Below, one piece after another: positions 1-64,000 of a stretch of DNA of 64,000 nt. The DNA is from Bacilli bacterium (GTDB lineage Bacteria > Bacillota_I > Bacilli_A > RF39 > UBA660), in contig JAGHHZ010000024.1 in assembly GCA_017887425.1 (NCBI GenBank), positions 49,534-113,533 of the forward strand, in the 5' to 3' direction. Positions within the stretch are counted from its first letter, which is position 1, and the number at the start of each line of letters is the position of its first letter. The notes beneath the pieces were generated by a model. The model was given only the letters and a program-made list of their open reading frames with translations, searched no databases and was not told the DNA's origin. The position numbers and the translations under genes were made by a program.

Positions 1-836
1 CTTGCTCATTTAATAAATTTATTCCCATTTTAACATCTAAATTAAATAATCGCGATCATAGAAAAATAACAGTTATTGATGGTAAAGTCGCATTTACTGG
101 AGGAATAAATCTAGCTGATGAATATATTAATGAAATCGAAAGATTTGGTCATTGGAAAGATAACGGCGTTTTAATTAAAGGAGATGCAGTTTGGAATTTT
201 ACAGTTATTTTCTTATCTTTATGGGATTATATTCATGGAAAAAATGAAAACTTTGAAAGCTTTAGACCCAAACAAGAAGTTATTAACTCTCAAGGTTTTG
301 TTCAACCTTATGATGATACTCCTTTAGATAACGAAAGAGTAGGTCAAACTGTTTATTTAAATTTAATAAATAAAGCTGAAAAATACATTTATATTACAAC
401 ACCTTATTTGATTATTGATGATGAGCTAGAAAATGCTTTATGTGTAGCTGCTAAAAGTGGTATTGATGTAAGAATAATTACTCCAGGAATACCTGATAAA
501 AAAATAGTCAATGAAGTTACGAAAGCATATTATAATGATTTAATAGAAAATGGGGTAAAGATATACGAATATTCCAAAGGATTTATTCATGCTAAAACAT
601 TTTTAGTCGATGACAAAATAGCTACTGTAGGAACCGTTAATTTAGATTATCGTAGCCTATATCTACACTTTGAATGTGGTGTTTTGATGTATAAAACAGA
701 ATGTATTAAAGACATTAAAGAAGATTTAGAAGAAACATTAAGTGTTTCTAAACAAGTTTTAATTGATGATACTAAAGTAGGATTGTTTAGAAGTTTAAAA
801 AGAGCAATTCTTCGTTTGTTTTCTCCATTAATGTAA
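1..836 (+). CDS. cls: Cardiolipin synthase (phospholipase D family), 5'-truncated by the window edge
   Basis: The frame is open from position 3 and merges with ORF 408..836. Two HKD motifs are visible (HRKITVIDGKVAFTGGINL and HAKTFLVDDKIATVGTVNLDYRS). Confidence 0.85.
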   Translation, partial: CSFNKFIPILTSKLNNRDHRKITVIDGKVAFTGGINLADEYINEIERFGHWKDNGVLIKGDAVWNFTVIFLSLWDYIHGKNENFESFRPKQEVINSQGFVQPYDDTPLDNERVGQTVYLNLINKAEKYIYITTPYLIIDDELENALCVAAKSGIDVRIITPGIPDKKIVNEVTKAYYNDLIENGVKIYEYSKGFIHAKTFLVDDKIATVGTVNLDYRSLYLHFECGVLMYKTECIKDIKEDLEETLSVSKQVLIDDTKVGLFRSLKRAILRLFSPLM

Positions 837-837
837 A

Positions 838-872
838 ATAAAAGACATTATTCATCAATGTCTTTAAAAAAC
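838..872. terminator. Bidirectional rho-independent terminator between cls and the convergent HTH gene
   Basis: Hairpin AAGACAT-tattcatca-ATGTCTT flanked by A/T runs on both sides. Confidence 0.55.
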
Positions 873-1099
873 TCCGTAATTGGAACATTTAGCTTTTTAG
901 ATAAAATATAGACAAATTCTAAACTGAAAGTTTGATAACTATTATTTTCGATATTAGCAATTGTTCCTTCATTATATTGAATTAAATCGGCTAGTTGGAC
1001 TTGGGTAAGATTTTTTTGCTTTCTAATTCGCTTGATATTACGTCCAACAATTACATATATATATTTGTTATCGTCTTTATTTATCTTCATAATTTCCAC
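848..1099 (-). CDS. XRE-family helix-turn-helix transcriptional regulator (83 aa)
   Basis: HTH_3-like segment LTQVQLADLIQYNEGTIANIENN. Small Cro/CI-like protein. Confidence 0.6.
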   Translation of the reverse strand: MEIMKINKDDNKYIYVIVGRNIKRIRKQKNLTQVQLADLIQYNEGTIANIENNSYQTFSLEFVYILSKKLNVPITEFFKDIDE

Positions 1100-1201
1100 C
1101 TAATTAAATCTTCTCATAAACAAATAGAGAACAACTACATTTAATATATGTACTTTCTGGTAAAAATATGTTAAAATGATAAAAAGAAAGGGAAACAATT
1201 T

Positions 1202-1420
1202 ATGGAAAGAGATTATTTTAAAAAATTACAGGAATTGCGAATACAACAAGGTTATACTTATCAAAAAATGGCTGATAAACTCCATATTAGTAAGTGCTAT
1301 TATTGGCAAATTGAAAATAAACAAAGAAATTTAACTTACAAAATGGCTTTTCAAATTGCTAAAATTTTAAAAACAAAACCTGATAAAATATTTTTAGAAG
1401 AATTAAAAGCTTCTAAATAA
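1202..1420 (+). CDS. XRE-family helix-turn-helix transcriptional regulator (72 aa), divergent from the 848..1099 gene
   Basis: HTH segment YTYQKMADKLHISKCYYWQIENKQRNLT. RBS AAAGGGAAA lies upstream. Confidence 0.55.
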   Translation: MERDYFKKLQELRIQQGYTYQKMADKLHISKCYYWQIENKQRNLTYKMAFQIAKILKTKPDKIFLEELKASK

Positions 1421-1555
1421 TTATATTAAAATTAAACATTTATCATTTTAACAATCAAAATATTTTTAAGTTGATAACTACTTTACGGTAGTTTTTTCTT
1501 TTATTGCTTATAATAACAATAAAAATTAGCTAAATTTATTGATACTTATGATATA

Positions 1556-2596
1556 ATGGATATAGGTGTAAATATGAATATATATAACTATACAATTAAA
1601 CAATTAGAAGAATATTTTTTAAATAAAAATGAAAAGAAATTTAAAGCAACGCAAGTCTTTGAATGGTTATATCAAAAAAGAGTTACATCTTTTGATGAAA
1701 TGACTAATATAAAAAAAGAAGTGATTAATTATTTAAAACAAGATTTTAAATTTGAAGATTTAAAACTTTTGACTAAACAAGAAGATATTGATGTTTGTAA
1801 ATTCTTATTTGAATTAAAAGATGGCAATAAAATTGAAGCTGTTTTGATGAAACATGATTATGGTAATAGCTTATGTGTTTCTAGCCAAGTTGGCTGTAAT
1901 ATGGGATGTAAATTTTGTGAAAGTGGAAGATTAAAAAAAGTTCGTAATTTAGAAACAGGTGAAATGGTACTACAGCTTTTAAAGGTTGAAAAAGAATTAA
2001 ATATTCGTATTTCACATCTAGTTTTGATGGGTATTGGCGAACCATTTGATAATTATGACAATGTTATTAATTTTATCGATATTATTAATACACCTAAAGG
2101 AATTGCTTTAGGAAGCCGTCATATTACTGTTTCAACATGTGGAATAATTCCTAAAATAAAAGAGTTTATCAAAGATGGTAAACAAGTTAATTTAGCTATT
2201 AGTCTTCATGCTTCAAACGATAAATTAAGAAACGAATTAATGCCGATTAGTAAAGTATACAAATTAGATGATTTAATCAAAACTATTAAAGAATATATTA
2301 AGGAAACTAATAGAAGAGTAACATTTGAATATATTTTATTAAAAGGCATTAATGATAAAAAAGAAAATGCTTTAGAGTTAGCTAAACTTTTAAAAGGAAT
2401 GAATTGCTATGTCAATTTAATTCCTTACAATGAAACTAGTCATATCGAATTTAAAAAAAGTGACCAAAAAACAATTTTAAATTTTTATGACACATTGAAG
2501 AAAAACAACATTGGAGTTACAATTAGACGCGAATTTGGTAAAAAAGTAAGTGCTGCTTGTGGCCAATTAAGAGCTAACTACAAGGAGGAATTATAA
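1556..2596 (+). CDS. rlmN: 23S rRNA/tRNA adenine C2 methyltransferase RlmN (radical SAM, Cfr family)
   Basis: CNMGCKFCESG radical SAM cluster. The C-terminal CGQL motif is typical of RlmN. Syntenic position upstream of stp-pknB as in B. subtilis yloN. The true start may be the internal Met at 1574. Confidence 0.9.
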   Translation: MDIGVNMNIYNYTIKQLEEYFLNKNEKKFKATQVFEWLYQKRVTSFDEMTNIKKEVINYLKQDFKFEDLKLLTKQEDIDVCKFLFELKDGNKIEAVLMKHDYGNSLCVSSQVGCNMGCKFCESGRLKKVRNLETGEMVLQLLKVEKELNIRISHLVLMGIGEPFDNYDNVINFIDIINTPKGIALGSRHITVSTCGIIPKIKEFIKDGKQVNLAISLHASNDKLRNELMPISKVYKLDDLIKTIKEYIKETNRRVTFEYILLKGINDKKENALELAKLLKGMNCYVNLIPYNETSHIEFKKSDQKTILNFYDTLKKNNIGVTIRREFGKKVSAACGQLRANYKEEL

Positions 2597-3336
2597 TGGA
2601 ATATGCATATTTAACAGATCCAGGAAAAGTAAGAGATCACAATGAAGATAGTGTTATTATTGTTAAAAATGAAATGGGTGAAATCTTATTAGCTGTTGCT
2701 GATGGTATGGGAGGACATTGTGGTGGCGAAATTGCCTCTAGTATTGCTATTTCTCATATTGGAGACAGATTTAGAAAAACTAGTTCTGTTGGAACTAAAG
2801 AAGATGCCATTAGTTTTATTAAAGAAATAGTTAGTGAAGCTAATGTTTTGTTATATAAATATACCAGTGAACATAAAGAAAGTTCAGGCATGGGAACAAC
2901 GATAGTATTAGCTTTAGTAACAAAGGAATTTTTGTTATTTGGTAATATTGGTGATTCTTCAGGTTATGTGTTAAGGAAAAATAAACTTCACAAAATAACA
3001 ACCGATCATACTTTGGTAAGTTTACTAGTTAAATCTGGTGAATTGACCGAAGAAGAAGCTAAAGATCATCCAAGAAAAAATGTCTTAATGCGAGCTTTAG
3101 GAGCTACTAATACGGTTGAGATGGATATATTTGATGTCGAAAGAGATGTCGATGGTATTCTATTATGTAGCGATGGTCTTACTAACATGTTAGATGATGA
3201 ACAAATCGCTAAAGTACTAGTTGACGAAGATATTAATATTGAAGATAGATTAAAAAAATTAATCGTTAAATGTAATAATCGTGGGGGAACTGATAATATT
3301 TCTATTGCATATTTAAAGGATGGTGTAAAAAAATGA
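2596..3336 (+). CDS. stp: PP2C-family Ser/Thr protein phosphatase (Stp/PrpC)
   Basis: PP2C motifs DGMGGH, GDSSGY, LLCSDGLTN. Overlapping start/stop coupling with the flanking genes. Confidence 0.9.
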   Translation: MEYAYLTDPGKVRDHNEDSVIIVKNEMGEILLAVADGMGGHCGGEIASSIAISHIGDRFRKTSSVGTKEDAISFIKEIVSEANVLLYKYTSEHKESSGMGTTIVLALVTKEFLLFGNIGDSSGYVLRKNKLHKITTDHTLVSLLVKSGELTEEEAKDHPRKNVLMRALGATNTVEMDIFDVERDVDGILLCSDGLTNMLDDEQIAKVLVDEDINIEDRLKKLIVKCNNRGGTDNISIAYLKDGVKK

Positions 3337-5063
3337 TTACAAAAGGGGACAAAATAAATGATCGTTATCAGATTATTAAAACGATTGGCGAAGGTGGTAT
3401 GGCTAATGTCTATTTAGCTCAAGATACAATTTTAAATAGACAAGTAGCTGTAAAGATATTAAGAGGAGATTTAGCTGATGATGAAAAGTTCGTAAGACGT
3501 TTTCAAAGAGAAGCTCTATCAGCTAGTAAACTAAATCATCCTAACATTGTTGAAGTTTATGATGTTGGTGAAGATAATGGTCAATATTATATCGTTATGG
3601 AATATGTTAATGGTAAAACATTGAAAAGTTTAGTTAAAAAACGAGGTGCTTTAACTTTACCAGAAGTAATTGATATTATGACACAACTATTAAGTGCAGT
3701 TATGTGTGCTCATGATAGTTATATTATCCACCGTGATATCAAACCACAAAATGTTATGATTTTAGAAGATGGAAAAGTCAAAATCATGGATTTTGGGATT
3801 GCGATGGCTTTAAATAGTAATGAACTAACGCAAACCAATTCCGTTATGGGGTCAGTTCATTATCTACCACCAGAACAGGCTAATGGTAGTGGTTCAACAA
3901 TTAAATCGGATATTTATTCTTTAGGTATTTTAATGTATGAACTATTAACAGGTAAAGTACCATTTAAAGGCGATAATGCTGTGGAAATTGCTATTAAGCA
4001 GATGAAAGAACCTATTCCATCTGTTTGTAAACAAAATCCCGATATACCACAATCAATTGAAAATATTATTTTAAGAGCTTGTGCAAAAAATCCTAAAAAT
4101 CGTTATGATTCAGTTAAAGAAATGTATGAAGATGTTTTAAAAGCTTTAAACGAAGATGAGATGAATCAAAAGAAATTAGTCTATAAATATCCAGAACATG
4201 AATTAGAAGAAACAAAAGTTATGCCTAATTTAAGCCGTCTAGAAAAGAATCAAAAGGAGGAAGAAGAAGTGCCAAAAGTTAAAAAGAAAAAAAGCGTTAA
4301 AGATAAAATATTGTGGATAACTGGTGGCATTTGTGCAGTATTAGTTGCTTTAATCTGCTTATTTATCATTGTCTACCCTAAATTAGTTGAAGTACCTGAT
4401 GTTACAATTCCCGATGTTAGTAATTTAACTGTTCCAGAAGCTGAAGCTAAGTTAAAAGAAACAGGGTTATTAGTAGCTAGTGACGTTGAAGAAAAAGAAA
4501 ATGATGAAATCGAACCAGGAAAAGTTGTGGGAACTAATCCTCAAGTTGGAAGAACTGTTAAAGAAGGAACTGAAGTAACTATTATTATTGCTAAAGAAAG
4601 TGGTAAAGTAACTTTAGAAAATTATGTTGGAATGACTTATAAAACAGTTGAAGCTAATTTAAAAAATGCTGGATTAAATGTTATTGTCGAACCAAGAAAA
4701 ATTGCTAAAGATGATCAAGAAGATTATCAATATGATGAGTTCGATATAATTGAACAAAGTGCTAGTGAAGGAACATCTTTAGATCCAGGAGATACTATTA
4801 TTTTATACTATGCTGTATTTACAGTTGAGTATCCAAATTTCTTTGAAGAAAATTATACACTTGAAGCAGTTCAAGAATTCTGTGAAGAAAATGATGTTAA
4901 TTTAGAAGTTAATTATCAAACTAGTGATGAATATCCAGAAGGAACAATAATTAGTCAAAACCGTACCGGTGAAGTTATAGCAGGATCTACTTTAACTATT
5001 ACTGTAACCCAAAGAACTCCATCAGAACCAACAACTCCAGAAGTTCCAGAGACAATTGAATAA
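3333..5063 (+). CDS. pknB: Ser/Thr protein kinase PknB/PrkC with one TM helix and three extracellular PASTA domains
   Basis: Hanks kinase motifs (GEGGMANVY, HRDIKPQN, DFGIA, SVHYLPPE). TM helix ILWITGGICAVLVALICLFIIV. Three roughly 65-aa PASTA-like repeats follow. Confidence 0.92.
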   Translation: MITKGDKINDRYQIIKTIGEGGMANVYLAQDTILNRQVAVKILRGDLADDEKFVRRFQREALSASKLNHPNIVEVYDVGEDNGQYYIVMEYVNGKTLKSLVKKRGALTLPEVIDIMTQLLSAVMCAHDSYIIHRDIKPQNVMILEDGKVKIMDFGIAMALNSNELTQTNSVMGSVHYLPPEQANGSGSTIKSDIYSLGILMYELLTGKVPFKGDNAVEIAIKQMKEPIPSVCKQNPDIPQSIENIILRACAKNPKNRYDSVKEMYEDVLKALNEDEMNQKKLVYKYPEHELEETKVMPNLSRLEKNQKEEEEVPKVKKKKSVKDKILWITGGICAVLVALICLFIIVYPKLVEVPDVTIPDVSNLTVPEAEAKLKETGLLVASDVEEKENDEIEPGKVVGTNPQVGRTVKEGTEVTIIIAKESGKVTLENYVGMTYKTVEANLKNAGLNVIVEPRKIAKDDQEDYQYDEFDIIEQSASEGTSLDPGDTIILYYAVFTVEYPNFFEENYTLEAVQEFCEENDVNLEVNYQTSDEYPEGTIISQNRTGEVIAGSTLTITVTQRTPSEPTTPEVPETIE

Positions 5064-5887
5064 TGCAAGGAAAGATAATTAAAATTATCAGTAATAATTT
5101 TACTGTTTTAGCTGATAAGGAGTATATTTGTGGGGCGAGGGGAAAATTTAGAAATTTAAAAATCACACCATTAGTTGGTGATGAAGTAACTTTTGATGAA
5201 AAGAAAAAAATAATATTACAAATTTCTAGTCGAAAAAACAGCTTAATCAGACCACCGATTGCTAATATTGATCAAGCTTTGATTGTTGTTAGTGTTAAAG
5301 AGCCTAATTTAGATTTATATTTATTAGATAAACTTTTATGTCTTATCGAATTTAATAATATTAAACCAATTATTTGCTTTACTAAATTAGATTTATTAGA
5401 TGATTTAAAAGAAATAAAAAAAATCGAAGATTACTATCGTAAAATAGGTTATGAAGTTTATGAAAATAAAGATGAAAGTATAAAAAAAATATTTAAAAAT
5501 AAAATCACAGTTTTTGCTGGTCAGTCAGGAGCTGGAAAATCAACTTTATTAAATATTTTAGATAATTCTTTGAATCTACAAACTAATGATATTTCTAAAG
5601 CTTTAGGGCGAGGTAAACATACAACTAGACACGTAAGTTTACTTCCTATATTAGGTGGTTGGTGTGCTGATACACCTGGGTTTTCTAGTTTGAATTTAAA
5701 TGAGATGAGTCACAGTGATATTAAAGATAATTTTGTTGAATTTAATTTATACCGTGATAAATGTGCTTATAAAGATTGTATGCACGATAAAGAAGATGAC
5801 TGTGAAATTAAAAGAAGATTAGGTAAAGATATTTTAGAAAGTCGTTATGAAAATTATATTAAGTTTTTAAGAAAGGAAAAAATATGA
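5063..5887 (+). CDS. rsgA: Ribosome small-subunit biogenesis GTPase RsgA (CpgA)
   Basis: Circularly permuted GTPase with P-loop GQSGAGKSTLLN and a C-terminal zinc knuckle CAYKDCMHDKEDDCEI. Confidence 0.9.
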   Translation: MQGKIIKIISNNFTVLADKEYICGARGKFRNLKITPLVGDEVTFDEKKKIILQISSRKNSLIRPPIANIDQALIVVSVKEPNLDLYLLDKLLCLIEFNNIKPIICFTKLDLLDDLKEIKKIEDYYRKIGYEVYENKDESIKKIFKNKITVFAGQSGAGKSTLLNILDNSLNLQTNDISKALGRGKHTTRHVSLLPILGGWCADTPGFSSLNLNEMSHSDIKDNFVEFNLYRDKCAYKDCMHDKEDDCEIKRRLGKDILESRYENYIKFLRKEKI

Positions 5888-6519
5888 AAATATCTGCTTC
5901 ATTTTTATCAATTAAAGATAATTTAAAAGAAAATATCGATTTATTAACTAAATGTGATATTGATTATCTTCATTTAGATATTATGGATGGGATATTTGTT
6001 AAAAATAAAACATGGGATATTTCAGAAATTAAAAACTTAATTAATTATAATAAACCGTTAGATGTACATTTAATGGTTAGCGACGTTTATAAATATGTTG
6101 ACGAATATAAAGACCTTAATCCAGAATTTATAACATTTCATTATGAAGTTGATTTAGATATTATGGATATTATTAATTATATAAAGAAATATAATATTAA
6201 AGTAGGTTTGTCAATTAAACCAAATACAAAAGTAGATGAAATAATACCTTATTTACCATATCTCGATTTAATATTAGTTATGAGTGTCGAACCAGGTGAA
6301 GGAGGACAAAAATTTATAATTGATAGTGTTGATAAAATAAAAAAATTAAAAGAATTAAAAGAATTAAAAGGTGACTATTTAATTGAAGTTGATGGCGGTA
6401 TTAACGATAGTACAATTAGTTTAGTAAAAGATGTTGATATCGCTGTTATTGGAAGTTATATTACTAGTGGTAATTATGAAGAAAAAATTAAAAGTATAAA
6501 GGAGAAAATTTATGGATGA
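5884..6519 (+). CDS. rpe: Ribulose-phosphate 3-epimerase
   Basis: Motifs DVHLMV, ITFH, MSVEPGEGGQKF, EVDGGIN. Syntenic after rsgA. Confidence 0.9.
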   Translation: MKISASFLSIKDNLKENIDLLTKCDIDYLHLDIMDGIFVKNKTWDISEIKNLINYNKPLDVHLMVSDVYKYVDEYKDLNPEFITFHYEVDLDIMDIINYIKKYNIKVGLSIKPNTKVDEIIPYLPYLDLILVMSVEPGEGGQKFIIDSVDKIKKLKELKELKGDYLIEVDGGINDSTISLVKDVDIAVIGSYITSGNYEEKIKSIKEKIYG

Positions 6520-7054
6520 TATTTTGTTAGAAACCGAAAGTAGAATGGAAAGTGCAATCGAATCGTTAGAAAAAAAATTTACTAATATTAGAGCAGGGAG
6601 AGCTAATCCAAATATTTTAGATGGTGTTTTAGTTAATTATTATGGTGCTCCAACCCCTTTAAAACAATTAGCAAATATTTCAATTCCTGAAGCAAGACAA
6701 TTAGCAATTAAACCTTTTGATAAAAGTGCTTTAAGCGCTATTGAAAAAGGAATATACGAAGCTAATATTGGTTTAACGCCAAATAATAATGGTGAAATTA
6801 TTATTTTAAATATCCCAGCTTTAACCGAAGAGACAAGAAAAGAATATGTTAAACAAGCAAAACAAGCTGCTGAAGAAATTAGAATCGCTTTAAGAAATAT
6901 AAGACAAGATGCTAATAACGATGCTAAAAAATTAGAAGTTCCAGAAGATGACATTAAATATTGCACAAATGAAATTCAAGAATTAATCAATAAATATAAC
7001 AAAATAGTTGATGAAAAACTAGAGGTTAAAGAAAAAGAATTATTAAGCGTATAG
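6512..7054 (+). CDS. frr: Ribosome recycling factor
   Basis: Near-collinear with E. coli RRF (RAGRANPNILDGVLVNYYGAPTPLKQLA, TEETRKEYVKQAK). Its location after rpe rather than in a pyrH-frr cluster is unusual. Confidence 0.9.
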   Translation: MDDILLETESRMESAIESLEKKFTNIRAGRANPNILDGVLVNYYGAPTPLKQLANISIPEARQLAIKPFDKSALSAIEKGIYEANIGLTPNNNGEIIILNIPALTEETRKEYVKQAKQAAEEIRIALRNIRQDANNDAKKLEVPEDDIKYCTNEIQELINKYNKIVDEKLEVKEKELLSV

Positions 7055-7064
7055 GAGGAATATT

Positions 7065-8222
7065 ATGTTTCGAAAAAAACAAGATAAAGAGTTAAACTAT
7101 ACCAAAATAAATGATTTAGTTTCTTTATCACATAATGTCTTAAGAATATTGTTTATTTTATTAATTATTATTGGCGTTTACTGCTTAATTAGACTTATTA
7201 AAGAGGTTCAAATTTTACCATTTGTTTTAACTGTTTTAGGCCTTTTATCGCCGTTATTTATCGGAATTGTTGTGGCTTGGTTATTTGATCCTTTTGTCAC
7301 TTATTTAAATAAAAAAGGAATAAGAAGAGGACTAGGTGCGGCAATTAGCTATGCAATATTTTTGGGAATAATAGTTTTGATATTGACAGCTTTAATACCA
7401 CTATTATCTGAACAAGTAAATGACTTTGTAACGACAACAGTCCCAGCTTTATTTACAAGTGTCCGAGAATTTATTGATAATTTCTTTAACAGCTTAAATA
7501 ATATTGAAAACTTTGATGCTTTTGCAATGCGTGATGAAATATTTAATAATTTAGAATCAATAGCAACTAATTTAACTAGTTCATTACCAGATTTATTAGT
7601 TAGCATTGTCACTTCATTATTCTCAGGAATTGGCGTTTTTGCTGTCGGTTTAATTATTGGTTTTTACTTATTGTTAGATTTTGATAAAAATACTGATACT
7701 TTATTTAGCTTAGTTCCTAAAAAATACCGCAGTGAAACTAAAAAATGTTTAAATGCTGTTAATAAGCCTTTAAAAAGATTTGTCAATGGTGCCTTAATTG
7801 ACTGTAGTATTATTTTTGTAGTAACTACGATTGGCTTTTCAATTATCGGACTTAAAGCACCACTATTATTTGCTGTTTTTTGTGCGATAACTAATGTTAT
7901 TCCATATGCTGGACCATATATAGGGGGTGCGCCTGCTGTTTTAGTAGGACTTACTCAATCTCCGACAATTGGTATTGCTGTTTTAATCTTTATCGTTGTT
8001 GTTCAAGCAGTTGAAGGAAACTTATTACAACCATTTATTATGAGTAAAACAACTAAATTAAATCCTGTCACTATTATTTTAGGTTTGTTAGTATTTGGAT
8101 ATTTCTTTGGTATTTTAGGTATGATTTTATCAACACCAATTATTGGTGCAATTAAAGAATTAATTAACTTCTTTGATGAAAAATATGACTTTTTAAATTT
8201 TGAAAAAGATAGTGAAAACTAG
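7065..8222 (+). CDS. AI-2E family transporter (PerM/YtvI-like, UPF0118)
   Basis: Polytopic membrane protein of 385 aa with the characteristic C-terminal GxxGxxLxxP region. Confidence 0.75.
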   Translation: MFRKKQDKELNYTKINDLVSLSHNVLRILFILLIIIGVYCLIRLIKEVQILPFVLTVLGLLSPLFIGIVVAWLFDPFVTYLNKKGIRRGLGAAISYAIFLGIIVLILTALIPLLSEQVNDFVTTTVPALFTSVREFIDNFFNSLNNIENFDAFAMRDEIFNNLESIATNLTSSLPDLLVSIVTSLFSGIGVFAVGLIIGFYLLLDFDKNTDTLFSLVPKKYRSETKKCLNAVNKPLKRFVNGALIDCSIIFVVTTIGFSIIGLKAPLLFAVFCAITNVIPYAGPYIGGAPAVLVGLTQSPTIGIAVLIFIVVVQAVEGNLLQPFIMSKTTKLNPVTIILGLLVFGYFFGILGMILSTPIIGAIKELINFFDEKYDFLNFEKDSEN

Positions 8223-8266
8223 TCTTTTTTATTTAATTTATGATATACTATATTTGGTGGTTAATC

Positions 8267-8800
8267 ATGCAATATAATAATAAAAATCCTAAAATATTTA
8301 TTTTATCAGGTAAAGCTAAAAGTGGTAAAAATATGGTGGCTGATATCATTGAAGCATATTATACTGATAAAAAATGTATTCAATTATCTTATGCTTATTA
8401 TTTAAAACAATATATAAAAAAAATAACTAATTGGGATGGTAGTGAAGAAAATAAACCTCGTGATTTATTGCAATCGTTAGGGATTGATTTAATAAAAAAA
8501 ATAGATCAAAAATTATTGATTAGAAGAGTAATGGAAGATATTAAGGTTTATAGTTATTTTTATGATGTTATTATTGTGACAGATGCGAGATTAATCGAAG
8601 AAATAGAAGAACCTAAAAGAATATTTAATTGTATAACAGTTAGAATTAATAAAGATGATAATAATTTAACTGAAGAGCAAAAGAATCATATTACCGAAAC
8701 TAATTTAGATAATTATTCGAATTTTGATTATATAATCGAAAATAAAAATATAGAAGACTTGAAAAAACAAATTATAAATATTTTAAAGGAGGTATCTTAA
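8267..8800 (+). CDS. P-loop NTPase, possibly a dNMP-kinase-like hypothetical protein
   Basis: N-terminal Walker-A-like ILSGKAKSGKNMVA. The start is placed at the internal Met preceded by GGTGG. No further recognisable motifs. Confidence 0.4.
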   Translation: MQYNNKNPKIFILSGKAKSGKNMVADIIEAYYTDKKCIQLSYAYYLKQYIKKITNWDGSEENKPRDLLQSLGIDLIKKIDQKLLIRRVMEDIKVYSYFYDVIIVTDARLIEEIEEPKRIFNCITVRINKDDNNLTEEQKNHITETNLDNYSNFDYIIENKNIEDLKKQIINILKEVS

Positions 8801-9463
8801 ATGAAAGTAGTAGCAATCGATGGTCCAGCAGGAAGTGGTAAAGGAACTATCGCTAGTATATTATCGAAAAAATGTAATTTAGTAAACATCGACACAGGAG
8901 CAACATATCGCTGTGTAGCTTTAGCTTGTTTACGTAATAATTTGACTTTAGAAGATAAAGAAGAAATAATAAAATTATCTGGAGAAATCGATATTAAAAT
9001 TGATTTAGATAATAAAGTTTATTTAAATGGTGAAGACGTTACTGATGAAATTAGAAGTAAAGAGGTAACTAATATTGTCTCTCCCGTTTCTAGTATTGTT
9101 GAGGTAAGAAAAAATATGGTTGATTTACAAAGAAAAATGGCCAGTAACTATGATGTTGTCATGGAGGGAAGAGATATAACAACTGTTGTTTTTCCTAATG
9201 CTAATTATAAATTTTACTTAGATGCCTCATTAGAAAAGCGAGTTGAAAGAAGAATTAAACAAAATAAAGAAAAAGGCATTGATATGAGTTATGATGAAGT
9301 TTATGAAAATATTAAAGCTCGTGATTATAATGATATGCATAAAGAAGTAGGGGCATTAAAAAGAACTGATGAACAAATTTATATTGATTCTACTAATATG
9401 CCAATTGAAGAAGTTGTTAATAAATTTATTGAAGTAATAGAAGGTGATAAAAATGAATCTTAA
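8801..9463 (+). CDS. cmk: Cytidylate kinase
   Basis: VVAIDGPAGSGKGT P-loop with the typical CMP kinase layout. 220 aa. Confidence 0.9.
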   Translation: MKVVAIDGPAGSGKGTIASILSKKCNLVNIDTGATYRCVALACLRNNLTLEDKEEIIKLSGEIDIKIDLDNKVYLNGEDVTDEIRSKEVTNIVSPVSSIVEVRKNMVDLQRKMASNYDVVMEGRDITTVVFPNANYKFYLDASLEKRVERRIKQNKEKGIDMSYDEVYENIKARDYNDMHKEVGALKRTDEQIYIDSTNMPIEEVVNKFIEVIEGDKNES

Positions 9464-11204
9464 AGATTTATATATTGATTTTTTTATAAGTAAAGGACAT
9501 AAGCAGATTCCATCCGCTCCAGTTGTACCAGAAAACGATCCTTCCGTTTTATTTAATACAGCTGGTATGCAACCTTTAATTCCATATTTAATGGGTCAAC
9601 CTCATCCTTATGGAAAAAGATTGGTCGATTATCAAAAATGTATTAGAACTAACGATTTAGATAGCATTGGTGATAAAACCCATCATACTTTTTTTGAAAT
9701 GTTAGGTAATTGGTCATTGGGGGATTACTTTAAAAAAGAAAGCATTGGTTATAGTTTTGAATTTTTAACTAAAGTATTAAATATCCCTATAGAAAAATTA
9801 GCTGTAACTGTTTTTAAAGGTGAAGGAAACATCCCTCGTGATGACATTTCTGCTCAAACCTGGAAAAGTTTAGGAATAAGTGAAGATCGAATTGCTTATT
9901 TAGGAGTAGAAGATAATTTTTGGATTGCTGGAGAAACTGGTCCATGTGGCCCAGATACGGAAATATTTTATTTTAGAAGTAATGACGAAGTGCCTCAAAA
10001 ATTTGATCCAAAAGATGATAGATGGGTTGAAATATGGAATAATGTTTTTATGGAATTTTATAAAGATAATAGTGGTAATATAACAGAGTTACCTAAAAAA
10101 AATGTCGATACAGGAATGGGTTATGAAAGAGTAGTTGCTGTTTTAGAAGGGGTTACTGATAATTATTTATCGAGTGTATGGATTGACATTATTAAAAAAA
10201 TCGAAGAATTATCTAAATACAGTTATGAAGAAAATCCAACTAGTATGCGAATTATTGCTGACCATATTAGAACAGCTGTATTTATTTTAGGTGATGAGGC
10301 CGGTATTAAACCATCTAATACTGACCAAGGATATATTTTAAGAAGACTAATTAGACGTGCTATTAGACATGCTAAAAAATTAGAAATTGATGAAAATAGT
10401 AATTGGGAAGTTATTATCGCCAATATGATAATCGATAAATATGCCAAATATTATCATGAATTAACTAAAAATAAAGATGTTATTTTAGAAGGATTAACTA
10501 ATGAAAAGATCAAGTTTAATAAAACTCTAGCTAAAGGACTAAAAGAATTTGAAAAAATAACTAGTAATTTAGATACTAAAACATTGAATAAAGATTTAGC
10601 TTTCAAATTATATGATACTTATGGATTTCCAATTGAGTTAACAGTTGAATTAGCCAAAGAACAAGGAATTAATGTCGATGTTGAAGGTTTTAAAGAAAAA
10701 TTTAAAGCTCATCAAGAGTTATCTAGAACTGCTTCTAGTGGTAAATTTAAAGGTGGTTTAGCAGGTGATTCTGAAAAAGAAATAAAATATCACACAGCTA
10801 CTCATTTATTAAACGCAGCTTTAAAAGTAGTTGTTGATAAAAACGTTCATCAAAAAGGAAGTAATATTACTAGCGAAAGGATGCGTTTTGACTTTTCATG
10901 TGATCACAAATTAACTGATGAAGAAAAACAAAAAACAGAAGATTTAGTTAATCAATGGATTAATGAAGGATTAGATGTGACTATAACTGAAATGAGTAAG
11001 GAAGAAGCTTTAAAATCAGGTGCTGAATGTATGTTCATTGAAAAATATCCAGATATTGTAACTGTTTATAGTATCGGTGATATTTCTAAAGAATTATGTG
11101 GAGGACCACATGTTAAAAATACTAGCGAATTAGGTAAATTTAAAATTATAAAAGAAGAAGCTAGTAGTGCAGGGGTTAGAAGAATAAAGGCTATTTTAGA
11201 ATAG
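9453..11204 (+). CDS. alaS: Alanine--tRNA ligase, unusually short form (about 584 aa) with catalytic and editing (HxxxH/CGGxH) domains but no C-Ala domain
   Basis: N-terminal AlaRS signature FxxKGHxxxPSAPVVPxNDPSVLFxxAGM...HHTFFEMLGNWSLGDYFK. Editing motifs HTATHLL and CGGPHV. It sits at the canonical position upstream of ireB-ruvX-yrzB-mltG. ATG at 9453 follows GGTGA. Confidence 0.8.
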   Translation: MNLKDLYIDFFISKGHKQIPSAPVVPENDPSVLFNTAGMQPLIPYLMGQPHPYGKRLVDYQKCIRTNDLDSIGDKTHHTFFEMLGNWSLGDYFKKESIGYSFEFLTKVLNIPIEKLAVTVFKGEGNIPRDDISAQTWKSLGISEDRIAYLGVEDNFWIAGETGPCGPDTEIFYFRSNDEVPQKFDPKDDRWVEIWNNVFMEFYKDNSGNITELPKKNVDTGMGYERVVAVLEGVTDNYLSSVWIDIIKKIEELSKYSYEENPTSMRIIADHIRTAVFILGDEAGIKPSNTDQGYILRRLIRRAIRHAKKLEIDENSNWEVIIANMIIDKYAKYYHELTKNKDVILEGLTNEKIKFNKTLAKGLKEFEKITSNLDTKTLNKDLAFKLYDTYGFPIELTVELAKEQGINVDVEGFKEKFKAHQELSRTASSGKFKGGLAGDSEKEIKYHTATHLLNAALKVVVDKNVHQKGSNITSERMRFDFSCDHKLTDEEKQKTEDLVNQWINEGLDVTITEMSKEEALKSGAECMFIEKYPDIVTVYSIGDISKELCGGPHVKNTSELGKFKIIKEEASSAGVRRIKAILE

Positions 11205-11314
11205 TCTTTTTTTTATACTTTAATTTTTAATGACAATAAGTGTAAAAAAACTATATTAGCTTGTAAAATGTTTAATTTTTTGATAAAATTAAAATGTAAT
11301 AAGGTGGTGTTATT

Positions 11315-11554
11315 ATGGAAGAGACAAAAATCTTTACAACGGATGAATTGGAAGCTGAATTAATTACAGAAACAATTAAAGAAGTTGCTGAAATATTAGA
11401 AGAAAGAGGATATAATGCTAAAAATCAGTTAGTAGGATATTTAATGAGTGGCGATCCTGGATATATTTCTTCTCATAAAGAAGCACGAAACAAAATAACT
11501 AAATTTGAAAGAACAAGAGTTCTCGAAGTTTTAGTGGATAATTTTATTAAATGA
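11315..11554 (+). CDS. ireB: IreB-family protein (UPF0297/DUF965, YrzL-like)
   Basis: 79-aa acidic protein at the syntenic position after alaS. Motif GYNAKNQLVGYL..GDPGYISSH. Confidence 0.75.
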   Translation: MEETKIFTTDELEAELITETIKEVAEILEERGYNAKNQLVGYLMSGDPGYISSHKEARNKITKFERTRVLEVLVDNFIK

Positions 11555-11955
11555 GATATTTAGGCTTAGATTTAGGTACTAAAACATTAGGCTTAGCTAT
11601 TTCCAATGGCATGATTGCAACATCATTAAAAACAATTCACTTTAATGATTTAAAAGAGGCAATCGATAAACTAGAAAAAGTTATTATCGAAGAAAAAATT
11701 GATTTACTCGTTTTAGGTTTGCCTAAAAATATGAATAATACGATTGGACCAAGAGCAGAAGCGACAATTGAATTTAAAGAAATGTTAGAAAAATTGAATT
11801 ATCAAGTCGTCTTACAAGATGAAAGATTATCAACTGTGTCGGCCCATAATTATATGATCGAAGCTGATTTATCCAGGAAAAAAAGAAAAGAAAAAGTCGA
11901 TAGTTTAGCTGCCACTATTATATTACAGGCATATTTAGATAAGAAAGGAAAATAA
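11551..11955 (+). CDS. ruvX: Putative pre-16S rRNA nuclease / Holliday junction resolvase YqgF (RuvX)
   Basis: N-terminal LGLDLGTKTLGLAIS RNase H-like motif. Syntenic position. Confidence 0.88.
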   Translation: MRYLGLDLGTKTLGLAISNGMIATSLKTIHFNDLKEAIDKLEKVIIEEKIDLLVLGLPKNMNNTIGPRAEATIEFKEMLEKLNYQVVLQDERLSTVSAHNYMIEADLSRKKRKEKVDSLAATIILQAYLDKKGK

Positions 11956-11959
11956 TAAT

Positions 11960-12250
11960 ATGAAAGAAGAACAAATGAAATTTAAAGTAATTGACGATAA
12001 AGGAAAAGAAATAGAGTGTGAGGTTTTATTTACTTTTGAATCAGATGAAACTGGTAAAAATTATATTGTATATACCGATAATACAACTGACGAACAAGGA
12101 AATACTAAAGTATACGCTTCAATATATACACCAAATGAAGAAAATTTAAACTTAACCGCTATTGAAACCGAAAAAGAATGGAAGATAATAGAGACAATCT
12201 TAAATGAATTACAAGAAGAAGTTAAATCTAATATGGAGGATGGCGAGTAA
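11960..12250 (+). CDS. DUF1292-family protein (YrzB-like)
   Basis: Small acidic protein at the syntenic position between ruvX and mltG. Confidence 0.65.
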   Translation: MKEEQMKFKVIDDKGKEIECEVLFTFESDETGKNYIVYTDNTTDEQGNTKVYASIYTPNEENLNLTAIETEKEWKIIETILNELQEEVKSNMEDGE

Positions 12251-12268
12251 AATTACTCGCTTTATATT

Positions 12269-13321
12269 ATGAAGAAGTACGTTAATATTTATATTTTTGC
12301 CATCGTTTTTTTAGCAATCATTATTGTTGTCGGTTGTACATCTTATAATTTTGGAATTAGCCCAGTAACTAAAGAAAGTCAAGAAGTAACTTTTGAAGTA
12401 GAAGAAAATAGTACTTATTTGTCTTTAGCCCCAATTTTAAAAGAAAATAATTTAATTCGTTCCGAAACATTTTATAAAATATATATTAAAATATTTAATC
12501 CAAGCAATTTAGAAAAAGGTACCTATACTTTAAATCGTAATATGGGAGTTAAAGAAATTATCAATACTTTAGAACAGGGAACTAAAGCAGAAACTCTTTC
12601 TTTTGTTATTCCGGAAGGAAGACATATTACTGATGTTGCTGATTATATCAGTGAAGTAACTGATTATAGTAGTGAAGAATTATTAAATTATTGGCAAAGT
12701 GATGGATTGTTGGATACTTTAATCAATAAATATTGGTTTATTACTGATGAAGTTAGAAATGATAATTTAAGATATAGTTTAGAAGGCTACTTTTTTCCAG
12801 CAACTTATGAGATTTTTAAAAATAGTAGTATGCAAGAAATCACCTATAAAATGTTAGATAAAATGGATGAAGTTTTATCTAAATATAAAATAGAAATTGA
12901 AAACAGTGGTTATACTGTTCATGAATTATTAACTTTAGCTTCAATAGTTGAACACGAAGCAATATTAGATGAAGATCGTCCAATAATTGCGCAAGTTTTT
13001 TATAATCGTTTAAATCAAGGAATGAGGCTAGAAAGTTGTGCAACATTAGGTTATGCTTTAGGTGAGTGGAAATTAACTTATAATGCAGAGGATAGACAAG
13101 TTGATTCACCATATAATACTTATATGTATTATGGATTACCAGTAGGACCTGGTGGTTCCCCAGGTGAAGCTAGCATTAAAGCTGTTATTTATCCTGAAAA
13201 AAATAATTATTTATTCTTTTTAGCTGATGTTTATGATGAAAATTCGACTAAAACATACTATTCAGAAACTTATTCTGAACATCAACAGAAATGTTTACAA
13301 TATTTGGGGTATGCATGTTAG
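12269..13321 (+). CDS. mltG: Endolytic murein transglycosylase MltG (YceG-like)
   Basis: N-terminal TM helix followed by a YceG-like domain (LASIVEHEA, GLPVGPGGSPG). Syntenic. Confidence 0.85.
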   Translation: MKKYVNIYIFAIVFLAIIIVVGCTSYNFGISPVTKESQEVTFEVEENSTYLSLAPILKENNLIRSETFYKIYIKIFNPSNLEKGTYTLNRNMGVKEIINTLEQGTKAETLSFVIPEGRHITDVADYISEVTDYSSEELLNYWQSDGLLDTLINKYWFITDEVRNDNLRYSLEGYFFPATYEIFKNSSMQEITYKMLDKMDEVLSKYKIEIENSGYTVHELLTLASIVEHEAILDEDRPIIAQVFYNRLNQGMRLESCATLGYALGEWKLTYNAEDRQVDSPYNTYMYYGLPVGPGGSPGEASIKAVIYPEKNNYLFFLADVYDENSTKTYYSETYSEHQQKCLQYLGYAC

Positions 13322-13884
13322 AAAATATTGAAAAATACGCTAAAGAATATAATATTCCAATTATGCAAAAAGAAGGAATCGAATTTCTAACGGATTTTAT
13401 TAGAAAAAACAATATTAAAAAAATATTAGAAATCGGAACAGCAATCGGATATTCTGCTATCAAAATGGCTTTGGTCGATCAAAATATTGAAATTGTATCA
13501 ATCGAACGAGATAATGAAAGATACAAAGAAGCGGTTAAAAACGTTAAACTATTTAATTTAGAAAATAGAATTAAATTAATTAATCAAGATGCTTTTGATG
13601 TTGAATTAAACGACAAATTTGATTTAATTTTTATTGATGCTGCTAAAGCGCAAAGTATTAAATTTTTTACTAAATTTGAGAAAAATTTAAATGATAATAA
13701 ATATATTATTACTGATAATATTAACTTTCATGGACTAGTTGGTAGTAATGAAAAAATGAGCCGTAATTTAAAACAATTAGTTAGAAAAATATCGGATTAT
13801 GTAGATTTTTTAAAAAATAATAATAATTACATAACTAAATTTTATGATATTGGAGATGGAATAAGCGTTAGTATAAAGAGGTGA
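13315..13884 (+). CDS. Class I SAM-dependent O-methyltransferase (YrrM-like)
   Basis: SAM-binding motif ILEIGTAIGYSAI, acidic residue IERD and FIDAAK motif. Syntenic with B. subtilis yrrM. The internal Met start overlaps the mltG end. Confidence 0.8.
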   Translation: MLENIEKYAKEYNIPIMQKEGIEFLTDFIRKNNIKKILEIGTAIGYSAIKMALVDQNIEIVSIERDNERYKEAVKNVKLFNLENRIKLINQDAFDVELNDKFDLIFIDAAKAQSIKFFTKFEKNLNDNKYIITDNINFHGLVGSNEKMSRNLKQLVRKISDYVDFLKNNNNYITKFYDIGDGISVSIKR

Positions 13885-13889
13885 TCAAG

Positions 13890-15260
13890 ATGGAAGTAGT
13901 AATCGAAAAAACTATTAATGGTTATCGTCAAACTATAACTGATAAAGTTCATGGTAAAACACGTGTTAGAAGAACTAATAGTATCAGAAGAATTGAATCT
14001 TTGATTGCTAATTTACCAACTAATCCCCATTTTGTCGAAATCAATAATAAGGATATAAAAATAGTTTATCCTAATCGTCAAACTTTAGTTTTAAAAAAAT
14101 ATCAAAAAAATCTAGATAGTAGAGTTTATGAAAGAATATTAGATGGTATTGATGAAGATACACCGATTGTTAAAAATATCAAAAAAAATAACAAAAGACT
14201 AGCTACTTTAGCTTTAACTACAGTTGTATTAGCTTCTTCAATTATTGGCGTTACCACCTCTTTAGGTAATGATAAAACAGTTGAAACCGAATTTCTAAAT
14301 GCTCCAAGTCAATATGTTTATGTTGATAATTCTATTTCCCCTGATACTTTTGAATCTATTTCTCCTGATGTTGCGGAATCAAATCAACCAAGTTTAGTAG
14401 ATGAAGTAAACTTTAATTTGGAACAAAGAATTCTGCAAACTAAACAAATATTAAATAATCAAATAGCAAATAATAATAATATTCCACTTGCAACAAGAAT
14501 GGATGAGTATACGATTAATAAAATTGTTGGTTTTATCAATTCAGAAGATGGTAAATATACTTTTCAAATAGCTGAAGATTTTGGAATAGATCCTTATACA
14601 TTTGTATGTTTGATGATGGGAGAATCAAGTTTAGATCACGAAGCTACTATTCCTGGGGGTGCTTATTATAACGGTTTTGGTGTAGGAATATGTCAACTAG
14701 AATCTCCTAGTGGACAACAAATAACAGCATTTAATTATAGTACTAATCAAAGTGAAACTATATATGAGACAATGGAAAATGCGATTGATAAAAAAACAAA
14801 TATCAAAATGGGTATTATGCGCTATCAAAATGTGTTAGAAAGATATCATGGTAATGAAAAGCTAGCTCTTCAATCACATAATTTTGGTTACGGTTTAGTT
14901 GATTTAATCGTTCAGATTTATGCAAATGAGAAAGGTGTTTCTTTTGATGAAATAGTCGATAATTTTGAAGATACTGGATGGTTAAAATATGTCGAGCAAG
15001 CTAGTTCGGATCCAGTTGGTTTTGCTAATTCATTAGATATAAATAAATATAGTGACTATAGTGCGACAATTGAATATTTAAAAAATTGGCAATATGGTGG
15101 TTATGGTAATGGTAACTATTTAAAAAGTTTATATGGCTACTATTTAGGGGTTTATAGTAGTAACATTGTCGATGGCAATATTATTCAAACTAATTTGACT
15201 AATAATGAAGTTGTCGAAGTAGCACTCAGTGATATAAATGAAAATAATCATATTATTTAA
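13890..15260 (+). CDS. Membrane-anchored protein with a lytic-transglycosylase (SLT/lysozyme-like) domain
   Basis: Basic N-terminal cytoplasmic segment and a single TM helix (LATLALTTVVLASSIIGV). The C-terminal domain has an ES...GVGICQL...NFGYG arrangement reminiscent of family-1 lytic transglycosylases. The ATG follows AAAGAGGTGA. Confidence 0.45.
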   Translation: MEVVIEKTINGYRQTITDKVHGKTRVRRTNSIRRIESLIANLPTNPHFVEINNKDIKIVYPNRQTLVLKKYQKNLDSRVYERILDGIDEDTPIVKNIKKNNKRLATLALTTVVLASSIIGVTTSLGNDKTVETEFLNAPSQYVYVDNSISPDTFESISPDVAESNQPSLVDEVNFNLEQRILQTKQILNNQIANNNNIPLATRMDEYTINKIVGFINSEDGKYTFQIAEDFGIDPYTFVCLMMGESSLDHEATIPGGAYYNGFGVGICQLESPSGQQITAFNYSTNQSETIYETMENAIDKKTNIKMGIMRYQNVLERYHGNEKLALQSHNFGYGLVDLIVQIYANEKGVSFDEIVDNFEDTGWLKYVEQASSDPVGFANSLDINKYSDYSATIEYLKNWQYGGYGNGNYLKSLYGYYLGVYSSNIVDGNIIQTNLTNNEVVEVALSDINENNHII

Positions 15261-15318
15261 ACTGATATTAATTTATCAGTTTCTTTTTTATTTTATTTAA
15301 TGTATAATAAATAGCGTG

Positions 15319-16086
15319 ATGTTTATGGAATTAAAAGAAATCGAAAGAAGTATCATTAAAAAATATCGAAAAAAAATATTTGTTCCTTTCGTTAAAGCAA
15401 TTAAAGAATTTAATTTAATTGAAGAAAACGATAAAATTGCAGTTTGTATTAGTGGGGGAAAAGATTCGTTTTTGCTAGCTAAATGTATGCAAGAGATAAA
15501 AAAACATGGTAAATTTAATTTTGATTTAGAATTTATTGTCATGAATCCTGGATATAGTGAAGAAAATATCAATAAAATAAAAGAAAATCTAAATCATTTA
15601 AATATTGATGCTCATATATTTGAAACTCCGATTTTTGAATTTGCTGATACAACGGACAATCCATGTTATATGTGTGCGAAAATGCGTCGAGGATATTTAT
15701 ATAGTTATGCTAAAAGTATCGGTTGTAATAAAATAGCTTTGGGACATCATTTTAACGATGTTATTGAAACAGTTTTATTAAATATGATTTTCAACGGTAA
15801 TTTTAGTAGTATGGTGCCTTTTGTAAAGAGTACTAATTTTGAAGGTATGGCTTTAATTAGACCACTTTATTATGTCAAAGAAGAAGACATTATCAAATGG
15901 AGTAAGTCTAACGAATTAGAATTTTTAGACTGTGCTTGTAAAGTTACTAAAAAAAATAGTGGTCAAAGAATAGTTATTAAAAATTTAGTTAAAGAGTTAA
16001 ACAAAATATACAGTAAAGCTGATGTTAATATTATGACAAGTACAAAAAATGTTAATTTAAATACGATTTTGGGATATAAAAAATGA
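15319..16086 (+). CDS. TtcA-family PP-loop ATPase (tRNA 2-thiocytidine synthetase-like)
   Basis: PP-loop SGGKDS. TtcA hallmarks CYMCAKMRRG (CxxC-x-x-RRG), ALGHHFND (GHHxDD) and a third Cys pair (LDCAC). Confidence 0.75.
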   Translation: MFMELKEIERSIIKKYRKKIFVPFVKAIKEFNLIEENDKIAVCISGGKDSFLLAKCMQEIKKHGKFNFDLEFIVMNPGYSEENINKIKENLNHLNIDAHIFETPIFEFADTTDNPCYMCAKMRRGYLYSYAKSIGCNKIALGHHFNDVIETVLLNMIFNGNFSSMVPFVKSTNFEGMALIRPLYYVKEEDIIKWSKSNELEFLDCACKVTKKNSGQRIVIKNLVKELNKIYSKADVNIMTSTKNVNLNTILGYKK

Positions 16087-17042
16087 TCAAAGATTTATGC
16101 TTTGAAATAATTGAAACTTGTCCTAATAATTGTCTTTTTTGTTCATCCTGTTCTTCAATTGATAAAAGAAAAATAATTGATTTTGAACTATTTAAAAGAA
16201 CTATCGATCATTTATTAACTAAAGGTGGAATCGAAGAAATATCTTTATCAGGTGGAGAACCATTATTACATCCCAATATTTTTGAAATGATTAAATATTG
16301 CAAAGATAAAAATATTCGTGTTGTTTTATTTACTAGTGGTATAGTAAGAAGAAAAACTATCGATGAAATGTGTAAGAAGTATATTCCTAATTATATATTT
16401 TCTGGAATAGATAAAAAAGAATTGTTACTTTTAAAAGAAATAGGTTTAGATAAAATTGTCTTTGATTTTCAAGGCGCAGAAGTTGATACTTATAATACTT
16501 TAATGGGAACTAAAAATCAATTTACTTATATAGCTGATTCGATGTTAAGAGCTAGTTTAATAGGGTTAGATGTCGATGTACATTTTATTCCTTTGAAAAC
16601 TAATTATAAAGAATTTAAAGATATAATTGAAATATTAGAGATTTGTGGCATTAAAAAAATTAGTGTTTTAAACTTTGTTCCTCAAGGAAGAGGAAAAGAT
16701 AATCAAGAAAAATTAATGTTGAATGAAGATGAAATGCAAGAATTTGTTAAAATATACGAAAGTGTTAAAGATAAATTTTCTGGAACAATTAGAGTAGGGA
16801 TTCCTTTGCTTTCTAAAGATACCCATTTATGTACAGCGGGTTTGGATAAAATGGTTATAAAATATGATGGAAGAGTTTTACCTTGCCCAGCATTTAAAGA
16901 GTATGATCCTTTAATACTAAATAGGATGGGAATAAAAACACCTAATATCCATACTGATTTAGAAAAAGTAGAAATTCACAATGGTACTAGAAAGAAACCA
17001 TTATGTAAACAACTATATGGTTTTAATAAAAATTTAAAATGA
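16083..17042 (+). CDS. Radical SAM enzyme with a C-terminal Cys-rich (SPASM/twitch-like) region, translationally coupled to the TtcA-like gene
   Basis: CxxxCxxC cluster CPNNCLFC and the SGGEPLL motif. C-terminal cysteines at HLCTAG and LPCPAFKE. A 4-nt ATGA overlap with the upstream ORF. Confidence 0.7.
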   Translation: MIKDLCFEIIETCPNNCLFCSSCSSIDKRKIIDFELFKRTIDHLLTKGGIEEISLSGGEPLLHPNIFEMIKYCKDKNIRVVLFTSGIVRRKTIDEMCKKYIPNYIFSGIDKKELLLLKEIGLDKIVFDFQGAEVDTYNTLMGTKNQFTYIADSMLRASLIGLDVDVHFIPLKTNYKEFKDIIEILEICGIKKISVLNFVPQGRGKDNQEKLMLNEDEMQEFVKIYESVKDKFSGTIRVGIPLLSKDTHLCTAGLDKMVIKYDGRVLPCPAFKEYDPLILNRMGIKTPNIHTDLEKVEIHNGTRKKPLCKQLYGFNKNLK

Positions 17043-17054
17043 AAGAGGTAAAAT

Positions 17055-17423
17055 ATGAAAAATTTAAAAATTTGTAAAAGAGCTTTGGCTTTAACGACCG
17101 CATTAGGTATAACTTTATTTAGTGGATGTTCAAAAAATAATGATGATAGTTCTAGTGACCAAAAAGAAGAAAAGACATTTTGTGAACACTTGATTGTAGA
17201 ATTTGGAGGTCAACCAGTTATATTTAAAGAATGCGAAGGGTATGATGTTTTTTTTAATCGAAGCAAGGGTAGTACATATTACGAAGTATCTGAAGATGAC
17301 AGTCTTTTAGTAAGCGGATATACTTATACAGCAAATTATTATACAACCACTCATGAAACTATTGATAAAATAGAAGAAATGGCAATTGAAAAAGGAGCAT
17401 ATGTATATAAAACAAATAATTAA
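17055..17423 (+). CDS. Small lipoprotein (122 aa)
   Basis: Signal peptide with lipobox LFSGC. No recognisable domain. Confidence 0.55.
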   Translation: MKNLKICKRALALTTALGITLFSGCSKNNDDSSSDQKEEKTFCEHLIVEFGGQPVIFKECEGYDVFFNRSKGSTYYEVSEDDSLLVSGYTYTANYYTTTHETIDKIEEMAIEKGAYVYKTNN

Positions 17424-17477
17424 CATTTTGGGAAAGTGTGAAATTTTAATTATGACTAGTATATTTAGTAAAAAGTA

Positions 17478-17676
17478 TGGTATAATATAGATGTCTAGGG
17501 ATAGCGACAAGCTCATTTAGAAAAACCGACTAATTAACGAATATTGGGAATCTAATTCATCAACGGTGTTGAATGCTCAATTAATTTTGAGAATCCTAAA
17601 GTTGATGATGTGATGCCCACCTGGTAGAGACTAGGTTTTATCGTTAAGGGCCCGCATTCTTGGACTTTTTTTTTTG
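17478..17676 (+). ncRNA. Candidate small RNA or structured transcript (~180 nt) with its own extended -10 promoter and a terminal T-tract
   Basis: TGgTATAAT extended -10 at 17478..17486. The non-coding stretch has GC-richer islands (gatgcccacctggtagag, gggcccgc). It ends in a T10 run at 17666..17675. A separate TATAAT promoter for tkt follows. Confidence 0.35.
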
Positions 17677-17719
17677 TATAAAATATGATATAATGAGAAA
17701 AATAAAAGAGGTGATAATA

Positions 17720-19648
17720 ATGGACCGCGAAATAGTTAATAATATTAAAAGTTTAGGAATTGATATGATTGATAAAGCTGGAAGTGGCCATCCAGGAATT
17801 GTTTTAGGAGCAGCTTCAATTATTTACACTCTTTATGCTAAACATATGAATGTAAAGCAAGATGATCCATTATGGGAAAACAGAGATCGTTTTGTTTTAT
17901 CAGCTGGGCATGGTTCAGCTTTACTATATGCGACTTTATATATGGCAGGATTTAATTTGACTCTTGATGATTTAAAACAATTTAGACACATTCATTCTAA
18001 AACACCAGGGCATCCTGAATATGGGGTAACTGAAGGTGTGGATATGTCAACAGGGCCATTAGGTCAAGGCATTGCTTCCGCTGTCGGAATGGCTTTAGCT
18101 GGTAAAATCTTAAATAAGAAGTATGAAATCCCTAAAAAAAGTAAATTAGGAAAAGAGCAAAGTTTATTTGACTATAATGTTTATGTTTTATGTGGCGATG
18201 GCGATTTAATGGAAGGAATTAGTTATGAAGCTACATCTTTAGCAGGGAGTTTAAAACTTAACAATTTAATTGTTTTATATGATTCAAATAATATTAGTTT
18301 AGATGGCAAAACTGATAATGTTTTTGATGATAATATTATCGAACGTTTTAAAGCTTTAAACTGGAATACAATTCAGGTAAAAGATGGAACGATTATTTCA
18401 AGCATTGACAAAGCGATTGAAGAAGCTAAAAAAAGTGATAAACCAACATTAATTCAAATAAAAACGATAATTGGCGAAGGATCAATTAATGAAGGAACGA
18501 ATAAAGTTCATGGTTCACCTTTAGATAAAGATGATATTACTAAACTAAAATTAAATTTAAAAATCGAACCAGAAGAATTTTATGTCAACCAAGAAGCAAG
18601 AAATAATTTTATTAAACAAATAACTGAAAGAAGTTCAAAAAAATATGAATTATTTAATAAACAAGCTAAGGAATTAAAATATCAAAAAGAAGATATAAGA
18701 TTAGATTTAGGAAACTTACTTTTTGACTATAATTTAAAAGAATCATTGAGAGTAAGTAATGGTAAAATAATGCAAGAAATAGCTAAAAAAATCCCTAACT
18801 TTATTGGTGGAAGTGCAGATTTAGGTTCATCAACTAAGGTAGTACTACCTAATACATTAGAAAACTTCGTTGGCGACAATATTAATTTTGGGGTAAGAGA
18901 ACATGCGATGGGAGCTATATTAAATGGTTTAGCTTTAAATAATTTTTATGCTTTTGGCTCAACATTTTTAGTTTTTTCTGATTATTTAAAACCGGCTATT
19001 AGAATGAGTGCTCTTATGAATTTACCTGTTACTTATATTTTCACTCACGACTCAATTAATATTGGTCAAGATGGACCAACACATCAACCGATCGAACAAT
19101 TAGCATCTTTAAGAAGTATTCCTAATTTAGAAGTTTTTAGACCAGCTGATGCTAAAGAAATAACGGGATGTTGGGAATATATTATCAACAATAAAAAGCC
19201 AAGCTGTTTAATTTTATCGAGAAATGAAACTAGTCTTCTTGATAAGACTGATCGCCATTCAGTTAGTTATGGTGGATATATTGTTCGTAAAGAAGAAAAT
19301 TTACACGCTATTATTATCAGTACCGGTAGTGAAGTAGAATTAAGTATTAAAATAGCTGATACTTTATATGAAATGTATAAGTTAGATGTAAGAGTTGTAA
19401 GTATGCCAAATCGTGAACTGTTTTCAAAACAAAGTAAAGAATATCAAGAAGAAATTTTACCAAAAGGTTATCGGATAATAGTTATTGAAGCGGGAAGTAA
19501 ACAAGGTTGGGAAGGATTTGTCTATAACGATAAATATTTATTTACTTTAGATAAGTTCGGATATAGTGGTACCAAAGAAGAAGTAGCTAATGAAATGGAC
19601 TTTAGCTATGATCAAATCTTAAAAAAAATTATCAAATTACTAAAATAA
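17720..19648 (+). CDS. tkt: Transketolase
   Basis: TPP-binding motifs GSGHPG, GDGDLMEG and the transketolase signature HDSINIGQDGPTHQPIE. The start is placed at the Met after RBS AAAGAGGTGA (17720), not at the upstream ORF start. Confidence 0.92.
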   Translation: MDREIVNNIKSLGIDMIDKAGSGHPGIVLGAASIIYTLYAKHMNVKQDDPLWENRDRFVLSAGHGSALLYATLYMAGFNLTLDDLKQFRHIHSKTPGHPEYGVTEGVDMSTGPLGQGIASAVGMALAGKILNKKYEIPKKSKLGKEQSLFDYNVYVLCGDGDLMEGISYEATSLAGSLKLNNLIVLYDSNNISLDGKTDNVFDDNIIERFKALNWNTIQVKDGTIISSIDKAIEEAKKSDKPTLIQIKTIIGEGSINEGTNKVHGSPLDKDDITKLKLNLKIEPEEFYVNQEARNNFIKQITERSSKKYELFNKQAKELKYQKEDIRLDLGNLLFDYNLKESLRVSNGKIMQEIAKKIPNFIGGSADLGSSTKVVLPNTLENFVGDNINFGVREHAMGAILNGLALNNFYAFGSTFLVFSDYLKPAIRMSALMNLPVTYIFTHDSINIGQDGPTHQPIEQLASLRSIPNLEVFRPADAKEITGCWEYIINNKKPSCLILSRNETSLLDKTDRHSVSYGGYIVRKEENLHAIIISTGSEVELSIKIADTLYEMYKLDVRVVSMPNRELFSKQSKEYQEEILPKGYRIIVIEAGSKQGWEGFVYNDKYLFTLDKFGYSGTKEEVANEMDFSYDQILKKIIKLLK

Positions 19649-19687
19649 GACAAAATTTTTAACTTTTAGATTATATAATCAAATTAG

Positions 19688-20089
19688 GTGATACTAATGC
19701 GAGAATATAATCTTTTTGTTATTAAAAAAGAGTATTACGAATATTATCAAAGAAATCCTTTGTTTTTATTTGATATTTTAAAAAAATTATATGTTATGAA
19801 AGAAAACTTTAACTATGGTATTTCTTTATATAGTCAGTTATGTGAAAGAATAAATACATTTAATTTAAAATATTATTTAAATAGAAAATATCATTTAGAT
19901 AATGAAAGAACATTTTATATTGAAAAATCTTTTATCGAATTAAAACATACAAGGATAATCATTAGGTCTAAATATGATACTAAAATTATTAATGAGTTTA
20001 GCAATTTTAGTAAATATTTCTTTGTTTGTGATTTTATCAACAACGATTATTTTTGGTTAGATAGAAAAAATACTTTAATTTGTACATAA
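19688..20089 (+). CDS. Hypothetical protein (133 aa)
   Basis: ORF with AGGTGA RBS. Y/F-rich with no recognisable motifs. Confidence 0.4.
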   Translation: MILMREYNLFVIKKEYYEYYQRNPLFLFDILKKLYVMKENFNYGISLYSQLCERINTFNLKYYLNRKYHLDNERTFYIEKSFIELKHTRIIIRSKYDTKIINEFSNFSKYFFVCDFINNDYFWLDRKNTLICT

Positions 20090-20143
20090 TTTGTTTGAAA
20101 TATAGCTTTTAATGATATAATAGTAAGCATTAGGAGTGGTTAT

Positions 20144-20764
20144 GTGAAAGATTATACATTTGATAAAATATCAAGAGAAAAATTTATTAAAAATTATAAA
20201 ATAAAAGATAATCAAATTATCATTAATTTAGCTAGTAAAGAAAAATATGTGATACCTTATACAAAAGAAAATGAAGAAAAAATATTAGCTAGAATGGAAG
20301 AACAAGTAAATAGTTCATATATTAAACCATTAGGAGTGATTTATAAATCTTTAGTAGCAGGTTCTTACATTTGGATATTAATAGGTATTTATATGTATGT
20401 AGTAAGTGGTGGAATTTTAAACATTGCTTTAGCGTTAGGAACTTCTACATTATTTAATATAAAAATGTTTATTCATCAATCTAAAGTAAAGGATTTAGAA
20501 AAACAAAAATTCTTTCTTGAATACCGAAAAATGCTAAATGATAATATTAAAAAATCTTCTAATATGACTTTAGGAGTAGACAAAAAAATTGTAAAAAAAG
20601 TTGAACAAACAGAAGATATCCCAACATTTGATATTAATTCAATTGATAGCTATTCACTAAATGATTTAAAAAAGCTTAGAAGAAATATTTTACGTTTTCA
20701 AGAGTTTGGATTTGATGAAAAAACTAATGAAGAAAAAGATAAACGCTTAGAATATCATAAATAA
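20144..20764 (+). CDS. Hypothetical membrane protein (206 aa) immediately upstream of the atypical sigma factor
   Basis: GTG start after AGGAGTGG. Central pair of TM helices (YIWILIGIYMYVVSGGILNIALALG) with charged flanks. Confidence 0.45.
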   Translation: MKDYTFDKISREKFIKNYKIKDNQIIINLASKEKYVIPYTKENEEKILARMEEQVNSSYIKPLGVIYKSLVAGSYIWILIGIYMYVVSGGILNIALALGTSTLFNIKMFIHQSKVKDLEKQKFFLEYRKMLNDNIKKSSNMTLGVDKKIVKKVEQTEDIPTFDINSIDSYSLNDLKKLRRNILRFQEFGFDEKTNEEKDKRLEYHK

Positions 20765-20780
20765 TAAGGCAGGTGGTTTT

Positions 20781-22268
20781 GTGGAGTTAGTTTTACCTAA
20801 AAGTAATAATACTGCTGAAAATAAAAAATTATTTGAGCAACTTAATAGTGGTAATCTTTCAATACGTAATAAAATTATTGAAAAAAATTTAAGATTAGTT
20901 GAAATGACTATTCAAAAAAAATTACCAGATTTTTCTGATTTACCATATATGGATAAAGAAGATTTATTTGAAATTGGATGTATTGGATTAATCAAGGCTG
21001 TTGATAGTTACGATTTAGATAGAGGAAAAGCCTTTTCAGCTTATGCAGTTATTTGTATTAGAAACGAAATATTAATGTATTATCGAAAAAACAAAAAGTT
21101 AAGTTTAATTGATAGTTTAAATGAAAATGTTAGTGAAGAAGATGAACGAAGTAAAGTTGAACTTTTAGTATCTAATGAAGAAAGCATCGAAGATCAGTAT
21201 ATTCAAAAAGAAACTAGTATAGAGATGTTAGAACATTTATCTTGTCTAACAGAAATAGAAAAGAAAGCAGTTAAACTCTACTATGGTTTTGGAGAACGAC
21301 GATTTACTGACCGAGAAATTGCTCAAGAATTAGGATATTCACAATCTTATATAAGCAGAATATTAAAAAAAGCTCGACATAAATTAAAAGATTTGCTGGA
21401 AAATAAATCTTTTAATGAAATAGTTCAAGAGGAATATAGTTTTGAAGTTTCTGATGCATTCGCACTATTTAGTGAATATCCTCGAGCTAAAATTATTAGA
21501 ACAATTAAGAAGTTACCTAAGGCAAAAAGAAAATTGTTTTTAGATTGTTATCCAATTAATGGTAAATATGGATTAACATTTAAAGAAGTTTGCCAAAAAT
21601 ATAATTTATCTAGTAAAGTTTTATTAAGAAAATTAGATAAAATTAAAGAAGAAATTTTATTTTTAATTATACAAGATCAAAGAAAAACTAGACAAGTAGA
21701 TATTTTTAAACAACTTCCTGATTATCCAAAAGAAAAAGTACTTGAAGCAATTCATATGCTAGAAGAACCTAATCAAACTATTTTCACTCTACGTTATGGA
21801 ATTGATAGAAAAAATCAACTTAGTGTTGAAGAAATAGTTTCTAAACTAGAAGGAAAAGAATTAGATATTCCTTTAACACCTGAAAGTGTTATTAAAAATT
21901 TATTTGTATCTAGACAGACAATAAAAAGACTGGTTCAACAAGGAAACGGTATCAAAATAAAAACTAATTTTTTAAATTCTGAAGAGTTATTTTTTTCTAA
22001 TTTTCCTGGTTATTCTAAAGAACAAGTTTTATCACTATTTCCTAATTTATTAGAGCGAAGAAGAATAATAGTAGAATTGTGCTTTGGCTTAAATGGTAAT
22101 GAGACAAAAAGTATCAAAGAAATAGCTATAATGATGGGGTGCAGTCAAAAAGAAGTTAAACAAAGAGTAGAATATGTAATAAAAGTTTTGAATAAACAGT
22201 TAAAAGATCGGTATAAAGAGCCAGAAGATAGTAAAGTTTTGACTAAGAAAAAAGTTGAAAAAAGATAA
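20781..22268 (+). CDS. Sigma-70 family RNA polymerase sigma factor with three additional C-terminal region-4-like HTH modules (495 aa)
   Basis: Region 2 (LRLVEMTIQKK...EDLFEIGCIGLIKAVDSYDLDRGKAFSAYAVICIRNEI). Region 4 (LTEIEKKAVKLYYG...TDREIAQELGYSQSYISRILKKARHKL). Three further repeats share the region-4 pattern (LPKAKRKLFLDCYP...FKEVCQKYNLSSKVLLRKL; TIFTLRYGID...SVEEIVSKLEG; RRIIVELCFGLNG...IKEIAIMMGCSQKEVKQRVEYVIKVL). GTG start after AGGCAGGTGG. Confidence 0.7.
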   Translation: MELVLPKSNNTAENKKLFEQLNSGNLSIRNKIIEKNLRLVEMTIQKKLPDFSDLPYMDKEDLFEIGCIGLIKAVDSYDLDRGKAFSAYAVICIRNEILMYYRKNKKLSLIDSLNENVSEEDERSKVELLVSNEESIEDQYIQKETSIEMLEHLSCLTEIEKKAVKLYYGFGERRFTDREIAQELGYSQSYISRILKKARHKLKDLLENKSFNEIVQEEYSFEVSDAFALFSEYPRAKIIRTIKKLPKAKRKLFLDCYPINGKYGLTFKEVCQKYNLSSKVLLRKLDKIKEEILFLIIQDQRKTRQVDIFKQLPDYPKEKVLEAIHMLEEPNQTIFTLRYGIDRKNQLSVEEIVSKLEGKELDIPLTPESVIKNLFVSRQTIKRLVQQGNGIKIKTNFLNSEELFFSNFPGYSKEQVLSLFPNLLERRRIIVELCFGLNGNETKSIKEIAIMMGCSQKEVKQRVEYVIKVLNKQLKDRYKEPEDSKVLTKKKVEKR

Positions 22269-22303
22269 AAAAAATAGTAAAATATATTAAGGAGCTGATA
22301 ATA

Positions 22304-22513
22304 ATGTTATGGAATTTAGTATATTTATTAATTGGTTTAGTTGTTGGTGGAATTATAGGTTTTTTTGTAGCCCGTCATTTAATTCAAAAACAAATTAAGA
22401 AAAATCCACCAATCAATGAACAAATGATTAAAGCTATGATGACGCAAATGGGTAGAACTCCAAGTCAAAAACAAGTTAATCAAATGATGAAATCAATGAC
22501 AAAATATATGTAA
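22304..22513 (+). CDS. UPF0154 family small membrane protein (YneF-like)
   Basis: One N-terminal TM helix, then the conserved NPPINEQMIKAMMTQMGRTPSQKQVNQMMKSM segment typical of YneF. Confidence 0.75.
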   Translation: MLWNLVYLLIGLVVGGIIGFFVARHLIQKQIKKNPPINEQMIKAMMTQMGRTPSQKQVNQMMKSMTKYM

Positions 22514-22564
22514 AAGTATTAAATATACTTTTTTTTATGATATAATATGAAAAGGAGTGATAAA

Positions 22565-24208
22565 ATGACTAATAAAGAACTTGCTGATATTATGTATCCA
22601 GATGTTAGTAAAACAATTGAAGATTATGAAAAAATGTATCCTAAAAGAAACTTAGATGAAAAAGCTGTTGTTACTAGATTTGCTCCTAGTCCAACCGGTT
22701 TTGTTCATATGGGAAGTTTATTAGCCGCTTTTGTTTCAAGAAAAGCAACTAAAGATACTAATGGAGTTTTTTACTTAAGAATTGAAGATACTGATGGTAA
22801 AAGAAGTGTCGAAAATGGTATCGAAGGAATTATCAATGATTTAAAAGCTTTTGATATCAAAATAGATGAAGGAGCATTAAGTGAAACTGAAGAGATAGGT
22901 AGTTATGGCCCTTACATTCAAAGTAAAAGAATTGAAATATATCATACATTTGCTAAATGGTTAGTAGAAAATGATTATGCTTATCCTTGTTTTTGTAGTG
23001 AACAAGAATTAGAAGAAATTAGATCTTTACAAGAAGCTCAAAAACAAAGAATTGGTTATTACGGAAAAAATGCTAAATATCGTTTTATTTCTAATGAAGA
23101 AAAAGCTAAAAGAATTCAAAATGGCGAGAAATTCGTTCTTCGCTTAAAATCTACAGGTGACTTTAATAAAAGAGTAGTAATTAACGACTTAGTTAGAGGA
23201 CGAATAGAATATCCAGAAAATGATATTGATCATGTTTTAATCAAAAGTGATGGTGTACCTGTATATCATTTTGCGCATGTAGTCGATGATCATTTAATGC
23301 ATACGACTCATATTTCAAGAGGCGAGGAATGGTTACCATCAACCCCTTTACATATCGAATTGTTTAATAAATTCGGCTTTGAAATTCCTAAATTTTGTCA
23401 TTTAGGACTACTTATGAAAATAGATGACGAAGGAGTTAGAAGAAAGTTATCAAAACGTAAAGATCCAGAAGCCGCTGTTAGTTATTATCACGAAAAAGGA
23501 ATACCAGTTGAAGCTGTTAGTTTGTATTTAATGACTATCGCTAACTCAAATTTTGAAGGTTGGATGGATGCTAATCCAGGCAAATCAATCGATGAATTTA
23601 AATTTGATTATGCTAAAATGAGTAAAAGTGGTTCTTTATTTGATGTTAATAAATTACTTAATATTTCTAAAAACTACATTAGTCGTTTAAAAGCTATTGA
23701 TGTCTATGATGCTACACTTTCTTGGGCCTTAGAATTTGATAAAGATTTCTACGATTTATTAGTAAAATATAAAGATTATACAGTTAATATTTTAAATATT
23801 GAAAGAGAACAGAAAAAGCCAAGAAAAGATTTTGAATCTTATAGTAGTATTAAATCTTATATTTGGTATATGTACGATGAACTATTTAATAATTTGAATT
23901 ATGAATGGCAAAACATTACTGATAAAGATGAGATAAAAAAAATATTAGATGTTTATTTAAATAAATATGACATTAATGACGATAAAGATACTTGGTTTAA
24001 TAAAATGAAGGAAGTTTGTGATGAATTAGGTTATGCTTCTGATATGAAAAAATATAAAGAAAATCCTAATGATTATAAAGGTAATGTTGCTGACATTAGC
24101 AATGTTTTAAGAGTTGCTTTAACAACTAAATCTATGACACCAGATCTATATGAAATTATGCGATTATTAGGTAAAGAAAGAATAGAAAAAAGATTTAAGA
24201 TGGTTTAA
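22565..24208 (+). CDS. gltX: Glutamate--tRNA ligase
   Basis: HIGH-region RFAPSPTGFVHMGS. KLSKRKD is the KMSKS-equivalent. Collinear with B. subtilis GluRS. A C-terminal extension makes it about 547 aa. Confidence 0.88.
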   Translation: MTNKELADIMYPDVSKTIEDYEKMYPKRNLDEKAVVTRFAPSPTGFVHMGSLLAAFVSRKATKDTNGVFYLRIEDTDGKRSVENGIEGIINDLKAFDIKIDEGALSETEEIGSYGPYIQSKRIEIYHTFAKWLVENDYAYPCFCSEQELEEIRSLQEAQKQRIGYYGKNAKYRFISNEEKAKRIQNGEKFVLRLKSTGDFNKRVVINDLVRGRIEYPENDIDHVLIKSDGVPVYHFAHVVDDHLMHTTHISRGEEWLPSTPLHIELFNKFGFEIPKFCHLGLLMKIDDEGVRRKLSKRKDPEAAVSYYHEKGIPVEAVSLYLMTIANSNFEGWMDANPGKSIDEFKFDYAKMSKSGSLFDVNKLLNISKNYISRLKAIDVYDATLSWALEFDKDFYDLLVKYKDYTVNILNIEREQKKPRKDFESYSSIKSYIWYMYDELFNNLNYEWQNITDKDEIKKILDVYLNKYDINDDKDTWFNKMKEVCDELGYASDMKKYKENPNDYKGNVADISNVLRVALTTKSMTPDLYEIMRLLGKERIEKRFKMV

Positions 24209-24219
24209 ATCTTTTTTTT
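24191..24219 (+). terminator. Rho-independent terminator of gltX
   Basis: AGATTTAA-gatggt-TTAAATCT hairpin followed by T7. Confidence 0.6.
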
Positions 24220-24237
24220 ATGGTATACTAATAATAG

Positions 24238-25173
24238 GTGATAGCCATGCTATTAAATATAACTTTATTAATTCTAGGACTTATATTAATTATCGTTTCT
24301 TCTAATGTCTTTGTCGATAGTGCTTCTAATTTAGCTACTAGTTTTAAAGTGCCTAAAATGGTAATTGCCTTAACTATTGCTTCGTTTAGTACATGTGCTC
24401 CCGAACTAGCTATTTCTTTTAACAGTATTAGTTCTAATAATTATGATTTAACTTTAGCAAATGTAGTGGGTAGCTGTGTAGTTAATATTTTACTTATAAT
24501 TGGACTTGCTAGTATTGTCAAACCAGTTAAAGTTAAAACCGTGACAGTTGGTAAAGAGTTACCACTTCTAGTTATAACAACAGTTGTTTTTTGTATATTA
24601 TTTTCAGATGGTGAATTATCTAGATATGATGCAGGTATATTAATTCTATTGTTTGTTTTATTCGGAATATATTTATACAAAATGATAAAAAGATTTAGGA
24701 AAGTTGATGAAGATTATGCTAAAGTAAATAAAGTAAAAGCTATTATTTCAACAATACTATCAATTTTAGTTATTATTTTTTCTAGTGATTTAATTGTTAA
24801 TTCGACTTTGTATTTATCAGAGAGATTAAATATAGCCACTAAACTAATATCGATGATTGTAATAGTTATTGGAACGTCATTGCCAGAATTAATGATTACT
24901 ATTACATCATCTAAAAAAGGTGAGTTTGATATGACAGTTGGAAATATCATTGGAACTAATATATTTAATATATGTATTGTTCTAGGTCTTCCAACTTTGA
25001 TTTATGGATCTGTTTATAGTTCTGCATTTAATTATGTTGATTTAATTGCTGTCATTGTGGCTGCTGCTATGTTTTATTTTCAAAGTAGAAGTGAGCGAAC
25101 GATTACTAGACTTGAAGGCGTCATTATGGTGTCATTATTCATTTGTTATTATGCATATTTGATATTTTTGTAA
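24238..25173 (+). CDS. CaCA-family sodium/calcium exchanger (YrbG-like)
   Basis: Two alpha-repeat motifs (GSCVVNILLIIG and GTSLPELMITI) in a 10-TM protein. Confidence 0.8.
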   Translation: MIAMLLNITLLILGLILIIVSSNVFVDSASNLATSFKVPKMVIALTIASFSTCAPELAISFNSISSNNYDLTLANVVGSCVVNILLIIGLASIVKPVKVKTVTVGKELPLLVITTVVFCILFSDGELSRYDAGILILLFVLFGIYLYKMIKRFRKVDEDYAKVNKVKAIISTILSILVIIFSSDLIVNSTLYLSERLNIATKLISMIVIVIGTSLPELMITITSSKKGEFDMTVGNIIGTNIFNICIVLGLPTLIYGSVYSSAFNYVDLIAVIVAAAMFYFQSRSERTITRLEGVIMVSLFICYYAYLIFL

Positions 25174-25222
25174 AAAACTATTTACAATTAAATATAAATA
25201 TTGTATAATTGTATTTAGTTTT

Positions 25223-25297
25223 GCAGGTGTAGTACAGCGGTTAGTATACGGCCTTGCCAAGGCTGGGACGGCGGTTCGATTCCGCTCACTTGCTCCA
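25223..25297 (+). tRNA. tRNA-Gly (anticodon GCC)
   Basis: Hand-folded cloverleaf. Acceptor stem GCAGGTG/CACTTGC, D-arm, anticodon stem CGGCC/GGCTG with loop TTGCCAA, T-loop GGTTCGATTCC, discriminator U and an encoded CCA. Confidence 0.9.
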
Positions 25298-25306
25298 TTG
25301 AAAAAT

Positions 25307-25347
25307 AACTTACGGAATGTAAAAATTTCGTAAGTTTTATTTTATTT
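25307..25347 (+). terminator. Rho-independent terminator downstream of tRNA-Gly
   Basis: AACTTACG-(14 nt)-CGTAAGTT hairpin followed by a T-rich tract. Confidence 0.55.
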
Positions 25348-25568
25348 AAATTGATGTATTAGATAATTAATATTTTTTGCTAAGAAATTTTACTGTATTT
25401 TTTTCTTTAATAAATTGTGTGATGTAAAATTCTAATAATGTTTTATAAATATATAGAATATCCTTATTACTAATTGTTTCACTAGAAAAGTACATATCTA
25501 ATCGAGGTAAACCTATATCTATCAAATCAATACCAACATGATTTTCTCAAGGTTTAATTAATATAATT

Positions 25569-26357
25569 TTATATTTTTAATAGTTTTGTATAAGTGATTT
25601 CCCCTTGTTCGTCTTTTACTTTATTTTCTCTTGAAGTTATATGATTTACTTCACAATATCTTTTTTTGAATTCAGTTTCGTCTTTTAAAAGTTCTCGCAT
25701 ATCTTTTAAAAATATTTTATATGTTTCATCTTCGAAGAACATATTTTCTGGACTATCTTCACTATATTTTTTTGATAATCTTTTTATTGTATAGTTCAAA
25801 TAATCTTCGATATTTTCTTCTGGCATTCTTTCGTGAGCAACAAAGAAACTTCTGATAAAAACAATTTCTATTCTGGTATTTCTATCCGCCGAAGAAATTA
25901 ATTTACCATAAATACTTCTTGGATCATCTTCTTTAGAAGAACGGTGATCTTCAATGGCTTCTTTAATTATTGTTCTTTCTTCATCAGTAAAAAATTTTTT
26001 CATATTTTCGTCTTCAATAAATCTTTTAGCAGCAATCTTTTCATGAATTGTATGATCTTCATATTTTCCTAAGTCATGACAAGCTGCTATTGCATATATC
26101 ATATTATCATCTAATCCTAGTTTGAAAGTGTCATTTAAAGCAAATGCTCTTCTTATAACTTCAATGATATGAACAATTCCATGAGCTTTATCATTTGGTT
26201 CATATTGTGGAAAAATAAATTCTATAATGTACTTCTTTAATTCAGGATTGACATTTTTAGTATAATAATCGAATTCATCGATTCCAACTGCTTCTAAAAT
26301 TTTAGAGCGATATACATCAAAACTAACTTTAGGCTTCACTTTATTATATAAGATCAT
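25569..26357 (-). CDS. HD-domain phosphohydrolase
   Basis: HD motif region GIVHIIEV and AACHDLGKYEDH. 262 aa. Confidence 0.65.
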   Translation of the reverse strand: MILYNKVKPKVSFDVYRSKILEAVGIDEFDYYTKNVNPELKKYIIEFIFPQYEPNDKAHGIVHIIEVIRRAFALNDTFKLGLDDNMIYAIAACHDLGKYEDHTIHEKIAAKRFIEDENMKKFFTDEERTIIKEAIEDHRSSKEDDPRSIYGKLISSADRNTRIEIVFIRSFFVAHERMPEENIEDYLNYTIKRLSKKYSEDSPENMFFEDETYKIFLKDMRELLKDETEFKKRYCEVNHITSRENKVKDEQGEITYTKLLKI

Positions 26358-26548
26358 CTAAAGATAAATTAGAATTATCTTTTTTGATTTCAAAAAATAT
26401 TTCTTTTAAATTATTATTCATTATTCATCTCCAACTTTCTAAATATCTTTTATTATACAATTTTTATTACGAAAATAAAAGAAAAATTTATCTTTTCTAA
26501 TTAACAAAAATGTGTTATAATTTTAAACGGGTTGAAGGAGTGAATAAA

Positions 26549-27955
26549 ATGAAAAAAACTAAAATAATTTGTAGTATTGGACCTGCTAGTAGCAATCCTG
26601 ATATTATGTGTGAAATGGTAAAAAATGGAATGAACGTAGCTAGAATAAATTTCTCTCATGCAACTTTGGACGAAAGAAAAGAAGTTGTAAGTTCAGTAAA
26701 AAAAGTAAGAGAGATGACTGGTGAAAATGTCGCAATTTTATATGATACTAAAGGACCCGAATTTAGAAATGGTGTTTTAGAAAACGATCAAATAAATTTA
26801 GTTGAAGGAAAAACAATTAGAATTGTTAAAGAAAAAGTTTTAGGTAATGAAGAAAGATTTTCTGTTAACCATCCTAATGCTATTGACTCTATCAATATAG
26901 GTGATCGTATTCTATTAGAAAATGGATTAATGAGTATCGAAGTTATTTCTAAAGAAGAAGATGGTCTTACTTGCAAAATAATTGTTGGGGGAGTATTAGG
27001 TAACAAAAAAAGCTTAAGTGTTCCTGGTGTTCATTTAGACATGCCATTTGTTAGTGAAGAAGATAAAGCTGATATTATTTATGCTTGCGAACACGATGGT
27101 GATTTTTTAGCTTTATCATTTGTCTCAACGAAAGAAGACGTCTTACAAGTTAAAGAGATTTTAAAAGAACACAACCGTACTGATATGAAATTAATTGCTA
27201 AAATAGAAAGTACAACTGGAATTGAAAACTTAGATGAAATTGCAACTGTTGTCGATGGTATTATGGTAGCAAGAGGCGATTTAGGTGTCGAAGCGGCGAT
27301 GGAAGATTTACCAATCTTACAAACAAAAATAATTGAATGTTGCCGTAAACATGGTAGATTTTGTATTGTGGCCACTGAAATGTTAGAATCAATGAAAAAA
27401 AACAATCGTCCTACAAGGGCTGAAGTTTCCGATGTCGCTAATGCCGTTATTAACGGAACTGATGCTGTTATGTTATCTGGTGAAACAACAGTAGGAAAGT
27501 ATCCAGTGGAAACTGTAAAATGTATGGCTAATATTTGTGAAAATATTGAAAAACATTTAGATTATAAAATAAATAATGAATATATTAAAAAATCAATTGA
27601 TGGAGCTATTGCTTCTAATGTTGTCGAAACAGCTTCTTTATTAGATGCTAAATTAATTGTAGCTACTACTATGAGTGGTAAAACAGCCGCTAGAGTTAGT
27701 AATTTAAGACCAAAATGTTTAGTTTTGGCTACATGTCCAAATGAAAAAGTAGCAAGATCATTAGCTTTAAATTTTGCTGTTTATCCAGTTGTTACAAGTG
27801 TTTTTGATTCGATTGATAAAATAGTAGAGGATGCTAAAATTAAAGCTATTGATTTTGCTAATTTAAAAGAATCTGATATTATTTTAATAACTGGTGGTTT
27901 TTATAATGACCCTGAATTTAAAGGAACTAATTTTATGAAGATTGAAAGAATATAG
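26549..27955 (+). CDS. pyk: Pyruvate kinase (canonical paralog)
   Basis: All canonical motifs are intact (ARINFSHA, DTKGPEFR, AKIEST, MVARGDLGVE, ATEMLESM, MLSGETTVGKYP). The start is placed at the Met after GGAGTG. Confidence 0.92.
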   Translation: MKKTKIICSIGPASSNPDIMCEMVKNGMNVARINFSHATLDERKEVVSSVKKVREMTGENVAILYDTKGPEFRNGVLENDQINLVEGKTIRIVKEKVLGNEERFSVNHPNAIDSINIGDRILLENGLMSIEVISKEEDGLTCKIIVGGVLGNKKSLSVPGVHLDMPFVSEEDKADIIYACEHDGDFLALSFVSTKEDVLQVKEILKEHNRTDMKLIAKIESTTGIENLDEIATVVDGIMVARGDLGVEAAMEDLPILQTKIIECCRKHGRFCIVATEMLESMKKNNRPTRAEVSDVANAVINGTDAVMLSGETTVGKYPVETVKCMANICENIEKHLDYKINNEYIKKSIDGAIASNVVETASLLDAKLIVATTMSGKTAARVSNLRPKCLVLATCPNEKVARSLALNFAVYPVVTSVFDSIDKIVEDAKIKAIDFANLKESDIILITGGFYNDPEFKGTNFMKIERI

Positions 27956-27969
27956 TTTATTCTTTTTTT
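27946..27969 (+). terminator. Rho-independent terminator after pyk
   Basis: AAGAATA-tagtt-TATTCTT hairpin followed by T6. It overlaps the stop codon. Confidence 0.55.
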
Positions 27970-28026
27970 CTTGACTAAAACGGCGATATATCTTATAATT
28001 AATATAAGAATAAAGGGATGATAACC

Positions 28027-29442
28027 ATGAACAAAACTAAAATAATTGCTACTATAGGACCAGCTACAGCTAACCGTGAAGCTTTGAAATCTTTGATTAT
28101 TAATGGTGTTGATGCTTTTAGAATTAACATGACTTATTCTAGTTTGAATTTTTGTGAACAAATTATCGATATGATAAACAGTTTAAATACAATGTTAAAA
28201 ACTTATGTTGCAGTTATTTTAGATGTCAAAGGACCAACTATTAAAGTGGGACGAATTTCAAATGGTAAAGCTTTTTTAAGACAAGATGACAAAATAAGAA
28301 TATTTATGGATCCGGTTCTAGGAGATTGCACAAAATTTAGTGTTGACTACCCTGATTTAGTTAACGATGCAATTTTAAATTCTATTATTGAGGTGGATAA
28401 TGGAAATGTTGAATTACAAGTCTTAGATAAAGGCGATGATTATTTATTGTGCAAAGTTTTAAAAGAGGGAACAATTGAAGATAATAAGACTGTTAATTTA
28501 CCCAATATTAAATTAAATCGAAAATTTTTAAGTGAGCAAGACAAAGAAGTAATTAGGTTCGCTAATCGAAAAAATGTTGACTTTTTAGCGCTTTCTTATG
28601 TATCTAGTTCTGATGATGTTTTAGAGGTAAATGATTTATTAATAAACTTAGGTAATGATCATTTGCAAATTATATCTAAAATCGAAAACAATTATGCTTT
28701 AGATGATATTGATAACATTATTAAAGTTAGCGATGGAATTATTATCGATCGAAAAGATTTAAGTGTGGAAGTACCTTTAGAAAAAATACCAGGCATTCAA
28801 AAAAAGATTATCTCTAAATGTCATGCTAAAGGTGCTATCAGTATTGTGGCCACTGACTTATTATCTGCAACACACACCAATAGTTATCCTACTAGAGCAG
28901 AAGTATCTGATATTGCCAATGCTGTTTTAGATGGTACTGATACAATTATGTTATCTGATGAGACAACAATTGGTACCAATCCAATTGAAACTTTAAAATT
29001 ACTAGAGAAAATTATTCACACAGCTGAAGAAGATATCGATTATGAATATATGTTAGAGCAGTCTATTAAAACAGAAAAAAGAGATGCTACGGGTTCTTTA
29101 GCTTATAGTGTAGCAGGGTGTGCTTTAAGGTTAAAGTGCAAAGCCATTTTTACGCCAACGATGAGTGGTTATACTGCTAAAAAAATCAGTCGTTTTAGAC
29201 CGCTTTGTCCAATTATCGCACCTAGTCCTAATATTGATACTACTAAATCTTTAGCTCTTAATTTTGGTGTATATCCAATTTTAATCGAAGATTTAAAAAG
29301 CTTAGATGCGATTATTGAAAAGAGTAAAAAAATAGCGCAAGATGTTTTGCTACTAAAAGAAAAAGATAATATTATTATTACTGGTGGCTATCCATTTAAA
29401 AAAATAAAAAGTACTAATTTTATGAAGATAGAAGAAATATAA
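28027..29442 (+). CDS. Pyruvate kinase-like paralog with substitutions at conserved substrate-binding positions
   Basis: Same fold and length as pyk. Motifs are degenerate (FRINMTYSS, DVKGPTIK, IIDRKDLSVE, ATDLLSAT, MLSDETTIG), while KIEN and PTRAEVSD are retained. Confidence 0.75.
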   Translation: MNKTKIIATIGPATANREALKSLIINGVDAFRINMTYSSLNFCEQIIDMINSLNTMLKTYVAVILDVKGPTIKVGRISNGKAFLRQDDKIRIFMDPVLGDCTKFSVDYPDLVNDAILNSIIEVDNGNVELQVLDKGDDYLLCKVLKEGTIEDNKTVNLPNIKLNRKFLSEQDKEVIRFANRKNVDFLALSYVSSSDDVLEVNDLLINLGNDHLQIISKIENNYALDDIDNIIKVSDGIIIDRKDLSVEVPLEKIPGIQKKIISKCHAKGAISIVATDLLSATHTNSYPTRAEVSDIANAVLDGTDTIMLSDETTIGTNPIETLKLLEKIIHTAEEDIDYEYMLEQSIKTEKRDATGSLAYSVAGCALRLKCKAIFTPTMSGYTAKKISRFRPLCPIIAPSPNIDTTKSLALNFGVYPILIEDLKSLDAIIEKSKKIAQDVLLLKEKDNIIITGGYPFKKIKSTNFMKIEEI

Positions 29443-29453
29443 GGGGTGAAATT

Positions 29454-31841
29454 ATGTATAATTTAGGAGAACAATTTAAAATTGATTATGAGACAGTAAT
29501 GCCTAATCAAGAAGCCATTCTTCAAGGTCAAAAATATCGTTTTACTGTTTTAAGTGAACGTTTAATTAGAATTGAGTATCGTGAAAACGGTGTTTTTAAT
29601 GATGAATTAACTGAATTAGTTAGAAATCGTAATTTTCCAAAGCCAAAATTTGAAATTAAAGAAGATAGGAATTATCTCGAATTAACGACACCATACTTTA
29701 AACTTTTTTATGCCAAGGAGACTAAGATAAACAATAGTAAAAATTTTTATGTTCAAGTTTTAAATACAGATAGAAGTTGGCATTATAACCATGTTGAGGC
29801 AAAAAACTATAGTGCACCAGTCCTAATTGAAAAAGGTAAAATCGAAAATACCAAAAGTTTATATTCTTTAGATGGCTTTGTTTCAATTGATGATTCCAAA
29901 GGGAAAATTGTTACACCTGATGGTATAATTAAAGAAAATACTTATGAAGGAATCGACATTTATCTATTTGTTTATGTAAATGATTTTGATTTATGTTTGA
30001 AAGATTATTTCAATTTGACTGGTCATCCAGCATTAATTCCGAGATTTGCTTTGGGAAACTGGTGGAGTCGAAATAACGAATATGATGATACATCTTTAAA
30101 AGAATTAGTTGATAATTTTGTTCATCATAAAATTCCAATTTCGATTGTTTTATTAGACAAGGATTGGCACATTCGTACTTATAAAGATAAAGAACATTTA
30201 AAAACAGGATTTACTTTTAATAAAGAATTATTTAAGGCTCCTTATGAAATGATTAGTTATCTTCATTCTCAGGGAATTAGAGTTGGCTTAAATATTAATC
30301 CAACTGAAGGATTTTACAACATTGATGAATATTATGAACAAGCTAAAAAATATCTTACTCCTGATGAAAATGGAGTAATTCCTTATAATGTTTTAGATCC
30401 AAAGTGGATAGATGTTTATTTAAAAATATATATTCATCCATTAGATGCTTTAGGTGTAGACTTCTATTGGTTAGATTGTTATGACCGTAAAAATATCGAA
30501 CAAGATTATCTATTAAAACATTATCAATTTTATGATATGGAAAGAAACTACAAACGTCGTCCAATGGTTTTGGGATATAATGCCGGTCTTGCCCAACACC
30601 GCTATCCTGTATTATACGCTGGTAAAACAGTTGTTAGCTGGAATTCATTAAAACAAATCCCTAAATATAATGCTAGTGCTACTAATATTGGTATAACTTG
30701 GTGGAGCCATGACATTGGTGGTTATTTTCAAGGTGTTGAAGATAATGAATTATATACAAGGTATGTTCAATTAGGAACATTCTCTCCAATTTTAAAATTT
30801 GGAGCTGATAATGGTAAATATTATAAAAGAGAACCTTGGCGTTGGAGTGTTAAAACATTTGGTATTGTTAAGGATTACCTAGAACTAAGACATAAGTTAA
30901 TTCCTTATTTATATAGTGAAGCTTATAAATATAGTAAAGATGGAACTCCTTTAATAAAACCAATATATTATATCGCTCCAGAAATGTATGATGATTTATT
31001 ATATAGTGATGAATACTATTTTGGTAGTCAATTCTTTATTTGTCCGATTACTAAGAAAAAAGATTATGTTATGAATCGTGTTGTCCATAGATTTTATATG
31101 CCAGAAGGCATATGGTATGATTTCTTTACCGGTAAAAAATATCCAGGTAATAATAATTATGTATCTTTCTATAAAGATCAAAATTATCCGGTATTTGCTA
31201 AAGCAGGAAGTATTATACCTTTAGGGTACAATGATAACATCAACGATACAACGCCACCTAAAAATATGGAAATTCATTTTTTCCCTGGTATTAGTAATGA
31301 ATATTTACTATATGAAGATGACGGACTATCTAGTTTATATAAAAAAGGATTTTATTTATTAACTAAAATCGAATATAATTATATGCCAAGTAATTATACA
31401 GTAATAATTCGGGCTTTAGAAGGAAAGAGTGGAATAGTTCCAGATTATCGTAATTATAAATTGATATTTAGAAATGCTAAAAAAGCCACTGATGTTATTG
31501 TATATGAAAATAAAGAAGAAATAAAATGTAAATCATATGTATCAGGTCCAGACTTTATCGTTGAAATTGAAAATGTTCGTTCAATTGGTCAGTTAACAGT
31601 TAACTGTAAAGGTAAAGATATCGAATTTGATCCAACTCGTTTAATTAATGATGATATTGCCGGTATCCTAGATGACTTACAAATCGAAACTTTAATGAAA
31701 GAAAAAATCGATGCTATTATTTTTGCCGACATGCCAATTAAGAAGAAAAGAATAGCTATTAGAAAATTACGAAGAAAAGGTCTAGAACGTAAGTTTATTA
31801 AATTATTCTTAAGATTACTAGAATATATTGGTACAGTTTAA
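29454..31841 (+). CDS. Large glycoside hydrolase, GH31-like (alpha-glucosidase/alpha-xylosidase-like), 795 aa
   Basis: WWSHDIGGYFQG resembles the GH31 G-[AF]-D-[IV]-[CG]-G-F signature and a (beta/alpha)8-type central region. The nucleophile region YWLDCYD is non-canonical compared with WIDMNE. Confidence 0.45.
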   Translation: MYNLGEQFKIDYETVMPNQEAILQGQKYRFTVLSERLIRIEYRENGVFNDELTELVRNRNFPKPKFEIKEDRNYLELTTPYFKLFYAKETKINNSKNFYVQVLNTDRSWHYNHVEAKNYSAPVLIEKGKIENTKSLYSLDGFVSIDDSKGKIVTPDGIIKENTYEGIDIYLFVYVNDFDLCLKDYFNLTGHPALIPRFALGNWWSRNNEYDDTSLKELVDNFVHHKIPISIVLLDKDWHIRTYKDKEHLKTGFTFNKELFKAPYEMISYLHSQGIRVGLNINPTEGFYNIDEYYEQAKKYLTPDENGVIPYNVLDPKWIDVYLKIYIHPLDALGVDFYWLDCYDRKNIEQDYLLKHYQFYDMERNYKRRPMVLGYNAGLAQHRYPVLYAGKTVVSWNSLKQIPKYNASATNIGITWWSHDIGGYFQGVEDNELYTRYVQLGTFSPILKFGADNGKYYKREPWRWSVKTFGIVKDYLELRHKLIPYLYSEAYKYSKDGTPLIKPIYYIAPEMYDDLLYSDEYYFGSQFFICPITKKKDYVMNRVVHRFYMPEGIWYDFFTGKKYPGNNNYVSFYKDQNYPVFAKAGSIIPLGYNDNINDTTPPKNMEIHFFPGISNEYLLYEDDGLSSLYKKGFYLLTKIEYNYMPSNYTVIIRALEGKSGIVPDYRNYKLIFRNAKKATDVIVYENKEEIKCKSYVSGPDFIVEIENVRSIGQLTVNCKGKDIEFDPTRLINDDIAGILDDLQIETLMKEKIDAIIFADMPIKKKRIAIRKLRRKGLERKFIKLFLRLLEYIGTV

Positions 31842-31917
31842 ATTTTATTTGGATATATTATAAAATTATTGAATTTATTGTTAATTTATAATATAATAAG
31901 AGCATAGTTTTAAAATT

Positions 31918-32286
31918 ATGTTCTTTTTTTGGAGAGTGAATAATATGGTATATTTAATAAGTTTTGTTATCGCATTTTTGATTGTTTATTTGTTTTATTT
32001 TTTTACAGTCATTCTGCAAAAGAAAAAATACGATAAATTTAAAAAAAGTAATCAAGTTATGTACTTTGTTAATCGTTATAAATTAAATGTTAATAAAATA
32101 AATATAAAAAAATTTATTCATATTATCAGTTTAACAAATTCTTTAATAATAGCAATTGCTTTTACAGCTACATTTTTAGTAGAAAACATTTTATTACAAT
32201 TATTAATTGGATTACTTGTTTTAATACCATTAATATTAATTAGTTATAGTTTGATTGGAATTTATTTAAAAAAGGAGTGTCAATAA
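31918..32286 (+). CDS. Small hypothetical membrane protein
   Basis: Two or three predicted TM helices. Its end overlaps the leuS start. No motifs recognised. Confidence 0.35.
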
Positions 32287-34661
32287 TGAATACAAAAGAA
32301 ATAGAAAAAAAATGGCGTAAATATTGGGAGGAAAATAAAACTTTTAAAACTGATGTCTGGGATTTTAGTAAGCCTAAGTTTTATGCTTTGGATATGTTTC
32401 CTTATCCATCTGGTCAAGGATTACACGTTGGTCATCCAGAAGGATATACTGCTACTGATATTGTTTCAAGAATGAAGAGAATGCAAGGATATAATGTATT
32501 ACATCCAATGGGCTTTGATGCTTTTGGATTACCAGCTGAACAATATGCTATCAATACGGGAAATCATCCGGAAGGATTTACCTTAAAAAATATTGCTACA
32601 TTTACAGAACAATTAAAAATGTTAGGTTTTTCATTTGATTGGGATCGCGAAGTTTCAACATGTGATCCAAGTTATTATAAATGGACACAGTGGATTTTTA
32701 GTGAGTTATATAAAGATGGTTTAGCCAAACAAATTGAAATGCCTGTTAATTGGTGTCCAGAACTTGGAACAGTTTTAGCTAATGACGAAGTAATTGATGG
32801 TAAAAGTGAAAGAGGAGGATTCCCTGTTATTCGTAAAAATATGAAACAATGGGTAATCGATATCCCTAAATATGCTGAAAAGTTATTATCAGGATTAGAT
32901 ACCATCGACTGGCCAGAATCAACTAAAGAAATGCAAAAAAATTGGATTGGTAAATCAGTTGGTGCTCACGTTAAATTTAAGGTTAATGAAGATGAATTTA
33001 CTGTTTTTACAACAAGATGTGATACTTTATTTGGAGCAACTTATTGCGTCCTTGCTCCAGAACATGATTTAGTTGATAAAATAACAACTGAAGAATATAA
33101 AAATCAAGTTTCAGAATATAAAAAAATATGTGCTTCTAAATCAGAATTAGAAAGAACAGAACTAAATAAAGAAAAAACAGGTGTTTTTACCGGTGCTTAT
33201 GCTATTAACCCTGTTAATGGTAGAAAAATACCTATTTGGATATCAGACTATGTTTTAGCAACTTATGGAACAGGTGCTATTATGGCTGTTCCTGCTCACG
33301 ATGAAAGAGATTATGAATTCGCTAAAAAATTTAATCTAGAAATTATTCCCGTTATCGATGGTGGTGATATATCTTGTGAAGCATATGTCGGTGATGGATT
33401 ACATATTAATTCTGAATTTTTAAACGGATTAAATAAAGAAGATGCAATTAATAAGATGATTGATTGGTTAGAAGAAAATAACTTAGGAACTAAACACATT
33501 AACTATCGTTTAAGAGAATGGATTTTTGCGCGTCAAAGATATTGGGGTGAACCAATCCCAATTATTCATCTAGAAAATGGTCAAGATATATTAGAAACTA
33601 ATTTACCTTTAGTTTTACCAGAATTAGAAGATTATAGCCCATCTAAAGATGGCGCATCACCACTAGAGAAAGCAACTGACTGGGTTAATGTTGAAGTAAA
33701 TGGTATAAAAGGAAAAAGAGAAACATCAACTATGCCAGGATCTGCTGGCTCAAGTTGGTACTTCTTAAGGTATATTGATCCACATAATGATAAAGAAATA
33801 GCTGATAAAAAATTAATTGAACATTGGATGCCAGTTGATTTATATATTGGTGGACCAGAACATGCGGTTGGACACCTATTATATTCTCGAATGTGGAACC
33901 ACTATTTACACGAAAAAGGAATTGTTAATGTTGCTGAACCATTTCAAAAATTATTTCATCAAGGTATGATATTAGGTTCAAATAATGAAAAAATGAGTAA
34001 ATCAAGAGGTAATGTTGTCAATCCAGATGATATAATTAACGAATATGGTGCGGATACATTAAGATTATATGAAATGTTTATGGGACCACTTGAAATGAGT
34101 AAACCTTGGAGTGAACAAGGTGTAGCTGGCGCTCATCGTTTTATTGAAAGAGTATACCGCTTATATACTGAAGGTAACATCAAAGATGAAGAAAATAAAA
34201 ACTTAGAAAAAATATATCATCAAACAGTTAAAAAGGTAACTCAAGATTATGAAACTTTAAACTTCAATACAGCGATTAGTCAAATAATGATTTTTGTTAA
34301 TGCCGTTTATAAAGAAGAAATATTCCCATTAGAATATGCTAATAACTTACTTAAATTATTAAACCCTGTTATTCCATTTATTACTGAAGAGTTATGGAAT
34401 AGATTAGGTCACAATGATACTATTGCTTATGAGACTTGGCCTACTTATGATGAAGAAAAAACAAAAGAAGAAATGTTCGAAATGGTCGTTCAAGTTAATG
34501 GTAAAGTAAGAGGTAAAATTAGTGTTAGTATGGATACTCCTAAAGAAGAAATGGAAAGTTTAGCTAAAGAATTAGAAAATGTTAAAAGATATATTGAAAA
34601 TAAAGAAATTGTTAAAGTTATAACAGTTCCTAAAAAATTAGTCAATATTGTTATAAAATAA
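32286..34661 (+). CDS. leuS: Leucine--tRNA ligase
   Basis: HIGH region [21 protein letters not shown] ([10 protein letters not shown]), and editing CP1 domain. The Met at 32286 follows AAGGAG. Confidence 0.93.
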
Positions 34662-34678
34662 CGTAAAGGAGAATAAAA

Positions 34679-36286
34679 ATGAAAGATATATTGATAGGAG
34701 GAGCTTGGCCTTATGCAAATAACTCTTTACACATTGGCCATTTAGCAGCGTTACTACCTGCTGATATAATCGCGAGATATCATCGTGGTTGTGGCAATAG
34801 AGTAATTTATGTATCAGGTACTGATTGTCATGGGACACCAATTACTGTAAGAGCTAAAAAAGAAGGTGTAACTCCTGAAAGTATTGCGACAAAATATCAT
34901 GAAGAATTTGTTAATAGTTTTAAAAACTTAGATTTTTCTTATGATTTTTATACAGCAACAATGACTTTAGAACACAAAAAACAAGTTCAAGAATTTTATA
35001 AAATTATTTTAGACAATGGTTATATTTATGAGCAAGAAGATGAACAAGATTTTTGCCCTAAATGTAATGAATATTTATCTGATCGAGAAATAGTTGGAAC
35101 TTGTCCACATTGCGGTGGTAATGCAATGGGCGAGCAATGCGATGACTGTTTAAGTCCAATCAATCCTAAAGAACTAAAAGATAAACATTGTAAAATCTGT
35201 GGGACACCAACTATTATTAAGAAAAATAAACACTTATATTTTAAACTATCAGCCTTCCAATCATTATTAGAAAAATTAGTCGCTAATAGAGAAGATGATT
35301 GGCGCAAAAATGCTATTAATGAAACTAAAAAATATCTTAATTTAGGCTTGATTGACCGTGCTACAACTCGTCAATTAACTTGGGGTATCGATGTTCCAGT
35401 TGATGGCTATGAAGATAAAAAAATCTATGTTTGGATCGAAGCTGTTTTGGGATATTTAACTGCTAGTATGAAAGTATGCAAAGATCGTAATATTGATTTT
35501 GATGAATTTTTAACTGATAAAGAAAATTTAATCACTTATTTTGTTCATGGCAAAGATAATATTACATTCCATACTGTTATTTATCCAGCCTTGTTAAATG
35601 CCATTAATCCGAAGTGGCAATTACCTAAAAAAATTATTTCTTCAGAATATGTTAATATGAATGATGAAAAAATGAGTAAAAGTAAAGGTAATTTAATTAC
35701 TATGGATGAATTGGCTGATACTTATAATAAAGATACTGTAAGATATTATATGATTGCCAACGGACCAGAAAAAAAAGATGTTAATTTCTCAACTTCTGAT
35801 TTGATATTAAGTCATAATAAATTTTTAGTTGGTGTAATTGGTAACTTTATTAATCGTAATTTATCATTTGTCAATAAAAAATTCGATGGTGTTATTAAAA
35901 AAGCTGAAATTGATGTTGATATAATGGCACGTACTAAAGCTATTTATGATGAAGTTGGTAAATTAATTGAAGATGGCGAATTAAAACAAGCTCTTAATAC
36001 TATTATTGATTATGCTACTTTAGGTAATAAATACTATGATGAAAGACAACCTTGGATTCAAGTTAAAGAAGATATTAATGCTTTCAATGAAACAACTTAT
36101 ACTTGTGTTTATATTATGGCTAATTTATCTAACTTATTAAATCCATTTATACCAAGTAGTGCTGATAAAATCAAAAATATGTTAGGTTTAAAACCATTTA
36201 AATGGGAAGAGTACAAATTAGATTCTGATTTGAAAATCAATAATTTAGAATTGTTATTTAATCGAATTGATGAAACTAAAGAATAA
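34679..36286 (+). CDS. metG: Methionine--tRNA ligase (short form without C-terminal tRNA-binding domain)
   Basis: HIGH motif PYANNSLHIGHLAA, zinc knuckles CPKC...CPHC...CDDC...CKIC, and KMSKSKGN. Confidence 0.9.
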   Translation: MKDILIGGAWPYANNSLHIGHLAALLPADIIARYHRGCGNRVIYVSGTDCHGTPITVRAKKEGVTPESIATKYHEEFVNSFKNLDFSYDFYTATMTLEHKKQVQEFYKIILDNGYIYEQEDEQDFCPKCNEYLSDREIVGTCPHCGGNAMGEQCDDCLSPINPKELKDKHCKICGTPTIIKKNKHLYFKLSAFQSLLEKLVANREDDWRKNAINETKKYLNLGLIDRATTRQLTWGIDVPVDGYEDKKIYVWIEAVLGYLTASMKVCKDRNIDFDEFLTDKENLITYFVHGKDNITFHTVIYPALLNAINPKWQLPKKIISSEYVNMNDEKMSKSKGNLITMDELADTYNKDTVRYYMIANGPEKKDVNFSTSDLILSHNKFLVGVIGNFINRNLSFVNKKFDGVIKKAEIDVDIMARTKAIYDEVGKLIEDGELKQALNTIIDYATLGNKYYDERQPWIQVKEDINAFNETTYTCVYIMANLSNLLNPFIPSSADKIKNMLGLKPFKWEEYKLDSDLKINNLELLFNRIDETKE

Positions 36287-36313
36287 AATCTTTAGTTTTT
36301 TTTGTTAAATAAA
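36286..36313. terminator. Bidirectional terminator between metG and the convergent flippase gene
   Basis: CTAAAGA-ataaaa-TCTTTAG hairpin followed by T8. Confidence 0.55.
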
Positions 36314-37603
36314 TTACACATACTTTCTAACATCAACAATGTGATGAATCGTAACATAAATAATATTCACACTACTTGCAATTACTAAACTCCATAAACC
36401 TAGTCCCATATTACAACATACAATCAAGCAAACAGTTCTTAAAATCATACCAACTAATGTTCCAAACATAGCTGTATGAGATTTGCCAATTGCTTGTAAA
36501 GTGGATGTAAGGGGAGCTTGAATATAATGAAGTAGGCAAATAGGGGCTAAAACTTTAATGTAATTAATTCCTTCATTAGTATTAAAAATTAATTTTAAAG
36601 GTATTTCAGGAATAAAGGTAAAGATTAAAGTGGCAGGAATTCCTATCAACAAAGAAAAGAACAAAGCTTGTTTTATCTTATTTCTAACATATTCATATTT
36701 TTTATTACTATATCCTTGACTAACAATAGGTAATAGGGCTTGTGATATCGCACCAGTAAAAAATGAAGGTAATAATATAAGAGGCATAACATAACCATTT
36801 AAAACACCATATTCTGTTAAAATATATTGATTAGTAAAGCCTGTTTTAAGTAAAAAAAAGGTCAAGATAATTGGTTCAAAAAAGGCCCCAATAGTTCCGA
36901 TTAGACGACTACCAGTTGTCGGTAAACTTATTTCCAAAATATCTTTGATATTACTCAAATTAGGAGTAATATCATTTTTATTTAATTTAAAATTTTTAGG
37001 TAGAAAGAAAAATAAAATAATAATAGAAGTTAATTCACTAATAATATTAGATAAAATTAAAAATGCAACAGCATATTCTAAACCTTTCATTAAAAACAAT
37101 GGTGTAAATAAAATAATACTAATTAATCTTGTTATATCTTCGGTGATGTTAGAAACAACATGGGGAATCATTTTCTGTTTACCAAAAAAGTAACCTCTTA
37201 AAATGCTTGATATTGATATGAATGGTAAAACTAAACCAATAGCAATAATTGAATAATAGCTTCGTGGCTCATGCAATAAATTATCGGCAATAAATCTACC
37301 ACTTATTAATATGGTTAACATAATTAAAATATTAATAATAATAGCAATTGCTACAGCTGAAAAAACTAATTTTTTATTATTTCTTTTATCTTCAGAAACT
37401 AATTTAGAAATGGCTGTTGGCATACCTAAAGTGCAAATGGCGATAAACAACATAAAAGTTGGATTTACTAACATATATAATCCGATACCTTCAGTACCGA
37501 CTAATCTAGTCATAACAATTTTAATAACCATGCTTAAAATTTTCGTTATAAATCCACCAATAATCAAAATAATAGTAGCAACAACAAATTTATTTTTTTT
37601 CAT
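36314..37603 (-). CDS. MOP-superfamily polysaccharide biosynthesis protein / putative flippase (Wzx/MurJ/MATE-like)
   Basis: 429-aa polytopic membrane protein (about 12 TM helices) with an N-terminal KFVVATIILIIGGFITKILSMVIKIVMTRLVG segment typical of the polysaccharide biosynthesis protein family. Confidence 0.6.
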   Translation of the reverse strand: MKKNKFVVATIILIIGGFITKILSMVIKIVMTRLVGTEGIGLYMLVNPTFMLFIAICTLGMPTAISKLVSEDKRNNKKLVFSAVAIAIIINILIMLTILISGRFIADNLLHEPRSYYSIIAIGLVLPFISISSILRGYFFGKQKMIPHVVSNITEDITRLISIILFTPLFLMKGLEYAVAFLILSNIISELTSIIILFFFLPKNFKLNKNDITPNLSNIKDILEISLPTTGSRLIGTIGAFFEPIILTFFLLKTGFTNQYILTEYGVLNGYVMPLILLPSFFTGAISQALLPIVSQGYSNKKYEYVRNKIKQALFFSLLIGIPATLIFTFIPEIPLKLIFNTNEGINYIKVLAPICLLHYIQAPLTSTLQAIGKSHTAMFGTLVGMILRTVCLIVCCNMGLGLWSLVIASSVNIIYVTIHHIVDVRKYV

Positions 37604-37682
37604 AAATCACCTTTAAAAATATTAAATTTTACTATATAATATATATGTATAAGTCCTTGAAAATATTTAAAGGAGTGAAATT

Positions 37683-37958
37683 ATGGATATCGAATTTAAC
37701 AGTTTAGAAGAATTATATAATAGATTAAAACCAGCTTTAAATACTAAGCAAAGAGAAATGATAAGAAACGGTTATAACTATATAAAAATAGAAGATATTT
37801 GGAATTATTTAAAAGAAATAAAGTGGAAGAAAGCTAATAATTTAGCTTTATATGAGATGGTTAGTGATGTTTTAAATATCGATGATGTGGTAATTGATGG
37901 TTATTTAAAACAAAAATTAAATTTAAAATCAAGAGAAGTTTATTTTAAAGAAGAGTGA
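37683..37958 (+). CDS. Small protein upstream of relA, possibly a ComN-like post-transcriptional regulator
   Basis: 91 aa with a W..YL....W..K..N..AL segment. The assignment is from memory of the ComN/YrzD family only. Confidence 0.3.
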   Translation: MDIEFNSLEELYNRLKPALNTKQREMIRNGYNYIKIEDIWNYLKEIKWKKANNLALYEMVSDVLNIDDVVIDGYLKQKLNLKSREVYFKEE

Positions 37959-37962
37959 TAAA

Positions 37963-40107
37963 ATGAAAGTAACAAAAATCAGTAATTTTGAACAACTTTA
38001 TAAAAAATTACAAAAATATATTAAAAATACTGAAGAATTAGAAGAAATAAAAAAAGCTTATTTATTTGCTAATGAAAAGCATAAAGGACAAAAGAGAATA
38101 AGCGGTGAAAACTATATTATCCATCCTTTGAATGTTGCTTATATTTTAAGTGATATTCATGCGGATAGTAAAACTATTGAAGCGGCATTATTACATGATA
38201 CAATCGAAGATTGCGATGTAACTAAAGAAGAATTAGAGGAAAAATTCGGACAAGAAGTAGCTAAACTAGTTGAAAGTATTACTAAAATTAACAAATTAAA
38301 TTTTAGTGGTGATACTGATGCGATGATAGCAAATCAAAGAAAAATACTAGTTGGGTTAACGGAAGATGTAAGAGTTATTATTTTAAAACTGGCTGATCGA
38401 TTACATAATATGCGAACTCTATGGGCATTATCTGAAAAAAGACAAAAAGCTAATGCTAAAGAAACTTTAGATATATTTACTCCAATTGCTCATCGATTAG
38501 GTATTAATAGCATTAAATCAGAATTAGAAGATTTATCTTTAAGATATCTAAAACCTGATGTATATTATCAAATTGTCGAAAAATTAAATAAAACAAAAGT
38601 CGAAAGAGATAATTATATTGTGGAAATGATGGAAAGTGTTTCAAAAATATTGAATGATCACGGTGTTAAACATGAGATAAAAGGAAGAAGTAAAAGTATC
38701 TACAGCATTTATAAAAAACTAGATAAAGGAAAATCATTTAATGAAATATATGATTTATTAGCTTTAAGAGTTTTTGTTGATACGGAAGCTGAATGCTATC
38801 AAGCACTAGGTTTAATTCATTCAAAATTTAGACCAATTCCTAAAAGATTTAAAGATTATATTGCCATGCCTAAAACTAATATGTATCAATCTTTACATAC
38901 AACAGTATTTGGTATCGATGGTCAATTATTTGAAATCCAAATAAGGACTTATGAAATGGATAAAGTAGCTGAAAATGGTATTGCATCTCACTGGTCTTAT
39001 AAAGAAGGAAAATCTAATATGCAAAGTGAGATGGAACAAAAACTCCAATTCTTTAGAGTTATTATGGAATTAAAAAATGAAGAAAGTGAAGATCAATTTG
39101 TCGATTCTGTTAAAGAAGATGTTTTAAAAGATACCATTTATGTCTTCACACCAATGGGCGATGTTATTGAATTACCTAATGGCTCAACACCAATTGATTT
39201 TGCTTATCGCGTTCACTCTAAAGTAGGGGACACAACGGTCGGAGCAATCGTCAATAACAACATTGTTCCATTAGATTATAAATTGCAAGATAACGATATT
39301 GTTAAAATAAATACTAATAAAAGTTCCACACCTAGTAAAGAATGGTTAAATATTGTTAAAACAGCTCAAGCAAAAAATAAAATTAAAGCATTCTTCAATA
39401 AGACAATTAAAGAAGATAATCATAATAAAGGTGAAGATCTATTAAATAAAGAATTAAGAAAAAGAAAAATATCTAATGCGACATTTAATGAAAATATTGA
39501 TAAAATTTTAGAAGAATTAAAATGTGCGGATATTAATGAATTGTATATTAATATTGGCAACAATAAATATAGTCCAGCGCAAGTCGTTAATATTATAACT
39601 GATGATAATATTACTAAAGAAGAAATAATATTAAATAAAACCAAAGATAAAGAAGTTGTTTTGCCAAATGTTAAAAATGACATTATCGTAAGAGGAATCG
39701 ATGATATTAAAGTTAATATAGCTTCATGTTGTAAACCGATTCATGGTGATCGAATTGTAGGTTATATCACTAAGGGTTATGGTATTACTGTTCATAGAAT
39801 GGTATGTCCAAATGTTAGCGAATTAAATGAAAGATTAATTGAAGTTGAATGGAATGATTTAATTACTAAAAAATATCCAACTAGTTTATTAATTAAATCT
39901 TTAGATAATAAAAATATTTTAATGGAAGTTGTTGCTAAAACATCAAATAGCGATATTACCATTGAAAGTATTAAATCATTATCTAGTGGCAATGATTATA
40001 TTTATCAAATTACTGTGTTAGTTGAAAGTAAAGAAAAATTAACTAAATATATAAATGATTTAAGAATGATTCCTAATATTTTAAGTGTTGAAAGGTTGAT
40101 AAAATGA
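37963..40107 (+). CDS. relA: Bifunctional (p)ppGpp synthetase/hydrolase Rel
   Basis: HD hydrolase domain (HPLNVA, HDTIEDCD). Synthetase domain (RSKSIYSIYKK, DLLALRVF, YQSLHTTV). TGS and ACT domains. 714 aa. Confidence 0.93.
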   Translation: MKVTKISNFEQLYKKLQKYIKNTEELEEIKKAYLFANEKHKGQKRISGENYIIHPLNVAYILSDIHADSKTIEAALLHDTIEDCDVTKEELEEKFGQEVAKLVESITKINKLNFSGDTDAMIANQRKILVGLTEDVRVIILKLADRLHNMRTLWALSEKRQKANAKETLDIFTPIAHRLGINSIKSELEDLSLRYLKPDVYYQIVEKLNKTKVERDNYIVEMMESVSKILNDHGVKHEIKGRSKSIYSIYKKLDKGKSFNEIYDLLALRVFVDTEAECYQALGLIHSKFRPIPKRFKDYIAMPKTNMYQSLHTTVFGIDGQLFEIQIRTYEMDKVAENGIASHWSYKEGKSNMQSEMEQKLQFFRVIMELKNEESEDQFVDSVKEDVLKDTIYVFTPMGDVIELPNGSTPIDFAYRVHSKVGDTTVGAIVNNNIVPLDYKLQDNDIVKINTNKSSTPSKEWLNIVKTAQAKNKIKAFFNKTIKEDNHNKGEDLLNKELRKRKISNATFNENIDKILEELKCADINELYINIGNNKYSPAQVVNIITDDNITKEEIILNKTKDKEVVLPNVKNDIIVRGIDDIKVNIASCCKPIHGDRIVGYITKGYGITVHRMVCPNVSELNERLIEVEWNDLITKKYPTSLLIKSLDNKNILMEVVAKTSNSDITIESIKSLSSGNDYIYQITVLVESKEKLTKYINDLRMIPNILSVERLIK

Positions 40108-40541
40108 GACTTGTAGTTCAAAGAAGTAAAGAATCAAGTGTTACTGTTGATAAAAAGATAGTTGGTAAAATAAACTTTGGGTTAGTAGTTTTAGTGGGAT
40201 TTACCCATACTGATACTTTAGATGATATAAAACATTTAGCAAAAAAATTAGTCAATCTGCGTATTTTCGATGATGAAAATAAAGTTATGAATAAATCATT
40301 ATTAGATGTAAACGGAAGCATTTTATCAATATCACAATTTACTTTATATGCCGATACTAAAAAAGGAAATCGACCAAGTTATGTTAATTCAATGAAAGCT
40401 AGTGATGCAAGTCATCTATATGATTTGTTTAACGAAGAATTAAAGAAATACAATGTTGAAGTTCAAACTGGTATTTTTCAAGCTGATATGTTAGTTAATA
40501 TAAATAATGATGGTCCAGTAACTATTATTTTAGAAAGTTAA
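40104..40541 (+). CDS. dtd: D-aminoacyl-tRNA deacylase
   Basis: MRLVVQRS N-terminus and the SQFTLYADTKKGNRPS motif. Syntenic after relA. Confidence 0.9.
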   Translation: MRLVVQRSKESSVTVDKKIVGKINFGLVVLVGFTHTDTLDDIKHLAKKLVNLRIFDDENKVMNKSLLDVNGSILSISQFTLYADTKKGNRPSYVNSMKASDASHLYDLFNEELKKYNVEVQTGIFQADMLVNINNDGPVTIILES

Positions 40542-40569
40542 AATTTATCATGGTTTAGGGGAGGATTAT

Positions 40570-41628
40570 ATGATAAAAAATAAATTAGATTTTAAATTAA
40601 TCAACATTGCTTTAATTGCTATAATATGTTTCTTCATTTATCAATCAGGAGATTTGTGGTTAGGTATTTTAGATAAAATATTAAAAATTGTATTACCACT
40701 TTTAGCCGGATTTGCGATTGCTTATGCTTTATATCCGATTTTAGAAACTTTAGTTAAACACAAGGTTCCTAAAGGATTAGGCGTAGGAATTATAATCATT
40801 ACTTTAATTGCTATTATTGTTACCTTATTAGTTTTATTAGTACCATTATTATCTAATCAAATATTAAGCTTGATTGATTCGTTAATTATATTTATTAGGG
40901 AAGTATCAGCTAATTTTAATATCGATTTTGGTAATTTCGGTGATACATTAATGAATACTTTTAATGAAATAATTACTAATGTTGGTAAATTTGTCTCAGA
41001 TGGTGCGGTTAAAACAATAAATACATCAATTAGTGTTGTAACTAATATCTTTATCGCTTTAGCTTCTAGTGTCTACTTTTTGTTAGATATGGATAAAATA
41101 AGAAGAAGTATTAAATCTTATTTATCGGCAAAATCTAAAAAGTTATATGAGTATGTTGCTACTTTAGATGCTGAAATAAAAAATTACATCAAAGGATTCT
41201 TGATTTTAGTATGTATTAGTTTCTTCGAATATACTTTAATTTATTATATAATCGGTCATCCCAATGCATTGTTATTAGGCTTCTTATCGGGATTAGGAAA
41301 CTTTATTCCTTATTTTGGTGGCTTACTTGTTCAAGTAGTTGGAGTTATAACCGGATTCACAATCAGTCCAGCTTTAGGCTTAACTGTTATTATTGTAACT
41401 CTTATTACTTCGTTGATTGATTCTTATGTTTTAAATCCATTAGTATATGGTAAGAGTAATCAAGTCCATCCAATCGTTGTAATTGCAGCGGTATTCGGTG
41501 GGGGAATATTATTTGGTTTTGTCGGAATTATTATTGCTTTACCACTTTCAATTTTAATTATTACCAGTTATAAATTTTATGAAACAAATAGGAAGGTGAT
41601 TGAACTTGCTAAAAGAGATTCAAAATAG
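40570..41628 (+). CDS. AI-2E family transporter (second paralog)
   Basis: Polytopic membrane protein with the UPF0118 C-terminal region (GLGNFIPYFGG, LNPLVYGK). Confidence 0.7.
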   Translation: MIKNKLDFKLINIALIAIICFFIYQSGDLWLGILDKILKIVLPLLAGFAIAYALYPILETLVKHKVPKGLGVGIIIITLIAIIVTLLVLLVPLLSNQILSLIDSLIIFIREVSANFNIDFGNFGDTLMNTFNEIITNVGKFVSDGAVKTINTSISVVTNIFIALASSVYFLLDMDKIRRSIKSYLSAKSKKLYEYVATLDAEIKNYIKGFLILVCISFFEYTLIYYIIGHPNALLLGFLSGLGNFIPYFGGLLVQVVGVITGFTISPALGLTVIIVTLITSLIDSYVLNPLVYGKSNQVHPIVVIAAVFGGGILFGFVGIIIALPLSILIITSYKFYETNRKVIELAKRDSK

Positions 41629-42103
41629 AAGAAGTGTTAGAAATTATTTAACTGATGAAATAAGTAAAGATACTGTTTTAGATATTTTACAAGCTGGTAT
41701 TATGGCACCATCTGCTAAAAACAATCAACCATGGAGATTTGTTATTGTCTCTACTGATATTAAAAACAAAATAAGCGATAAAATGGTGGAATTAGTTGGA
41801 CCTAATAAAACCGCTGAAGTTATTAAAACTGTACCTTATTTAATTCTAGTTTATAACAAAGATAATGAGTATTTTAACCATTTATCAATTGGAGCTGCCA
41901 TTGAAAATATTTTGTTAGAAGCAACAAATCGAGGATTAGGTACTTTATGGATTGGATATATTAAAAAAATCGAAGATTATGTTAAAGAATTAGTGAATAT
42001 CGATTATGAATTAGTATCAGCTATTGCTATTGGTGTTAAAAATGAAGACCCAGTAGCTAGACCAAGATTAAAATTAGAAGATGTTTTGATTGAAACGAGT
42101 TAA
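41600..42103 (+). CDS. Nitroreductase-family protein
   Basis: N-terminal RRSVRNY motif and PSAKNNQPWRFVIV. The true start is probably the TTG at 41606. Confidence 0.75.
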   Translation: MNLLKEIQNRRSVRNYLTDEISKDTVLDILQAGIMAPSAKNNQPWRFVIVSTDIKNKISDKMVELVGPNKTAEVIKTVPYLILVYNKDNEYFNHLSIGAAIENILLEATNRGLGTLWIGYIKKIEDYVKELVNIDYELVSAIAIGVKNEDPVARPRLKLEDVLIETS

Positions 42104-42156
42104 AGCATCTTTTTTCTTATCTTGAAAATAATACTATATTTTGATATAATTTATTT

Positions 42157-42792
42157 ATGAAATATGTAATTGATGGTATTGAATATGAAGTTATATTAGT
42201 TAAAAAGAACAATAAAAATACCTATATTAGAGTTAAAGAAGACGGTAAAATATATATAACAACTAATTATTTAGTTAGTAAAAACTATATAAAACAATTA
42301 TTAGATAATAATTACCAAGCAATAAAAAAGATGATTGAAAGAAACAACATTAAACAAGAAAAAAACAAATCATTTTATTTTTTAGGGAAAAAATATGATA
42401 TTATTATTGTTCCAACTTTTGAAATTGATATAACAGAAGATAAAATATTTGTAAAAAGCGAAGATTATTTAAATAAATGGTTAAAAAAACAAATTGAAAA
42501 AATATATAAAGAAAGGTTAGATTATATTTATAATTTATATCAAGAAAAAATACCTTATCCTAAATTAAGAATTAGAAAAATGTCGACTAGATGGGGTGTT
42601 TGTAATCGTAGTAATAATGTTGTAACATTAAATAGTGAATTAATAAAATATGGTATTAAACAAATTGATTATGTTATTGTTCATGAATTATCCCATTTTA
42701 TTTATTTTGATCATTCTAAAAATTTTTGGCTACAAGTTAGTAAGTATTGTAAAGATTATAAAGAAATAAGAAAAACTTTAAAAGAAGGTTAG
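42157..42792 (+). CDS. YgjP-like (DUF45/WLM) zinc metallopeptidase-like protein
   Basis: C-terminal HELSH (HExxH) embedded in VIVHELSHFIYFDHSKNFW, typical of the M48/YgjP-like family. Confidence 0.6.
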   Translation: MKYVIDGIEYEVILVKKNNKNTYIRVKEDGKIYITTNYLVSKNYIKQLLDNNYQAIKKMIERNNIKQEKNKSFYFLGKKYDIIIVPTFEIDITEDKIFVKSEDYLNKWLKKQIEKIYKERLDYIYNLYQEKIPYPKLRIRKMSTRWGVCNRSNNVVTLNSELIKYGIKQIDYVIVHELSHFIYFDHSKNFWLQVSKYCKDYKEIRKTLKEG

Positions 42793-42794
42793 AT

Positions 42795-43196
42795 ATGAAA
42801 AAAATATTACTAGTTTTATGTATTTTGTTAGTTGGATGTAGTAAACCAACTATTTATGATACATATGTAAAAAATTTAAAAGAAAATAATAATATTTCTG
42901 CTGATATTCCTTTTGATATTGAATTTTATATTGATAATGTTAATGAAAATAGAATAATTTATCAAGTTATCATTGATAATCCACAAATAGAAACAGACAA
43001 TGTAACGGCATTAGTTATTCATGACGGTAAAACTAATGATATTTTTCCAAGTGTTGGAATAGTTGATGAACCGATCGACTTGAATATTGATAAAGGAATT
43101 ATTTTGTTAGGATATATTGATCAAACTAGTGATATTAATTTTAAAGTTTTGATTGAAACAAATAATCAGCAATATATATATGAATACAAATATTGA
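42795..43196 (+). CDS. Lipoprotein (133 aa)
   Basis: Lipobox LLVGC at the N-terminus. Confidence 0.5.
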   Translation: MKKILLVLCILLVGCSKPTIYDTYVKNLKENNNISADIPFDIEFYIDNVNENRIIYQVIIDNPQIETDNVTALVIHDGKTNDIFPSVGIVDEPIDLNIDKGIILLGYIDQTSDINFKVLIETNNQQYIYEYKY

Positions 43197-43241
43197 CAAA
43201 AAATTTAATTATTCGCTTTTATAATAATAATGGTGATAATT

Positions 43242-43412
43242 ATGAAAGTAAAGGTATTTGATGAAGGTCATGAAAAAGATCTAGAAGATAGTGTTAATAA
43301 ATTTATCGAAGAACGTGACGATATAATTGATATTAAATATCAAGTTGCAATTAGTATTGTTGGCGAAGAACAATTATATTGTTTTTCGGCAATGATTATT
43401 TATGGGAAGTGA
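43242..43412 (+). CDS. Cse60-like small protein (56 aa)
   Basis: Pattern KVKVFDEGHEKDLED....DIKYQVA....EQLYCFSAMIIY recalled from the sporulation-controlled YteV/Cse60 family. Assignment from memory. Confidence 0.35.
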   Translation: MKVKVFDEGHEKDLEDSVNKFIEERDDIIDIKYQVAISIVGEEQLYCFSAMIIYGK

Positions 43413-43417
43413 TTAGT

Positions 43418-45064
43418 ATGAAAAAAAACACCTTTGTTGAAGGTGCGATGATATCGACGATTGGTATTGTATTATGTAAAATACTAGGAATAATTTATGT
43501 TATTCCTTTTCGTGCTATTATTGGAACTGAAGGAGCTATTTTATATAGTTATGCTTATACTATTTATGCTGTTTTTGCGTCATTATCTTCAACGGGAATA
43601 CCTACTGCTATGGCCAAAGCAGTTAGCGAATATAATACATTAGGATATTATGATGCACAAGAACGAGCCTATAAAATAGGAAAATATATTATCGTCGGAT
43701 TAGGAATTATTTGCTTTGTTGTTCTTTTTGCTTTTGCGCCTAATATCGCTTATTTAATTATTGGCGATATTGAAGGTGGCAATAGCATTGAAGACATTAC
43801 TTTTGTTATTAGAGTGATATCAACAGCATTACTTTTTATTCCGATTTTAAGTGTTAGTAAGGGATATGTTCAAGGACATAGGATGATGACGGTTCCAGCA
43901 ATTGCTAATGTAATTGAACAATTAGTTAGAGTTATTGTTATTGTTGGAGGAAGTTATTTAACATTAAATGTTTTTCATTTATCAATTACTACAACTGTAG
44001 GTGTTGCAACTTTTGGAGCAACAGCTGGAGCAATAGCGGCTTATTTGTATATAATTGCTAAAATAAATAAAAATAGAGAAGCTTTGATGCGAAATGAAAA
44101 ACCAACTAAAGCAGAATCTAAATTAACTAACAAAGTAATACTTAAAAGAATCGTTATTTATTCTTTACCATTTATTCTAATTGAATTTATTCGTTCTATT
44201 TATAATACAGTTGATATTTTTACTGTTGTTAAAGGATTAGTTTTTTTAGGGTATGATGTTAGTATTGCTGAAAATATTTTAAGTATTGTAACAACTTGGG
44301 GATCAAAGTTAAATATGATTATTTTAGCTATTACTTTTGGCATTACTATGAGTATAATTCCTAATATTGTTAGTAGTGCTACTTTAAAAAATTACAAAGA
44401 TGTTTCATTAAAAATAAATCAAGCTTTAAAAATAATTTTATTTATCTCCTTACCGATGACTTTAGGATTATGGTTTTTATCAAGTAGTGTTTGGACTTTG
44501 TTTTATGGCTATGATGCTTTAAGCGTCGATATATTTAGTTTCTTTATTCTTCAGTCGATTATTAATTCTTTCTTCTATATTTTAGTTGATACAACTAATG
44601 CTTTAGATAATCCCAAAGTTGCTTTAGGAACTTTATTAGGTAGTTTTATCTTGAAAGCAATTTTAAATGTTCCAATGATGCATTTGTTTAAATTTATAGG
44701 CATAGAAGCTTATTATGGTACTATTTTTACAACTATGTTAGTTCAAGGAGTATCAGTAATTTATCTATTATATAAATTGAAAAAATTGTATAAGGTAAGT
44801 TATCGAACAAGTATAAATCCAGCTATTAAAATTATTTTAATTAATGGTATTATGATTTTAAGTCTAATGATTATAAGATTATTCTTAGGAGAATTTGAAA
44901 CAACTAGACTATGGGCATTATTAGAAATAATTATTTATGCAAGTATTGGCGTTATTATATATTTTGTTTTATCTCTTAAAAATAATATATTTAATGAAGT
45001 ATTTGGTAAAGAATTTGTAAACAATATAACTTTAAAATTAAAAAAAGTTTTTTCTCATAGTTAA
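43418..45064 (+). CDS. Polysaccharide biosynthesis protein, SpoVB/YtgP-like putative lipid II flippase
   Basis: About 14 TM helices. The N-terminal FVEGAMISTIGIVLCKILGIIYVIPF segment is characteristic of the SpoVB/YtgP branch of the MOP superfamily. Confidence 0.65.
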   Translation: MKKNTFVEGAMISTIGIVLCKILGIIYVIPFRAIIGTEGAILYSYAYTIYAVFASLSSTGIPTAMAKAVSEYNTLGYYDAQERAYKIGKYIIVGLGIICFVVLFAFAPNIAYLIIGDIEGGNSIEDITFVIRVISTALLFIPILSVSKGYVQGHRMMTVPAIANVIEQLVRVIVIVGGSYLTLNVFHLSITTTVGVATFGATAGAIAAYLYIIAKINKNREALMRNEKPTKAESKLTNKVILKRIVIYSLPFILIEFIRSIYNTVDIFTVVKGLVFLGYDVSIAENILSIVTTWGSKLNMIILAITFGITMSIIPNIVSSATLKNYKDVSLKINQALKIILFISLPMTLGLWFLSSSVWTLFYGYDALSVDIFSFFILQSIINSFFYILVDTTNALDNPKVALGTLLGSFILKAILNVPMMHLFKFIGIEAYYGTIFTTMLVQGVSVIYLLYKLKKLYKVSYRTSINPAIKIILINGIMILSLMIIRLFLGEFETTRLWALLEIIIYASIGVIIYFVLSLKNNIFNEVFGKEFVNNITLKLKKVFSHS

Positions 45065-45115
45065 TGTGATATAATTATATTAAAGTAGTGGGAGTCAAAG
45101 AAGGAGTGTGTTTTA

Positions 45116-46396
45116 ATGAAAAAACTACTATTATTATGCGGTGTTGCTTTAATTTTATCAGGTTGTGCTATTAAAGGAGATTTTAAACTAGGAATCAATA
45201 GTGATAAAAATGTAGACTTTGGTATAACTCTTGCTTATGATGATGAATTGATCGAAGCATTAATGTCAATGGGATCAACAGATGAAACTTCTGAAGTAAC
45301 TGAGTATACTGATGAACAGAAATGGGAATTTGTTGATACTTTATTCGTTAGTGAAGACGGTTCATCACCAGAATCTTTAGGATTTACTGGCGAAAGATAT
45401 CAAGAAGAAGACTATAAAGGGTATACTTATACTAAAAATGTCGGTGATATCGATAGTATTACAGCCGACGATGCTAGTTTTAACTTAACAAGTGATTACT
45501 TAGAAATTTCTGAATCTAAATTATTTGCTAAGAATGGTGATAATTATGTATCTAAAATAACTTTCACACCAGCTGAAGAAACTGAAGGATACCAAATTGA
45601 AAGCAATATTACATTTACTGTTACATTACCTAATAAACCAATTAGTCATAACGCAGATAGTGTATCAGAAGATGGTAAAACTTTAACTTGGGAATTGACT
45701 ACTAATTCACAAGAAACAATTGATTTTGAATTTAATTTTTCAAGTTTCCCATTAATTCCTGTAATTATAGGTGCTGCTGCTTTATTAATAATAATTATTG
45801 TTGTTATAGTTATTGTTGCCAAAAGTAAAAAAGGACCTAAAAATCCTGAATCTCAAATTAATGAGGTAAAAACAGAAACTGTTTCAACACCAGCCAATGT
45901 AGAACCAACAAATCCAGTAACAACACCTGTAGAAAACAATCAAGCAATGAGTGAAATTAATGAAGTAAAACCAATGGATTTAAATCAAGAACCAAAACAA
46001 GAAGTAAATGTTCAACCTTTAGAAAAACCAGTTCAACCAGTGAATCCAGTACAAAATGTTACTGAAGTGAAGCCTGTTAGTCCAACAGGAGGATTAAATC
46101 AAGTTAATCCAACTGTACAAGCAATTAAAGAAGAACCAGTTTCACAACCAATAAACATGAATAATATACCTAATGTAGCTCAAGCTAATGTTAGTAATCC
46201 ACAACCAGTTAGTCCGCAAGTTAAACCAGAACCAACTGTACAAACTAATAGTAATTTAGAAAGCGCAACTATTCAAAATCCAAAAGTACCAGATCAAAGC
46301 TTTTTGAATTCATCTAGTAATGCTGAACCAGTAGAAAAATCTACTGCTCCAACAGTCGAAGATTTATTAAATTCAACACCAAAAAGAGACAACTAA
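45116..46396 (+). CDS. Lipoprotein with an internal TM helix and a Pro/Gln/Val-rich low-complexity C-terminal tail
   Basis: Lipobox ILSGC. Hydrophobic helix IPVIIGAAALLIIIIVVIVIVA around residue 215. Then about 190 aa of repetitive P/Q/N/V-rich sequence (PVQPVNPVQNV...). Confidence 0.5.
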   Translation: MKKLLLLCGVALILSGCAIKGDFKLGINSDKNVDFGITLAYDDELIEALMSMGSTDETSEVTEYTDEQKWEFVDTLFVSEDGSSPESLGFTGERYQEEDYKGYTYTKNVGDIDSITADDASFNLTSDYLEISESKLFAKNGDNYVSKITFTPAEETEGYQIESNITFTVTLPNKPISHNADSVSEDGKTLTWELTTNSQETIDFEFNFSSFPLIPVIIGAAALLIIIIVVIVIVAKSKKGPKNPESQINEVKTETVSTPANVEPTNPVTTPVENNQAMSEINEVKPMDLNQEPKQEVNVQPLEKPVQPVNPVQNVTEVKPVSPTGGLNQVNPTVQAIKEEPVSQPINMNNIPNVAQANVSNPQPVSPQVKPEPTVQTNSNLESATIQNPKVPDQSFLNSSSNAEPVEKSTAPTVEDLLNSTPKRDN

Positions 46397-46436
46397 TTGT
46401 TTCTTTTTCTATGGTATAATTAAAGTGGTGATATAA

Positions 46437-47408
46437 ATGAATTTAAAAAACATACCTAAAGTTGAACTTCATCTACATTTAGATGGTTCAGTAAGATTAG
46501 ATACAGCTAGTATGTTGACAGGAAAAAGCATTGAAGAAGTTAGAAGTTTAATGATAGCCAAAGAAAAATGTCATGATTTAAATGAATATTTAACTAAATT
46601 TAATTTAGCTAACGAAATAATGCAATCACAAGAAAATCTGACTAGAATAGCAAAAGAACTAGTGGAAGATTTAAAAAATGATAATGTTATTTATGCCGAA
46701 GTTAGATTTGCACCTTTGCTTCATACAAAAAAGGGGTTAACTGGTGAAGAAGTAATTGAAGCAGTTTTATTAGGCTTAAAAGATGAAGATTTAAAAGTCA
46801 ATTTGATTTTATGCATGATGCGTCAATTCAGTTTTGAAGATAATTTAAAAACAATCGAATTGGCTATTAAATATTTAGATAAAGGTGTAGTTGCTATTGA
46901 TTTAGCTGGTGCTGAAGCTTTATATCCAACCGCTAATTTTGAAAGACTATTTCAAATTGCTAAAGATAATAACATTTCTTTTACCATTCATGCTGGTGAA
47001 GCTGATGGGAAAGATAGTATTTTATCAGCAATAAATTTTAAAACTAAAAGAATTGGTCATGGTGTAAGATGTATAGAAGACAAAGAAACTTTAGATATGA
47101 TTAACAAAAATAATATAACATTAGAAGTTTGCCCAACTAGCAATATTCAGACTGATATATTTGAAAACTATCATGATCATCCAATTAGAAAATTATATGA
47201 TATGAATATATTAGTAACTATCAATGTGGATAATATGACTGTATCAAATATTGATTTAACTCAAGAATATGAAAAATTAGTTAAGAACTTTAATTTTACT
47301 TTAAAAGATTTTAAGAAAATGAATATAAATGCTATTAATGCGTCATTTTTAAAAGAAGAATTAAAAGAAAAGTATCGCGAAATTATCAATTTAAAAACAA
47401 ATGAATAA
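46437..47408 (+). CDS. add: Adenosine deaminase
   Basis: Metal-binding ELHLHLDGS N-terminal motif, plus HAGE and the (beta/alpha)8 amidohydrolase pattern. Confidence 0.85.
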   Translation: MNLKNIPKVELHLHLDGSVRLDTASMLTGKSIEEVRSLMIAKEKCHDLNEYLTKFNLANEIMQSQENLTRIAKELVEDLKNDNVIYAEVRFAPLLHTKKGLTGEEVIEAVLLGLKDEDLKVNLILCMMRQFSFEDNLKTIELAIKYLDKGVVAIDLAGAEALYPTANFERLFQIAKDNNISFTIHAGEADGKDSILSAINFKTKRIGHGVRCIEDKETLDMINKNNITLEVCPTSNIQTDIFENYHDHPIRKLYDMNILVTINVDNMTVSNIDLTQEYEKLVKNFNFTLKDFKKMNINAINASFLKEELKEKYREIINLKTNE

Positions 47409-47437
47409 TATTTCTTCTTTAGAAAGGGTTGATAGAT

Positions 47438-47806
47438 ATGAAAAAAATATTTCTTTTATTAATATATATTACTATTTTTGCTGGTTGTGATAAACCAATA
47501 TATGAACAAATTACTGCTGATGAAGCTCATGAAATGATAAGTAAAAAAGATGTCATTATTTTAGATGTTCGCGAAGATAACGAATTTAATCAAGGTCATT
47601 TAGAAAATGCTATCAATATTCCTTTTGATGAATTAGAAGATAGATTTATGAAAGAAGTAACTAGTGACAAAGACCAGATAATTATTCTTTATTGTCGTTC
47701 AGGTCATCGAGCGATGATCGGAGCTGAAACTTTAGCTAGCTTAGGATTTACTAATCTTTATACCTTTGGTAGTATTGATGATTGGGAATATGAGATAGTT
47801 AAATAA
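47438..47806 (+). CDS. Rhodanese-domain lipoprotein
   Basis: Lipobox FAGC. Active-site loop YCRSGHRAM (CX5R rhodanese cysteine). Confidence 0.7.
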   Translation: MKKIFLLLIYITIFAGCDKPIYEQITADEAHEMISKKDVIILDVREDNEFNQGHLENAINIPFDELEDRFMKEVTSDKDQIIILYCRSGHRAMIGAETLASLGFTNLYTFGSIDDWEYEIVK

Positions 47807-47853
47807 AAAATAATATCAACAAATAAAAAACATATACTTTATTGGGTGAGTAT

Positions 47854-49764
47854 ATGTTTTTTAAAAATATTCATATCAGAATCAAAATAGTAATGTTATT
47901 AATATTTTTTCTATTTGCTCTAATTATTGGTAAAGTATTTTATATCCAAGTTTTTTCTTATGAAAAATTAAATAATTATGCAACTGGTTTATGGAGTAGA
48001 AATTTACCTATTGAAGCTAATCGCGGTAAGATTTATGATAGAAACGGTGTAGTACTTGCTGATAATGTTACAACAACTTCTTTAGTTTTGATTCCCAATC
48101 AAATTGAAGATAAGGAAAAAACGGCTGAATTAATTGCTCCAATTTTAGGGATAAGTTATGAAGATATGTATGCTCATGTTAGTAAAAAAACATCGATAGA
48201 AAGAGTTCATCCTGAAGGAAGAAGATTAGATTATGAAACAGCCGATAAAATTAGTGATTTAGAACTACCAGGAGTATATTTATTAAAAGAAAGTAAAAGA
48301 TATTATCCTTATGGAGAAATGTTAGCTCATACTTTAGGTTTTGTTGGTATCGATAATCAAGGCTTATCAGGTTTAGAACTTATGTATGATGAATATCTAA
48401 CTGGTAGTTATGGTGCTATTAAATATTTCAGTGATGCGAAAGGTAATAAATTAGAACTATCAGAAATCTATGAGCAACCACAAGATGGCATCGATATTTA
48501 TTTAACGATAGATTATAATATTCAAATAGCTTTAGAAAGAGAATTGGATAATGTTATTAGTAAATATAATCCCGATCAGGCATTAGGAATTGTTATGGAT
48601 CCTAAGACAGGAGAAGTTTTAGCTATCGCATCACGTCCTTCTTTTGATCCTAGTAACTATGAAGATTATAGTACGGAAACAATCAATCGTAATTTACCAA
48701 TTTGGATGACTTATGAGCCAGGTAGTACTTTTAAAATAATAACTTTGGCTACAGCTTTAGAAGAAAATTTAGTTGATTTAGAAGAAGAACATTTTTATGA
48801 TGGCGGAGCAGTAACGGTAGGTGGTGCAACTATTCACTGCTGGAAACATGGTGGACATGGTGATCAAACATTTTTACAAGTTGTTGAAAATTCTTGTAAT
48901 CCAGGATTTGTTGATTTAGGTTTACGAATTGGTAAAGAAACTTTATTTAATTATATCGATAATTTTGGCTTTGGAGAAGTTACTGGTATTGATTTAAATG
49001 GTGAAGCAAGTGGTATTATTTTTGATATTGATAAAATAGGTGATTTGGAATTAGCAACAACGTCTTTTGGCCAAGGTGTGTCGGTTACGCCCATTCAACA
49101 AGTAACAGCTGTTAGTGCGGCTATTAATGGTGGAACATTATATACTCCTTATATTGTTAAAAGTTTAAATGAACCAGAAACTAATAGTATCATTGTGAAT
49201 AACGAACCTAAGGTAGTTAGAAAAGTAATAAGTGAAAATACTAGTGCCAAAGTAAGGTATGCTTTAGAAAGTGTTGTGGCTAATGGAACTGGAAGAAATG
49301 CTTATATTGCTAATTATCGAGTAGGTGGTAAAACAGGAACAGCCCAAAAAGTTCAAGATGGTAAATATTTAGTTGGAAATTATATTACTTCTTTCATGGG
49401 ATTTTTACCAGCTGATGATCCGGAAGTAGTAGTTTATGTAGCTATTGATAATGCAAAAGGAGTTACGCAATATGGTGGAACAATTGCAGCACCAATTGCT
49501 AAAAATGTCTTAAATGCTGCTATATCAGCTTTAGAAATCGAAGAAAGATATGATGGGATGACTAAAGAATATAACTATGGTGATAAAAGGTATTATACTT
49601 TACCTAACGTTGTTGGAATGGATACGAAAGAAGCAGTTACTAATTTAAAACCTTTTAAAGTTGAGTTTAGTGGTAGTGGTAGTAAAGTGATTTATCAATC
49701 ACCATCTACCAATAGCTATATGCAAGAAGGCGAAGTAGTAAGATTAATGCTAGGAGGAGATTAA
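47854..49764 (+). CDS. Class B penicillin-binding protein (FtsI/SpoVD-like transpeptidase) with one C-terminal PASTA domain
   Basis: N-terminal TM helix. Transpeptidase motifs (STFK, SCN, KTGTA). The C-terminal PASTA is TLPNVVGMDTKEAVTNLK. Confidence 0.88.
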   Translation: MFFKNIHIRIKIVMLLIFFLFALIIGKVFYIQVFSYEKLNNYATGLWSRNLPIEANRGKIYDRNGVVLADNVTTTSLVLIPNQIEDKEKTAELIAPILGISYEDMYAHVSKKTSIERVHPEGRRLDYETADKISDLELPGVYLLKESKRYYPYGEMLAHTLGFVGIDNQGLSGLELMYDEYLTGSYGAIKYFSDAKGNKLELSEIYEQPQDGIDIYLTIDYNIQIALERELDNVISKYNPDQALGIVMDPKTGEVLAIASRPSFDPSNYEDYSTETINRNLPIWMTYEPGSTFKIITLATALEENLVDLEEEHFYDGGAVTVGGATIHCWKHGGHGDQTFLQVVENSCNPGFVDLGLRIGKETLFNYIDNFGFGEVTGIDLNGEASGIIFDIDKIGDLELATTSFGQGVSVTPIQQVTAVSAAINGGTLYTPYIVKSLNEPETNSIIVNNEPKVVRKVISENTSAKVRYALESVVANGTGRNAYIANYRVGGKTGTAQKVQDGKYLVGNYITSFMGFLPADDPEVVVYVAIDNAKGVTQYGGTIAAPIAKNVLNAAISALEIEERYDGMTKEYNYGDKRYYTLPNVVGMDTKEAVTNLKPFKVEFSGSGSKVIYQSPSTNSYMQEGEVVRLMLGGD

Positions 49765-49765
49765 T

Positions 49766-50758
49766 TTGTTAATTTTAACTAAAGTAGCATTTGTCGTCAT
49801 GTTTAGTTTTATCATTTCTCTTATATTAGGATATATTTTAATACCAATTTTAAAAAAGAAAAAACTAGATCAAGTTTTAAATCGTTTTTTAGAAGAGAAA
49901 CACAAAAAGAAACATGGAACGCCGACAATGGGAGGAATTATTTTTATTGTTCCTTCTTTGATAATTGTTTTATTACTTTTATTATTTAATAAAATTGAAA
50001 TAAATTATAGTTTGTTAATAGTCTTATTTACTTTTATAAGTTATAGTTTGATTGGATTTATCGATGATTATTTAATTATTAAAAGACATAATAATAATGG
50101 TTTAAGTGAAAGTACTAAATTTGTTATGCAGTTGTTTGTTGCGGTTATATTTTTTTATTTATTTATGAAAGCTGGTAACGAACCATTACTTTGGATTCAC
50201 ACCTTAAATTTAAGATTAGATATTGGGTGGTTATATGGCTTATTTATTCTATTTGTTTTGGTAGCGGCAAGTAATGCTGTTAATTTAACCGATGGGTTAG
50301 ATGGTTTAGCAGGAGGTTTGTCTTTAATCGCCTTTTTAACTTTTGGAATAATAACTTATAATACTGGTTGGTTAGAAGGTTATGAAAGCGTTGCTTTATT
50401 TTGTTTTGCTTTAGTGGGAAGTATCTTAGGATTTTTAGTATTTAATGTTAATCCGGCTAAAATATTTATGGGCGATACCGGTTCACTTGCTTTAGGAGCA
50501 ACATTAGGAAGCATTGCTATTATAACAAGGCATGAGTTATTATTAGTTTTAATAGGAATAGTTTTTGTAATTGAAACACTAACTTGTATTATTCAAAGAA
50601 TATATTATAAATTTACTAAAAAAAGATTATTTTTAATGACACCAATTCATCATTCTTTTGAAAAAAGAGGTTGGCAAGAAGGAGATATTGTTAAATTGTT
50701 TTGGATTATTGGGTTAATTGCTTCTTTATTAGCGTTAACTTTTGGGGTAATAATATAG
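49766..50758 (+). CDS. mraY: Phospho-N-acetylmuramoyl-pentapeptide transferase
   Basis: TTG start. Motifs GFIDD, NAVNLTDGLDGLA, FMGDTGSL, HHHFE-like HHSFE. Confidence 0.9.
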   Translation: MLILTKVAFVVMFSFIISLILGYILIPILKKKKLDQVLNRFLEEKHKKKHGTPTMGGIIFIVPSLIIVLLLLLFNKIEINYSLLIVLFTFISYSLIGFIDDYLIIKRHNNNGLSESTKFVMQLFVAVIFFYLFMKAGNEPLLWIHTLNLRLDIGWLYGLFILFVLVAASNAVNLTDGLDGLAGGLSLIAFLTFGIITYNTGWLEGYESVALFCFALVGSILGFLVFNVNPAKIFMGDTGSLALGATLGSIAIITRHELLLVLIGIVFVIETLTCIIQRIYYKFTKKRLFLMTPIHHSFEKRGWQEGDIVKLFWIIGLIASLLALTFGVII

Positions 50759-50815
50759 CAACTATTTTTAGTTGTTTTTTTAAATGTTTTATTATAAAAT
50801 ATAGTTGGTGAGAAT

Positions 50816-51712
50816 ATGAATACTAGTGAAATGAAAATATTACTAACTAAGTATGTTTCATTTATTGATGGGATAAGTTTAAAGTATCAATATCCTGATA
50901 ATATTAAACATTTATTATATGTTATAGTGCCAGCTTTTGTTATAAAATATGGTTTAAAAAGAGAGCATTTTATTCTTAATTGTTTAAGTGAAATTCCAAT
51001 TGTTATAACGGGTAAAGAAGATCCAAGATATCAAGCTTTATATGTAAGTTATCCATATAAAGATAATACAATTAAAACTAAAAAACGTATTTATTTAAAT
51101 CGTTATAATAACATTCCGTTTTTACAATTAATCGATAATTTAGTTCATGAATTTAACCATGCTATTAATTCCTTTAAAAATGAAGTTACTATTAAAGATG
51201 ATATTTTTTATTTAAGAACGGGTTTAGCAAAAACTAGTTTTAATAAAGATACTTTAGAAATAATCGAAAAAGAAAAAACTTATGTTTTAGAAGAAATAAT
51301 TAATTCAAAACAAACGGAATTGATTATCGATATTATTAAAAAATTAAAAGATTTAAATATTGAAGATGTAAGAATTCAAAATACTTTAGAAGCAGTTAAA
51401 AATAGTGTCGATGACAAATATATCTCTTCATCTTATTTTTCAATGAAATATTATTGCCAAGAATTATTGAATAATAAAACATTTTTATTAACAATAGAGA
51501 ACTTAAGAATTGACGGTAATATCGATGATATTGAATATTGGTTTGATGGAATTTATGGTGATAAAGGATATAAAACATTAGTTAATTTATTATATCAGAT
51601 GATAGAGTTGCAAAATAAAAAAGGATTTTTTGTTAAAAGAAAAATCAAAGATACTGCTTTACAATTAGTTAAAATGAGTAAACAATTTAATCAAAATTGT
51701 AATTTGAAATAA
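50816..51712 (+). CDS. Hypothetical protein with an HExxH motif, inserted in the dcw cluster
   Basis: 298 aa. LVHEFNHAI is a possible zincin motif. No other recognisable domain. Confidence 0.4.
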   Translation: MNTSEMKILLTKYVSFIDGISLKYQYPDNIKHLLYVIVPAFVIKYGLKREHFILNCLSEIPIVITGKEDPRYQALYVSYPYKDNTIKTKKRIYLNRYNNIPFLQLIDNLVHEFNHAINSFKNEVTIKDDIFYLRTGLAKTSFNKDTLEIIEKEKTYVLEEIINSKQTELIIDIIKKLKDLNIEDVRIQNTLEAVKNSVDDKYISSSYFSMKYYCQELLNNKTFLLTIENLRIDGNIDDIEYWFDGIYGDKGYKTLVNLLYQMIELQNKKGFFVKRKIKDTALQLVKMSKQFNQNCNLK

Positions 51713-51747
51713 TTTGTGTTATAATCTTTGTAATTTTGGGGGTTATT

Positions 51748-52611
51748 ATGGAAGATGTTATAAAAATAGAAATTGTAAACAAAGGATTTCCTATTTACCA
51801 CAGTCAATATCTTGATTGGACAATTAGATTGGCGCAAATGAAAAAGAAAGATAAAGAAAAGATTTATCAATTATATAAAACATTGTTATCGTTAGTTGGG
51901 GAAGATTGCATTGCTGAACACTTACATTTTTTTATAAATGATAAGCCATTTCTTTATGAAAATATTCAAAATTTTGATATTGATGTAATGATAGAAAATC
52001 TAGTTAAATTAGATAAGATGCCATTTGAACAAGGAAAGATTTCTATTCATTTAAATCAAATGGTAAAGGAAAGTAAAAAAGAAGTTTTAGATACTTCTAA
52101 AGAACCCTTAAATTTATCTTATTTAAAACGAGTAAAAGAAATGGCCGAAAAAACAGATTATCCTTGCTTTTATTATTATCAAGTGCCAGTTCAGAAAGAA
52201 GAATTATTTGAAATATCTAAAGATAGTAATGGTTATAGATATTTAAAAATCAAAAAAGTTTATTTACCATATTTAAGATATTTAGATTTATCTAAAATTA
52301 ATTTTCAAAATGTTGATTTACGAGGAATCGATTTATCCTATACTAATATTAGCGATATCGATTTTTCTTCTCTTTATCAAAATAGTTTAGAAAATACTAA
52401 TTTTGAAGGTGTTGTTTTGCTTAGTAATACTTTATCTAATATTAATGCTAAAAAATCTAATTTGTGTGGAACATTTTTATCTATTGATATTACAACAACC
52501 AATATTGATAAGGCTAAACTTGATGATAGTGTTACTATATTATCTAATAATCATGTTTTTAGAAAAACTATTAAAAGTAGAAATAATATAAATTGTCGTC
52601 TTCATTTTTAA
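51748..52611 (+). CDS. Pentapeptide-repeat protein
   Basis: The C-terminal half has tandem A(D/N)LxX-type pentapeptides (LSKINFQNVDLRGIDLSYTNISDIDFSSL..NTNFEGVVLLSNTLSNINAKKSNLCGTFLS). The Met at 51748 follows GGGGG. Confidence 0.55.
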   Translation: MEDVIKIEIVNKGFPIYHSQYLDWTIRLAQMKKKDKEKIYQLYKTLLSLVGEDCIAEHLHFFINDKPFLYENIQNFDIDVMIENLVKLDKMPFEQGKISIHLNQMVKESKKEVLDTSKEPLNLSYLKRVKEMAEKTDYPCFYYYQVPVQKEELFEISKDSNGYRYLKIKKVYLPYLRYLDLSKINFQNVDLRGIDLSYTNISDIDFSSLYQNSLENTNFEGVVLLSNTLSNINAKKSNLCGTFLSIDITTTNIDKAKLDDSVTILSNNHVFRKTIKSRNNINCRLHF

Positions 52612-52691
52612 CTCGATTTTATAATCGAGTTTTTAATTTTGTGAATTTCTAAAACATATTTTTCTGCATAAACTTATTATGAGGGATAAAC

Positions 52692-53774
52692 ATGAAAAAA
52701 ATAGATTGGACTTTATTAATAAGCGTTATTATAATAAGTATTTTTGGAGTTTTAATGATTTATTCAGCTTCTTATATTTGGGCAGAATATAAATATGGTG
52801 ATGCCTTAAAATATGTTAAAAATCAGGGACTTTTTTTTATAGTTGGAATTATTTTAATGATAATAATTAGCAAAATCGATTATAAAATATATTTAAAAAA
52901 GTCTAATCTAATTTTATTGACTTGTTTAATTTTACTAGTTTTAGTTTTAATTCCTGGAATAGGTACAGTTAGAAATGGTAGTCGCAGTTGGTTTGGAATA
53001 GGTTCTTTTGGTATTCAACCGAGTGAATTTACTAAATTAGGTCTTATTATTTTCGTTTCTAAATATTTAGCTTGCAATGAAAAAGCAACTAAAAATTTTA
53101 AAGGTATTTTACCTGTCTTAGGATTATTAGTTTTAGTATTTGGACTTATTATGTTACAACCGGATTTTGGAACTGGAACTATTATTGTTATGTCGATAGT
53201 TGGTTTATTGTTTGTCGGTGGCGTTAATTTTAAATATTTTATTAGGTTAGGAATAGTTGGAGTTATTGGAATAGTTGGTCTAATATTGGCTGCTCCATAT
53301 CGACTAAGTCGTATATTATCTTTTTTAAATCCTTGGAGTGATCCTTTAGGAAGTGGCTTTCAAATTATTCAAAGTTTATATGCAATTGGTCCAGGAGGTC
53401 TATTTGGTTTTGGAATAGGTAATTCTAGACAAAAACACTTTTTTCTACCTGAACCACAAACAGATTTTATTTTTTCAATTATCAGTGAAGAATTAGGATT
53501 TTTAGGCTGTGTGATTGTCGTCGGTTTATTTATAACTATTTGTTATACAGGATTTAAAATATCCAAAAATTGTAATGATAGATTTGGAAAGTATTTATCT
53601 TTTGGAATTATTTTTCAAATTGCTTTTCAAGCCTGTTTGAATTTAATGGTTGTTGTCGGATTAATACCAGTAACAGGTGTAACGCTTCCTTTTCTATCGT
53701 ATGGTGGCTCATCTTTATTAATTACTTTATGCAGTATTGGAATAGTTTTAAATGTTTCTAGATTTCAAAGATGA
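52692..53774 (+). CDS. ftsW: SEDS-family peptidoglycan glycosyltransferase (FtsW/RodA/SpoVE)
   Basis: 10-TM SEDS protein with conserved QPSEFTK, PDFGT and LPEPQTDFIFS motifs. Confidence 0.88.
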   Translation: MKKIDWTLLISVIIISIFGVLMIYSASYIWAEYKYGDALKYVKNQGLFFIVGIILMIIISKIDYKIYLKKSNLILLTCLILLVLVLIPGIGTVRNGSRSWFGIGSFGIQPSEFTKLGLIIFVSKYLACNEKATKNFKGILPVLGLLVLVFGLIMLQPDFGTGTIIVMSIVGLLFVGGVNFKYFIRLGIVGVIGIVGLILAAPYRLSRILSFLNPWSDPLGSGFQIIQSLYAIGPGGLFGFGIGNSRQKHFFLPEPQTDFIFSIISEELGFLGCVIVVGLFITICYTGFKISKNCNDRFGKYLSFGIIFQIAFQACLNLMVVVGLIPVTGVTLPFLSYGGSSLLITLCSIGIVLNVSRFQR

Positions 53775-53994
53775 TTGATTTGGTAGATAAAGTGTATTAT
53801 GTTATTATAAAACAACTTTGAAAGAAGTGGTTTTATGCATGCTAATAATTTAGAAAAATCGATAGAATTATTAGAACAGTTATCTAATGTTTTTATAGCA
53901 TTTTTAATAAACGAAATTTCTTTGATATTAATAATATAATTAATGTTATAGCATTTCTTAAAAAAATGCTATAATATTAATAGAGGTATGTTGT

Positions 53995-54918
53995 ATGCGA
54001 ATTTTACATTGTTTTAACTGGCGTTTAACTGATATTATTCCTATTTTAGAAGATGTTAAAAGCCAAGGGTTTGATGCTATTCAAATCAATCCGATTCAAC
54101 CATTAAAAGAAGAAGGGTTAAAAGAGTGGTGGATGTCTTATCAACCAATCGACTTTAGTATTGGTAATTATTTTGGAACAAAAAAAGACTTAATCAAATT
54201 ATGTGAGGAAGCTGATAAGTATGGTTTAAGAATTTTTTCTGATGTTGTGATTAATCATATGGGTGCAGCTATCGATGATAATTTTAAACCGCATCCTAAA
54301 GTCAATTATCAATTACAAAAAGATGAGTATTGGCGCCCAAAAATTAAAGTTAGCGATTGGAAAAATAGGCAAGATGTCATTCATAATTGTATTAATTTGC
54401 CAGGTTTAAATGTATATCATCCATTTGTCGAAGATATGATTGTAAAATTTTTAAATGAACTAATTGATTGTGGAGTAACTGGATTTAGATTTGATGCTGC
54501 TAAATCGATTGGACTTCCAAGTGAAGGTTATCGTTTTTGGCCAAATATAATTTATCGTTTAAAAAAATATGGTTTATTTTTATATGGGGAAGTCATTTTT
54601 GAAGAGGATATTAAAGTACGAGACGAATATGCTTTATATATGCATATTTTGGGTAATTATGATTGTAGTAATCCTGATCAAATGGTAAAATATATTGAAA
54701 ATCATGATACTTTTTTAAGTGATGATGAATTAGGTTATAGCAAAAACTGGCCTAGTTCATTAATAATTAACGAATATAGTAATTTAGTCAAACATTATCA
54801 GAATACTTTATTTTATATGCGCCCATTTGATGATTCTTGGAAAGATGAAAAAATTAAAAACGCTCATAGTATTACTAAAGAGAAAATTAAAATATTAGAA
54901 TTTATGAAAGGAAAATAG
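53995..54918 (+). CDS. Compact GH13-family alpha-amylase-like protein (307 aa)
   Basis: GH13 conserved regions I (DVVINHMG), II (GFRFDAAKSI), III (LYGEVIFEE) and IV (YIENHDTF) are all present in a short polypeptide. Confidence 0.6.
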   Translation: MRILHCFNWRLTDIIPILEDVKSQGFDAIQINPIQPLKEEGLKEWWMSYQPIDFSIGNYFGTKKDLIKLCEEADKYGLRIFSDVVINHMGAAIDDNFKPHPKVNYQLQKDEYWRPKIKVSDWKNRQDVIHNCINLPGLNVYHPFVEDMIVKFLNELIDCGVTGFRFDAAKSIGLPSEGYRFWPNIIYRLKKYGLFLYGEVIFEEDIKVRDEYALYMHILGNYDCSNPDQMVKYIENHDTFLSDDELGYSKNWPSSLIINEYSNLVKHYQNTLFYMRPFDDSWKDEKIKNAHSITKEKIKILEFMKGK

Positions 54919-54920
54919 AA

Positions 54921-55595
54921 ATGATTAAATCTAAACATCAAGGACTGTTAGTTGTTATTTCAGCTCCATCGGGAGCAGGTAAGGGAAGTATTATAAATGA
55001 AATGCTCAACAAAGATAATAATTTATGGTTATCTATTTCTGCTACTAGTCGTCCTATTCGTACTAATGATGAAGAAGGAGTAACTTATTATTTTTTTACT
55101 AAAGAAGAATTTGAAGAAAAAATTAAAGAAGATTACTTTTTAGAATATGCTACTTATGCAGGAAATTATTATGGTACTCCAAAAGAACACATTCAAAAAC
55201 ATTTAGATAAAGGGCAAGATGTTATTTTAGAAATTGAAATTCAGGGAGCAATGCAAGTAAAAAAATTAATTCCTGAAGCATTATGTGTTTTTATTATGCC
55301 ACCATCATTAAAAGAACTAAAAAAAAGATTAGTTACTAGAGGAACTGATAATAAAGATAAAATCTTAGAACGTTTTAAAATAGCTTATCAAGAGATGAAT
55401 GAAGTTACTAAATATAACTATGTAGTTATTAATGATGATATTGATGTTGCAAGTGATAAAATATTATCGATTATTAAAGCTGAAAAATGTCGTGTCGATC
55501 GAATTGAAGAAGTCTTTTTAAATAATGAAGAAGAATATATGCACGAAATGTTATTAGAAGAAGATTTTGACAATAGCCCATTAAAAATAGAATGA
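54921..55595 (+). CDS. gmk: Guanylate kinase
   Basis: P-loop ISAPSGAGKGS and SATSRP..E..G..Y.F, collinear with Gmk. Confidence 0.88.
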   Translation: MIKSKHQGLLVVISAPSGAGKGSIINEMLNKDNNLWLSISATSRPIRTNDEEGVTYYFFTKEEFEEKIKEDYFLEYATYAGNYYGTPKEHIQKHLDKGQDVILEIEIQGAMQVKKLIPEALCVFIMPPSLKELKKRLVTRGTDNKDKILERFKIAYQEMNEVTKYNYVVINDDIDVASDKILSIIKAEKCRVDRIEEVFLNNEEEYMHEMLLEEDFDNSPLKIE

Positions 55596-55598
55596 AAA

Positions 55599-55624
55599 AA
55601 ATATGGATTGCTCCATATTTTTTT
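55599..55624. terminator. Bidirectional terminator between gmk (+) and the collagen-like gene (-)
   Basis: AAATATGGA-ttgc-TCCATATTT hairpin with an A-run upstream and a T-run downstream. Confidence 0.6.
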
Positions 55625-56411
55625 AGTTAATTCTTGTTATAGAAACGCTGGCAGAGTATAGATTATTTGGTACTAATTCGAAATCATTATATGAGGTGTT
55701 AATGAATCTATAGCTTGCTCCAGGAAGTGCTTCAAATATAGCATTACCATTAATTGTACCAGTTTCACAACATGAAAGTTTATTGTGGGTTGAAGAGTGT
55801 GCGATTAAAATGTCTTCTGGCCAGAATTGGTGAAATTCTATTCCTAGCGGTTTTTCTTCGCAATTGAAGTTATCATTTTTATGACTTCTAACATTTACCC
55901 ACCAATGGACGATATAGATTCCAGCTTCTGGAATAGAAAAGTCTCCAGTTGCAGGATTATATGTGATTTTGTTGGAAATGTTAGTATTTTGGAATAAAAT
56001 AGGGTTTTGTGATTGAACTGTAGAATTAGATCTATCGTGAACCATTGCATAACTATCTAAATTAATTCCAGGTCCAGCAGGTCCAGTAGGTCCAGTTGCA
56101 CCAGTCGCACCACTAGGTCCAGTAGGTCCAGTAGCACCAGTCGCACCACTAGGTCCAGTAGGTCCAGTGGCACCAGTCGCACCGCTAGGTCCAGTAGGTC
56201 CAGTAGATCCAGTAGCACCAGTAGCACCGCTAGGTCCGGTAGGTCCAGTTGCGCCGGTAGCTCCTCTAGGCCCAGTAGGTCCAGTACATCCACATGGTCC
56301 GGTAGGTCCTTGTTTTTGACGGTCAACTAAACACTTTATAACTTCGCATAAAGGGTTATTTCTACATTCGTCTTTTCTTAAGAATTCTTCAATTTTGTCA
56401 TTCTCGTTCAT
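55623..56411 (-). CDS. BclA-like collagen-repeat protein: short N-terminal domain, about 28 G-X-Y triplets, and a C1q/TNF-like C-terminal domain
   Basis: [33 protein letters not shown]... G-X-Y repeats built from a [12 protein letters not shown] 12-aa unit. The roughly 140-aa C-terminal domain has the beta-rich character of the BclA globular domain. Strong RBS AAAGGAGG. The gene is convergent with gmk. Confidence 0.75.
56068..56310. repeat. GC-rich tandem 9-bp (GGTCCAGTA-type) and 36-bp repeats encoding the collagen G-X-T triplets
   Basis: A ggtccagtaggtccagtggcaccagtcgcaccgcta unit repeats more than 4 times with single-base variants. Local GC is far above the window average. Confidence 0.85.
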
Positions 56412-56596
56412 CGCTTTTACCTCCTTTCACTTTATGTTATGTTGAATATTGAAAGTTGACTAAACGCATATCTCTTGTTTTAAAATTAAATTTTAAAAAC
56501 TAAACGAGTGTAACAGATATTATAAAATAATCGTAAAAATAGTGTTATTAACCTAATGGTAATTCGATTCAAATATAAAAAAAGTATAAAAAAAGC

Positions 56597-56624
56597 TTGA
56601 CAAACATATAATAAATGGTATAAT
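56597..56624 (+). promoter_or_regulatory. Sigma-A-type promoter of the infC-rpmI-rplT operon
   Basis: TTGACA, 16-nt spacer, TATAAT (near consensus). Confidence 0.6.
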
Positions 56625-56639
56625 TATAGAGAAATGAAG

Positions 56640-56750
56640 AAGGAAAGCGAGTATCCACACTCCACCTGATAGCTATAAGGCTATGGGTTAGTAAGCCGAT
56701 TTAATTGTGTTTATGGTAGGTGGATACTGTTCGTATCTACTTTTTTATTG
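56640..56750 (+). promoter_or_regulatory. infC-rpmI-rplT operon leader (L20-responsive attenuator-type leader) with a terminator-like hairpin
   Basis: Structured leader between the promoter and infC. It ends in a GGATAC-tgttc-GTATC hairpin followed by a T-run (CTACTTTTTTATT). Firmicutes L20 leaders occupy this exact position. Confidence 0.5.
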
Positions 56751-56762
56751 TTGGAGGTGTCA

Positions 56763-57296
56763 ATTATCGCAAATAAATCTAAAGATTCATTAATTAATGA
56801 ACAAATTAAAGCCAAAGAGGTTATGGTTATCGGACCAAATGGTGAACAATTAGGAACTAAAGGAATCAAAGATGCACTAACTTTAGCAAATTATGCTGGA
56901 TTCGATTTAGTTTTAATTAATCCAAATGGTAATCCACCAGTTTGTAAAATCATGGATTACAACAAATTTAAATATGAAAATAAAAAAAGAACTAAAGAGA
57001 ATTTAAAAAAACAAAGAGAAGCTAATTTGGAAATGAAAGAATATCGCTTGTCTGTTACTATCGATGTTCACGATTTTAATACGCGTGTAAAAAACAGTGC
57101 TAAATATTTGGAAAAAGGACATAAAGTAAAAGCTACTATTCGTTTTAAAGGTAGAGAAATGGCTCACCCAGAATTAGGACGTGAAGTTTTAATGCGTTTT
57201 GCTAGTGCCCAAGAAAGTGTAGCGATTATTGAACAACAACCTAAACTAGAAGGACGTATAATGTCGATGATTTTAGGTCCAAAAAAGGAAAAATAG
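56763..57296 (+). CDS. infC: Translation initiation factor IF-3 with a non-canonical AUU (ATT) start codon
   Basis: GGAGGTG RBS followed 5 nt later by ATT ATC GCA AAT AAA. The IF-3 sequence (VMVIGPNGEQLG, C-domain) matches. AUU initiation of infC is a conserved autoregulatory feature. Confidence 0.88.
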   Translation: MIANKSKDSLINEQIKAKEVMVIGPNGEQLGTKGIKDALTLANYAGFDLVLINPNGNPPVCKIMDYNKFKYENKKRTKENLKKQREANLEMKEYRLSVTIDVHDFNTRVKNSAKYLEKGHKVKATIRFKGREMAHPELGREVLMRFASAQESVAIIEQQPKLEGRIMSMILGPKKEK

Positions 57297-57309
57297 GAGG
57301 AATTAAGAT

Positions 57310-57498
57310 ATGCCAAAAATGAAAACTCATAAAGGAACAAGTAAAGTTTGTAAAGTAAGACCAGGTGGAACAATTAAAATTGGTCATCCTGGAACAAGAC
57401 ATAATACAGGAAAGAAAAATGCTGCTAGTAACCGTGCTGGTAGAACAGCATCAACTTTAAGTAATAGCGATTACAAAAGAATTAAGGATTTAATATAA
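57310..57498 (+). CDS. rpmI: 50S ribosomal protein L35
   Basis: MPKMKTHKGTSKVCKVRPGG N-terminus. 62 aa. Confidence 0.92.
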   Translation: MPKMKTHKGTSKVCKVRPGGTIKIGHPGTRHNTGKKNAASNRAGRTASTLSNSDYKRIKDLI

Positions 57499-57510
57499 GG
57501 AGGTAATAAT

Positions 57511-58032
57511 ATGGCAAGAGTTAAAGGTGGAACAATCAGTCGTGCAAGACATAAAAAAGTTTTAGATCAAGCCAAAGGATATTTTGGTAGTAAACATAGA
57601 CTTTACCGTACTGCAAATGAACAAGTAATGCATTCTGGTAAATATGCATTCCGTGATAGAAAACAAAAGAAAAGAGATTTCCGTAAATTATGGATTACAA
57701 GAATTAATGCAGCTTGTCGTCAAAATGATATTAGTTATTCAAAATTTATCAATGGTTTAAATAAAGCTGAAATTGATATCAACCGTAAAATGTTAAGCGA
57801 GATTGCTATTGATAATCCAAAAGCATTTACTGAATTAGTTAGTGTTGCTAAAGATGCTTTAGAAGGAAAAGTAACTAAAGCTGTTAAAGAAACTAAAACA
57901 GCTAAAACTGAAAAAACAAGTTCAGATTTAAGCAGTAAAACAGTTGCTGAATTAAAGGAAATAGCTAAAGAAAAGAATATCGAAGGATATTCAACAATGA
58001 AAAAAGCAGAATTATTAGAAGCTTTAAAATAA
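57511..58032 (+). CDS. rplT: 50S ribosomal protein L20 with a roughly 55-aa C-terminal extension carrying a Rho_N-like motif
   Basis: Residues 1 to about 118 are canonical L20 (MARVKGG...[11 protein letters not shown]). The extension is [53 protein letters not shown]. Confidence 0.85.
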
Positions 58033-58047
58033 GCTTCTTTTTTTTAC
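58018..58047 (+). terminator. Rho-independent terminator of the infC-rpmI-rplT operon
   Basis: GAAGCTT-taaaat-AAGCTTC hairpin followed by T10. It overlaps the rplT stop. Confidence 0.65.
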
Positions 58048-58050
58048 ATA

Positions 58051-58812
58051 TTGTATAATCATAAATATTATTATATAATTAATATGGTGGATAGTATGTG
58101 GAAAATTATAAAATGGCCATTAATTTATTTGGTAATTCAGTTTATATTAATATTTGCTTTAGCTTATTATTTTGTTAGTAATGGTAATAATATTGAAGGA
58201 TTTAATAATTTTTTAGTCGACAAACAAATATATATTGCGATTGCTTTAGGAATTATTTTTATCCCACTTTTAATTTATGGCTACCGTGACTTTAGGCAGG
58301 ATAGCAGAAAAATAAATGTTTTTGGTTTAATTTTATTAGGTATAATTATTAGTTTATTATATAATGTTTTTGCTTTTTATTTAAATGAATACTTTTTAAA
58401 AACTGATTTATATTCTAATCAAAATAATCTACTTACAACTTTAGTCATAACTGGATTAATTGGTCCTATAATCGAAGAATTGATGTTTAGAGGAATAATT
58501 TATAATGAATTAAAACTTAAAGTGTCTCCTATGAAAGCAATACTAATAACTACTTTATTTTTCGCAATAACGCATTTTAATGTCTTACAAATAATTTATA
58601 CTTTTGCAGTTGGCTTCTTATTTATTTTCTTTTATGAAAAATATAAAGACATCAAAGCTCCAATTATTTTACATATGACATTAAATATAACGACGACGTT
58701 ATTTTTACCATTATTGACAAAAAATATTTTTGCTGTTAATTATACTGTTTTTCTAATTAGTCTAGTTGGCTTATTTATTGCTTTTCAATATACGAAAATA
58801 TTTAAATCATGA
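58051..58812 (+). CDS. CPBP-family intramembrane glutamic endopeptidase (CAAX protease-like)
   Basis: Polytopic membrane protein with EELMFRG and FAITHF motifs. Confidence 0.7.
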   Translation: MYNHKYYYIINMVDSMWKIIKWPLIYLVIQFILIFALAYYFVSNGNNIEGFNNFLVDKQIYIAIALGIIFIPLLIYGYRDFRQDSRKINVFGLILLGIIISLLYNVFAFYLNEYFLKTDLYSNQNNLLTTLVITGLIGPIIEELMFRGIIYNELKLKVSPMKAILITTLFFAITHFNVLQIIYTFAVGFLFIFFYEKYKDIKAPIILHMTLNITTTLFLPLLTKNIFAVNYTVFLISLVGLFIAFQYTKIFKS

Positions 58813-58833
58813 TATAATAAAAGAGGTGATTAC

Positions 58834-59331
58834 ATGAAGAATTTATATATTGACTTTGACGGCGTAATAATGGATACCATCGGTGTTACTTATGATATGT
58901 TAGATAGATTAGAAGTTGACCGTAAAGACCCTGATAAAATGAAAGAGTTTTATTCTAATTTGAATTGGAAACAATTACTAACTTTAACGCCGATTATCAA
59001 TGATGGCTATAATTGTTTAAAAAAGATATTTGCTTCTAATAAGTTTAATGTAGCAATATTAACCCATGTTAATTCATTAGATGAAGCAGTTGCTAAAATA
59101 AACCATATTAGAAAATATTTTAAAGATGTAACAATAATTCCTGTTCCAAGGGAAATATCTAAAACTAAAATATGCTTAAGTAAAGATGCTATATTAATTG
59201 ATGATTATTCAGGTAACTTAAAAGAGTGGGAAAGTGAAGGAGGAATTGGCGTTCAATTTTCTCGTGATTTAGCTAAAGATAAAGGATTCCCAGTTATTGA
59301 TAGGTTAGATAAAATTATCGATATGTTTTAA
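58834..59331 (+). CDS. HAD-superfamily 5'(3')-deoxyribonucleotidase-like protein
   Basis: HAD motif I (LYIDFDGVIMDT) and the fold pattern of the NT5C family. 165 aa. Confidence 0.55.
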   Translation: MKNLYIDFDGVIMDTIGVTYDMLDRLEVDRKDPDKMKEFYSNLNWKQLLTLTPIINDGYNCLKKIFASNKFNVAILTHVNSLDEAVAKINHIRKYFKDVTIIPVPREISKTKICLSKDAILIDDYSGNLKEWESEGGIGVQFSRDLAKDKGFPVIDRLDKIIDMF

Positions 59332-59357
59332 TAATTTAAATAGAAAGAGGAAATATT

Positions 59358-60950
59358 ATGACTTTATTTATTGGTGCTTTGTTTTTTATGTTAGCATTTA
59401 CAATAGCCGATTTAAAAAAAGCTTTTCATATGCTTCAGCAAAATTGGTACAATGATGGAGATCGTTATTTAAAATGGATTAATAATAATAGTCGTTTTGT
59501 TTTTCTATGGTTTGATTATATTTATATATTTATATCTTTAATCGGATATTTTATCGATCCTAATATTTTAAGTATTATATTTATAATTTATTATTTTATA
59601 ATTACTTTTATGCTACTAGAAAGATATAAAAATGAGCAAGTAAAAAAACCATTAGTTTTTACTAGTCGTATTAAAAGAATGTGTGTAACAATAGCTATTT
59701 TATATTTAATTCCGGTAACAACTATTTTTCTAACTTTTGATGAAAATTTAATTTTTATTTATTACTTTATTATCGGCAGTTTAATTTATTTTAATTATTA
59801 TATTGTTTATTTGGCTAATATCATTAATAAACCAGTAGAAAAATTAGTTTATTTATATTATAAAAACAAAGCTAATAAAAAATTAAAAAGTTTAAATCAT
59901 ATGAAAGTTATTGGTGTTACTGGTAGTTATGGTAAAACTAGTACTAAAAATATCATTAGTGATATTTTAAATATTAAATATATTGCTTTTCCAACACCTC
60001 AAAACTTTAACACTAATTATGGTTTAATCAGAACAATTAATGAATATATTGATAAATATAACGATTATTTTATAGCTGAGCTAGGAGCTTTTAGAAGAGG
60101 TGATATCAAATCTAGAGCAAGTATTGTTAAACCTAAATATGGTGTTTTAACTAAAATAGGAACTGCGCATTTAGATACTTTTGGTTCGATAGAAAATACA
60201 ACTAAAGCTAAATTCGAATTAATTGAATCATTGCCTAAAGATGGAATTGCTTTTTTAAATATCGATGATGAATTACAAGTAAATTATCAATTAAAAAATA
60301 AAGTAAGAATAGTTTGGTACGGATTAAATGATGAAGCTGACGTATATGCTACAAATATCAAATATTCTAAAGATGGTATGAGTTTTAAAGTTCATTTTAA
60401 AAACGATAAAAACGCCTATGAATTTACGACTAAATTATTAGGTGAGGCTAACGTATACAATGTTTTAGCAGGAATAGCTGTTAGTAAAGAATTAGGCTTG
60501 AATATTGAAGAATTACAAAAAGGTGTTTCTCAAATCAGACCAATCGAACATCGATTGCAAATACGTAAATATGGTTTAATTACTTATATCGATGATGCTT
60601 ATAATTCTAATCCAGTTGGCTCAAAAATGGCTTTAGATGTTTTGAAACTAATGCCAGGTAAAAAAGTGGTTATCACACCAGGAATGATTGAGATGGGAAG
60701 CAAACAATATGAAGTTAATTATAACTTTGGTAGATTTATTGGTAGTAGTGTTGATTTAGCTATCTTAGTTGGAACTGAACAAACGAAACCAATTCAAGAG
60801 GGAATAAAATCTACTAAATTCAATTTAGAAAATTTAATTGTCTTAAACGATGTAAAAGAAGCAATAGCTATCGCTCAAACTTATTTTAAAAATCAAGAAA
60901 CCTATATATTATTAGAAAATGATTTGCCAGATGTCTTTAATGAGAAATAA
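59358..60950 (+). CDS. murF: UDP-N-acetylmuramoyl-tripeptide--D-alanyl-D-alanine ligase (MurF) fused to an N-terminal polytopic membrane domain
   Basis: Mur ligase P-loop GVTGSYGKTSTK. MurF-type motifs (NFNTNYG, IDDAYNSNP, VITPGMIEMGS). The first roughly 180 aa are hydrophobic with about 5 predicted TM helices, replacing the usual soluble domain 1. Confidence 0.75.
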   Translation: MTLFIGALFFMLAFTIADLKKAFHMLQQNWYNDGDRYLKWINNNSRFVFLWFDYIYIFISLIGYFIDPNILSIIFIIYYFIITFMLLERYKNEQVKKPLVFTSRIKRMCVTIAILYLIPVTTIFLTFDENLIFIYYFIIGSLIYFNYYIVYLANIINKPVEKLVYLYYKNKANKKLKSLNHMKVIGVTGSYGKTSTKNIISDILNIKYIAFPTPQNFNTNYGLIRTINEYIDKYNDYFIAELGAFRRGDIKSRASIVKPKYGVLTKIGTAHLDTFGSIENTTKAKFELIESLPKDGIAFLNIDDELQVNYQLKNKVRIVWYGLNDEADVYATNIKYSKDGMSFKVHFKNDKNAYEFTTKLLGEANVYNVLAGIAVSKELGLNIEELQKGVSQIRPIEHRLQIRKYGLITYIDDAYNSNPVGSKMALDVLKLMPGKKVVITPGMIEMGSKQYEVNYNFGRFIGSSVDLAILVGTEQTKPIQEGIKSTKFNLENLIVLNDVKEAIAIAQTYFKNQETYILLENDLPDVFNEK

Positions 60951-61026
60951 TAATTTCTCTTTTTTTGCGATTTGACAATTTTTTCATTTTAAAATATAAT
61001 AATAAACCGATAAAGGGGGAATTATT

Positions 61027-61680
61027 ATGAAAAGAGAGCTACGTGAATTAATTGTTTTGATATTTGAAGGGTATTTAGTAAGAAAAAATGAACATCGTTT
61101 ATATGATAGAGATAGTGCAATACCAGAACAAATTATATCAATGTATTATCAAGCAAATGAAGAACCACCTTTTAAAATTCTTTATAATAATTTTAAAAGA
61201 AAATACTTATATAATGAAAGTCGAATTGACGAAACACTTTCTGATGAAGAATTGGAAGGATTGGACCGTGTATATGATTATATAAGGGGGTATGATTTTA
61301 GTAAACAGAAATTTGATGTATTTGTCGAAGGATTGAAAATTCACGCATTATTATATTCTGCTTGTCCATATCCAGAATTTGGAGGACAATTAAGGGATAA
61401 CACAGCTGTTTTAAAAGATGAAATAGTTGAAGTACCACCTGCTAGTGAAGCTAAAAAATATTTTCAGTCATTTATTGGTTATAAATTACCTGAAGTAGAT
61501 TTTGCTGATCCTGCATCAATATTTTCTTATATTAATGCTTGTATTTATATAACAACCGAACTAATAAGAAATCAACCATTTACAGATGGTAATAAAAGAA
61601 CATTTAGAGCATTACTAAACTTAATGTTTAAACAACATAATTTGCCACCTGTCTATGTTAAGACTAAAGAAAGAGAATAG
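61027..61680 (+). pseudogene. Fic/Doc-family (Fido) protein gene interrupted by an in-frame amber codon; frame continues to 61842
   Basis: Doc-type motif QPFTDGNKRTFRALL (HxFxDGNKR-like). TAG at 61678..61680 is followed in the same frame by 53 sense codons (YKDALMKAMKKRDYASLNQFYYY...). These fit the conserved post-motif helix of Fic proteins. Confidence 0.5.
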
Positions 61681-61843
61681 TATAAGGATGCTTTAATGAA
61701 AGCTATGAAAAAAAGAGACTATGCATCTTTAAATCAATTTTATTATTATAAAATATGTGATTCAATTTATGATTTAGATATTGCTGAAGAGTTAAAAAAA
61801 GAAGACGAAAAAGTTTATTCTAAGAAAAAACCGAATAATTAAA

Positions 61844-61869
61844 AAATCTACTGCTTTAGTAGATTTTTT
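61844..61869. terminator. Bidirectional terminator between the Fic-like locus and murE
   Basis: AAATCTACT-gcttt-AGTAGATTT hairpin flanked by A/T runs. Confidence 0.55.
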
Positions 61870-63257
61870 AAGTGCTTTTTAACTTCGTCTAAATCACAAA
61901 ATTCGATAATTTTATCTTTTAATATTTGATAGTTTTCACTACCTTTACCAATAATTAAAACAATATCATTTTTATGAGCCATATTAATAGCTTTCTTAAT
62001 TGCTTCACTACGATCTAATACTATTTCATAATTTTTATAATCCTTGACATCACTAACTAAATCATTAGCTATATCAATAGGATTTTCTCCTCTTGGATCT
62101 TGACTTGTTACAATTGCATAATCACAGTTAGTAATTACATTATAGCCTTTACTAGGTCGTTTACTTCGATCACGTTCGCCTGGTTCAGAGAAAACAACTA
62201 TTAAACGATCATGTTCTAAACTGTTCATAAACTCTAATAATTTACTAATGCCATTAGGCGTATGAGCATAATCGACAATTACTTTAAAGTCTTGCCCTAA
62301 ATCGATATTTTCTAAACGTCCGCTAACTTTAATTTTATAAAGATTTTTAATTAAATCATTCATATTATATCCTAAATTTACTAAAGCAAGTAATGCGGCA
62401 CATAAATTATAAACATTAAACATAGCAATTAGAGGACTTTCAATTTCATATTCTTGATTTTGATAAATAATTTTAAATAATGTTTTATTTTCAAATAATC
62501 TAACATCTTTAAAATATAAGTCATTATCTTTATTTTTACCATAAGTATATATTTTTTTACAATGTTTACTTACTTCTAAATAATGTTCATCATCCTTGTT
62601 TAAAATACAAGGACCAATTGTATTTTCAAATAATTTACACTTACAATTGATATAGTTTTCTAATGTTTTATGAGTATTTAAGTGTTCTTTAGTAATGTTA
62701 GTTAAAATGCTACAATTAAATTTAATTCCATTAACTCGGTCATAGTGCAAAGCTTCACTTGATACTTCCATACTAACTGTTTTAATATTATTTTTAACCA
62801 TATCAGCAAATAAAGGAATTGTTTTATCTAAACTAGGTGTAGTGTTACTAGTTTTCTCTTTGTAATTATTATAATTAATACCATTAGTTCCAATATAGGC
62901 ACAATTATCAAGTAATTGATAAATAATTGTTGCGACAGTAGTTTTACCATCTGTTCCTGTTATACCAATCATATTTAACTTACGAGTAGGATAATCGTAG
63001 AATTTATTAATAATATCAACAAATGCTTGATTAGGATTGCCTACTTTAATAATCGGAACAGATTTTTTTCCAACATCATTTTTGACAATAATGGCAGCTG
63101 CTCCTTTATTAATCGCATCATCAATAAATAAGTGACGATCCATCGTTTTATTATCGATACAAATAAATAAATCACCTTTTTGAATATTAACAGAACTAGT
63201 CTTAATACCAGTTATTAAAGTATCATAAGGACAGTCAATTAATTCGTTTAATTTCAT
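61848..63257 (-). CDS. murE: UDP-N-acetylmuramoyl-L-alanyl-D-glutamate--diamino-acid ligase
   Basis: Mur ligase P-loop GITGTDGKTT and the MurE-specific domain arrangement. 469 aa. Confidence 0.85.
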   Translation of the reverse strand: MKLNELIDCPYDTLITGIKTSSVNIQKGDLFICIDNKTMDRHLFIDDAINKGAAAIIVKNDVGKKSVPIIKVGNPNQAFVDIINKFYDYPTRKLNMIGITGTDGKTTVATIIYQLLDNCAYIGTNGINYNNYKEKTSNTTPSLDKTIPLFADMVKNNIKTVSMEVSSEALHYDRVNGIKFNCSILTNITKEHLNTHKTLENYINCKCKLFENTIGPCILNKDDEHYLEVSKHCKKIYTYGKNKDNDLYFKDVRLFENKTLFKIIYQNQEYEIESPLIAMFNVYNLCAALLALVNLGYNMNDLIKNLYKIKVSGRLENIDLGQDFKVIVDYAHTPNGISKLLEFMNSLEHDRLIVVFSEPGERDRSKRPSKGYNVITNCDYAIVTSQDPRGENPIDIANDLVSDVKDYKNYEIVLDRSEAIKKAINMAHKNDIVLIIGKGSENYQILKDKIIEFCDLDEVKKHLKNLLKQ

Positions 63258-64000
63258 TTTCTCACCTTCTTAATTATAATTACAGCCACCAATCCGCCTA
63301 ACAAAATAATAATATAATTATAACTATTATTTTCGTTATTGATAATAGGTTCAGGTCTTGTTTTTTCTTCTTCATACTTATTAATTAAGCTATTAATATT
63401 ATCAACATTGCCATCAAAATTAATAAAATAGTCTTTAACCTCATTATTAATATTTTCATATTTGGTATCATTTTTATAAGTGTCATAATATTCTAGTAAA
63501 TTATTAACTTCTTCAGGTACTTCGTAAAGACTAGGGGCTATACTAGGAGTTTGATAATAATTAGTTAAATTCTCATAAGCACTAGCAATTTGGTAAATTA
63601 CTTTTTCGTTATTAGCTTGAGCCATTATTTCTAAACCATAAGGTAATCCATCGTTAAATCCCATAGGAATACTAATTGCTGGGAAACCAATTAAAGGAGC
63701 AGTACTAGAACTTGGTGTATAAATTTGACTATATTTAGCTTCAGCATTAGTATATAACTCTGTTTTTAAAGTAGGGTAGATAATAGCATCTATTTCATAT
63801 TCCTCAAATCTATTATTAGCTGATTTAATATTATTATTACGAATACTTAAATAATTTTGATAAGTGCTAGTTTCTCTATAATCATTATCACAATAATAAC
63901 CATTATAACCATTAATATATTGCGTATAACCGCCGTTTTTAATTAAGTCATCTAAACTTTTAATTTTGCTAGAAGTACCTTGAATATATTGATTAAAATT
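63254..64000 (-). CDS. Amidase-signature family protein (GatA-like), C-terminal part, with an unusual C-terminal extension ending in a TM anchor. The frame runs open to the window edge (5'-partial).
   Basis: The minus-strand frame is open from 64000. It contains the amidase C-terminal signature PLIGFPAISIPMGFNDGLPYGLEIMAQ, then about 100 extra residues ending in IIILLGGLVAVIIIKKVRK. It overlaps the murE start by 4 nt. Confidence 0.6.
   Translation of the reverse strand, partial: NFNQYIQGTSSKIKSLDDLIKNGGYTQYINGYNGYYCDNDYRETSTYQNYLSIRNNNIKSANNRFEEYEIDAIIYPTLKTELYTNAEAKYSQIYTPSSSTAPLIGFPAISIPMGFNDGLPYGLEIMAQANNEKVIYQIASAYENLTNYYQTPSIAPSLYEVPEEVNNLLEYYDTYKNDTKYENINNEVKDYFINFDGNVDNINSLINKYEEEKTRPEPIINNENNSYNYIIILLGGLVAVIIIKKVRK

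Follow-up and report, generated by a model that had tools for sequence, protein, structure and literature searches.

A textbook sigma factor has one promoter-reading region 4. The gene at 20781..22268 (+) of the window, by which we mean the whole 64-kb stretch of DNA analysed, encodes a sigma factor of 495 aa whose C-terminal part is an array of sigma-4-like domains, and the locus raises the question of what such an array does. The host is an uncultured gut bacterium of the Bacillota, of 27% GC and with sporulation genes, including spoVD, spoVE and a spoVB-like gene. An earlier note on this DNA had read the protein as one sigma region 2 followed by four helix-turn-helix (HTH) modules of the region-4 kind, an architecture that it did not recognise, and had proposed two upstream genes, which it called uncharacterised, as cognate regulators. 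For the array it had suggested binding to extended or repeated -35-like elements, or a role as an anti-sigma decoy. Here we address in turn the sigma core, the tail, the neighbouring genes and the wider repeat family, and weigh the roles that the additional domains might have.

A complete SigK/SigE-type core

The reading frame begins with a GTG codon preceded at 4 nt by an AGGTGG Shine-Dalgarno sequence, and is backed by the ORF list, by Pfam and NCBIfam matches and by an orthologue of the same length. Its residues 1–210 comprise all the parts of a SigK/SigE-type factor, namely sigma-2, a short linker and sigma-4. Sigma region 2 (residues 35–106; 20883..21098, +) matched Pfam Sigma70_r2 (PF04542) with 51.1 bits over a cut-off of 24, and is the part predicted to contact core polymerase and the -10 element. 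The canonical region 4 (residues 148–210; 21222..21410, +) matched Pfam Sigma70_r4 (PF04545), with its best stretch at 153–203 and a score of 78.1 bits for the 495-aa protein (cut-off 24.1); its recognition helix, SQSYISR, is typical of SigE/K. The predicted full-length model matched sigma chains of holoenzyme structures. Judged by its domain content, the gene product is a real member of the sigma-70 family and an accessory group-3 sigma factor.

The best-scoring models were those of group 3 (SigK/E/G/F), with Sigma70_ECF reaching only 20.8 bits. The NCBIfam SigK model PRK05803 aligned with residues 5–209 across positions 28–231 of its 235, so that the core is complete, at a score of 162 bits, under the cut-off of 252. 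These residues follow the mature part of SigK/SigE from end to end, including the LPxxL N-terminal motif, sigma-2 and the SQSYISR sigma-4. The protein nevertheless stays far under the cut-offs of the equivalog models for SigK (TIGR02846, 149.3 against 298.65) and SigE (TIGR02835, 129.2 against 348.6). Unlike those factors, whose pro-sequence is removed by SpoIVFB or SpoIIGA, it has no pro-sequence and begins at SigK/SigE model position 26–36; its gene is an accessory one at sirA/yneF, and 285 residues are added after the core.

Three further sigma-4-like modules

The 285 additional residues make up three sigma-4-like domains. Module 1 (residues 226–302; 21456..21686, +) consists of an aromatic N-cap, AFALFSEY, and four helices, with a net charge of +11. 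Module 2 (residues 308–386; 21702..21938, +) has the N-cap IFKQLPDY and, in the alignment of units, a 7-residue insertion in its HTH turn. Module 3 (residues 401–477; 21981..22211, +) has the N-cap LFFSNFPGY and the recognition helix SQKEVKQR. The recognition helices differ from module to module.

Pfam recognised region 2, the canonical region 4 and module 3, the last as a second Sigma70_r4 match at 414–463 that gave 27.8 bits when the segment was scanned alone (cut-off 24.1), whereas modules 1 and 2 gave no significant Pfam match when scanned singly. Both were found by a repeat HMM built from the repeats of other family proteins, which matched the 495-aa protein four times, at 148–210 (26 bits), 227–293 (34 bits), 308–360 (40 bits) and 404–476 (63 bits). 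Three of these units begin at HMM position 1–2, the aromatic N-cap occupying positions 1–10. The canonical region 4 matches only from position 12 on, and so lacks the N-cap, and in ordinary SigE/K factors the match starts no earlier than position 7–20. When 197 repeat units were aligned by hhalign with 69 ordinary SigE/K sigma-4 segments, the probability was 99.2% (E = 3e-19). One sigma-2 and four domains of the sigma-4 fold, as first proposed, are thus real and unusual.

Within the tail, the modules match one another by self-BLASTP (2e-7, 2e-5 and 8e-5) at a pairwise identity of only 19–30%, which points to repeats that are old yet intact. Structure prediction of the C-terminal part agreed with the modular reading: modelled by itself with AlphaFold, the tail reaches a mean pLDDT of 82, with 79–95 for module 1 and, in the tail-only model, 83–91 for module 2, and the low values of the inter-module linkers suggest beads on a string.

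The tail is genuine and under purifying selection

The possibility that the frame is an artefact of fusion, frameshift or assembly had been raised in the earlier note and is now rejected. An orthologue (P0002, from L001) is 80% identical, likewise 495 aa long and set in an identical gene order, and the 90% cluster of the protein has 125 member sequences. The dN/dS over the tail is 0.11–0.39 (module 1, 0.39; module 2, 0.135; module 3, 0.107), and amino acid identity to L001 is 91% in module 2 and 93% in module 3 against 69% in the sigma core. The tail is under purifying selection.

An accessory gene between sirA and yneF

The first upstream gene encodes a Y/F-rich protein of 130 aa (19697..20089, +). 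Its start is most likely the ATG at 19697 and not the GTG at 19688, since in L001 the orthologue was annotated with 130 aa. It no longer counts as uncharacterised: the profile of its family matched SirA (PDB 4TPS) over the full length with E = 3.8e-4, and Pfam SirA was matched by 6 of 22 homologues (best 2e-13). Taken alone, the protein scored 12.5 bits with Pfam SirA (cut-off 26), and a single-sequence search against the PDB returned no SirA match. Position adds to the profile evidence. In B. subtilis, yneE (sirA) adjoins yneF (PMC3592452), and the homologue holds its place by yneF in three relatives that have no sigma gene (L091, L095 and L096), in the first of them in the order tkt-sirA-yneF-gltX. 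By profile and position, we take the gene to be a SirA homologue, a neighbour standing outside the sigma system.

The second gene (20144..20764, +) encodes a 206-aa membrane protein, TM206, with a hairpin of two transmembrane segments at about residues 69–104 by hydropathy. It matched no family or anti-sigma domain in Pfam, NCBIfam, PHROGs or PADLOC. L095 (NCBI assembly GCA_944363895.1) and L096 have the TM206 gene but no sigma gene, and L090 has the sigma gene but no TM206; in L090 the positional orthologue is a 215-aa sigma factor with no repeats. Distant TM206 homologues, including those of L093 and L094, are not adjacent to sigma genes. The interval between sirA and yneF is a hot spot where, among close relatives, TM206 and the accessory sigma gene are each found without the other; some strains carry the sigma gene and others lack it. 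As each upstream gene is found without the sigma gene, these gene-context comparisons rule both out as conserved partners, and the idea of cognate regulators is unsupported. TM206 as an anti-sigma factor is likewise unsupported, for it has neither a recognisable domain nor a conserved pairing with the sigma gene; it is a possible partner of the sigma factor.

One hint of such coupling, and the sole one, came from comparison of strains. Sliding-window identity to L001 delimited an allelic divergent block (20200..21540) that spans the TM206 gene and the sigma core from sigma-2 to sigma-4 and runs into module 1, whose N-terminal half falls within it; modules 2 and 3 lie outside. Nucleotide identity is 59–85% in the block against about 97–99% in the flanks, with dN 0.17–0.26 and dS 0.6–1.0 inside, and dN at most 0.012 and dS 0.1–0.3 outside. 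TM206 itself, hypervariable between strains, is 62% identical in amino acids and the flanking genes 97–99%. The TM206 gene and the sigma core thus diverge jointly between two strains that are otherwise about 98% identical.

A rare family of chained modules

Among 1.84 billion proteins, the module family has 91 representatives; it is rare and belongs to uncultured low-GC bacteria of gut and rumen. The module is present in about 90 distinct protein clusters, in arrays of 1–17 units per protein, with or without a sigma-2 domain. We defined membership, by a criterion of our own and not a curated one, as a minimum of two units that match the repeat HMM in full, its aromatic N-cap included; the 495-aa protein belongs to the family so defined. 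Where sigma-2 is present it is of the SigK/E or SigF/G type, and 46 of 90 representatives have repeats and no detectable sigma-2. Truncation on short contigs may explain why some of these proteins seem to lack sigma-2. In P0162 and P0170 the repeats flank an internal sigma core on both sides, and in P0157 and L010 the arrays are fused to TPR regions.

A scan of GTDB genomes with the repeat patterns recovered a single true family member, L010, together with 79 ordinary SigE/K genes that served as the control set; a scan of the same genomes with the whole 495-aa protein gave no match. The libraries searched, Pfam and NCBIfam among them, contained no curated family for the repeats, and the literature searched, whose coverage was incomplete, gave no description of the repeats or of multi-region-4 sigma factors. 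A phage origin is unsupported, for no viral contig was found to carry the module with the narrow search patterns used and the PHROG matches are to generic sigma families. The gene neighbourhoods consist of ordinary housekeeping genes.

Across the 197 units, the aromatic N-cap and the sigma-4.1-like helices are the best conserved parts by entropy, and the recognition helix is the most variable (3.29 bits among units against 0.38 in SigE/K). Column 59 of the HMM, a conserved position of the recognition helix, is R or K in 92 of the 197 units, and the recognition and C-terminal helices together have a mean charge of +2.9, against +3.5 in ordinary SigE/K sigma-4. In many distant relatives, the repeats (the IYEYF type of P0022 and P0021) show a recognisable first half of sigma-4 only, their HTH half being degenerate.

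Several known systems invite comparison with this protein. ECF (group 4) factors with a C-terminal extension (for example ECF41, ECF42, CorE and OrbS) also have an extra domain, fused in cis after region 4, that can modulate their activity; it is a sensor domain of the SnoaL-like, TPR or Cys-rich type. Here, in contrast, the core is of group 3 and the extension is repeated sigma-4 itself, which places the protein outside the ECF class. PhyR combines one sigma-like domain with a receiver domain and acts as an anti-anti-sigma mimic that does not bind core polymerase, whereas the 495-aa protein lacks a receiver domain and retains its whole sigma core. YlxM/UPF0122 and GerE/LuxR-type HTH proteins have one domain per protein and are usually dimers, while the repeat family chains 3–17 units in a polypeptide, each with its aromatic N-cap. 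MzaA of the MZA anti-phage system is also a long accessory protein of the sigma family, weakly similar over region 2. Membership in MZA was rejected: the match, confined to region 2, reached 54 bits in NCBIfam, where the cut-off is 800, and 32 bits in PADLOC, and the surroundings contain no other MZA genes. Beyond this generic sigma similarity to MzaA no defence model matched, and assignment to a defence system is unsupported.

Possible roles of the additional domains

Our best guess, and a tentative one, is that the tail modules make DNA contacts of their own, upstream of the -35 element. Mechanistically, the N-terminal part would bind core RNA polymerase and read the -10 and -35 elements as usual, while the three extra domains would act as built-in DNA-binding modules on flexible linkers. 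They would contact a zone roughly 30–60 bp upstream of -35, the usual site of alpha-CTD or activators, and promoter choice could be tightened or redirected with no need for a separate activator. The divergence of the recognition helices suggests either a separate target sequence for each module or binding that is not sequence-specific.

Upstream DNA binding would fit the complete sigma core and the charge pattern of the units, which resembles that of DNA-binding sigma-4. The arginine or lysine at column 59, the purifying selection and the better conservation of modules 2 and 3 also appear to favour it, as do the flexible linkers and the separability of repeats and core (representatives with no sigma-2 on the one hand, the tailless L090 factor on the other). 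A promoter scan of this AT-rich window did no better than on shuffled sequence. Against upstream DNA binding, Tandem Repeats Finder detected no obvious motif arrays in the intergenic DNA of the window, the variability of the recognition helix could equally mean that DNA reading has been lost, and the degenerate HTH half in P0022 and P0021 argues against DNA reading as a function common to the whole family. The best conserved parts of the unit also speak against it: in sigma factors, the sigma-4.1-like helices face protein (the beta flap), not DNA.

The same pattern of conservation, together with the retention of the sigma-4.1 half alone in distant relatives, would be in keeping with extra domains that are protein-binding decoys or regulators. 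They might mimic sigma-4 and so titrate an anti-sigma factor or activator, or they might fold back onto the beta flap or the core and keep the factor inactive until a signal arrives, much in the manner of PhyR's sigma-like domain or of the C-terminal extensions found in some ECF factors. The joint divergence of TM206 and the sigma core also resembles that of co-evolving binding partners. However, the block that diverges leaves out modules 2 and 3, TM206 has no detectable anti-sigma domain, and each of the two genes is found without the other. The C-terminal helices are still basic, and arrays of up to 17 units are hard to explain by this role, which we consider unlikely.

The many representatives with no detectable sigma-2 raise another option, namely that the array is a scaffold that binds DNA or the nucleoid and is not a promoter reader. 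Such a scaffold might anchor RNA polymerase or other proteins to particular stretches of chromosomal or foreign DNA, or it might cover AT-rich DNA, and fusion to sigma would be only one of several uses. The joining of arrays to two sigma types and to TPR regions, and the internal position of the sigma core in P0162 and P0170, are in line with this, and accessory, hypervariable loci such as this one are common among conflict and defence genes. The housekeeping neighbourhoods and the searches of defence models and, with narrow patterns, of phage contigs speak against it, and fragmentation on short contigs may account for the missing sigma-2 in some proteins. We regard such a role as quite improbable.

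A more general proposal, doubtful enough to be called a long shot, is that the N-capped unit is a modular, chainable DNA reader, with a conserved scaffold, a hypervariable recognition helix and arrays of 2–17 units, and that its fusion to sigma creates a long composite promoter address or several interchangeable -35 readers. If it does read DNA, the unit would be, by analogy, a bacterial counterpart of zinc-finger or TALE arrays.

In another reading, any of the four domains could dock on the beta-flap tip, giving one sigma-2 core four -35 readers for several promoter classes. The shared sigma-4 fold, the flexible linkers and the differing recognition helices would allow it. Only the canonical sigma-4, however, is connected to sigma-2 by the region-3.2 linker, which threads the RNA exit channel; the extra modules have an N-cap that the canonical domain lacks, and interchange is impossible in family members with no sigma-2. 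Such an exchange seems very unlikely. Finally, a functionless tail, either a decaying remnant of region-4 duplications or an artefact, hardly deserves credence and is already largely refuted: the L090 orthologue does work with no tail and module 2 has an insertion in its HTH turn, but the 495-aa frame recurs in independent assemblies, modules 2 and 3 (dN/dS 0.11–0.14) are conserved above the sigma core, the modules have diverged and stayed intact, and their kind recurs across the family's clusters.

Taken globally, a sigma factor with four domains of the sigma-4 fold, from a family that chains up to 17, has no description in the libraries and literature searched. If the extra domains read DNA as we tentatively propose, they would amount to a novel means of writing promoter specificity into the polymerase itself, and might supply modular parts for DNA binding; if they turn out to be decoys, sigma factors would have a new form of self-regulation. 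For the organism, the strain-variable hot spot suggests an accessory regulatory programme that may differ among strains.

A complete sigma factor with three additional sigma-4-like domains

The 495-aa ORF (20781..22268, + strand) opens with a GTG start preceded by an AGGTGG ribosome-binding site. With both region 2 and region 4 above their Pfam thresholds (Sigma70_r2, residues 35–106; Sigma70_r4, residues 153–203), its product belongs to the sigma-70 family. In NCBIfam, residues 5–209 span the whole mature part of SigK (162 bits) and of SigE (139 bits); residues 1–210 therefore constitute a full group-3 sigma factor of the SigK/E type, lacking a pro-sequence. Both scores fall well below the equivalog cut-offs, and the protein is neither a SigK nor a SigE equivalog; it is an extra SigK/E-like paralogue of the host. 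Nor is it an ECF sigma factor with an extension, MzaA, or a PhyR-like protein, since it has no receiver domain, in contrast to PhyR.

The remaining 285 residues comprise three modules of ~80–95 aa (residues 226–302, 308–386 and 401–477), similar among themselves (BLASTP 2e-7, 2e-5 and 8e-5). The earlier note had described one region 2 and four region-4-like modules. Pfam bears this out for region 2, the canonical region 4 and module 3, with a second region-4 match at residues 414–463 and 27.8 bits, above threshold, when module 3 is scanned alone; modules 1 and 2 scanned alone stay below the region-4 threshold. The four-module description proved correct because of two further results. A profile built from the repeats of other family proteins (repeat HMM) matches the protein at four places, entering the canonical sigma-4 (148–210) at HMM position 12 and modules 1, 2 and 3 at position 1–2 (34, 40 and 63 bits), and profile–profile alignment of 197 repeat units with 69 ordinary SigE/K sigma-4 segments gives a probability of 99.2% (E = 3e-19). 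In ordinary SigE/K factors from 79 GTDB genomes the repeat HMM is matched only from position 7–20 onwards, which identifies the aromatic start of each unit (N-cap) as the signature of the repeat.

A fusion of two genes by frameshift or assembly error had been raised as a possible explanation of the ORF. However, 125 sequences drawn from many assemblies cluster under a representative 99% identical to the window protein, and P0002, a homologue with 80% identity, is likewise 495 aa long in the same gene order. Compared with P0002, dN/dS is 0.25 in the sigma core and 0.39, 0.135 and 0.107 in modules 1, 2 and 3, and modules 2 and 3 are more conserved (91–93% amino acid identity) than the sigma core (69%). 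An artefact is thus rejected, and the tail is under purifying selection.

A wider repeat family

A tail-only phmmer search against 1.84 billion representatives returned only 91 proteins at E <= 1e-3. Family proteins span 45–1722 aa and contain 1–17 copies of a ~76-aa unit with the consensus FYxLFPxYSKEQVLEAIxxLxxxNKKIIELxYGLNGxxxLSxKEIAxKxNxSxxxIxxRIxxIKKKIKKxL. Sigma-2 is detectable in 44 of 90 family representatives and absent from the other 46; in P0162 and P0170 it lies inside the protein, with repeats before and after it. Two kinds of sigma core occur: SigF/G-like (P0157, P0158 and locus L010) and SigK/E-like (the window protein, locus L090, P0221, P0172 and P0162). A distant branch (P0005 to P0057, 446–787 aa) carries repeats of the IYEYF type that can be recognised only over their sigma-4.1 half. 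Family loci have 22–31% GC and ordinary housekeeping neighbours, and the organism labels recovered are "Bacilli bacterium" MAGs.

Some members are very large. P0157 (1706 aa) and the L010 protein (4354..8445, 1363 aa) combine the SigF/G-like core with 4–8 repeats, a long TPR-containing region and a terminal HTH domain, and in P0162 (1722 aa) 17 repeat-HMM matches flank the internal core. At locus L006 (2470..7527) five sigma-factor paralogues lie in a row (227, 246, 331, 317 and 508 aa), the last with IYEYF-type repeats, a sign that in some genomes the family may have expanded locally.

Pfam, NCBIfam, PHROGs and PADLOC hold no model for the unit, all matches being to the region-4 part of sigma-factor models, and no sigma factor with more than one region 4 was described in the literature searched. 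We could not find a description of the repeat family that the tail defines anywhere we searched.

The sirA-yneF locus and its host

Two genes upstream had been proposed as cognate regulators, the first, Y/F-rich one (19697..20089, + strand) being called uncharacterised. Translation of this gene most likely begins at ATG 19697, giving a 130-aa product. Combined into a profile, its homologues match B. subtilis SirA (PDB 4TPS) over the whole length (E = 3.8e-4), and 6 of 22 homologues match Pfam SirA (best 2e-13). This similarity, together with the adjacency of sirA (yneE) and yneF in B. subtilis (PMC3592452), identifies it in all likelihood as a conserved syntenic neighbour rather than an unknown sigma partner. 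The second gene (20144..20764, + strand) encodes a 206-aa two-TM hairpin protein; only 30 relatives could be detected, and the protein matches no Pfam or NCBIfam domain.

Close relatives show four states of the locus: tkt-sirA-yneF-gltX (L091); the same with a 215-aa sigma gene after sirA (L090); with the TM gene there (L095 and L096); and with the TM gene followed by the 495-aa sigma gene (the window and L001, the locus encoding P0002). The L090 sigma factor is 40% identical to residues 5–206 of the window protein and shares its loop insertion, without repeats. In L095 and L096, tkt is 91–92% and gltX 94–99% identical to the window, and the end of the sigma ORF aligns with intergenic DNA of L096, so that the sigma gene behaves as a clean 1.5-kb insertion or deletion. 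Distant TM homologues have no adjoining sigma genes. The four states and these homologues point to the sirA-yneF gap as a variable hot spot, with the TM and sigma genes as accessory genes each able to occur alone; the regulator proposal is not supported for either upstream gene. Between sirA and the TM gene (20090..20143), the sequence reads TTGAAA, a 15-nt spacer and TGATATAAT, resembling an extended -10 promoter, so that a putative sigmaA-type promoter of their own may serve the TM and sigma genes.

By model scores, the window also encodes SpoVD (47842..49764; 734 bits, cut-off 688), SpoVE (52692..53774; just over its cut-off, 449.4 against 448.8) and a SpoVB-like protein (36314..37603), all on the - strand. 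Together with SirA, these indicate a spore-forming or recently spore-forming Bacillota host. A collagen-like gene (55623..56411, - strand) with ~27 copies of a 9-bp (Gly-X-Y) repeat weakly matches streptococcal Scl-type collagen-like adhesins (NCBIfam, 62 bits); its product may form filaments on the spore or the cell surface. Just upstream of tkt lies a full-length 6S RNA gene (17489..17670, + strand; Rfam RF00013, 72 bits). Since the mechanically listed TTG start of tkt (17660) falls within this gene, tkt probably begins instead at ATG 17720 (MDREIV...).

Strain variation

The window and L001 come from a single species-level group, and the proteins encoded by tkt, sirA, yneF and gltX are 97–99% identical between them (dN <= 0.012, dS 0.1–0.3), whereas the TM proteins are only 62% identical (dN 0.25, dS 0.60, dN/dS ~1 in the hairpin) and sigma residues 1–255 ~69% identical (dN 0.17–0.26, dS 0.6–1.0). 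Nucleotide identity drops to 59–85% between ~20200 and 21540 and recovers beyond. Since dN and dS are elevated alike, the pattern resembles a divergent allele block of some age that recombination has maintained or exchanged, rather than recent positive selection. In P0003 the window and L001 alleles are combined as a mosaic, and the TM protein has at least three allele classes, mutually ~62% identical (window, L001, L095, L096), between flanking genes that are 90–99% identical. That the TM gene and the sigma core have diverged together is the sole indication that the two are functionally linked.

A second strain-variable block spans 25290..26470, where an HD-domain gene (25569..26357, - strand) cannot be aligned to L001, which there encodes a 538-aa HD_3 protein and a DUF8370/8371 protein.

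Possible roles of the extra domains

Our tentative proposal is that the extra domains are a DNA-binding extension. In its favour, the units keep the sigma-4 charge pattern (recognition plus C-terminal helices, +2.9 against +3.5 in ordinary sigma-4; module 1 has a net charge of +11), one recognition-helix residue is often basic, and units are also found in proteins that have no sigma core. Against it, variability within the unit peaks in the recognition helix (3.29 bits against 0.38 in SigE/K sigma-4), the N-cap and sigma-4.1-like helices are the best conserved, the distant branch has lost the HTH half, and neither a repeat search nor a promoter scan found target DNA within the window. A protein-binding or decoy role is unlikely, and a DNA scaffold with no relation to promoter choice somewhat more so. 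That these are interchangeable sigma-4 domains is very doubtful, and a functionless remnant is highly improbable.

What is established for the window protein is that its sigma core is complete, that three more domains of the sigma-4 fold follow, that the linkers are flexible and that purifying selection acts on it. Under the DNA-binding proposal, the core would act like any group-3 sigma factor while the extra domains would bind DNA upstream of the -35 element. The architecture itself is genuine and rare, and a transcription specialist would find it surprising.

Follow-up and report, generated by a model that had tools for sequence, protein, structure and literature searches.

The locus analysed here raises the question of what a second pyruvate kinase-like protein does in a cell which already possesses a complete housekeeping enzyme. 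Two such genes, PK1 and PK2, lie head-to-tail in the window, that is, the whole 64,000-nucleotide stretch of Bacilli DNA under study; all features named below are on the forward (+) strand. PK1 (26549..27955, ATG at 26549, stop at 27955) specifies a canonical pyruvate kinase (PK) of 468 aa with PK barrel and PK_C domains, and PK2 (28027..29442) a divergent paralog of 471 aa in which the catalytic core is kept and the motifs carry substitutions. The preliminary description had placed both genes at these coordinates, each with a ribosome-binding site (RBS) of its own, and this was confirmed: AAGGAG (26535..26540) is found 8 nt before the ATG of PK1, and AAAGGGA (28012..28018), which is kept in orthologous loci, precedes PK2, both being read from the sequence. 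The PK2 reading frame opens at 28018; its start was called at ATG 28027 because the RBS and the alignment favour that codon.

PK1 is the housekeeping pyruvate kinase of the cell. As had been proposed it is canonical, with the expected residue at 20 of 20 active-site positions, and in the PK1 controls these positions are invariant in 119–120 of 120 ortholog clusters. Profile searches gave 359 bits with PF00224, 80 bits with PF02887 and 509 bits with TIGR01064, and its AF2 model has a pLDDT of 91.4. Three of the four positions of the K+-dependent signature are present in its DTKGPEFRN segment (T113, K114 and E117, but Asn at 120; active-site positions are given throughout in rabbit muscle PK numbering). 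The extra C-terminal PEP-utiliser-type domain is absent from both PK1 and PK2. Codon usage (C-ending two-fold codons and the choices for Lys, Glu, Gly and Arg) was indistinguishable among PK1, PK2 and 18 other genes of the window; it is uninformative as an expression proxy because mutational bias dominates.

PK2 is 39% identical to PK1 over the full length and, by architecture and curated cutoffs, belongs to the pyruvate kinase family (PF00224, 290 bits; PF02887, 97 bits; TIGR01064, 438 bits with a cutoff of 306). The three-domain PK fold is likewise present, its AF2 model (pLDDT 89.3, pTM 0.88) matching solved pyruvate kinases in Foldseek at TM 0.85–0.95. The model is weak at residues 281–290 and 311–320 (block means of 61, with 314–316 below 50), and that of PK1 also has lower confidence at the same blocks (80 and 69); this may be read as a mild hint of active-site disorder in PK2.

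The motifs of PK2 are altered exactly as had been noted, to RINMTYS, DVKGPTIK, DRKDLS and MLSDET, and the fold, KIEN and PTRAEVSD are retained. The substitutions are S76T, H77Y, T113V, E117T, R119K, T120V, A292D, G294K, G297S, E329D and G362D. The preliminary description took the altered positions for contacts of PEP/ADP and the metals, and this needs qualifying: the side-chain ligands and catalysts (R72, N74, D112, K269, E271, D295, T327, S361 and E363) are all kept, K206 is also present, and the changed residues occupy second-shell, backbone-contact or nucleotide-pocket positions. Since no indispensable residue is lost, the PK2 of the window cannot be classed as a dead pseudoenzyme.

It had also been allowed that the substituted positions might prove variable among true pyruvate kinases. 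This is so for 113 and 117, which vary among active enzymes (PMC4374775, PMC4284704), and for 362, where Asp or Glu occurs in 22 of 81 representatives of the Lys/Arg117 type versus 0 of 48. It is not so for H77Y, R119K, A292D and G294K, and only those four lie outside normal PK variation. Across 137 diverse PK representatives His77 is found in 129, Arg119 in 135, Ala292 in 133 and Gly294 in 135; at these near-invariant positions PK2 carries Y, K, D and K, respectively. Counted along PK2 itself, the residues at rabbit positions 77, 119, 292, 294 and 362 are Y37, K73, D241, K243 and D311. G294, A292 and R119 are in addition invariant among 20 diverse genomic PKs. In pyruvate kinases the beta-phosphate of ADP is in contact with R119, and His77 forms part of the wall around the adenine (PMC8835810); H77Y and R119K are located in the nucleotide pocket, and A292D and G294K adjoin the PEP-carboxylate and Mg2+ site. 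The K+-dependent cluster (Glu117, Thr113, Lys114 and Thr120) is not found in PK2, which has V113, K114, T117 and V120. From the K+-independent signature it possesses the hydrophobic residues at 113 and 120 and the acidic residue at 362, and lacks Lys117 and Gln114.

The phylogenetic distribution of the second paralog, flagged for checking in the preliminary description, proved to be that of a lineage-specific, PK-derived clade of uncultured gut Bacilli, comprising at least 120 clusters at 90% identity, 59–99% identical to PK2. Glu117 is almost always absent within this clade, and at least one of the nine essential residues is lost in 16 of the 120 clusters. Intact PK2 reading frames in three species-representative genomes carry E271Q (L016), R72K, E271D, R293Q and D295S (L022), and D295N and E363G (L023); these proteins, and the relatives P0241 and P0243, are pseudoenzymes by the measure applied above. 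The nearest relatives outside the clade (40–48% identical) are of full length with a fully dead active site. The C domain of P0241 is its best conserved part (60% vs 32% for the N-terminal A segment), as it is in P0245. Basal members of the clade linked to a GH31 gene, for example L069 with DTKGPEVRI, are fully canonical.

All 15 non-redundant members of the derived subclade carry Y77, K119, K294 and D329, D292 is found in 14 of them, and erosion is seen at K206 (kept in 10/15), R72 (12/15), T327 (12/15) and D295 (13/15). The active-site set is nevertheless conserved above the A/B-domain background (0.87 vs 0.78, permutation p ~0.02), and therefore the cleft still matters. A canonical PK1 in tandem with PK2 was found in at least 12 species genomes. 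That PK2-type genes without an adjacent PK1 serve as the sole pyruvate kinase of their genomes is an idea weakened, in one sample, by the locus L010: an unlinked PK1 ortholog, whose upstream neighbourhood matches that of the tandem locus L006, is present on another contig of that metagenome sample. A recent tandem duplication is unsupported, as the two proteins share 39% identity and fall into separate clades of the NJ tree, whose deep branching is unresolved; PK1 is about equidistant from PK2 and from the PKs of other phyla.

Selection in the PK2 clade has shifted from the catalytic A and B domains to the C-terminal domain. In pyruvate kinases the C domain binds allosteric effectors and forms the tetramer interface. 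In PK2 this region (residues ~336–471, 29029..29439) is the most constrained: in eight matched genomes dN/dS is 0.27 for A-N, 0.28 for B, 0.16 for A-C and 0.086 for C. The profile of PK1 from the same genomes is inverted (0.09, 0.12, 0.09 and 0.22, respectively), and the catalytic domains of PK2 evolve 2–3 times faster than those of PK1. Nucleotide-level constraint and recent gene conversion are ruled out as sources of the C-domain conservation, since dS is the same in all domains (0.74–1.03 in the eight genomes). Overall dN/dS in the derived subclade is 0.05–0.19 at a dS of ~0.3–1, and PK2 is therefore under purifying selection.

The most informative context of PK2, missing from the preliminary description, is its invariable pairing with an atypical member of the GH31 family. 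In the window this protein of 795 aa (29454..31841) starts 11 nt after the PK2 stop; PK2-type genes lie 10–27 nt upstream of a GH31 gene at every locus examined, and the pairing is conserved in both directions. It persists where the PK-like protein is dead, and this speaks for a role distinct from pyruvate kinase chemistry. At the two loci with dead PK-like genes the GH31 nucleophile has been lost too. Of the two catalytic aspartates of a GH31 retaining alpha-glycosidase the partner in the window has the nucleophile only, in the sequence FYWLD, the general acid/base Asp being replaced by Lys391. Among the 120 ortholog clusters this position is basic (Lys or Arg) in 119, and K, R or P in all 120, and the nucleophile is kept in 117; this pattern suggests that the acid/base residue was replaced under selection rather than through decay. 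The best solved homolog, which is also the closest characterised one, is LlGH31_u1 of Lactococcus lactis (E = 1e-121; PDB 7WJ9-7WJF), an alpha-1,3-glucosidase rather than a sulfoquinovosidase or alpha-xylosidase. Its nucleophile, Asp341, and its WWSHDIGG motif are conserved in the window protein. The two differ at the general acid/base, which in LlGH31_u1 is Asp394, a D394A mutant being inactive (PMC9061262); Lys391 is the equivalent residue here.

A terminator had been reported between PK1 and PK2, and it stands in a weakened form. Scanning this interval with a G+C-rich consensus gave no match, but folding and locus comparison revealed a weak intrinsic-terminator-like element (27944..27969) made up of an A+T-rich 9-bp hairpin and a T-run. 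The hairpin itself (27944–27966; ΔG -12.2 kcal/mol, z = -3.6) has the PK1 stop codon TAG within its loop. A similar hairpin and T-run are found in most of the 12 tandem loci, with arm sequences altered in several; the hairpin is weak in five of them (-4.8 to -6.9), and L006 has a different one further downstream, beyond the folded stretch. Directly 3' of the element is a sigma-70-type promoter, TTGACT-N17-TATAAT (27971..27999, 11/12 matches), which each of the 12 tandem loci has, as do five of the six examined loci without PK1 upstream; L008, which has no upstream PK1, shows a degenerate -35 only. The PK2 leader, AGAATA(A/G)A(A/G)GG, is conserved among the compared loci. Downstream of the GH31 gene a terminator-like 12-bp hairpin and U-run (31898..31931; ΔG -10.5 kcal/mol, z = -2.6) is the probable end of the transcription unit. 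From the conserved signals and spacing we infer that PK2 and the atypical GH31 gene are co-transcribed from the promoter belonging to PK2.

PK2 is neither a redundant housekeeping copy nor a decaying pseudogene. The rapid evolution of PK2, which exceeds that of both PK1 and GH31, and the loss of catalytic residues among its relatives are what one would expect of a redundant duplicate degenerating into a pseudogene, but this account is extremely improbable: the 471-codon reading frame is intact at every locus examined, promoter and RBS are conserved, the clade includes at least 120 clusters at 90% identity (59–99% identical to PK2), and decay is refuted by the selection analysis, dN/dS remaining at 0.05–0.19 in the derived subclade despite a dS of ~0.3–1 and at 0.086 in the C domain. 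A true second isozyme is a possible though doubtful alternative. Such an enzyme would be K+-independent and tightly dependent on an allosteric activator, perhaps with another nucleotide preference, and would share its expression with a sugar-utilisation gene, PK1 being the constitutive enzyme. All catalytic side chains are in place for it, the TIGR01064 score exceeds the cutoff, the fold is modelled with confidence, and the basal GH31-linked members such as L069 are canonical. Residues 113, 117 and 120 fit the hydrophobic K+-independent signature, crenarchaeal enzymes with Ser or Val at 117 being active (PMC4374775), and an acidic 362 is typical of the Lys/Arg117 type (22/81 vs 0/48). Vibrio cholerae shows exactly such a division of labour (PMC5501398), and strong conservation of the effector domain suits obligatory allosteric control. 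Yet G294K, A292D and R119K are essentially unseen among the 137 diverse representatives, the catalytic domains evolve at 2–3 times the rate seen for PK1 in these genomes, close relatives with intact reading frames have repeatedly lost essential residues, and the lid lysine K206 is gone from five of the 15 subclade members.

It is unlikely, on present sequence comparisons, that PK2 has instead become an enzyme of new function, one that keeps the PEP/Mg2+ half-site, uses another phosphoryl acceptor or substrate and is coupled to GH31. Six co-varying, fixed substitutions in the nucleotide pocket or beside the PEP site, with PEP and metal ligands unchanged, would suit it, as would the GH31 operon conserved in both directions and the GH31 active site itself (acid/base Lys or Arg in 119/120, nucleophile in 117/120), where a lysine could suit a negatively charged group such as phosphate, be it as nucleophile or as leaving group. 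The two dead-PK loci without the GH31 nucleophile hint at coupled catalytic roles. In one variant Lys294, together with Asp292 and Asp362, would supply an internal cation and so satisfy the need for a monovalent cation in a third way; among ordinary PKs an acidic residue at 362 tends to go with an internal cationic one. Against this, the data name no candidate substrate, constraint peaks in the C domain rather than in the domains that form the active site, and both partners stay intact reading frames after the loss of catalytic residues, which suggests a non-catalytic role.

The explanation we favour, with confidence just short of even, is that PK2 is a selectively maintained, weakly or non-catalytic PK-derived protein which acts through its effector/oligomerisation domain. 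The preliminary description had suggested a regulatory pseudo-enzyme or a neofunctionalised protein; the relaxed or remodelled constraint on the catalytic domains, the relatives losing essential residues and the selection on the C domain speak for this, and the catalytic side chains kept in the present copy speak against it. PK1 would have taken over the bulk of the PEP-to-pyruvate flux, PK2 serving mainly as a regulatory protein that binds a ligand and oligomerises and whose ADP-dependent PK turnover would be weak or nil. Its conserved effector loop would probably be the sensor of a phosphorylated metabolite, and PK2 would either target or cooperate with the GH31 protein or form mixed assemblies with PK1. 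Several observations count against a regulatory protein of this kind. The window's PK2 has the nine essential residues and K206; what it shows at 113, 117, 120 and 362 is within the ordinary range of active K+-independent enzymes (PMC4374775); an isozyme strictly dependent on an allosteric activator would also show strong C-domain constraint (cf. PMC5501398); and PK2 has its own promoter, with a hairpin between it and PK1.

Pyruvate kinase is among the most conserved and best studied of enzymes, and the searchable literature yielded no account of a bacterial pseudoenzyme derived from PK, of a regulatory PK paralog or subunit in bacteria, or of an RF39 pyruvate kinase. The PK2 clade provides a graded natural series: first a canonical enzyme, then forms without the K+ determinant and with a remodelled active site, and at the far end a fully dead protein. 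Purifying selection and the link to a single partner gene persist all along it. This makes directly testable how a central metabolic enzyme, once a paralog has assumed its housekeeping work, acquires and retains another role, whether non-catalytic or catalytic in a new way. A more speculative proposal, for which we would give long odds, is that the PK-like protein and the lysine-bearing GH31 form an undescribed two-protein module of uncultured gut Bacilli, both re-purposed, either catalytically or as a sensing complex. In the catalytic version the basic-residue GH31 may handle a phosphate-type nucleophile or leaving group, and its PK-derived partner may supply, sense or transfer the PEP phosphoryl group to a non-nucleotide acceptor; were this true, Lys294, Asp292 and Asp362 would represent a new internal-cation solution for PK chemistry. 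In the non-catalytic version the pair may be a sugar- and metabolite-sensing complex controlling glycolytic flux through PK1. There is a consequence for annotation as well. The models for "pyruvate kinase" and for "GH31 alpha-glucosidase" accept all of the PK2-type and partner proteins, and metabolic reconstructions of these abundant, uncultured, reduced-genome gut bacteria may therefore count a second pyruvate kinase and an alpha-glucosidase which functionally do not exist.

Compared with known pyruvate kinases, PK2 shares the three-domain fold of the Staphylococcus aureus (3T05) and Geobacillus stearothermophilus (2E28) enzymes, to which it is 37–38% identical with TM 0.89–0.90. It departs from the canonical bacterial enzyme (EC 2.7.1.40; TIGR01064) in being without Glu117 and His77, in having Lys119, Asp292 and Lys294, and in its inverted constraint profile. 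The K+-independent PKs include a Lys117 cluster and crenarchaeal enzymes with Ser, Val or another residue at 117 (PMC4374775, PMC4284704, PMC8835810), those with Ser or Val being active (PMC4374775). PK2 resembles them in its hydrophobic residues at 113 and 120, in the absence of Glu117 and in an acidic 362, as in many Lys/Arg117 enzymes; it differs in having Thr117, and not Lys or Arg, and Lys114 instead of Gln, and its G294K, A292D, R119K and H77Y are absent from them.

Vibrio cholerae has a K+-dependent, constitutive enzyme, VcIPK, and a K+-independent one, VcIIPK, for which allosteric activation is essential (PMC5501398). The likeness lies in one Glu117-type and one non-Glu117 PK per genome, possibly with a similar division between constitutive and effector-controlled forms. 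Both Vibrio enzymes, however, are active and keep the invariant motifs, whereas the PK2 clade erodes or loses catalytic residues. In the plant plastid, according to PMC13409958, which cites Andre et al. 2007, the diverged alpha and beta PK paralogs co-assemble, one subunit relying on the other to be stable and active. They offer a case of two diverged PK paralogs coexisting and a precedent for a partner-subunit role; they are eukaryotic and their assembly was demonstrated by experiment, whereas the PK1/PK2 pair is known from its genes, with PK2 apparently transcribed separately.

The second of the two pyruvate kinase (PK) genes of the window, PK2, is a maintained gene in a lineage-specific, PK-derived clade. 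Both genes were found head-to-tail where the preliminary description had placed them: PK1 (26549–27955, plus strand; 468 aa), with the RBS AAGGAG 8 nt before its ATG, and PK2 (28027–29442, plus strand; 471 aa), the ORF of which formally opens at 28018, the ATG at 28027 (MNKTK...), after the RBS AAAGGGA, being preferred. In profile searches both products hit the PK barrel and PK_C models of Pfam, and both exceeded the cutoff of 306 bits for the TIGR01064 "pyruvate kinase" equivalog (PK1 509, PK2 438 bits); they are 39% identical over their full length. The AF2 model of PK2, of high confidence (pLDDT 89.3, pTM 0.88), superposed on solved PKs with TM values of 0.85–0.95.

Because it carries peptidoglycan genes (PBP, MraY, FtsW, Mur ligase) together with those for transketolase, RelA/SpoT and several aminoacyl-tRNA synthetases, the window (G+C approximately 27%) is a housekeeping stretch of the chromosome of a walled bacterium. 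A 6S RNA (RF00013, 72 bits) lies at 17489–17670 on the plus strand, its last bases overlapping the start (TTG 17660) of the listed transketolase ORF. The sigma-70-family protein specified by 20781–22268 (plus strand; 495 aa) has regions 2 and 4 within the N-terminal 205 residues, and residues 414–463 again resemble region 4; it is unusually long for a sigma factor and may be duplicated or fused. Between a Ca2+/Na+ antiporter gene and the minus-strand HD-domain gene preceding PK1 is a tRNA gene (25223–25294, plus strand).

Rabbit-muscle numbering was transferred through an alignment of PK2 to the G. stearothermophilus and S. aureus enzymes. PK2 retains R72, N74, D112, K114, K206, K269, E271, R293, D295, T327, S361 and E363 and carries S76T, H77Y, T113V, E117T, R119K, T120V, A292D, G294K, G297S, E329D and G362D; the four motifs earlier recorded as altered and the two recorded as retained read exactly as listed. 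Their description as degenerate holds in part. Roughly half of the listed positions show ordinary PK variation, 113, 117, 120 and 362 being variable among bona fide PKs. In a survey of 137 diverse PK representatives (one per 50%-identity cluster) G294 (135 of the 137), R119 (135), A292 (133) and H77 (129) are near-invariant. The real anomalies of PK2 are H77Y, R119K, A292D and G294K. In PK structures the backbone amides of G294 and D295 bind the PEP carboxylate. R119 makes a hydrogen bond to the ADP beta-phosphate, K206 contacts the ribose and His77 forms part of the adenine pocket (PMC8835810); the K+ ligands are the T113 carbonyl, S76 O-gamma, N74 and D112 (PMC4284704).

Protein searches returned at least 120 clusters (90% identity) with 59–99% identity to PK2, all of metagenomic or MAG origin and carrying the labels Bacilli, Tenericutes or Mollicutes. 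The PK2 clade occurs in approximately 17 genomes of the species-representative collection, including Candidatus Faecisoma merdavium and Acholeplasma sp. CAG:878; NCBI places Faecisoma in Mycoplasmatota incertae sedis, and we take the PK2-clade genomes to belong to the GTDB order RF39. Thirty clusters, that of the window PK2 included, share a co-varying set of Y77, K119, D292, K294, D329 and usually D362. In a neighbor-joining tree, the deep nodes of which are unreliable, this derived subclade is nested within PK2-type sequences retaining ARGDLG and MLSGET, and the PK1 orthologs form a separate clade. Fifteen non-redundant subclade members all have Y77, K119, K294 and D329, and 14 have D292; in the same 15, K206 (10/15), R72 (12/15), T327 (12/15) and D295 (13/15) are eroding. 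In the subclade the active-site positions taken together are still more conserved than the A/B-domain background (0.87 vs 0.78, permutation p ~0.02); the changed sites alone, among these 15 members, are not. Since the set stands above background while K206, R72, T327 and D295 erode, the PK2 cleft is still under some selection, not for the full catalytic apparatus.

Glu117 is missing from essentially all PK2-clade members, being replaced by L, T, I, N or V, and position 113 is mostly Ile, not Thr; 16 of 120 PK2-clade clusters have lost one or more of nine essential residues. Intact ORFs of species genomes carry E271Q (L016), R72K, E271D, R293Q and D295S with a deletion in the MLSGET motif (L022), and D295N, E363G and R119Q (L023). 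In 120 PK1 ortholog clusters (70–99% identical) all 20 active-site positions are invariant, with one exception. The nearest relatives outside the PK2 clade are 40–48% identical; of these homologs P0241, with the motifs KINMNDV, RIDN, DRNSLS and MINEEV, and P0243, which ends ILGINP, are by sequence clearly dead PKs, yet approximately 470 aa long. The C domain of P0241 is its best conserved part (60% identity vs 32% for the N-terminal A segment). In a PK-like protein, likewise an intact ORF of a species genome, from another Bacilli MAG (L037, 3966–5381 of CALVIA010000035.1; 471 aa, 36% identical to PK2) the active site is almost unrecognisable (GINLLFS, ETKGSNIM, CRDELS, FLKNCI), nearly every catalytic motif being destroyed. 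Metagenomic proteins may carry errors; the same residue states recur in independent assemblies.

Pairwise Nei-Gojobori estimates of dN/dS, which are approximate and for distant pairs involve dS near saturation, were 0.05–0.19 for PK2 within the derived subclade (pairwise dS ~0.3–1.1) and reached 0.27 between L022 and L006, the two loci furthest apart. PK2 is under clear purifying selection, its dN/dS among the window's closest relatives being about twice the PK1 and GH31 values. When the same eight genomes were used for both genes and the estimates split by domain, PK1 gave 0.09 (A-N), 0.12 (B), 0.09 (A-C) and 0.22 (C, the effector-binding and tetramer-interface domain), and PK2 0.27, 0.28, 0.16 and 0.086, respectively. 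As dS (0.74–1.03) was indistinguishable across domains, this inversion lies in the protein sequence and was not produced by gene conversion or by an overlapping nucleotide signal. Amino-acid identity is 0.88 for PK2 vs 0.75 for PK1 in the C domain, and 0.65–0.75 vs 0.82–0.87 in the A and B domains. Near-invariant in the PK2 subclade and variable in PK1 orthologs are the loop TMSGYTAKKISRFRP, which we take to be the effector phosphate-binding loop of PKs, and the C-terminal loop and strand ITGGYPFKK.K.TNFMKIEEI, presumably the effector loop and last strand. Constraint on the catalytic domains of PK2 is relaxed or re-modelled, and the strongest constraint falls on its C domain.

Between the window (26549–27955) and L001 (341–1744) the dS of PK1 is 0.42, that of the neighbouring PK2 and GH31 genes being 1.02 and 0.88, which suggests that PK1 alone was recently exchanged or that its synonymous sites are more strongly constrained. 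On the 6.2-kb MAG contig CAADZW010000124.1 (L019, 2320–6201) identity to the window is 91% for PK1, 71% for PK2 and 75% for GH31, and in the tree its PK1, not its PK2, nests among the window's closest relatives; possible explanations are that recombination took place between the two genes or that the contig is chimeric.

In at least 12 species-level genomes the gene directly upstream of PK2 is that of PK1, a fully canonical enzyme, and six other PK2-type loci have no PK1 within 10 kb. For such non-adjacent genes co-occurrence was seen once: different contigs of one metagenome sample carry a PK1 ortholog and a PK2–GH31 locus, so PK1 and PK2 can coexist unlinked. The genes upstream of the unlinked ortholog match those of L006, where PK1 adjoins PK2. 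Where a terminator had been proposed between the two genes there is a hairpin, its loop containing the PK1 stop codon, and a T-run; it recurs at most tandem loci, with altered arm sequences in several. In the conserved order of the spacer, hairpin and T-run are followed by CTTGACT-N17-TATAAT, then by a conserved leader and the RBS. A closely similar promoter and leader, TTGACT-N17-TATAA(T/A), precede the PK2-type gene at five of the six loci examined which lack PK1.

Every PK2-type gene examined is followed, after 10–27 nt, by a gene for a glycoside hydrolase-like GH31 protein of approximately 795 aa (29454–31841 in the window), with a Lys at the acid/base position here, and a hairpin and U-run lie 3' of it; PK2 and GH31 would thus form a bicistronic unit. 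Among the loci examined PK2 is always so paired. The pairing persists across different flanks, beside dead PK-like genes (L065, L066) and when distant GH31 orthologs are taken as the start (L069–L072). GH31 is not adjacent at L025 (49% identical) and L037, both outside the PK2 clade; at L037 PK1 is not adjacent either. Because the PK of L069, a basal member of the pair, is fully canonical, Glu117 included, the pairing is older than the PK degeneration. A small hydrophobic ORF (31918–32286, plus strand; ~113–122 aa, without family match), likely starting at ATG 31945 (RBS GGAGAG) rather than 31918, follows GH31 both in the window and at many related loci, in each case immediately ahead of leuS. 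The window LeuRS (32277–34661, 794 aa) has no NUDIX domain match; those downstream of the pair at L069 (7989–10808) and L071 (8007–10850), of 939–947 aa, have an internal one.

The best solved homolog of the window GH31 protein is the Lactococcus alpha-1,3-glucosidase LlGH31_u1 (E = 1e-121), represented in the PDB by the wild type and an inactive D394A mutant. Lys391 of the window protein (HRYPVLYAGKTVVSW; ~30624–30626) aligns with Asp394, the general acid/base, and the nucleophile Asp341 is kept as FYWLD. Across 120 ortholog clusters Asp never occupies the acid/base position, which is Lys in 116, Arg in three and Pro in one; 117 clusters retain the nucleophile. As GH31 itself is defined, this is not a standard retaining glycosidase. 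GH31 dN/dS is 0.04–0.13 in most comparisons and 0.18 against the most distant locus, L006, and these low values argue for the replacement as a selected state, not decay; a value of 0.42 for L016 was an alignment artefact. The nucleophile is lost too at L065 (5035–7461, to N), L066 (2223–4604, to K) and L027 (11428–13812, to N). The first two adjoin completely dead PK-like genes, which hints that catalytic losses in the two partners may be coupled. A possible lead on the Lys is that some GH3 enzymes became phosphorylases when a non-acidic residue took the place of the acid/base carboxylate.

We infer that PK1 carries the glycolytic flux and that PK2 would chiefly bind ligands and oligomerise, with weak or no ADP-dependent turnover, presumably acting with GH31 and/or PK1. 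Plausibly the ancestral enzyme was a GH31-linked PK with a second, C-domain-dependent role, and the presence of PK1 relaxed selection on its catalysis. PK2 may instead have acquired a new PEP-dependent activity coupled to its GH31 partner.

PK2 may also be an active isozyme, K+-independent and effector-dependent. An Asp or Glu at 362, as in PK2, occurs in 22 of 81 Lys/Arg117-type and 0 of 48 Glu117-type PKs of the survey (Fisher p = 1.4e-5, not corrected for phylogeny). Positions 113, 117 and 120 form the K+-dependence signature (PMC4374775, PMC4284704); K+-independent active PKs have Leu113, Lys117 and a hydrophobic residue at 120, and Crenarchaeal PKs are active despite Ser, Val, Gln, Asn or Gly at 117 (PMC4374775). 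Such an isozyme would resemble the case of Vibrio cholerae (PMC5501398).

Follow-up and report, generated by a model that had tools for sequence, protein, structure and literature searches.

The minus-strand gene at 55623..56411 of the window (the whole stretch of 64,000 nucleotides analysed, from the lineage RF39) probably encodes a BclA-like spore-surface fibre protein of an RF39 gut bacterium. The most likely role of this protein is predicted to be that of a fibre made by the mother cell and displayed on the spore. The label "BclA-like", given in the first-pass annotation, holds for the architecture and for the C1q/TNF fold, but fails on the exosporium leader and on the BclA_C score. Because it has no exosporium leader and falls below the BclA_C threshold, the protein is not a strict member of the BclA family. 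The spore-fibre interpretation is only partly supported, because the -35 region does not fit, the strict BclA tests failed, and viral fibres match the fold equally well; moreover, sporulation, expression timing and spore localisation are all inferred. None of the three tests that the first-pass annotation had named as able to refute its idea went against it.

The ORF list gave a CDS of 262 aa plus stop codon, and the coordinates proposed earlier match it exactly. Its neighbours in the window are gmk, an amylase-like gene, an FtsW/SpoVE-like gene and infC-rpmI-rplT. The gene had been described as convergent between gmk and infC; it converges with gmk but diverges from infC. RNA folding revealed an A-tract/hairpin/U-tract between the converging stops of gmk and the collagen-like gene (55595..55624; dG -13.5 kcal/mol, z -5.4), and none of 200 shuffled sequences was equally stable. 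This hairpin is likely a bidirectional intrinsic terminator common to both genes. With fewer than three G-C pairs in its stem, it escaped a simple terminator scanner, and an Rfam scan of 55000-58200 gave no match. In 80 related loci, varied housekeeping genes flank the collagen-like gene, mostly on the opposite strand. The gene is native, monocistronic and order-wide. A MerR gene lies downstream of it in 13 loci, a linkage confined to one clade. Another minus-strand ORF of 262 aa (25569-26357) is unrelated, and the shared length is a coincidence.

The C-terminal globular head comprises residues 116-262 (55626..56066, minus strand). It had been described as a beta-rich domain of roughly 140 aa; its length is 147 aa, and the AF2 model (pLDDT 93.9, pTM 0.88) is all beta. 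AF2 and Foldseek together gave a C1q/TNF jelly roll, the fold on which the BclA comparison had been made to depend. When the model was searched against PDB with Foldseek, the best solved match was the F-BclA head (9h38; E 6.8e-12, TM 0.71/0.76). BclA entries 1wck, 3tyj, 2z5w and 2r6q matched with E about 1e-10 to 5e-10 and TM 0.64-0.69, C1QL3 with TM 0.75/0.82, and the spike knob of phage phi812 was also among the matches. The phmmer match to BclA (E 1e-17) includes the collagen part. For the C-terminal domain, C1q (PF00386) was the only Pfam model to reach its cut-off: the isolated domain scored 24.0 bits and the whole protein 22.5 bits (E 1.4e-4), versus a gathering score of 23.7, and the alignment spans only profile positions 9-55 of 127. 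BclA_C (PF18573) remained below its gathering score of 38: the full-length protein scored 18.7 bits and the C-terminal domain 20.3 bits. Precomputed matches are found in many orthologues for PF00386 and in a few distant orthologues for PF18573. A profile built from the C-terminal domain alone reached only adiponectin (E 3e-5) and C1q, weakly, among PDB sequences. The head is presumed to serve in trimerisation and ligand binding.

The N-terminal domain (residues 1-34; 56310..56411, minus strand) was delimited from the sequence, the alignment and the full-length AF2 model. A short Cys-containing N-terminus had been noted earlier, and the 34 residues do contain Cys16, Cys22 and Cys27; they are hydrophilic and include one Pro. 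The full-length model has two helices here, residues 2-16 and 19-29 (pLDDT 65-70). In the family alignment, two cysteines (C21 and C26 when counted along its first row, from which Met1 is missing) are nearly invariant, and a motif C-L-C-x-V-I-x-C directly precedes the collagen region. C40 and C42 of the 262-aa protein lie inside the helix region. Pfam and NCBIfam scans of the 34 residues gave no match. Neither inspection of the sequence nor the NCBIfam scan revealed a signal peptide, a TM segment or an anchor such as LPXTG in the 262-aa protein. The 34 residues are unlike the leader peptide quoted in PMC12357932, i.e., an exosporium leader binding ExsFA/BxpB is absent. The psi-psi-x-P-F hook motif, one of the N-terminal docking elements of appendage tip fibrillae, is also absent from the window protein.

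The collagen-like region, residues 35-115 (56067..56309, minus strand), consists of 27 G-X-Y triplets from G35 to G115. The first-pass annotation was right about the repeat but slightly off in its count of about 28; its description of the triplets as mostly GPT, GAT and GPS agrees with our counts (GAT x10, GPT x7, GPS x4; GPG is among the others). The Pfam Collagen model matched with E 2.9e-12. The rise per residue in the collagen helix is 0.286 nm, and 81 residues would accordingly form a predicted triple-helical stalk of ~23 nm. Across orthologues, the X position is Pro in 52% or Ala in 30% of triplets and the Y position is Thr in 73%.

Tandem Repeats Finder detected a period of 9 nt (26.7 copies, 56070-56309) and a period of 36 nt (5.5 copies, 56079-56285). 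As had been claimed, near-identical 36-nt units are present: four full units at 56094..56246 (minus strand), the first followed by an additional 9-nt GST triplet, are identical to each other at 32-35 of 36 positions. Self-identity of the repeat DNA peaks at shifts of 36, 72/81 and 117 nt. These four units offer a substrate on which repeats could be gained or lost without a change of frame. When copy numbers were compared, as the first-pass annotation had proposed, they differed between orthologues, with 16-51 triplets (median 28) in 75 orthologues. Among close relatives the window protein has 27 triplets, and the proteins of loci L001, L003, L004 and L075 have 23, 28, 18 and 32, respectively. 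The repeat DNA (56067-56309) is GC-rich as reported, 60% versus 27% for the window. This value results from Gly, Pro, Ala and Thr codons, which raise GC at codon positions 1 and 2 only, and not from foreign DNA: in the collagen part GC2 is 100% and GC3 is 13.6%, versus a genomic GC3 of 14.8%. GC3 equal to that of the genome indicates that the gene is native.

Several known systems have the same build. BclA of the B. anthracis/cereus exosporium nap (1wck) combines an N-terminal domain, a GXT-rich collagen region of variable length and a C1q/TNF head, and likewise has no signal peptide. It differs in carrying an exosporium leader for ExsFA/BxpB attachment where the window protein has a Cys-bearing helix; its head is only 14-16% identical to that of the window protein, whose stalk is shorter, and no sugar-synthesis operon adjoins the gene in the RF39 window. 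In four of the 80 loci (four species), the collagen-like gene lies beside a GT2+TPR glycosyltransferase gene and a second collagen-like gene; these loci may be compared with C. difficile bclA3, which adjoins a glycosyltransferase gene. C. difficile BclA1-3 are likewise collagen-like, but are much larger and have long N-terminal domains. They are spore-surface proteins of a gut anaerobe and are sigma-K-dependent (PMC3789822). Metazoan C1q proteins (C1q, C1QL2/3, adiponectin, caprin-2) combine the same collagen stalk and C1q head and gave the highest TM-scores, 0.72-0.83. However, they are only 9-14% identical to the window protein, which is bacterial, has no secretion signal and carries Thr at the Y position where they have hydroxyproline.

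L-BclA and F-BclA, the tip fibrillae of Bacillus endospore appendages (ENA; 9h38), also have a collagen stalk and a C1q-like head and lack an exosporium leader. L-BclA and a candidate S-ENA tip protein share a Cys-rich N-terminus with this build, and the N-terminal Cys motif of L-BclA is thought to couple it by disulfide (PMC11362473, PMC12357932). The RF39 protein could therefore belong to the spore as the tip fibrillum of an appendage, of the L-BclA on L-ENA or F-BclA on F-ENA type, instead of as a nap filament. Its N-terminal Cys helix would then dock into the pilus subunit and be linked to it by disulfides. The F-BclA head as best solved match (17-19% identical to the window head), the Cys N-terminus without exosporium leader, and the CC or CCC motifs of several orthologues all point in this direction. 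We nevertheless consider an appendage tip unlikely. In the window protein no two cysteines are adjacent, and neither the window nor the 80 related loci have an Ena-type subunit gene next to the collagen-like gene. L-BclA and F-BclA genes sit with ena or exsL genes and their products dock to a pilus, and l-bclA is co-transcribed with ena3A (PMC11362473, PMC12357932), whereas the RF39 gene is solitary and monocistronic between housekeeping genes. It is also much shorter: its stalk has 27 triplets, while the F-BclA collagen region of B. thuringiensis kurstaki is 701 residues long and that of the Berliner strain has ~91 triplets (PMC11362473, PMC12357932).

The region upstream of the gene contains a conserved promoter-like arrangement. 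The RBS GGAGG (56420..56424, minus strand), within GAAAGGAGG, lies 8 nt before the ATG, and tGAAAGGAGG is kept in nearly all orthologues. CATAACATA (56433..56441, minus strand) is the candidate -10 element of a sporulation promoter of the sigma-K/sigma-E class, as judged from its conservation in orthologues. Its C is 30 nt before the ATG and its gap to GGAGG is 8 nt; the distance of ~20 nt upstream of the RBS given earlier is in fact that to the start codon. The element had also been placed in the mRNA leader; if it is a -10 element, it is upstream of the transcript. Its likeness to the sigma-K/sigma-E -10 consensus CATA---TA was noted correctly, since it is an exact consensus and nearly invariant across orthologues. 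Sigma-E and sigma-K have this -10 in common in B. subtilis (PMC517825), and C. difficile bclA1-3 have sigma-K-like promoters (PMC3789822).

The weight of this 9-mer comes from its conservation across species, not from its frequency in the window, where four matches versus 1.5 expected are not significant. In 65 of 71 orthologous regions, an exact CATAnnnTA lay no more than 60 nt upstream of the start; in 56 of these, 26-33 nt separated its C from the start codon. Base frequencies in orthologues were C.98, A 1.0, T 1.0, A 1.0, n, n, A.77, T 1.0 and A.97. CATAnnnTA followed by an RBS precedes 62 of 71 collagen-like genes, versus 15 of 868 neighbouring ORFs (1.7%). The same arrangement precedes 4 of 4 genes of a second, unrelated RF39 collagen-like family.

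Position frequencies and a PWM revealed a conserved upstream block, GAGATATGCGTTTAGTCA (56457..56474, minus strand), a candidate -35 region and/or activator site. Its family consensus is aGtTATtaGCTcA, at -32..-20 when counted from the C of CATA; frequencies are 0.80-0.89 at -31, -29, -28, -27, -24, -22 and -20, and ~0.5 further upstream. At the collagen-like gene, a PWM combining block and -10 scored 28.9; the second-best window site reached 16.2, and shuffled sequences did not exceed 13.3. This PWM detected no other regulon member in the window, and one weak match above 15 outside the collagen-like genes in 1.1 Mb of related loci, all of them neighbourhoods of this gene. The canonical -35 spacing for sigma-K/sigma-E was not seen, AC being 13-15 nt before CATA. 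The sigma-E "ATA" -35 is absent upstream of CATA, and sigma-G and sigma-F patterns do not fit. A MerR-type promoter was rejected because the spacing is too long and the MerR linkage is restricted to one clade. For infC, 200 nt away, the promoter reads TTGACA-16-TATAAT, a perfect match; sigma-A promoters are therefore canonical in this genome, and the promoter of the collagen-like gene, which has no sigma-A -10/-35 pair, is different.

Collagen-like adhesins occur in non-sporulating bacteria, and the gene might encode a vegetative cell-surface fibre or adhesin, or have some other non-spore role, its product reaching the outside by some route of export or by release on lysis. The best NCBIfam matches, Scl2/SclB, Scl1 and Lcl, are indeed adhesins. 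Sporulation of RF39 is only predicted, from a published genome survey in which the order is a mix of sporulating and non-sporulating species (PMC10868615), and no documented RF39 isolate or spore was found in the literature searched. This explanation is nonetheless improbable. The adhesin matches run through the collagen region only and score 63, 53 and 49 bits versus cut-offs of 325, 400 and 500; the protein has neither a signal peptide nor a TM segment, LPXTG or other anchor; and the conserved promoter lacks a sigma-A pair in a genome where such pairs are canonical. The window itself encodes a SigK/SigE-like sigma factor (162 bits versus the SigK cut-off of 252) and SpoVD- and SpoVE-type genes that score above NCBIfam equivalog cut-offs, although the latter could simply be the cell's only division proteins. 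An NCBIfam scan of unannotated window ORFs detected no further sporulation genes.

A large-serine-recombinase element splits the collagen-like gene in two independent assemblies of one species (L040, L081). Similar elements split a SpoVD-like gene at residue 419 in two other species. Mother-cell genes split by such elements are a known pattern (PMC4191935), but a collagen-like gene split by a mobile element may also be a dead gene. Serine-recombinase elements lie within 7 kb of the gene in 16 of 80 loci, and exact CATAnnnTA was found upstream of the recombinase gene in L024 only.

Relatives of the gene were found in 171 GTDB species genomes, all from uncultured gut Bacilli; the named genera that were checked belong to two RF39 families. 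The protein database contains 123-177 close homologues. In a word-indexed search with a profile of the C-terminal domain only, the best 120 of 177 matches belonged to the same tight family, all at least 54% identical to the window domain. When collagen columns were kept in the alignment, giant collagen proteins dominated the profile search and no remote relatives of the C-terminal domain were detected. The 2.9 million IMG/VR contigs yielded no tblastn-confirmed sequence relative, and 50,697 GenBank phage records and 72,556 plasmids yielded none either. Within 10 kb of the gene the window contains no phage genes, which also argues against the prophage location that the first-pass annotation had regarded as damaging to its proposal. 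A phage origin, as a domesticated or remnant fibre or receptor-binding protein, or a place in a phage-like particle is therefore very unlikely: phage tail fibres and giant-virus proteins share the fold and the collagen-then-C1q-head order and match as well as BclA (Foldseek versus viral models, E 3e-12 to 1e-10), the phi812 knob matches too and recombinase elements are frequent nearby, but the RF39 gene is chromosomal, present throughout the order with native codon usage, stands alone behind its own conserved sporulation-type promoter, and, where a recombinase element adjoins it, is interrupted and not carried by that element.

If the protein is a spore-surface fibre, late transcription of its gene in the mother cell would depend on RNA polymerase with a sigma-K/sigma-E-type factor, and the conserved block upstream of the -10 may be the binding site of another factor. 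Three chains would trimerise through the C1q-like head and then zip into the collagen stalk, the Thr residues of which may be O-glycosylated. The N-terminal Cys helix would fix the trimer by disulfides to a Cys-rich outer spore layer or appendage, and not by the ExsFA/BxpB leader mechanism of BclA. The heads would face outward and could mediate adhesion or spore-spore contacts, and stalk length would change in frame when the 9- and 36-nt units slip or recombine.

More tentatively, and with somewhat more doubt than confidence, we propose that RF39 really forms endospores with a collagen/C1q nap, that a small late mother-cell regulon, specific to RF39 and recognisable by CATAnnnTA directly before the RBS, includes the gene, and that large-serine-recombinase intervening elements target this gene, as they do the SpoVD-type gene, and are excised in the mother cell so that it is restored. 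If so, developmental DNA rearrangement of the skin/SPbeta type would also occur in the Mycoplasma-related branch of Bacilli and would affect a gene for a spore-surface fibre.

RF39 is widespread, genome-reduced and among the most prevalent uncultured gut lineages. Its sporulation, so far predicted from gene content, bears on host-to-host transmission and on culturing. The gene is a useful sign that RF39 bacteria make spores and offers a concrete marker for such spores: its product could serve as an antigen, and the gene could be amplified by PCR or sought in ethanol-resistant fractions. The promoter motif could define the late mother-cell regulon in whole genomes, and the repeat tract is usable for strain typing. 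Since the C1q-type head would face the host or other spores, it is an obvious adhesion candidate. The protein type is well known from Bacillus and Clostridioides, and the RF39 gene adds a member, not a principle.

Many "head-only" database homologues of 138-146 aa are products of gene calling; they arise from contigs broken inside the repeat, from six orthologues without a canonical start codon and from one true insertion. One homologue is named "complement C1q domain-containing protein" by NCBI.

The open reading frame at 55623-56411 on the minus strand, found in the first-pass annotation, was confirmed and encodes a protein of 262 aa. The protein comprises a hydrophilic N-terminal segment (residues 1-34) with three cysteines and no hydrophobic stretch, a collagen-like region (residues 35-115) of 27 uninterrupted G-X-Y triplets (GAT ×10, GPT ×7, GPS ×4, the rest single), and a globular domain, termed the head (residues 116-262). 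The GAT/GPT/GPS repeats had been correctly recognized, and the estimate of about 28 triplets is revised to 27. The whole protein matched the Pfam Collagen model (E 2.9e-12) and, weakly, C1q (22.5 bits) and BclA_C (18.7 bits). Tandem Repeats Finder revealed period 9 at 56070-56309 and period 36 at 56079-56285; the near-identical 36-bp units seen earlier correspond to four full copies with mutual identity of 32-35/36. The collagen segment is GC-rich as annotated (60% vs. 27% for the window), with the excess confined to codon positions 1 and 2 (GC2 100%); GC3 was 13.6% vs. 14.8% across ten other genes. The GC spike thus results from Gly/Pro/Ala/Thr codons in the host's own codon dialect and is no marker of imported DNA. 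Repeat number, which the annotation proposed to compare among strains, was compared between orthologues: triplets ranged from 16 to 51 (median 28) and differed even in close relatives.

In B. subtilis, the -10 element common to sigma-K and sigma-E promoters is CATA---TA. When the sequences upstream of 71 orthologues were aligned at the start codon, 65 had an exact CATAnnnTA no more than 60 nt ahead of it, and in 56 of those 65 the C stood 26-33 nt before the start codon. Base frequencies among 64 distinct sequences were C.98, A 1.0, T 1.0, A 1.0, n, n, A.77, T 1.0 and A.97. The motif is preceded by a T-run at -13..-9 and a conserved block at -32..-20 (consensus aGtTATtaGCTcA), and is followed by the RBS tGAAAGGAGG; beyond the block, upstream conservation drops to base-composition level. 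An RBS preceded by CATAnnnTA was present at 62/71 collagen-like genes vs. 15/868 neighbouring ORFs. At the sequence level, the element matches the published sigma-K/sigma-E consensus; B. subtilis sigma-K and sigma-E promoters have a common -10 element (PMC517825), and C. difficile bclA1-3 are sigma-K-dependent (PMC3789822). An 'AC' is found 13-15 nt upstream, off the published -35 gap, and the -32..-20 block could represent a -35 particular to this lineage or bind an activator. The window copy, CATAACATA at 56433-56441 (-), was not significant by itself within the window. The resemblance to the sigma-K/E -10 consensus noted earlier gains weight from conservation of the motif in the 65 orthologues. 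The motif lies nearer the RBS than the roughly 20 nt originally given.

Evidence that the organism sporulates is indirect and of three kinds: a published prediction, sporulation-type genes in the window, and recombinase-split genes in relatives (described below). RF39 was predicted to be spore-capable from annotated Bacilli genomes, with spoIIGA, spoIIM, spoIIP, spoIIQ, spoIIAH (as printed) and spoVG present and spoIIAB, spoIIE, spoVB and spoVD reduced or absent (Field et al., PMC10868615). In NCBIfam searches of the window, a PBP scored above the SpoVD equivalog cut-off (734 vs. 688), an FtsW-family protein scored barely above that of SpoVE (449.4 vs. 448.8), and a SpoVB-like flippase fell below its cut-off. 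A sigma factor of 495 aa is encoded at 20781-22268 (+); its best NCBIfam matches were SigK (162 bits) and SigE (139 bits), both below cut-off. The SigK/SigE match covers the first ~210 residues, beginning after the pro-sequence position, and is followed by a ~285-aa extension in which residues 414-463 make up a second HTH of the region-4 type. This protein is a candidate for the cognate sigma factor of the CATAnnnTA promoter.

Residues 113-262 were modelled by AlphaFold2 from a 78-sequence alignment. The model was all-beta (pLDDT 93.9, pTM 0.88), in agreement with the beta-rich C-terminal domain of about 140 aa noted at first pass. The proposed structural comparison with BclA and C1q gave matches to both: the top Foldseek match in PDB was 9h38 (E 6.8e-12, TM 0.71/0.76), the F-BclA head from the Bacillus thuringiensis F-ENA (endospore appendage) tip fibrillum, followed by BclA entries (~1e-10) and then 4-1BBL and TRAIL, and the top TM-scores were those of C1q-like proteins (C1QL3, 0.75/0.82). 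The isolated head reached 24.0 bits against Pfam C1q (cut-off 23.7) and 20.3 bits against BclA_C (cut-off 38). When the family profile was compared with sequences of solved structures, it matched adiponectin and C1q alone, both weakly. The short Cys-containing N-terminal domain described earlier was also verified as residues 1-34. In the full-length model, residues 2-16 and 19-29 each form a short helix (modest confidence), and a 17-orthologue alignment showed a conserved C-L-C-x-V-I-x-C motif directly ahead of the first triplet. Residues 1-34 matched no Pfam or NCBIfam family model and did not resemble the exosporium leader peptide given in PMC12357932. Two defining features of the BclA family, the leader and a BclA_C match above cut-off, were tested and are lacking, so the collagen-like protein falls outside that family in the strict sense. 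It is nearest to F-BclA in fold, to L-BclA in N-terminal logic, and to C1q in sequence models.

We lean towards the view that the collagen-like protein works like BclA-type spore fibres. A sigma-K/E-type holoenzyme would transcribe the gene in the mother cell, the C1q-like head would nucleate trimerisation, and the triple helix would extend ~23 nm (81 residues × 0.286 nm). The depth of the BclA nap is set by stalk length, and the stalk here would be tuned when 9- or 36-nt units are added or lost in frame. The Cys helix may attach the fibre to a Cys-rich spore layer or appendage; L-BclA and the candidate S-ENA tip protein, the models for this proposal, also have cysteines at the N-terminus and no leader. 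The same likeness, together with the F-ENA tip origin of 9h38, is compatible with a less probable rival, a role at an appendage tip, which would still be spore-associated. The stalk and head could also be those of a vegetative adhesin, a reading that we regard as less probable; the protein has no export signals, and its gene carries the -10-like element. Thr glycosylation of the stalk is possible, the pointer being a GT2+TPR glycosyltransferase adjacent in L042, L045, L079 and L061 (loci around orthologues in four RF39 species). There it adjoins another collagen-like gene that is not orthologous to the one studied here but lies near it: L042 12278-13258 (-), L045 2720-3823 (-), L079 2879-3850 (-) and L061 3054-4088 (+), plus adjacent 360-aa genes. 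This second family has an N-terminal CCC motif and collagen runs broken by interspersed small beta domains, without a C1q head; CATAnnnTA lies 4-5 nt before the RBS in 4/4. The collagen-like gene studied here is valuable chiefly as a way into RF39 sporulation.

A protein search with the head domain returned 123 proteins, all ≥52% identical, among which the sole name was 'complement C1q domain-containing protein [Tenericutes bacterium]'. The gene is conserved order-wide, with 171 relatives (one genome per GTDB species). Each of the 80 loci examined came from a MAG of uncultured gut Bacilli, 'Tenericutes' or Mycoplasmatota, with Candidatus Aphodocola, Faecimonas, Onthousia, Faecisoma, Coprosoma and Fimihabitans among them; Aphodocola and Faecimonas are placed in order RF39, families CAG-433 and CAG-611 (Gilroy et al., PMC8035907). 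The many 'head-only' database proteins of 138-146 aa were rejected as artefacts starting at internal Met122. They arose from contigs breaking inside the repeat, from an inserted element (one species), and from an intact frame and RBS without ATG/GTG/TTG at the expected start. In the latter six orthologues (L017, L022, L068, L042, L045, L055) the start position is ATA or ATT and the frame is open through the conserved N-terminus; gene callers therefore give 140-aa head-only proteins.

The gene is convergent with gmk (TIGR03263, E 1e-69), as first described, and divergent from infC-rpmI-rplT, which had been taken as convergent. An A-tract/hairpin/U-tract between the stop codons of gmk and the collagen-like gene (dG -13.5, z -5.4) is a probable two-way terminator. 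The gmk and infC neighbourhood is kept in nearest relatives only, with other housekeeping genes elsewhere, and across the 80 loci orthologues are almost always solitary and oriented opposite to their neighbours. All genes within 10 kb in the window are housekeeping (SpoVD-type PBP, MraY, FtsW/SpoVE-type, amylase-like, CPBP protease, MurF), consistent with the initial remark that no phage genes are adjacent. A domesticated phage fibre is unlikely: viral models with collagen and a C1q head (giant viruses, phage tail fibres) matched at E 3e-12 to 1e-10 and the modelled head fold does not discriminate spore from viral contexts, but the gene is native, with no phage genes within 10 kb and no relatives tblastn-confirmed in IMG/VR, GenBank phages or PLSDB plasmids.

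Large serine recombinases (Resolvase + Recombinase + Zn_ribbon_recom) were found ≤7 kb from the collagen-like gene in 16/80 loci. In L040 (8374-10474), the recombinase gene ends 45 nt ahead of a 3' remnant of the collagen-like gene (residues 103-262, four triplets left); L081 (8320-10423), an independent assembly from another sample, has the same junction. In two species (L008 16236-18540; L058 15804-18108), the recombinase gene is directly followed by residues 419-638 of the SpoVD-type PBP. In five species (L004, L011, L024, L038, L077) only SpoVE-type residues 327-360 follow it; in L077 the other part is 9.2 kb away, the insert being ~9 kb. The SpoVE-type insertion, near the 3' end, could be harmless, whereas those in the PBP and collagen-like gene are disruptive. 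Excision during sporulation is well documented for recombinase-bearing elements lodged in mother-cell genes (skin, SPbeta, vfbin and vrin; PMC4191935), a suggestive parallel to the split RF39 genes. The window carries unbroken copies of all three genes. The split genes in relatives may be a more interesting lead than the collagen-like gene itself.

Several features of the neighbouring genes were also observed. The 336-nt gap before infC contains a perfect sigma-70 promoter, TTGACA-16-TATAAT with TG; promoter and leader together fall within 56597-56747 (+). A terminator-like hairpin in the infC leader (56718-56742), directly before the TTG start, could be an L20-type attenuator; no Rfam family scored above threshold. 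Ribosomal protein L20 (57511-58032, +; 173 aa) has a C-terminal extension ending in a Rho_N/SAP-like domain (PF07498, E 9e-11, residues 139-172), and the extension is kept in related loci (169-191 aa). The 530-aa MurF-type ligase (59358-60950, +) has a ~185-aa hydrophobic N-terminal extension, with Mur_ligase_M beginning at residue 187, which suggests membrane anchoring. Where Bacillus has murD and murG, the interval from mraY to the FtsW/SpoVE-type gene holds two unannotated genes (50816-52611, +), one encoding 298 aa without a family and the other a 291-aa protein of pentapeptide repeats; the 298-aa gene is kept at the same position in several RF39 loci.

What the first reader, a model, noticed from the sequence alone, without database searches (positions are those of the whole stretch)
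57511..58032. Ribosomal protein L20 with a C-terminal Rho_N-like extension
L20 is normally about 118 aa. Here it is 173 aa. A Lys/Thr-rich linker is followed by [28 protein letters not shown]. This closely matches the Rho termination factor N-terminal helix-hairpin motif, which is also found in some ribosome-associated proteins. L20 is the autoregulator of the infC-rpmI-rplT operon via its leader, so an added nucleic-acid-binding module is noteworthy.
Basis: seen in the sequence. Interest (0 to 1): 0.55.

Follow-up and report, generated by a model that had tools for sequence, protein, structure and literature searches.

The report
L20 with tethered SAP/Rho_N-like tail
This gut bacterium's ribosomal protein L20 really does carry a small, conserved two-helix module of the SAP/Rho-N nucleic-acid-binding type on a flexible lysine-rich tether; the same add-on is found on L20 of many related bacteria including phytoplasmas and on ribosomal protein S2 of relatives, so it is a catalogued but functionally unstudied lineage feature, not an error or a one-off.

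Summary
ORF 57511..58032 (+) encodes a 173-aa L20: a canonical core (Pfam Ribosomal_L20, 163 bits), a 21-aa Lys/Thr/Glu linker, and a 35-aa terminal module that passes Pfam Rho_N (42 bits; cut-off 24.9).

It is not an artefact. The identical protein is encoded on at least 56 contigs. 73 of 80 related species-level genomes have the same layout. The module is under purifying selection.

AlphaFold predicts a disordered linker followed by helix-loop-helix. The module covers only the two-helix core and is as close to the Ku70 SAP domain as to Rho.

The architecture is already catalogued. NCBIfam NF011109, "L20/unknown domain fusion protein", is the phytoplasma version; the window protein scores just below its cut-off.

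New context: in 38 relatives both L20 and the adjacent ribosomal protein S2 carry the module (40 S2 genes in all), apparently with occasional swapping between them, and a Flavobacteriaceae L21 carries it too. The module is therefore a generic ribosome-surface appendage, not an L20-specific autoregulation device.

The most likely function is low-specificity RNA or DNA binding from the solvent face. This is inferred from the RNA-binding Rho-N motif of RHON1 and from SAP domains, and is untested. I found no paper on it. Interest is moderate.

The parts
56597..56624 (+). sigma-70-type promoter-like site (TTGACA, 16 nt, TG-TATAAT; 12 of 12 matches) upstream of the operon leader
   Evidence: a consensus match only
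56639..56754 (+). L20 leader-like 5' UTR (RF00558) ending in a terminator/attenuator hairpin at 56718-56742 plus a U-run
   Evidence: 34.9 bits, E 4e-4, below the gathering score of 58.7; terminator-like site
56757..57296 (+). infC (IF3). The start is uncertain: gene callers use GTG 56757, but ATT 56763 is better spaced from the GGAGG at 56753-56757
   Evidence: IF3_N + IF3_C
57310..57498 (+). rpmI (L35), 62 aa
   Evidence: Ribosomal_L35p
57511..58032 (+). rplT, the complete 173-aa extended bL20 including its stop codon
57517..57837 (+). canonical L20 domain (residues 3-109)
   Evidence: PF00453, 163 bits; TIGR01032, 169 bits; pLDDT above 90
57862..57924 (+). linker, residues 118-138 ([21 protein letters not shown]), net charge +3, predicted disordered; 17-64 aa long and variable in sequence in relatives
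   Evidence: (pLDDT below 50 for residues 124-137)
57925..58029 (+). terminal helix-extension-helix module, residues 139-173 ([35 protein letters not shown]); predicted helices at 145-154 and 165-172; hydrophobic core and MKK motif invariant
58017..58046 (+). intrinsic terminator of the operon (an 8-bp stem overlapping the last codons and the stop, then T8)

Best explanation
The gene encodes a genuine, selected domain fusion with three parts: a normal bL20 core, a flexible Lys/Glu/Thr-rich tether, and a 35-residue helix-extension-helix module of the SAP/HeH/Rho_N class at the very C-terminus.

Shown here: the fusion is real, it is conserved across a broad Mollicutes-related clade of Bacilli (gut MAGs, Izemoplasmatales, a Breznakia MAG, phytoplasmas), it is under purifying selection, and it is predicted to fold as two helices after a disordered linker. 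The same module also sits on the C-terminus of uS2 in relatives and of bL21 in a Flavobacteriaceae genome.

Inferred: the C-terminal domain of bL20 lies on the solvent face of the 50S subunit next to bL21 (established ribosome structure, recalled from my own knowledge). The module would therefore be displayed on a leash of tens of angstroms from the ribosome surface. There it would act as a low-specificity nucleic-acid-binding tether, for surface rRNA, mRNA or nascent RNA, or chromosomal DNA. It would be a generic ribosome-surface appendage shared by both subunits, and not a device specific to L20's autoregulation of infC-rpmI-rplT.
For: Real and selected.

Fold: AlphaFold gives a disordered linker plus two helices. 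The best structural superpositions are the Rho N-terminal domain (1.4-1.5 A over 35 residues) and the Tho1 and FAN1 SAP domains. Sequence and profile matches are to the Ku70 SAP domain (E 3.6e-8) and to Rho N-termini of three species.

Generic role: 40 S2 proteins in related loci carry the same linker plus module. In 11 of the 38 genomes where both proteins carry it, L20 and S2 share the short-loop subtype, which never occurs on S2 alone (Fisher p 0.006). L21 carries the module in a Flavobacteriaceae genome.

Nucleic-acid binding by analogy: the C-terminal 40-aa Rho-N motif of Arabidopsis RHON1 alone binds RNA, including 23S rRNA fragments, in gel shifts (PMC3458557). Relatives whose L20 lacks the module instead have longer and much more basic K/T-rich tails, with net charge +8 to +14. 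The tether is net positive (mean +3.1), and the module's MKK motif is invariant.
Against: No binding or structural experiment exists for any of these ribosomal fusions. The window's module has net charge 0, so it is not obviously a polyanion binder on its own. HeH-class domains can also bind proteins; LEM-BAF is an example, recalled from my own knowledge. Foldseek E-values are not significant for so short a motif. No ribosomal protein chain in the PDB contains the module, so its position on a ribosome has never been seen. It is not known whether this organism's own S2 carries the module, because the window has no rpsB.
Confidence: 0.55

Rival explanations
1. The module is a protein-docking device. 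The HeH modules on bL20 and uS2 would recruit a common protein factor, or pair with each other, to organise ribosomes (dimers, polysome packing, or attachment to RNA polymerase or the membrane), and would not bind nucleic acid.
For: The same module appears on proteins of both subunits and seems to be exchanged between them, which is what a shared partner would demand. The window module has net charge 0. Some HeH-class domains are protein binders (own knowledge).
Against: The closest characterised relatives bind nucleic acid: the RHON1 Rho-N motif and the Ku70, Tho1 and FAN1 SAP domains. In some relatives the module is replaced by plain polybasic tails, which fits electrostatic nucleic-acid binding better than a specific protein contact. 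No candidate partner gene is conserved next to the locus.
Confidence: 0.2
2. The module is an L20-specific regulatory add-on: an extra RNA-binding surface that strengthens or alters L20's binding to the infC-rpmI-rplT leader (transcription attenuation, as in Bacillus subtilis) or to its 23S rRNA site during early 50S assembly.
For: An L20-leader-like element with an attenuator hairpin precedes infC. bL20 is the known autorepressor and an early assembly protein (review PMC10931766). The RHON1 Rho-N motif binds 23S rRNA fragments.
Against: The same module occurs on S2 and L21, which do not regulate this operon. Close relatives keep the operon while having lost the module from L20 (L040, L065, L070-72, L074, L076). 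The long, variable linker does not suggest a fixed bipartite RNA site.
Confidence: 0.1
3. The extension is a functionally neutral passenger: a low-complexity extension with a hitch-hiking mini-domain that is tolerated because the L20 C-terminus is solvent exposed.
For: Linker length and sequence drift freely (17-64 aa). The module has been lost from L20 several times. Many L20 clusters elsewhere carry assorted Lys/Ala/Pro-rich tails.
Against: The module is under purifying selection comparable with the L20 core. Its core positions are 90-100% conserved over genomes whose L20 cores are only 55-85% identical. It is retained from phytoplasmas to gut lineages, in small, reduced genomes.
Confidence: 0.1
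4. The extension is an artefact: a sequencing or assembly frameshift, or read-through of the true stop near residue 118.
For: None was found. Frameshift-split tails do occur for S2 in some assemblies, which shows that A-rich linkers are error-prone.
Against: The identical 173-aa protein is found on 56 contigs from independent samples and assemblers. The same architecture is present in 73 of 80 related species. There is a synonymous excess in the tail. A terminator lies directly after the stop.
Confidence: 0.01

Closest known systems
NCBIfam NF011109 (PRK14537) '50S ribosomal protein L20/unknown domain fusion protein', the phytoplasma L20
   Same: The architecture is identical: L20 core, a low-complexity linker, and a C-terminal module that aligns with the window's tail (model positions 170-224, E 6.5e-6). 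True members are encoded in 'Ca. Phytoplasma mali' AT and 'Ca. P. asteris' De Villa, in the same infC-rpmI-rplT context.
   Different: The window protein scores 172.5 bits, below the 187-bit cut-off. Its linker is shorter and Lys/Thr/Glu-rich where the phytoplasma linkers are Asn/Lys-rich. The module is only about 35-45% identical to the phytoplasma ones. NCBI leaves the domain 'unknown'; here it is assigned to the SAP/HeH/Rho_N class.
N-terminal helix bundle of transcription terminator Rho (Pfam Rho_N, PF07498)
   Same: Passes the Pfam gathering threshold. It aligns with residues about 10-50 of Thermus, Thermotoga and Mycobacterium Rho and superposes on E. coli Rho at 1.4-1.5 A over 35 residues.
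   Different: Only helices 1-2 are present (model positions 1-34 of 43). There is no OB-fold RNA-binding domain and no ATPase. The module sits at a C-terminus, not an N-terminus. The protein is not a Rho paralogue.
Arabidopsis RHON1 C-terminal Rho-N motif
   Same: A roughly 40-aa helix-extended-helix Rho-N motif placed at the C-terminus of an unrelated protein. The isolated motif binds RNA, including 23S rRNA fragments (PMC3458557).
   Different: RHON1 is a plant chloroplast RNase E partner, not a ribosomal protein. No direct sequence comparison with RHON1 was made here.
Eukaryotic SAP domains (Ku70, Tho1, FAN1; Pfam SAP PF02037 and HeH PF12949)
   Same: The best PDB profile hit is the Ku70 SAP domain (E 3.6e-8). 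Structural matches include Tho1 and FAN1 SAP domains at 0.8-2.1 A. The S2-borne copy in L054 passes the SAP threshold (33.8 bits).
   Different: The window copy is below the SAP and HeH thresholds (15.9 and 23.0 bits). It is bacterial and borne on a ribosomal protein.
NCBIfam 'sunset domain' variants of L20 (NF051450) and S2 (NF051451)
   Same: Curated cases in which the same two ribosomal proteins, L20 and S2, carry a C-terminal add-on.
   Different: The window L20 (143 bits against 375) and the S2 fusions (284-294 bits against 710) are far below the cut-offs. None of the module-bearing tails aligns to the last ~45 positions of the L20 sunset model, so this is a different appended domain. I could not characterise it.

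Membership tests
Bacterial ribosomal protein bL20 (PF00453 / TIGR01032) | Full-length match above the curated cut-offs | tested here: met
   PF00453 163.2 bits (cut-off 30.8), model 1-107/107; TIGR01032 169.1 bits (cut-off 65.65), 1-114/114
Bacterial ribosomal protein bL20 (PF00453 / TIGR01032) | infC-rpmI-rplT operon context with an L20 leader | tested here: met
   The gene order IF3-L35-L20 is met. The L20_leader match is only 34.9 bits, below the gathering score of 58.7 (E 4e-4), so the leader itself is suggestive only.
Pfam Rho_N (PF07498) | Score above the gathering threshold | tested here: met
   42.0 bits in the full protein and 44.6 bits for the tail alone, against 24.9
Pfam Rho_N (PF07498) | Complete three-helix bundle (model positions 1-43) | tested here: not met
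   Only model positions 1-34 are covered and the protein ends there. AlphaFold shows two helices.
Transcription termination factor Rho | OB-fold RNA-binding domain and RecA-type ATPase following the N-terminal bundle | tested here: not met
   NF006886 and TIGR00767 match only model positions 3-38 (17-20 bits against cut-offs of 315 and 509). Nothing follows the module.
SAP (PF02037) / HeH (PF12949) motifs | Score above the gathering thresholds | tested here: not met
   SAP 15.9 bits (tail alone 19.6) against 23.9; HeH 23.0 bits (tail alone 25.6) against 28.9. The module profile nevertheless hits the Ku70 SAP domain at E 3.6e-8, and the S2 copy in L054 passes SAP (33.8 bits).
SAP/HeH/Rho_N structural class (helix-extension-helix) | Two helices joined by an extended loop that superpose on known members | tested here: inconclusive
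   The predicted helices 145-154 and 165-172 (pLDDT about 78 in the full protein, 92-94 in the tail-only model) superpose on the Rho NTD, Tho1 SAP and FAN1 SAP at 0.8-2.1 A. All Foldseek E-values exceed 1, because the motif is so short.
SAP/HeH/Rho_N structural class (helix-extension-helix) | Binds nucleic acid | not testable with these tools
   Rests only on analogy with RHON1 and SAP domains
NCBIfam NF011109 L20/unknown domain fusion protein | Whole-protein score of at least 187 bits | tested here: not met
   172.5 bits. The architecture is the same, and phytoplasma members score 242-381 bits.
NCBIfam NF051450 L20, sunset domain variant | Whole-protein score of at least 375 bits, including the C-terminal sunset domain | tested here: not met
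   143.2 bits, with only model positions 1-153 of 219 aligned

The most novel reading that the evidence does not exclude
The helix-extension-helix modules tethered to bL20 on the 50S subunit and to uS2 on the 30S subunit (and to bL21 in Flavobacteriaceae) would form a previously unrecognised ribosome-surface anchoring system. It would physically tie ribosomes to the chromosome or to nascent transcripts, or link ribosomes to each other, in small-genome Mollicutes-related bacteria. The modules would be kept interchangeable by recombination between the adjacent rplT and rpsB genes. This could be a lineage-specific route to transcription-translation coupling or ribosome organisation.
Probability: 0.15. 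Interest if true: 0.75.

Novelty: new member of a known kind. Interest (0 to 1): 0.42.

Why it matters
Appended folded domains on bacterial ribosomal proteins are rare compared with simple tails. This one is carried by abundant human and animal gut bacteria and by phytoplasmas, which are plant pathogens. Public databases record the architecture, but NCBI's curated phytoplasma model still calls the domain "unknown", and I found no paper on it. Assigning it to the SAP/HeH/Rho_N class, and showing that it also sits on uS2 and bL21, turns an annotation oddity into a testable idea: some bacteria decorate both ribosomal subunits with a tethered nucleic-acid-binding module. In practical terms, the result also explains 31-67-aa ORFs annotated 'Rho termination factor N-terminal domain-containing protein'. 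The three examined here are broken-off S2 tails, and genuine extended L20 and S2 genes should not be 'corrected'.

Tried and rejected
1. Frameshift or artefact: rejected on cross-assembly identity and conservation.

2. A tail-only search of the 5.8-billion-protein database (one search failed because the query was under 40 aa; one search ran). It returned only fragments of 70 aa or less and did not even recover the parent L20, so it gave no census of host proteins. The fragments I followed up were S2 tails split by frameshifts and one L21 tail.

3. 'Sunset domain' as another name for this module: rejected. No module-bearing protein approaches the cut-off or aligns to the C-terminal part of the model. 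The apparent high scorers include duplicated-L20 gene calls such as P0124.

4. Foldseek on the tail model: the right families come top, but no E-value is below 1.

5. A codon-level test for recent gene conversion between the L20 and S2 modules: inconclusive. Strong codon bias gives a background identical-codon fraction of about 0.70. Within-genome values are 0.57-0.93, and only a few exceed the background by more than 2 SD.

6. A second copy of the module elsewhere in the window: none found. The window has no rpsB, so I could not determine whether this organism's S2 also carries the module.

7. Literature searches ('Rho_N' + L20, 'sunset domain', bL20 + 'C-terminal extension', 'helix-extension-helix' + Rho + SAP, 'Rho_N' + ribosomal): nothing on these fusions. 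The Flavobacterium johnsoniae ribosome paper does not mention an L21 or L20 extension.

Full report
**Observation**

The window contains a compact infC-rpmI-rplT operon. It starts with a perfect sigma-70-like promoter (56597-56624). A leader with a weak match to Rfam L20_leader follows (56639-56754; 34.9 bits, E 4e-4, below the gathering score) and ends in an attenuator-like hairpin at 56718-56742. Then come infC (to 57296), rpmI (57310-57498) and the ORF in question, 57511-58032 (+). A terminator hairpin at 58017-58038, followed by T8, overlaps the last codons, so the 173-aa reading frame ends at a bona fide operon end.

Pfam finds Ribosomal_L20 on residues 3-109 (163 bits). It finds Rho_N (PF07498) on residues 139-172 at 42 bits, against a cut-off of 24.9. 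HeH and SAP appear just below their thresholds.

**Not an artefact, and under selection**

- The identical protein (P0002) is recorded on 56 contigs and in 97 index blocks. The four places inspected come from different samples and have the same gene neighbourhood.
- A scan of one genome per species returned 80 related loci. These are gut MAGs labelled uncultured Bacilli, Tenericutes, Erysipelotrichaceae or Mycoplasma, plus Ca. Onthousia, a Breznakia MAG and an Izemoplasmatales MAG.
- In 73 of the 80, L20 ends with the same module after a linker. The linker varies freely in length (17-64 aa) and sequence, and its composition is 28% Lys, 19% Glu and 14% Thr.
- Against the seven closest relatives, the module has pN 0.035-0.071 and pS 0.30-0.51, similar to the L20 core. 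Over 977 unsaturated pairs, dN/dS is about 0.34 for the module and 0.19 for the core.
- The hydrophobic positions and the MKK motif are 96-100% conserved.

**What the module is**

AlphaFold, run with a 45-sequence alignment, gives a confident L20 core. The linker is disordered (residues 124-137, pLDDT below 50). Two helices follow, at 145-154 and 165-172. The tail alone folds the same way, with pLDDT 92-94.

Foldseek against the PDB gives no significant E-value for so short a motif. It nevertheless ranks the Rho RNA-binding domain first (1a8v; 1.5 A over 35 residues), followed by the SAP domains of Tho1 and FAN1.

By sequence, the tail matches residues about 10-50 of Thermus and Thermotoga Rho, and the Ku70 SAP domain. 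A 27-sequence profile of the module hits the Ku70 SAP domain at E 3.6e-8 and M. tuberculosis Rho at E 1e-6.

Only positions 1-34 of the 43-position Rho_N model are covered, and the protein stops there. There is no OB fold and no ATPase. The module is therefore best described as the two-helix helix-extension-helix core common to SAP, HeH and Rho_N. It is not a piece of a Rho paralogue.

**Already catalogued**

NCBIfam holds NF011109 (PRK14537), '50S ribosomal protein L20/unknown domain fusion protein'. The window protein scores 172.5 bits against a cut-off of 187, and its tail aligns to the model's C-terminal part.

True members include P0205 and P0221. They are encoded in CU469464 ('Ca. Phytoplasma mali' AT) and CP035949 ('Ca. 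P. asteris' De Villa), again downstream of infC-rpmI.

Among the 150 nearest 50%-identity L20 clusters in a 1.84-billion-protein library, 20 carry the module. Many others carry plain Lys/Ala/Pro-rich tails. Some 'long L20s' there look like gene-calling artefacts: duplicated L20 (P0124) and chimeras with unrelated enzyme domains.

Precomputed Pfam annotations already show PF07498 + PF00453 for the window's protein cluster. The architecture is therefore known to databases. I found no paper that discusses it.

**The most informative new result: the module is not specific to L20**

I searched all fetched loci with an HMM of the module. It found 77 L20 genes and 40 further ORFs of 305-389 aa lying immediately downstream of rplT. 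Pfam identifies those ORFs as Ribosomal_S2 followed by Rho_N (27-39 bits). In one case SAP also passes its threshold, at 33.8 bits. They have the same kind of Lys/Glu-rich linker. Two genomes whose L20 has lost the module (L065, L074) keep it on S2.

Two loop-length subtypes of the module exist. The short-loop subtype occurs on S2 only in genomes whose L20 also has it (counts 11, 14, 0 and 13; Fisher p 0.006). It appears at two or three places on an L20-core tree. In a few genomes, L20 carries an S2-type sequence (L034, L038).

This pattern suggests occasional exchange between the adjacent genes. A codon-identity test could not confirm recent conversion, because the codon-bias background is high.

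Three ORFs of 31-55 aa, one of them named 'Rho termination factor N-terminal domain-containing protein' by NCBI, lie between rpsB and tsf. They are evidently S2 tails split off by frameshifts in the A-rich linker.

A Flavobacteriaceae genome has L21, then an Ala/Lys/Pro linker, an assembly gap, the module, and then rpmA.

No ribosomal protein chain in the PDB contains the module, so it has never been seen on a ribosome.

**Mechanism**

Shown: a conserved, selected, folded mini-domain sits on a flexible and mostly basic tether at the C-terminus of bL20. In relatives, interchangeable copies sit on uS2.

From established ribosome structure (my own knowledge, not computed here): the C-terminal domain of bL20 lies on the solvent side of the 50S subunit next to bL21, and uS2 lies on the solvent side of the 30S subunit. 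The modules would therefore be displayed outward from both subunits.

By analogy: the isolated 40-aa Rho-N motif of RHON1 binds RNA, including 23S rRNA fragments (PMC3458557). The SAP domains of Ku70, Tho1 and FAN1 bind nucleic acid (own knowledge; FAN1-DNA complexes appear among the matches). Relatives that lost the module from L20 carry longer tails that are far more basic, with net charge +8 to +14.

I therefore favour a low-specificity RNA- or DNA-binding tether (confidence about 0.55). The rivals are:

- A protein-docking or ribosome-organising role (0.2).
- An L20-specific boost to leader or rRNA binding (0.1). This is disfavoured because S2 and L21 carry the same module, and because the operon persists where the module was lost from L20.
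- A neutral passenger (0.1). This is disfavoured by the purifying selection.
- An artefact (0.01).

**Comparison and novelty**

The protein is a bL20; all tested criteria are met. Its tail passes the Pfam Rho_N threshold, but the protein is not a Rho and lacks the third helix. It falls short of the curated cut-offs for SAP and HeH, for the phytoplasma L20-fusion equivalog, and for the 'sunset domain' L20 variant.

NCBI also has a 'sunset' variant model for S2. That is a curious parallel involving the same two proteins, but it concerns a different appended domain that I could not characterise.

I rate the finding a new member of a known, catalogued kind with unknown function. Interest is moderate. 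It rises if the modules prove to anchor ribosomes to DNA, to RNA or to each other.

Noticed in passing
L054:1828-2787, L050:3640-4596, L047:3659-4651, L065:4458-5456, L074:4749-5822 and 35 further loci: Ribosomal protein S2, encoded directly downstream of rplT in these relatives, carries the same Lys/Glu-rich linker and terminal SAP/Rho_N-type module as L20. Two of these genomes (L065, L074) have lost the module from L20 but keep it on S2.
   Followed up: yes
L032, L036, L043, L048, L050, L053-L056, L066, L067 (both short-loop); L034, L038 (L20 with an S2-type module): Within some genomes the L20 and S2 modules are 83-94% identical and share a loop-length subtype that S2 never has on its own (Fisher p 0.006). 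This suggests exchange between the adjacent genes. The codon-level test for recent conversion was inconclusive.
   Followed up: partly
L092:1861-2671 (Flavobacteriaceae MAG DPBM01000096.1): L21 runs into an AKKAAPKAAAK linker and then an assembly gap of Ns. A 56-aa fragment follows, ending in a near-identical module just before rpmA (L27). This looks like a third ribosomal protein, in another phylum, with the same appendage.
   Followed up: partly
L088:1029-1181, L089:3001-3168, L090:3001-3096: ORFs of 31-55 aa, one of them annotated by NCBI as 'Rho termination factor N-terminal domain-containing protein', lie between rpsB and tsf. In L089 the ORF overlaps the end of the S2 gene in another frame. 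They appear to be S2 tails split off by frameshifts in the A-rich linker, not standalone genes.
   Followed up: partly
L040, L065, L070, L071, L072, L074, L076 (rplT at 3001 onward): These relatives have L20 tails of 34-88 aa with no terminal module. The tails are strongly basic Lys/Thr/Ala-rich low-complexity sequence (net +8 to +14), as if a polybasic tail substitutes for the module.
   Followed up: partly
e.g. L061:3001-3606, L042:3001-3615 (L20 residues ~118-140): The longer L20 variants share an additional conserved segment, 'DGKAGKITKxxEVxGxEVTI', between the L20 core and the linker. It is absent from the window protein and I did not identify it.
   Followed up: no
window 56597-56754: A perfect sigma-70-type promoter (TTGACA, 16 nt, TG-TATAAT) is followed by a weak L20_leader match (34.9 bits, below the gathering score) with an attenuator-like hairpin plus U-run at 56718-56742. 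This is consistent with Bacillus-type L20 autoregulation by transcription attenuation.
   Followed up: partly
window 56748-56768: The infC start is ambiguous. The mechanical ORF starts at TTG 56748 and gene callers use GTG 56757, which overlaps the GGAGG at 56753-56757. ATT 56763 or ATC 56766 is better spaced, which would fit the unusual AUU-type start codon classically used by infC.
   Followed up: no
window 55623-56411 (- strand): A collagen-like protein with G-X-T triplet repeats ([12 protein letters not shown]...) and a non-repeat C-terminal domain. Its length differs among otherwise syntenic strains (247, 268 and 274 aa in other assemblies; 262 aa here), so the repeat number varies between strains.
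   Followed up: no
NCBIfam models NF051450 and NF051451 (seen): NCBI curates 'sunset domain' variants of both L20 and S2, the same two ribosomal proteins that carry the module here. None of the proteins examined is a member, and the sunset domain does not align with this module. What it is, and in which lineage, remains unknown to me.
   Followed up: partly
P0124, P0135, P0141 and others among the 150 representative L20 clusters; P0001 (293 aa): Several 'long L20' clusters in the metagenome protein libraries look like artefacts: tandem or duplicated L20 sequences, and chimeras with unrelated enzymes. P0001 is an L20 + Rho_N protein with a roughly 93-column N-terminal extension annotated PF12452, which I did not examine.
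   Followed up: no
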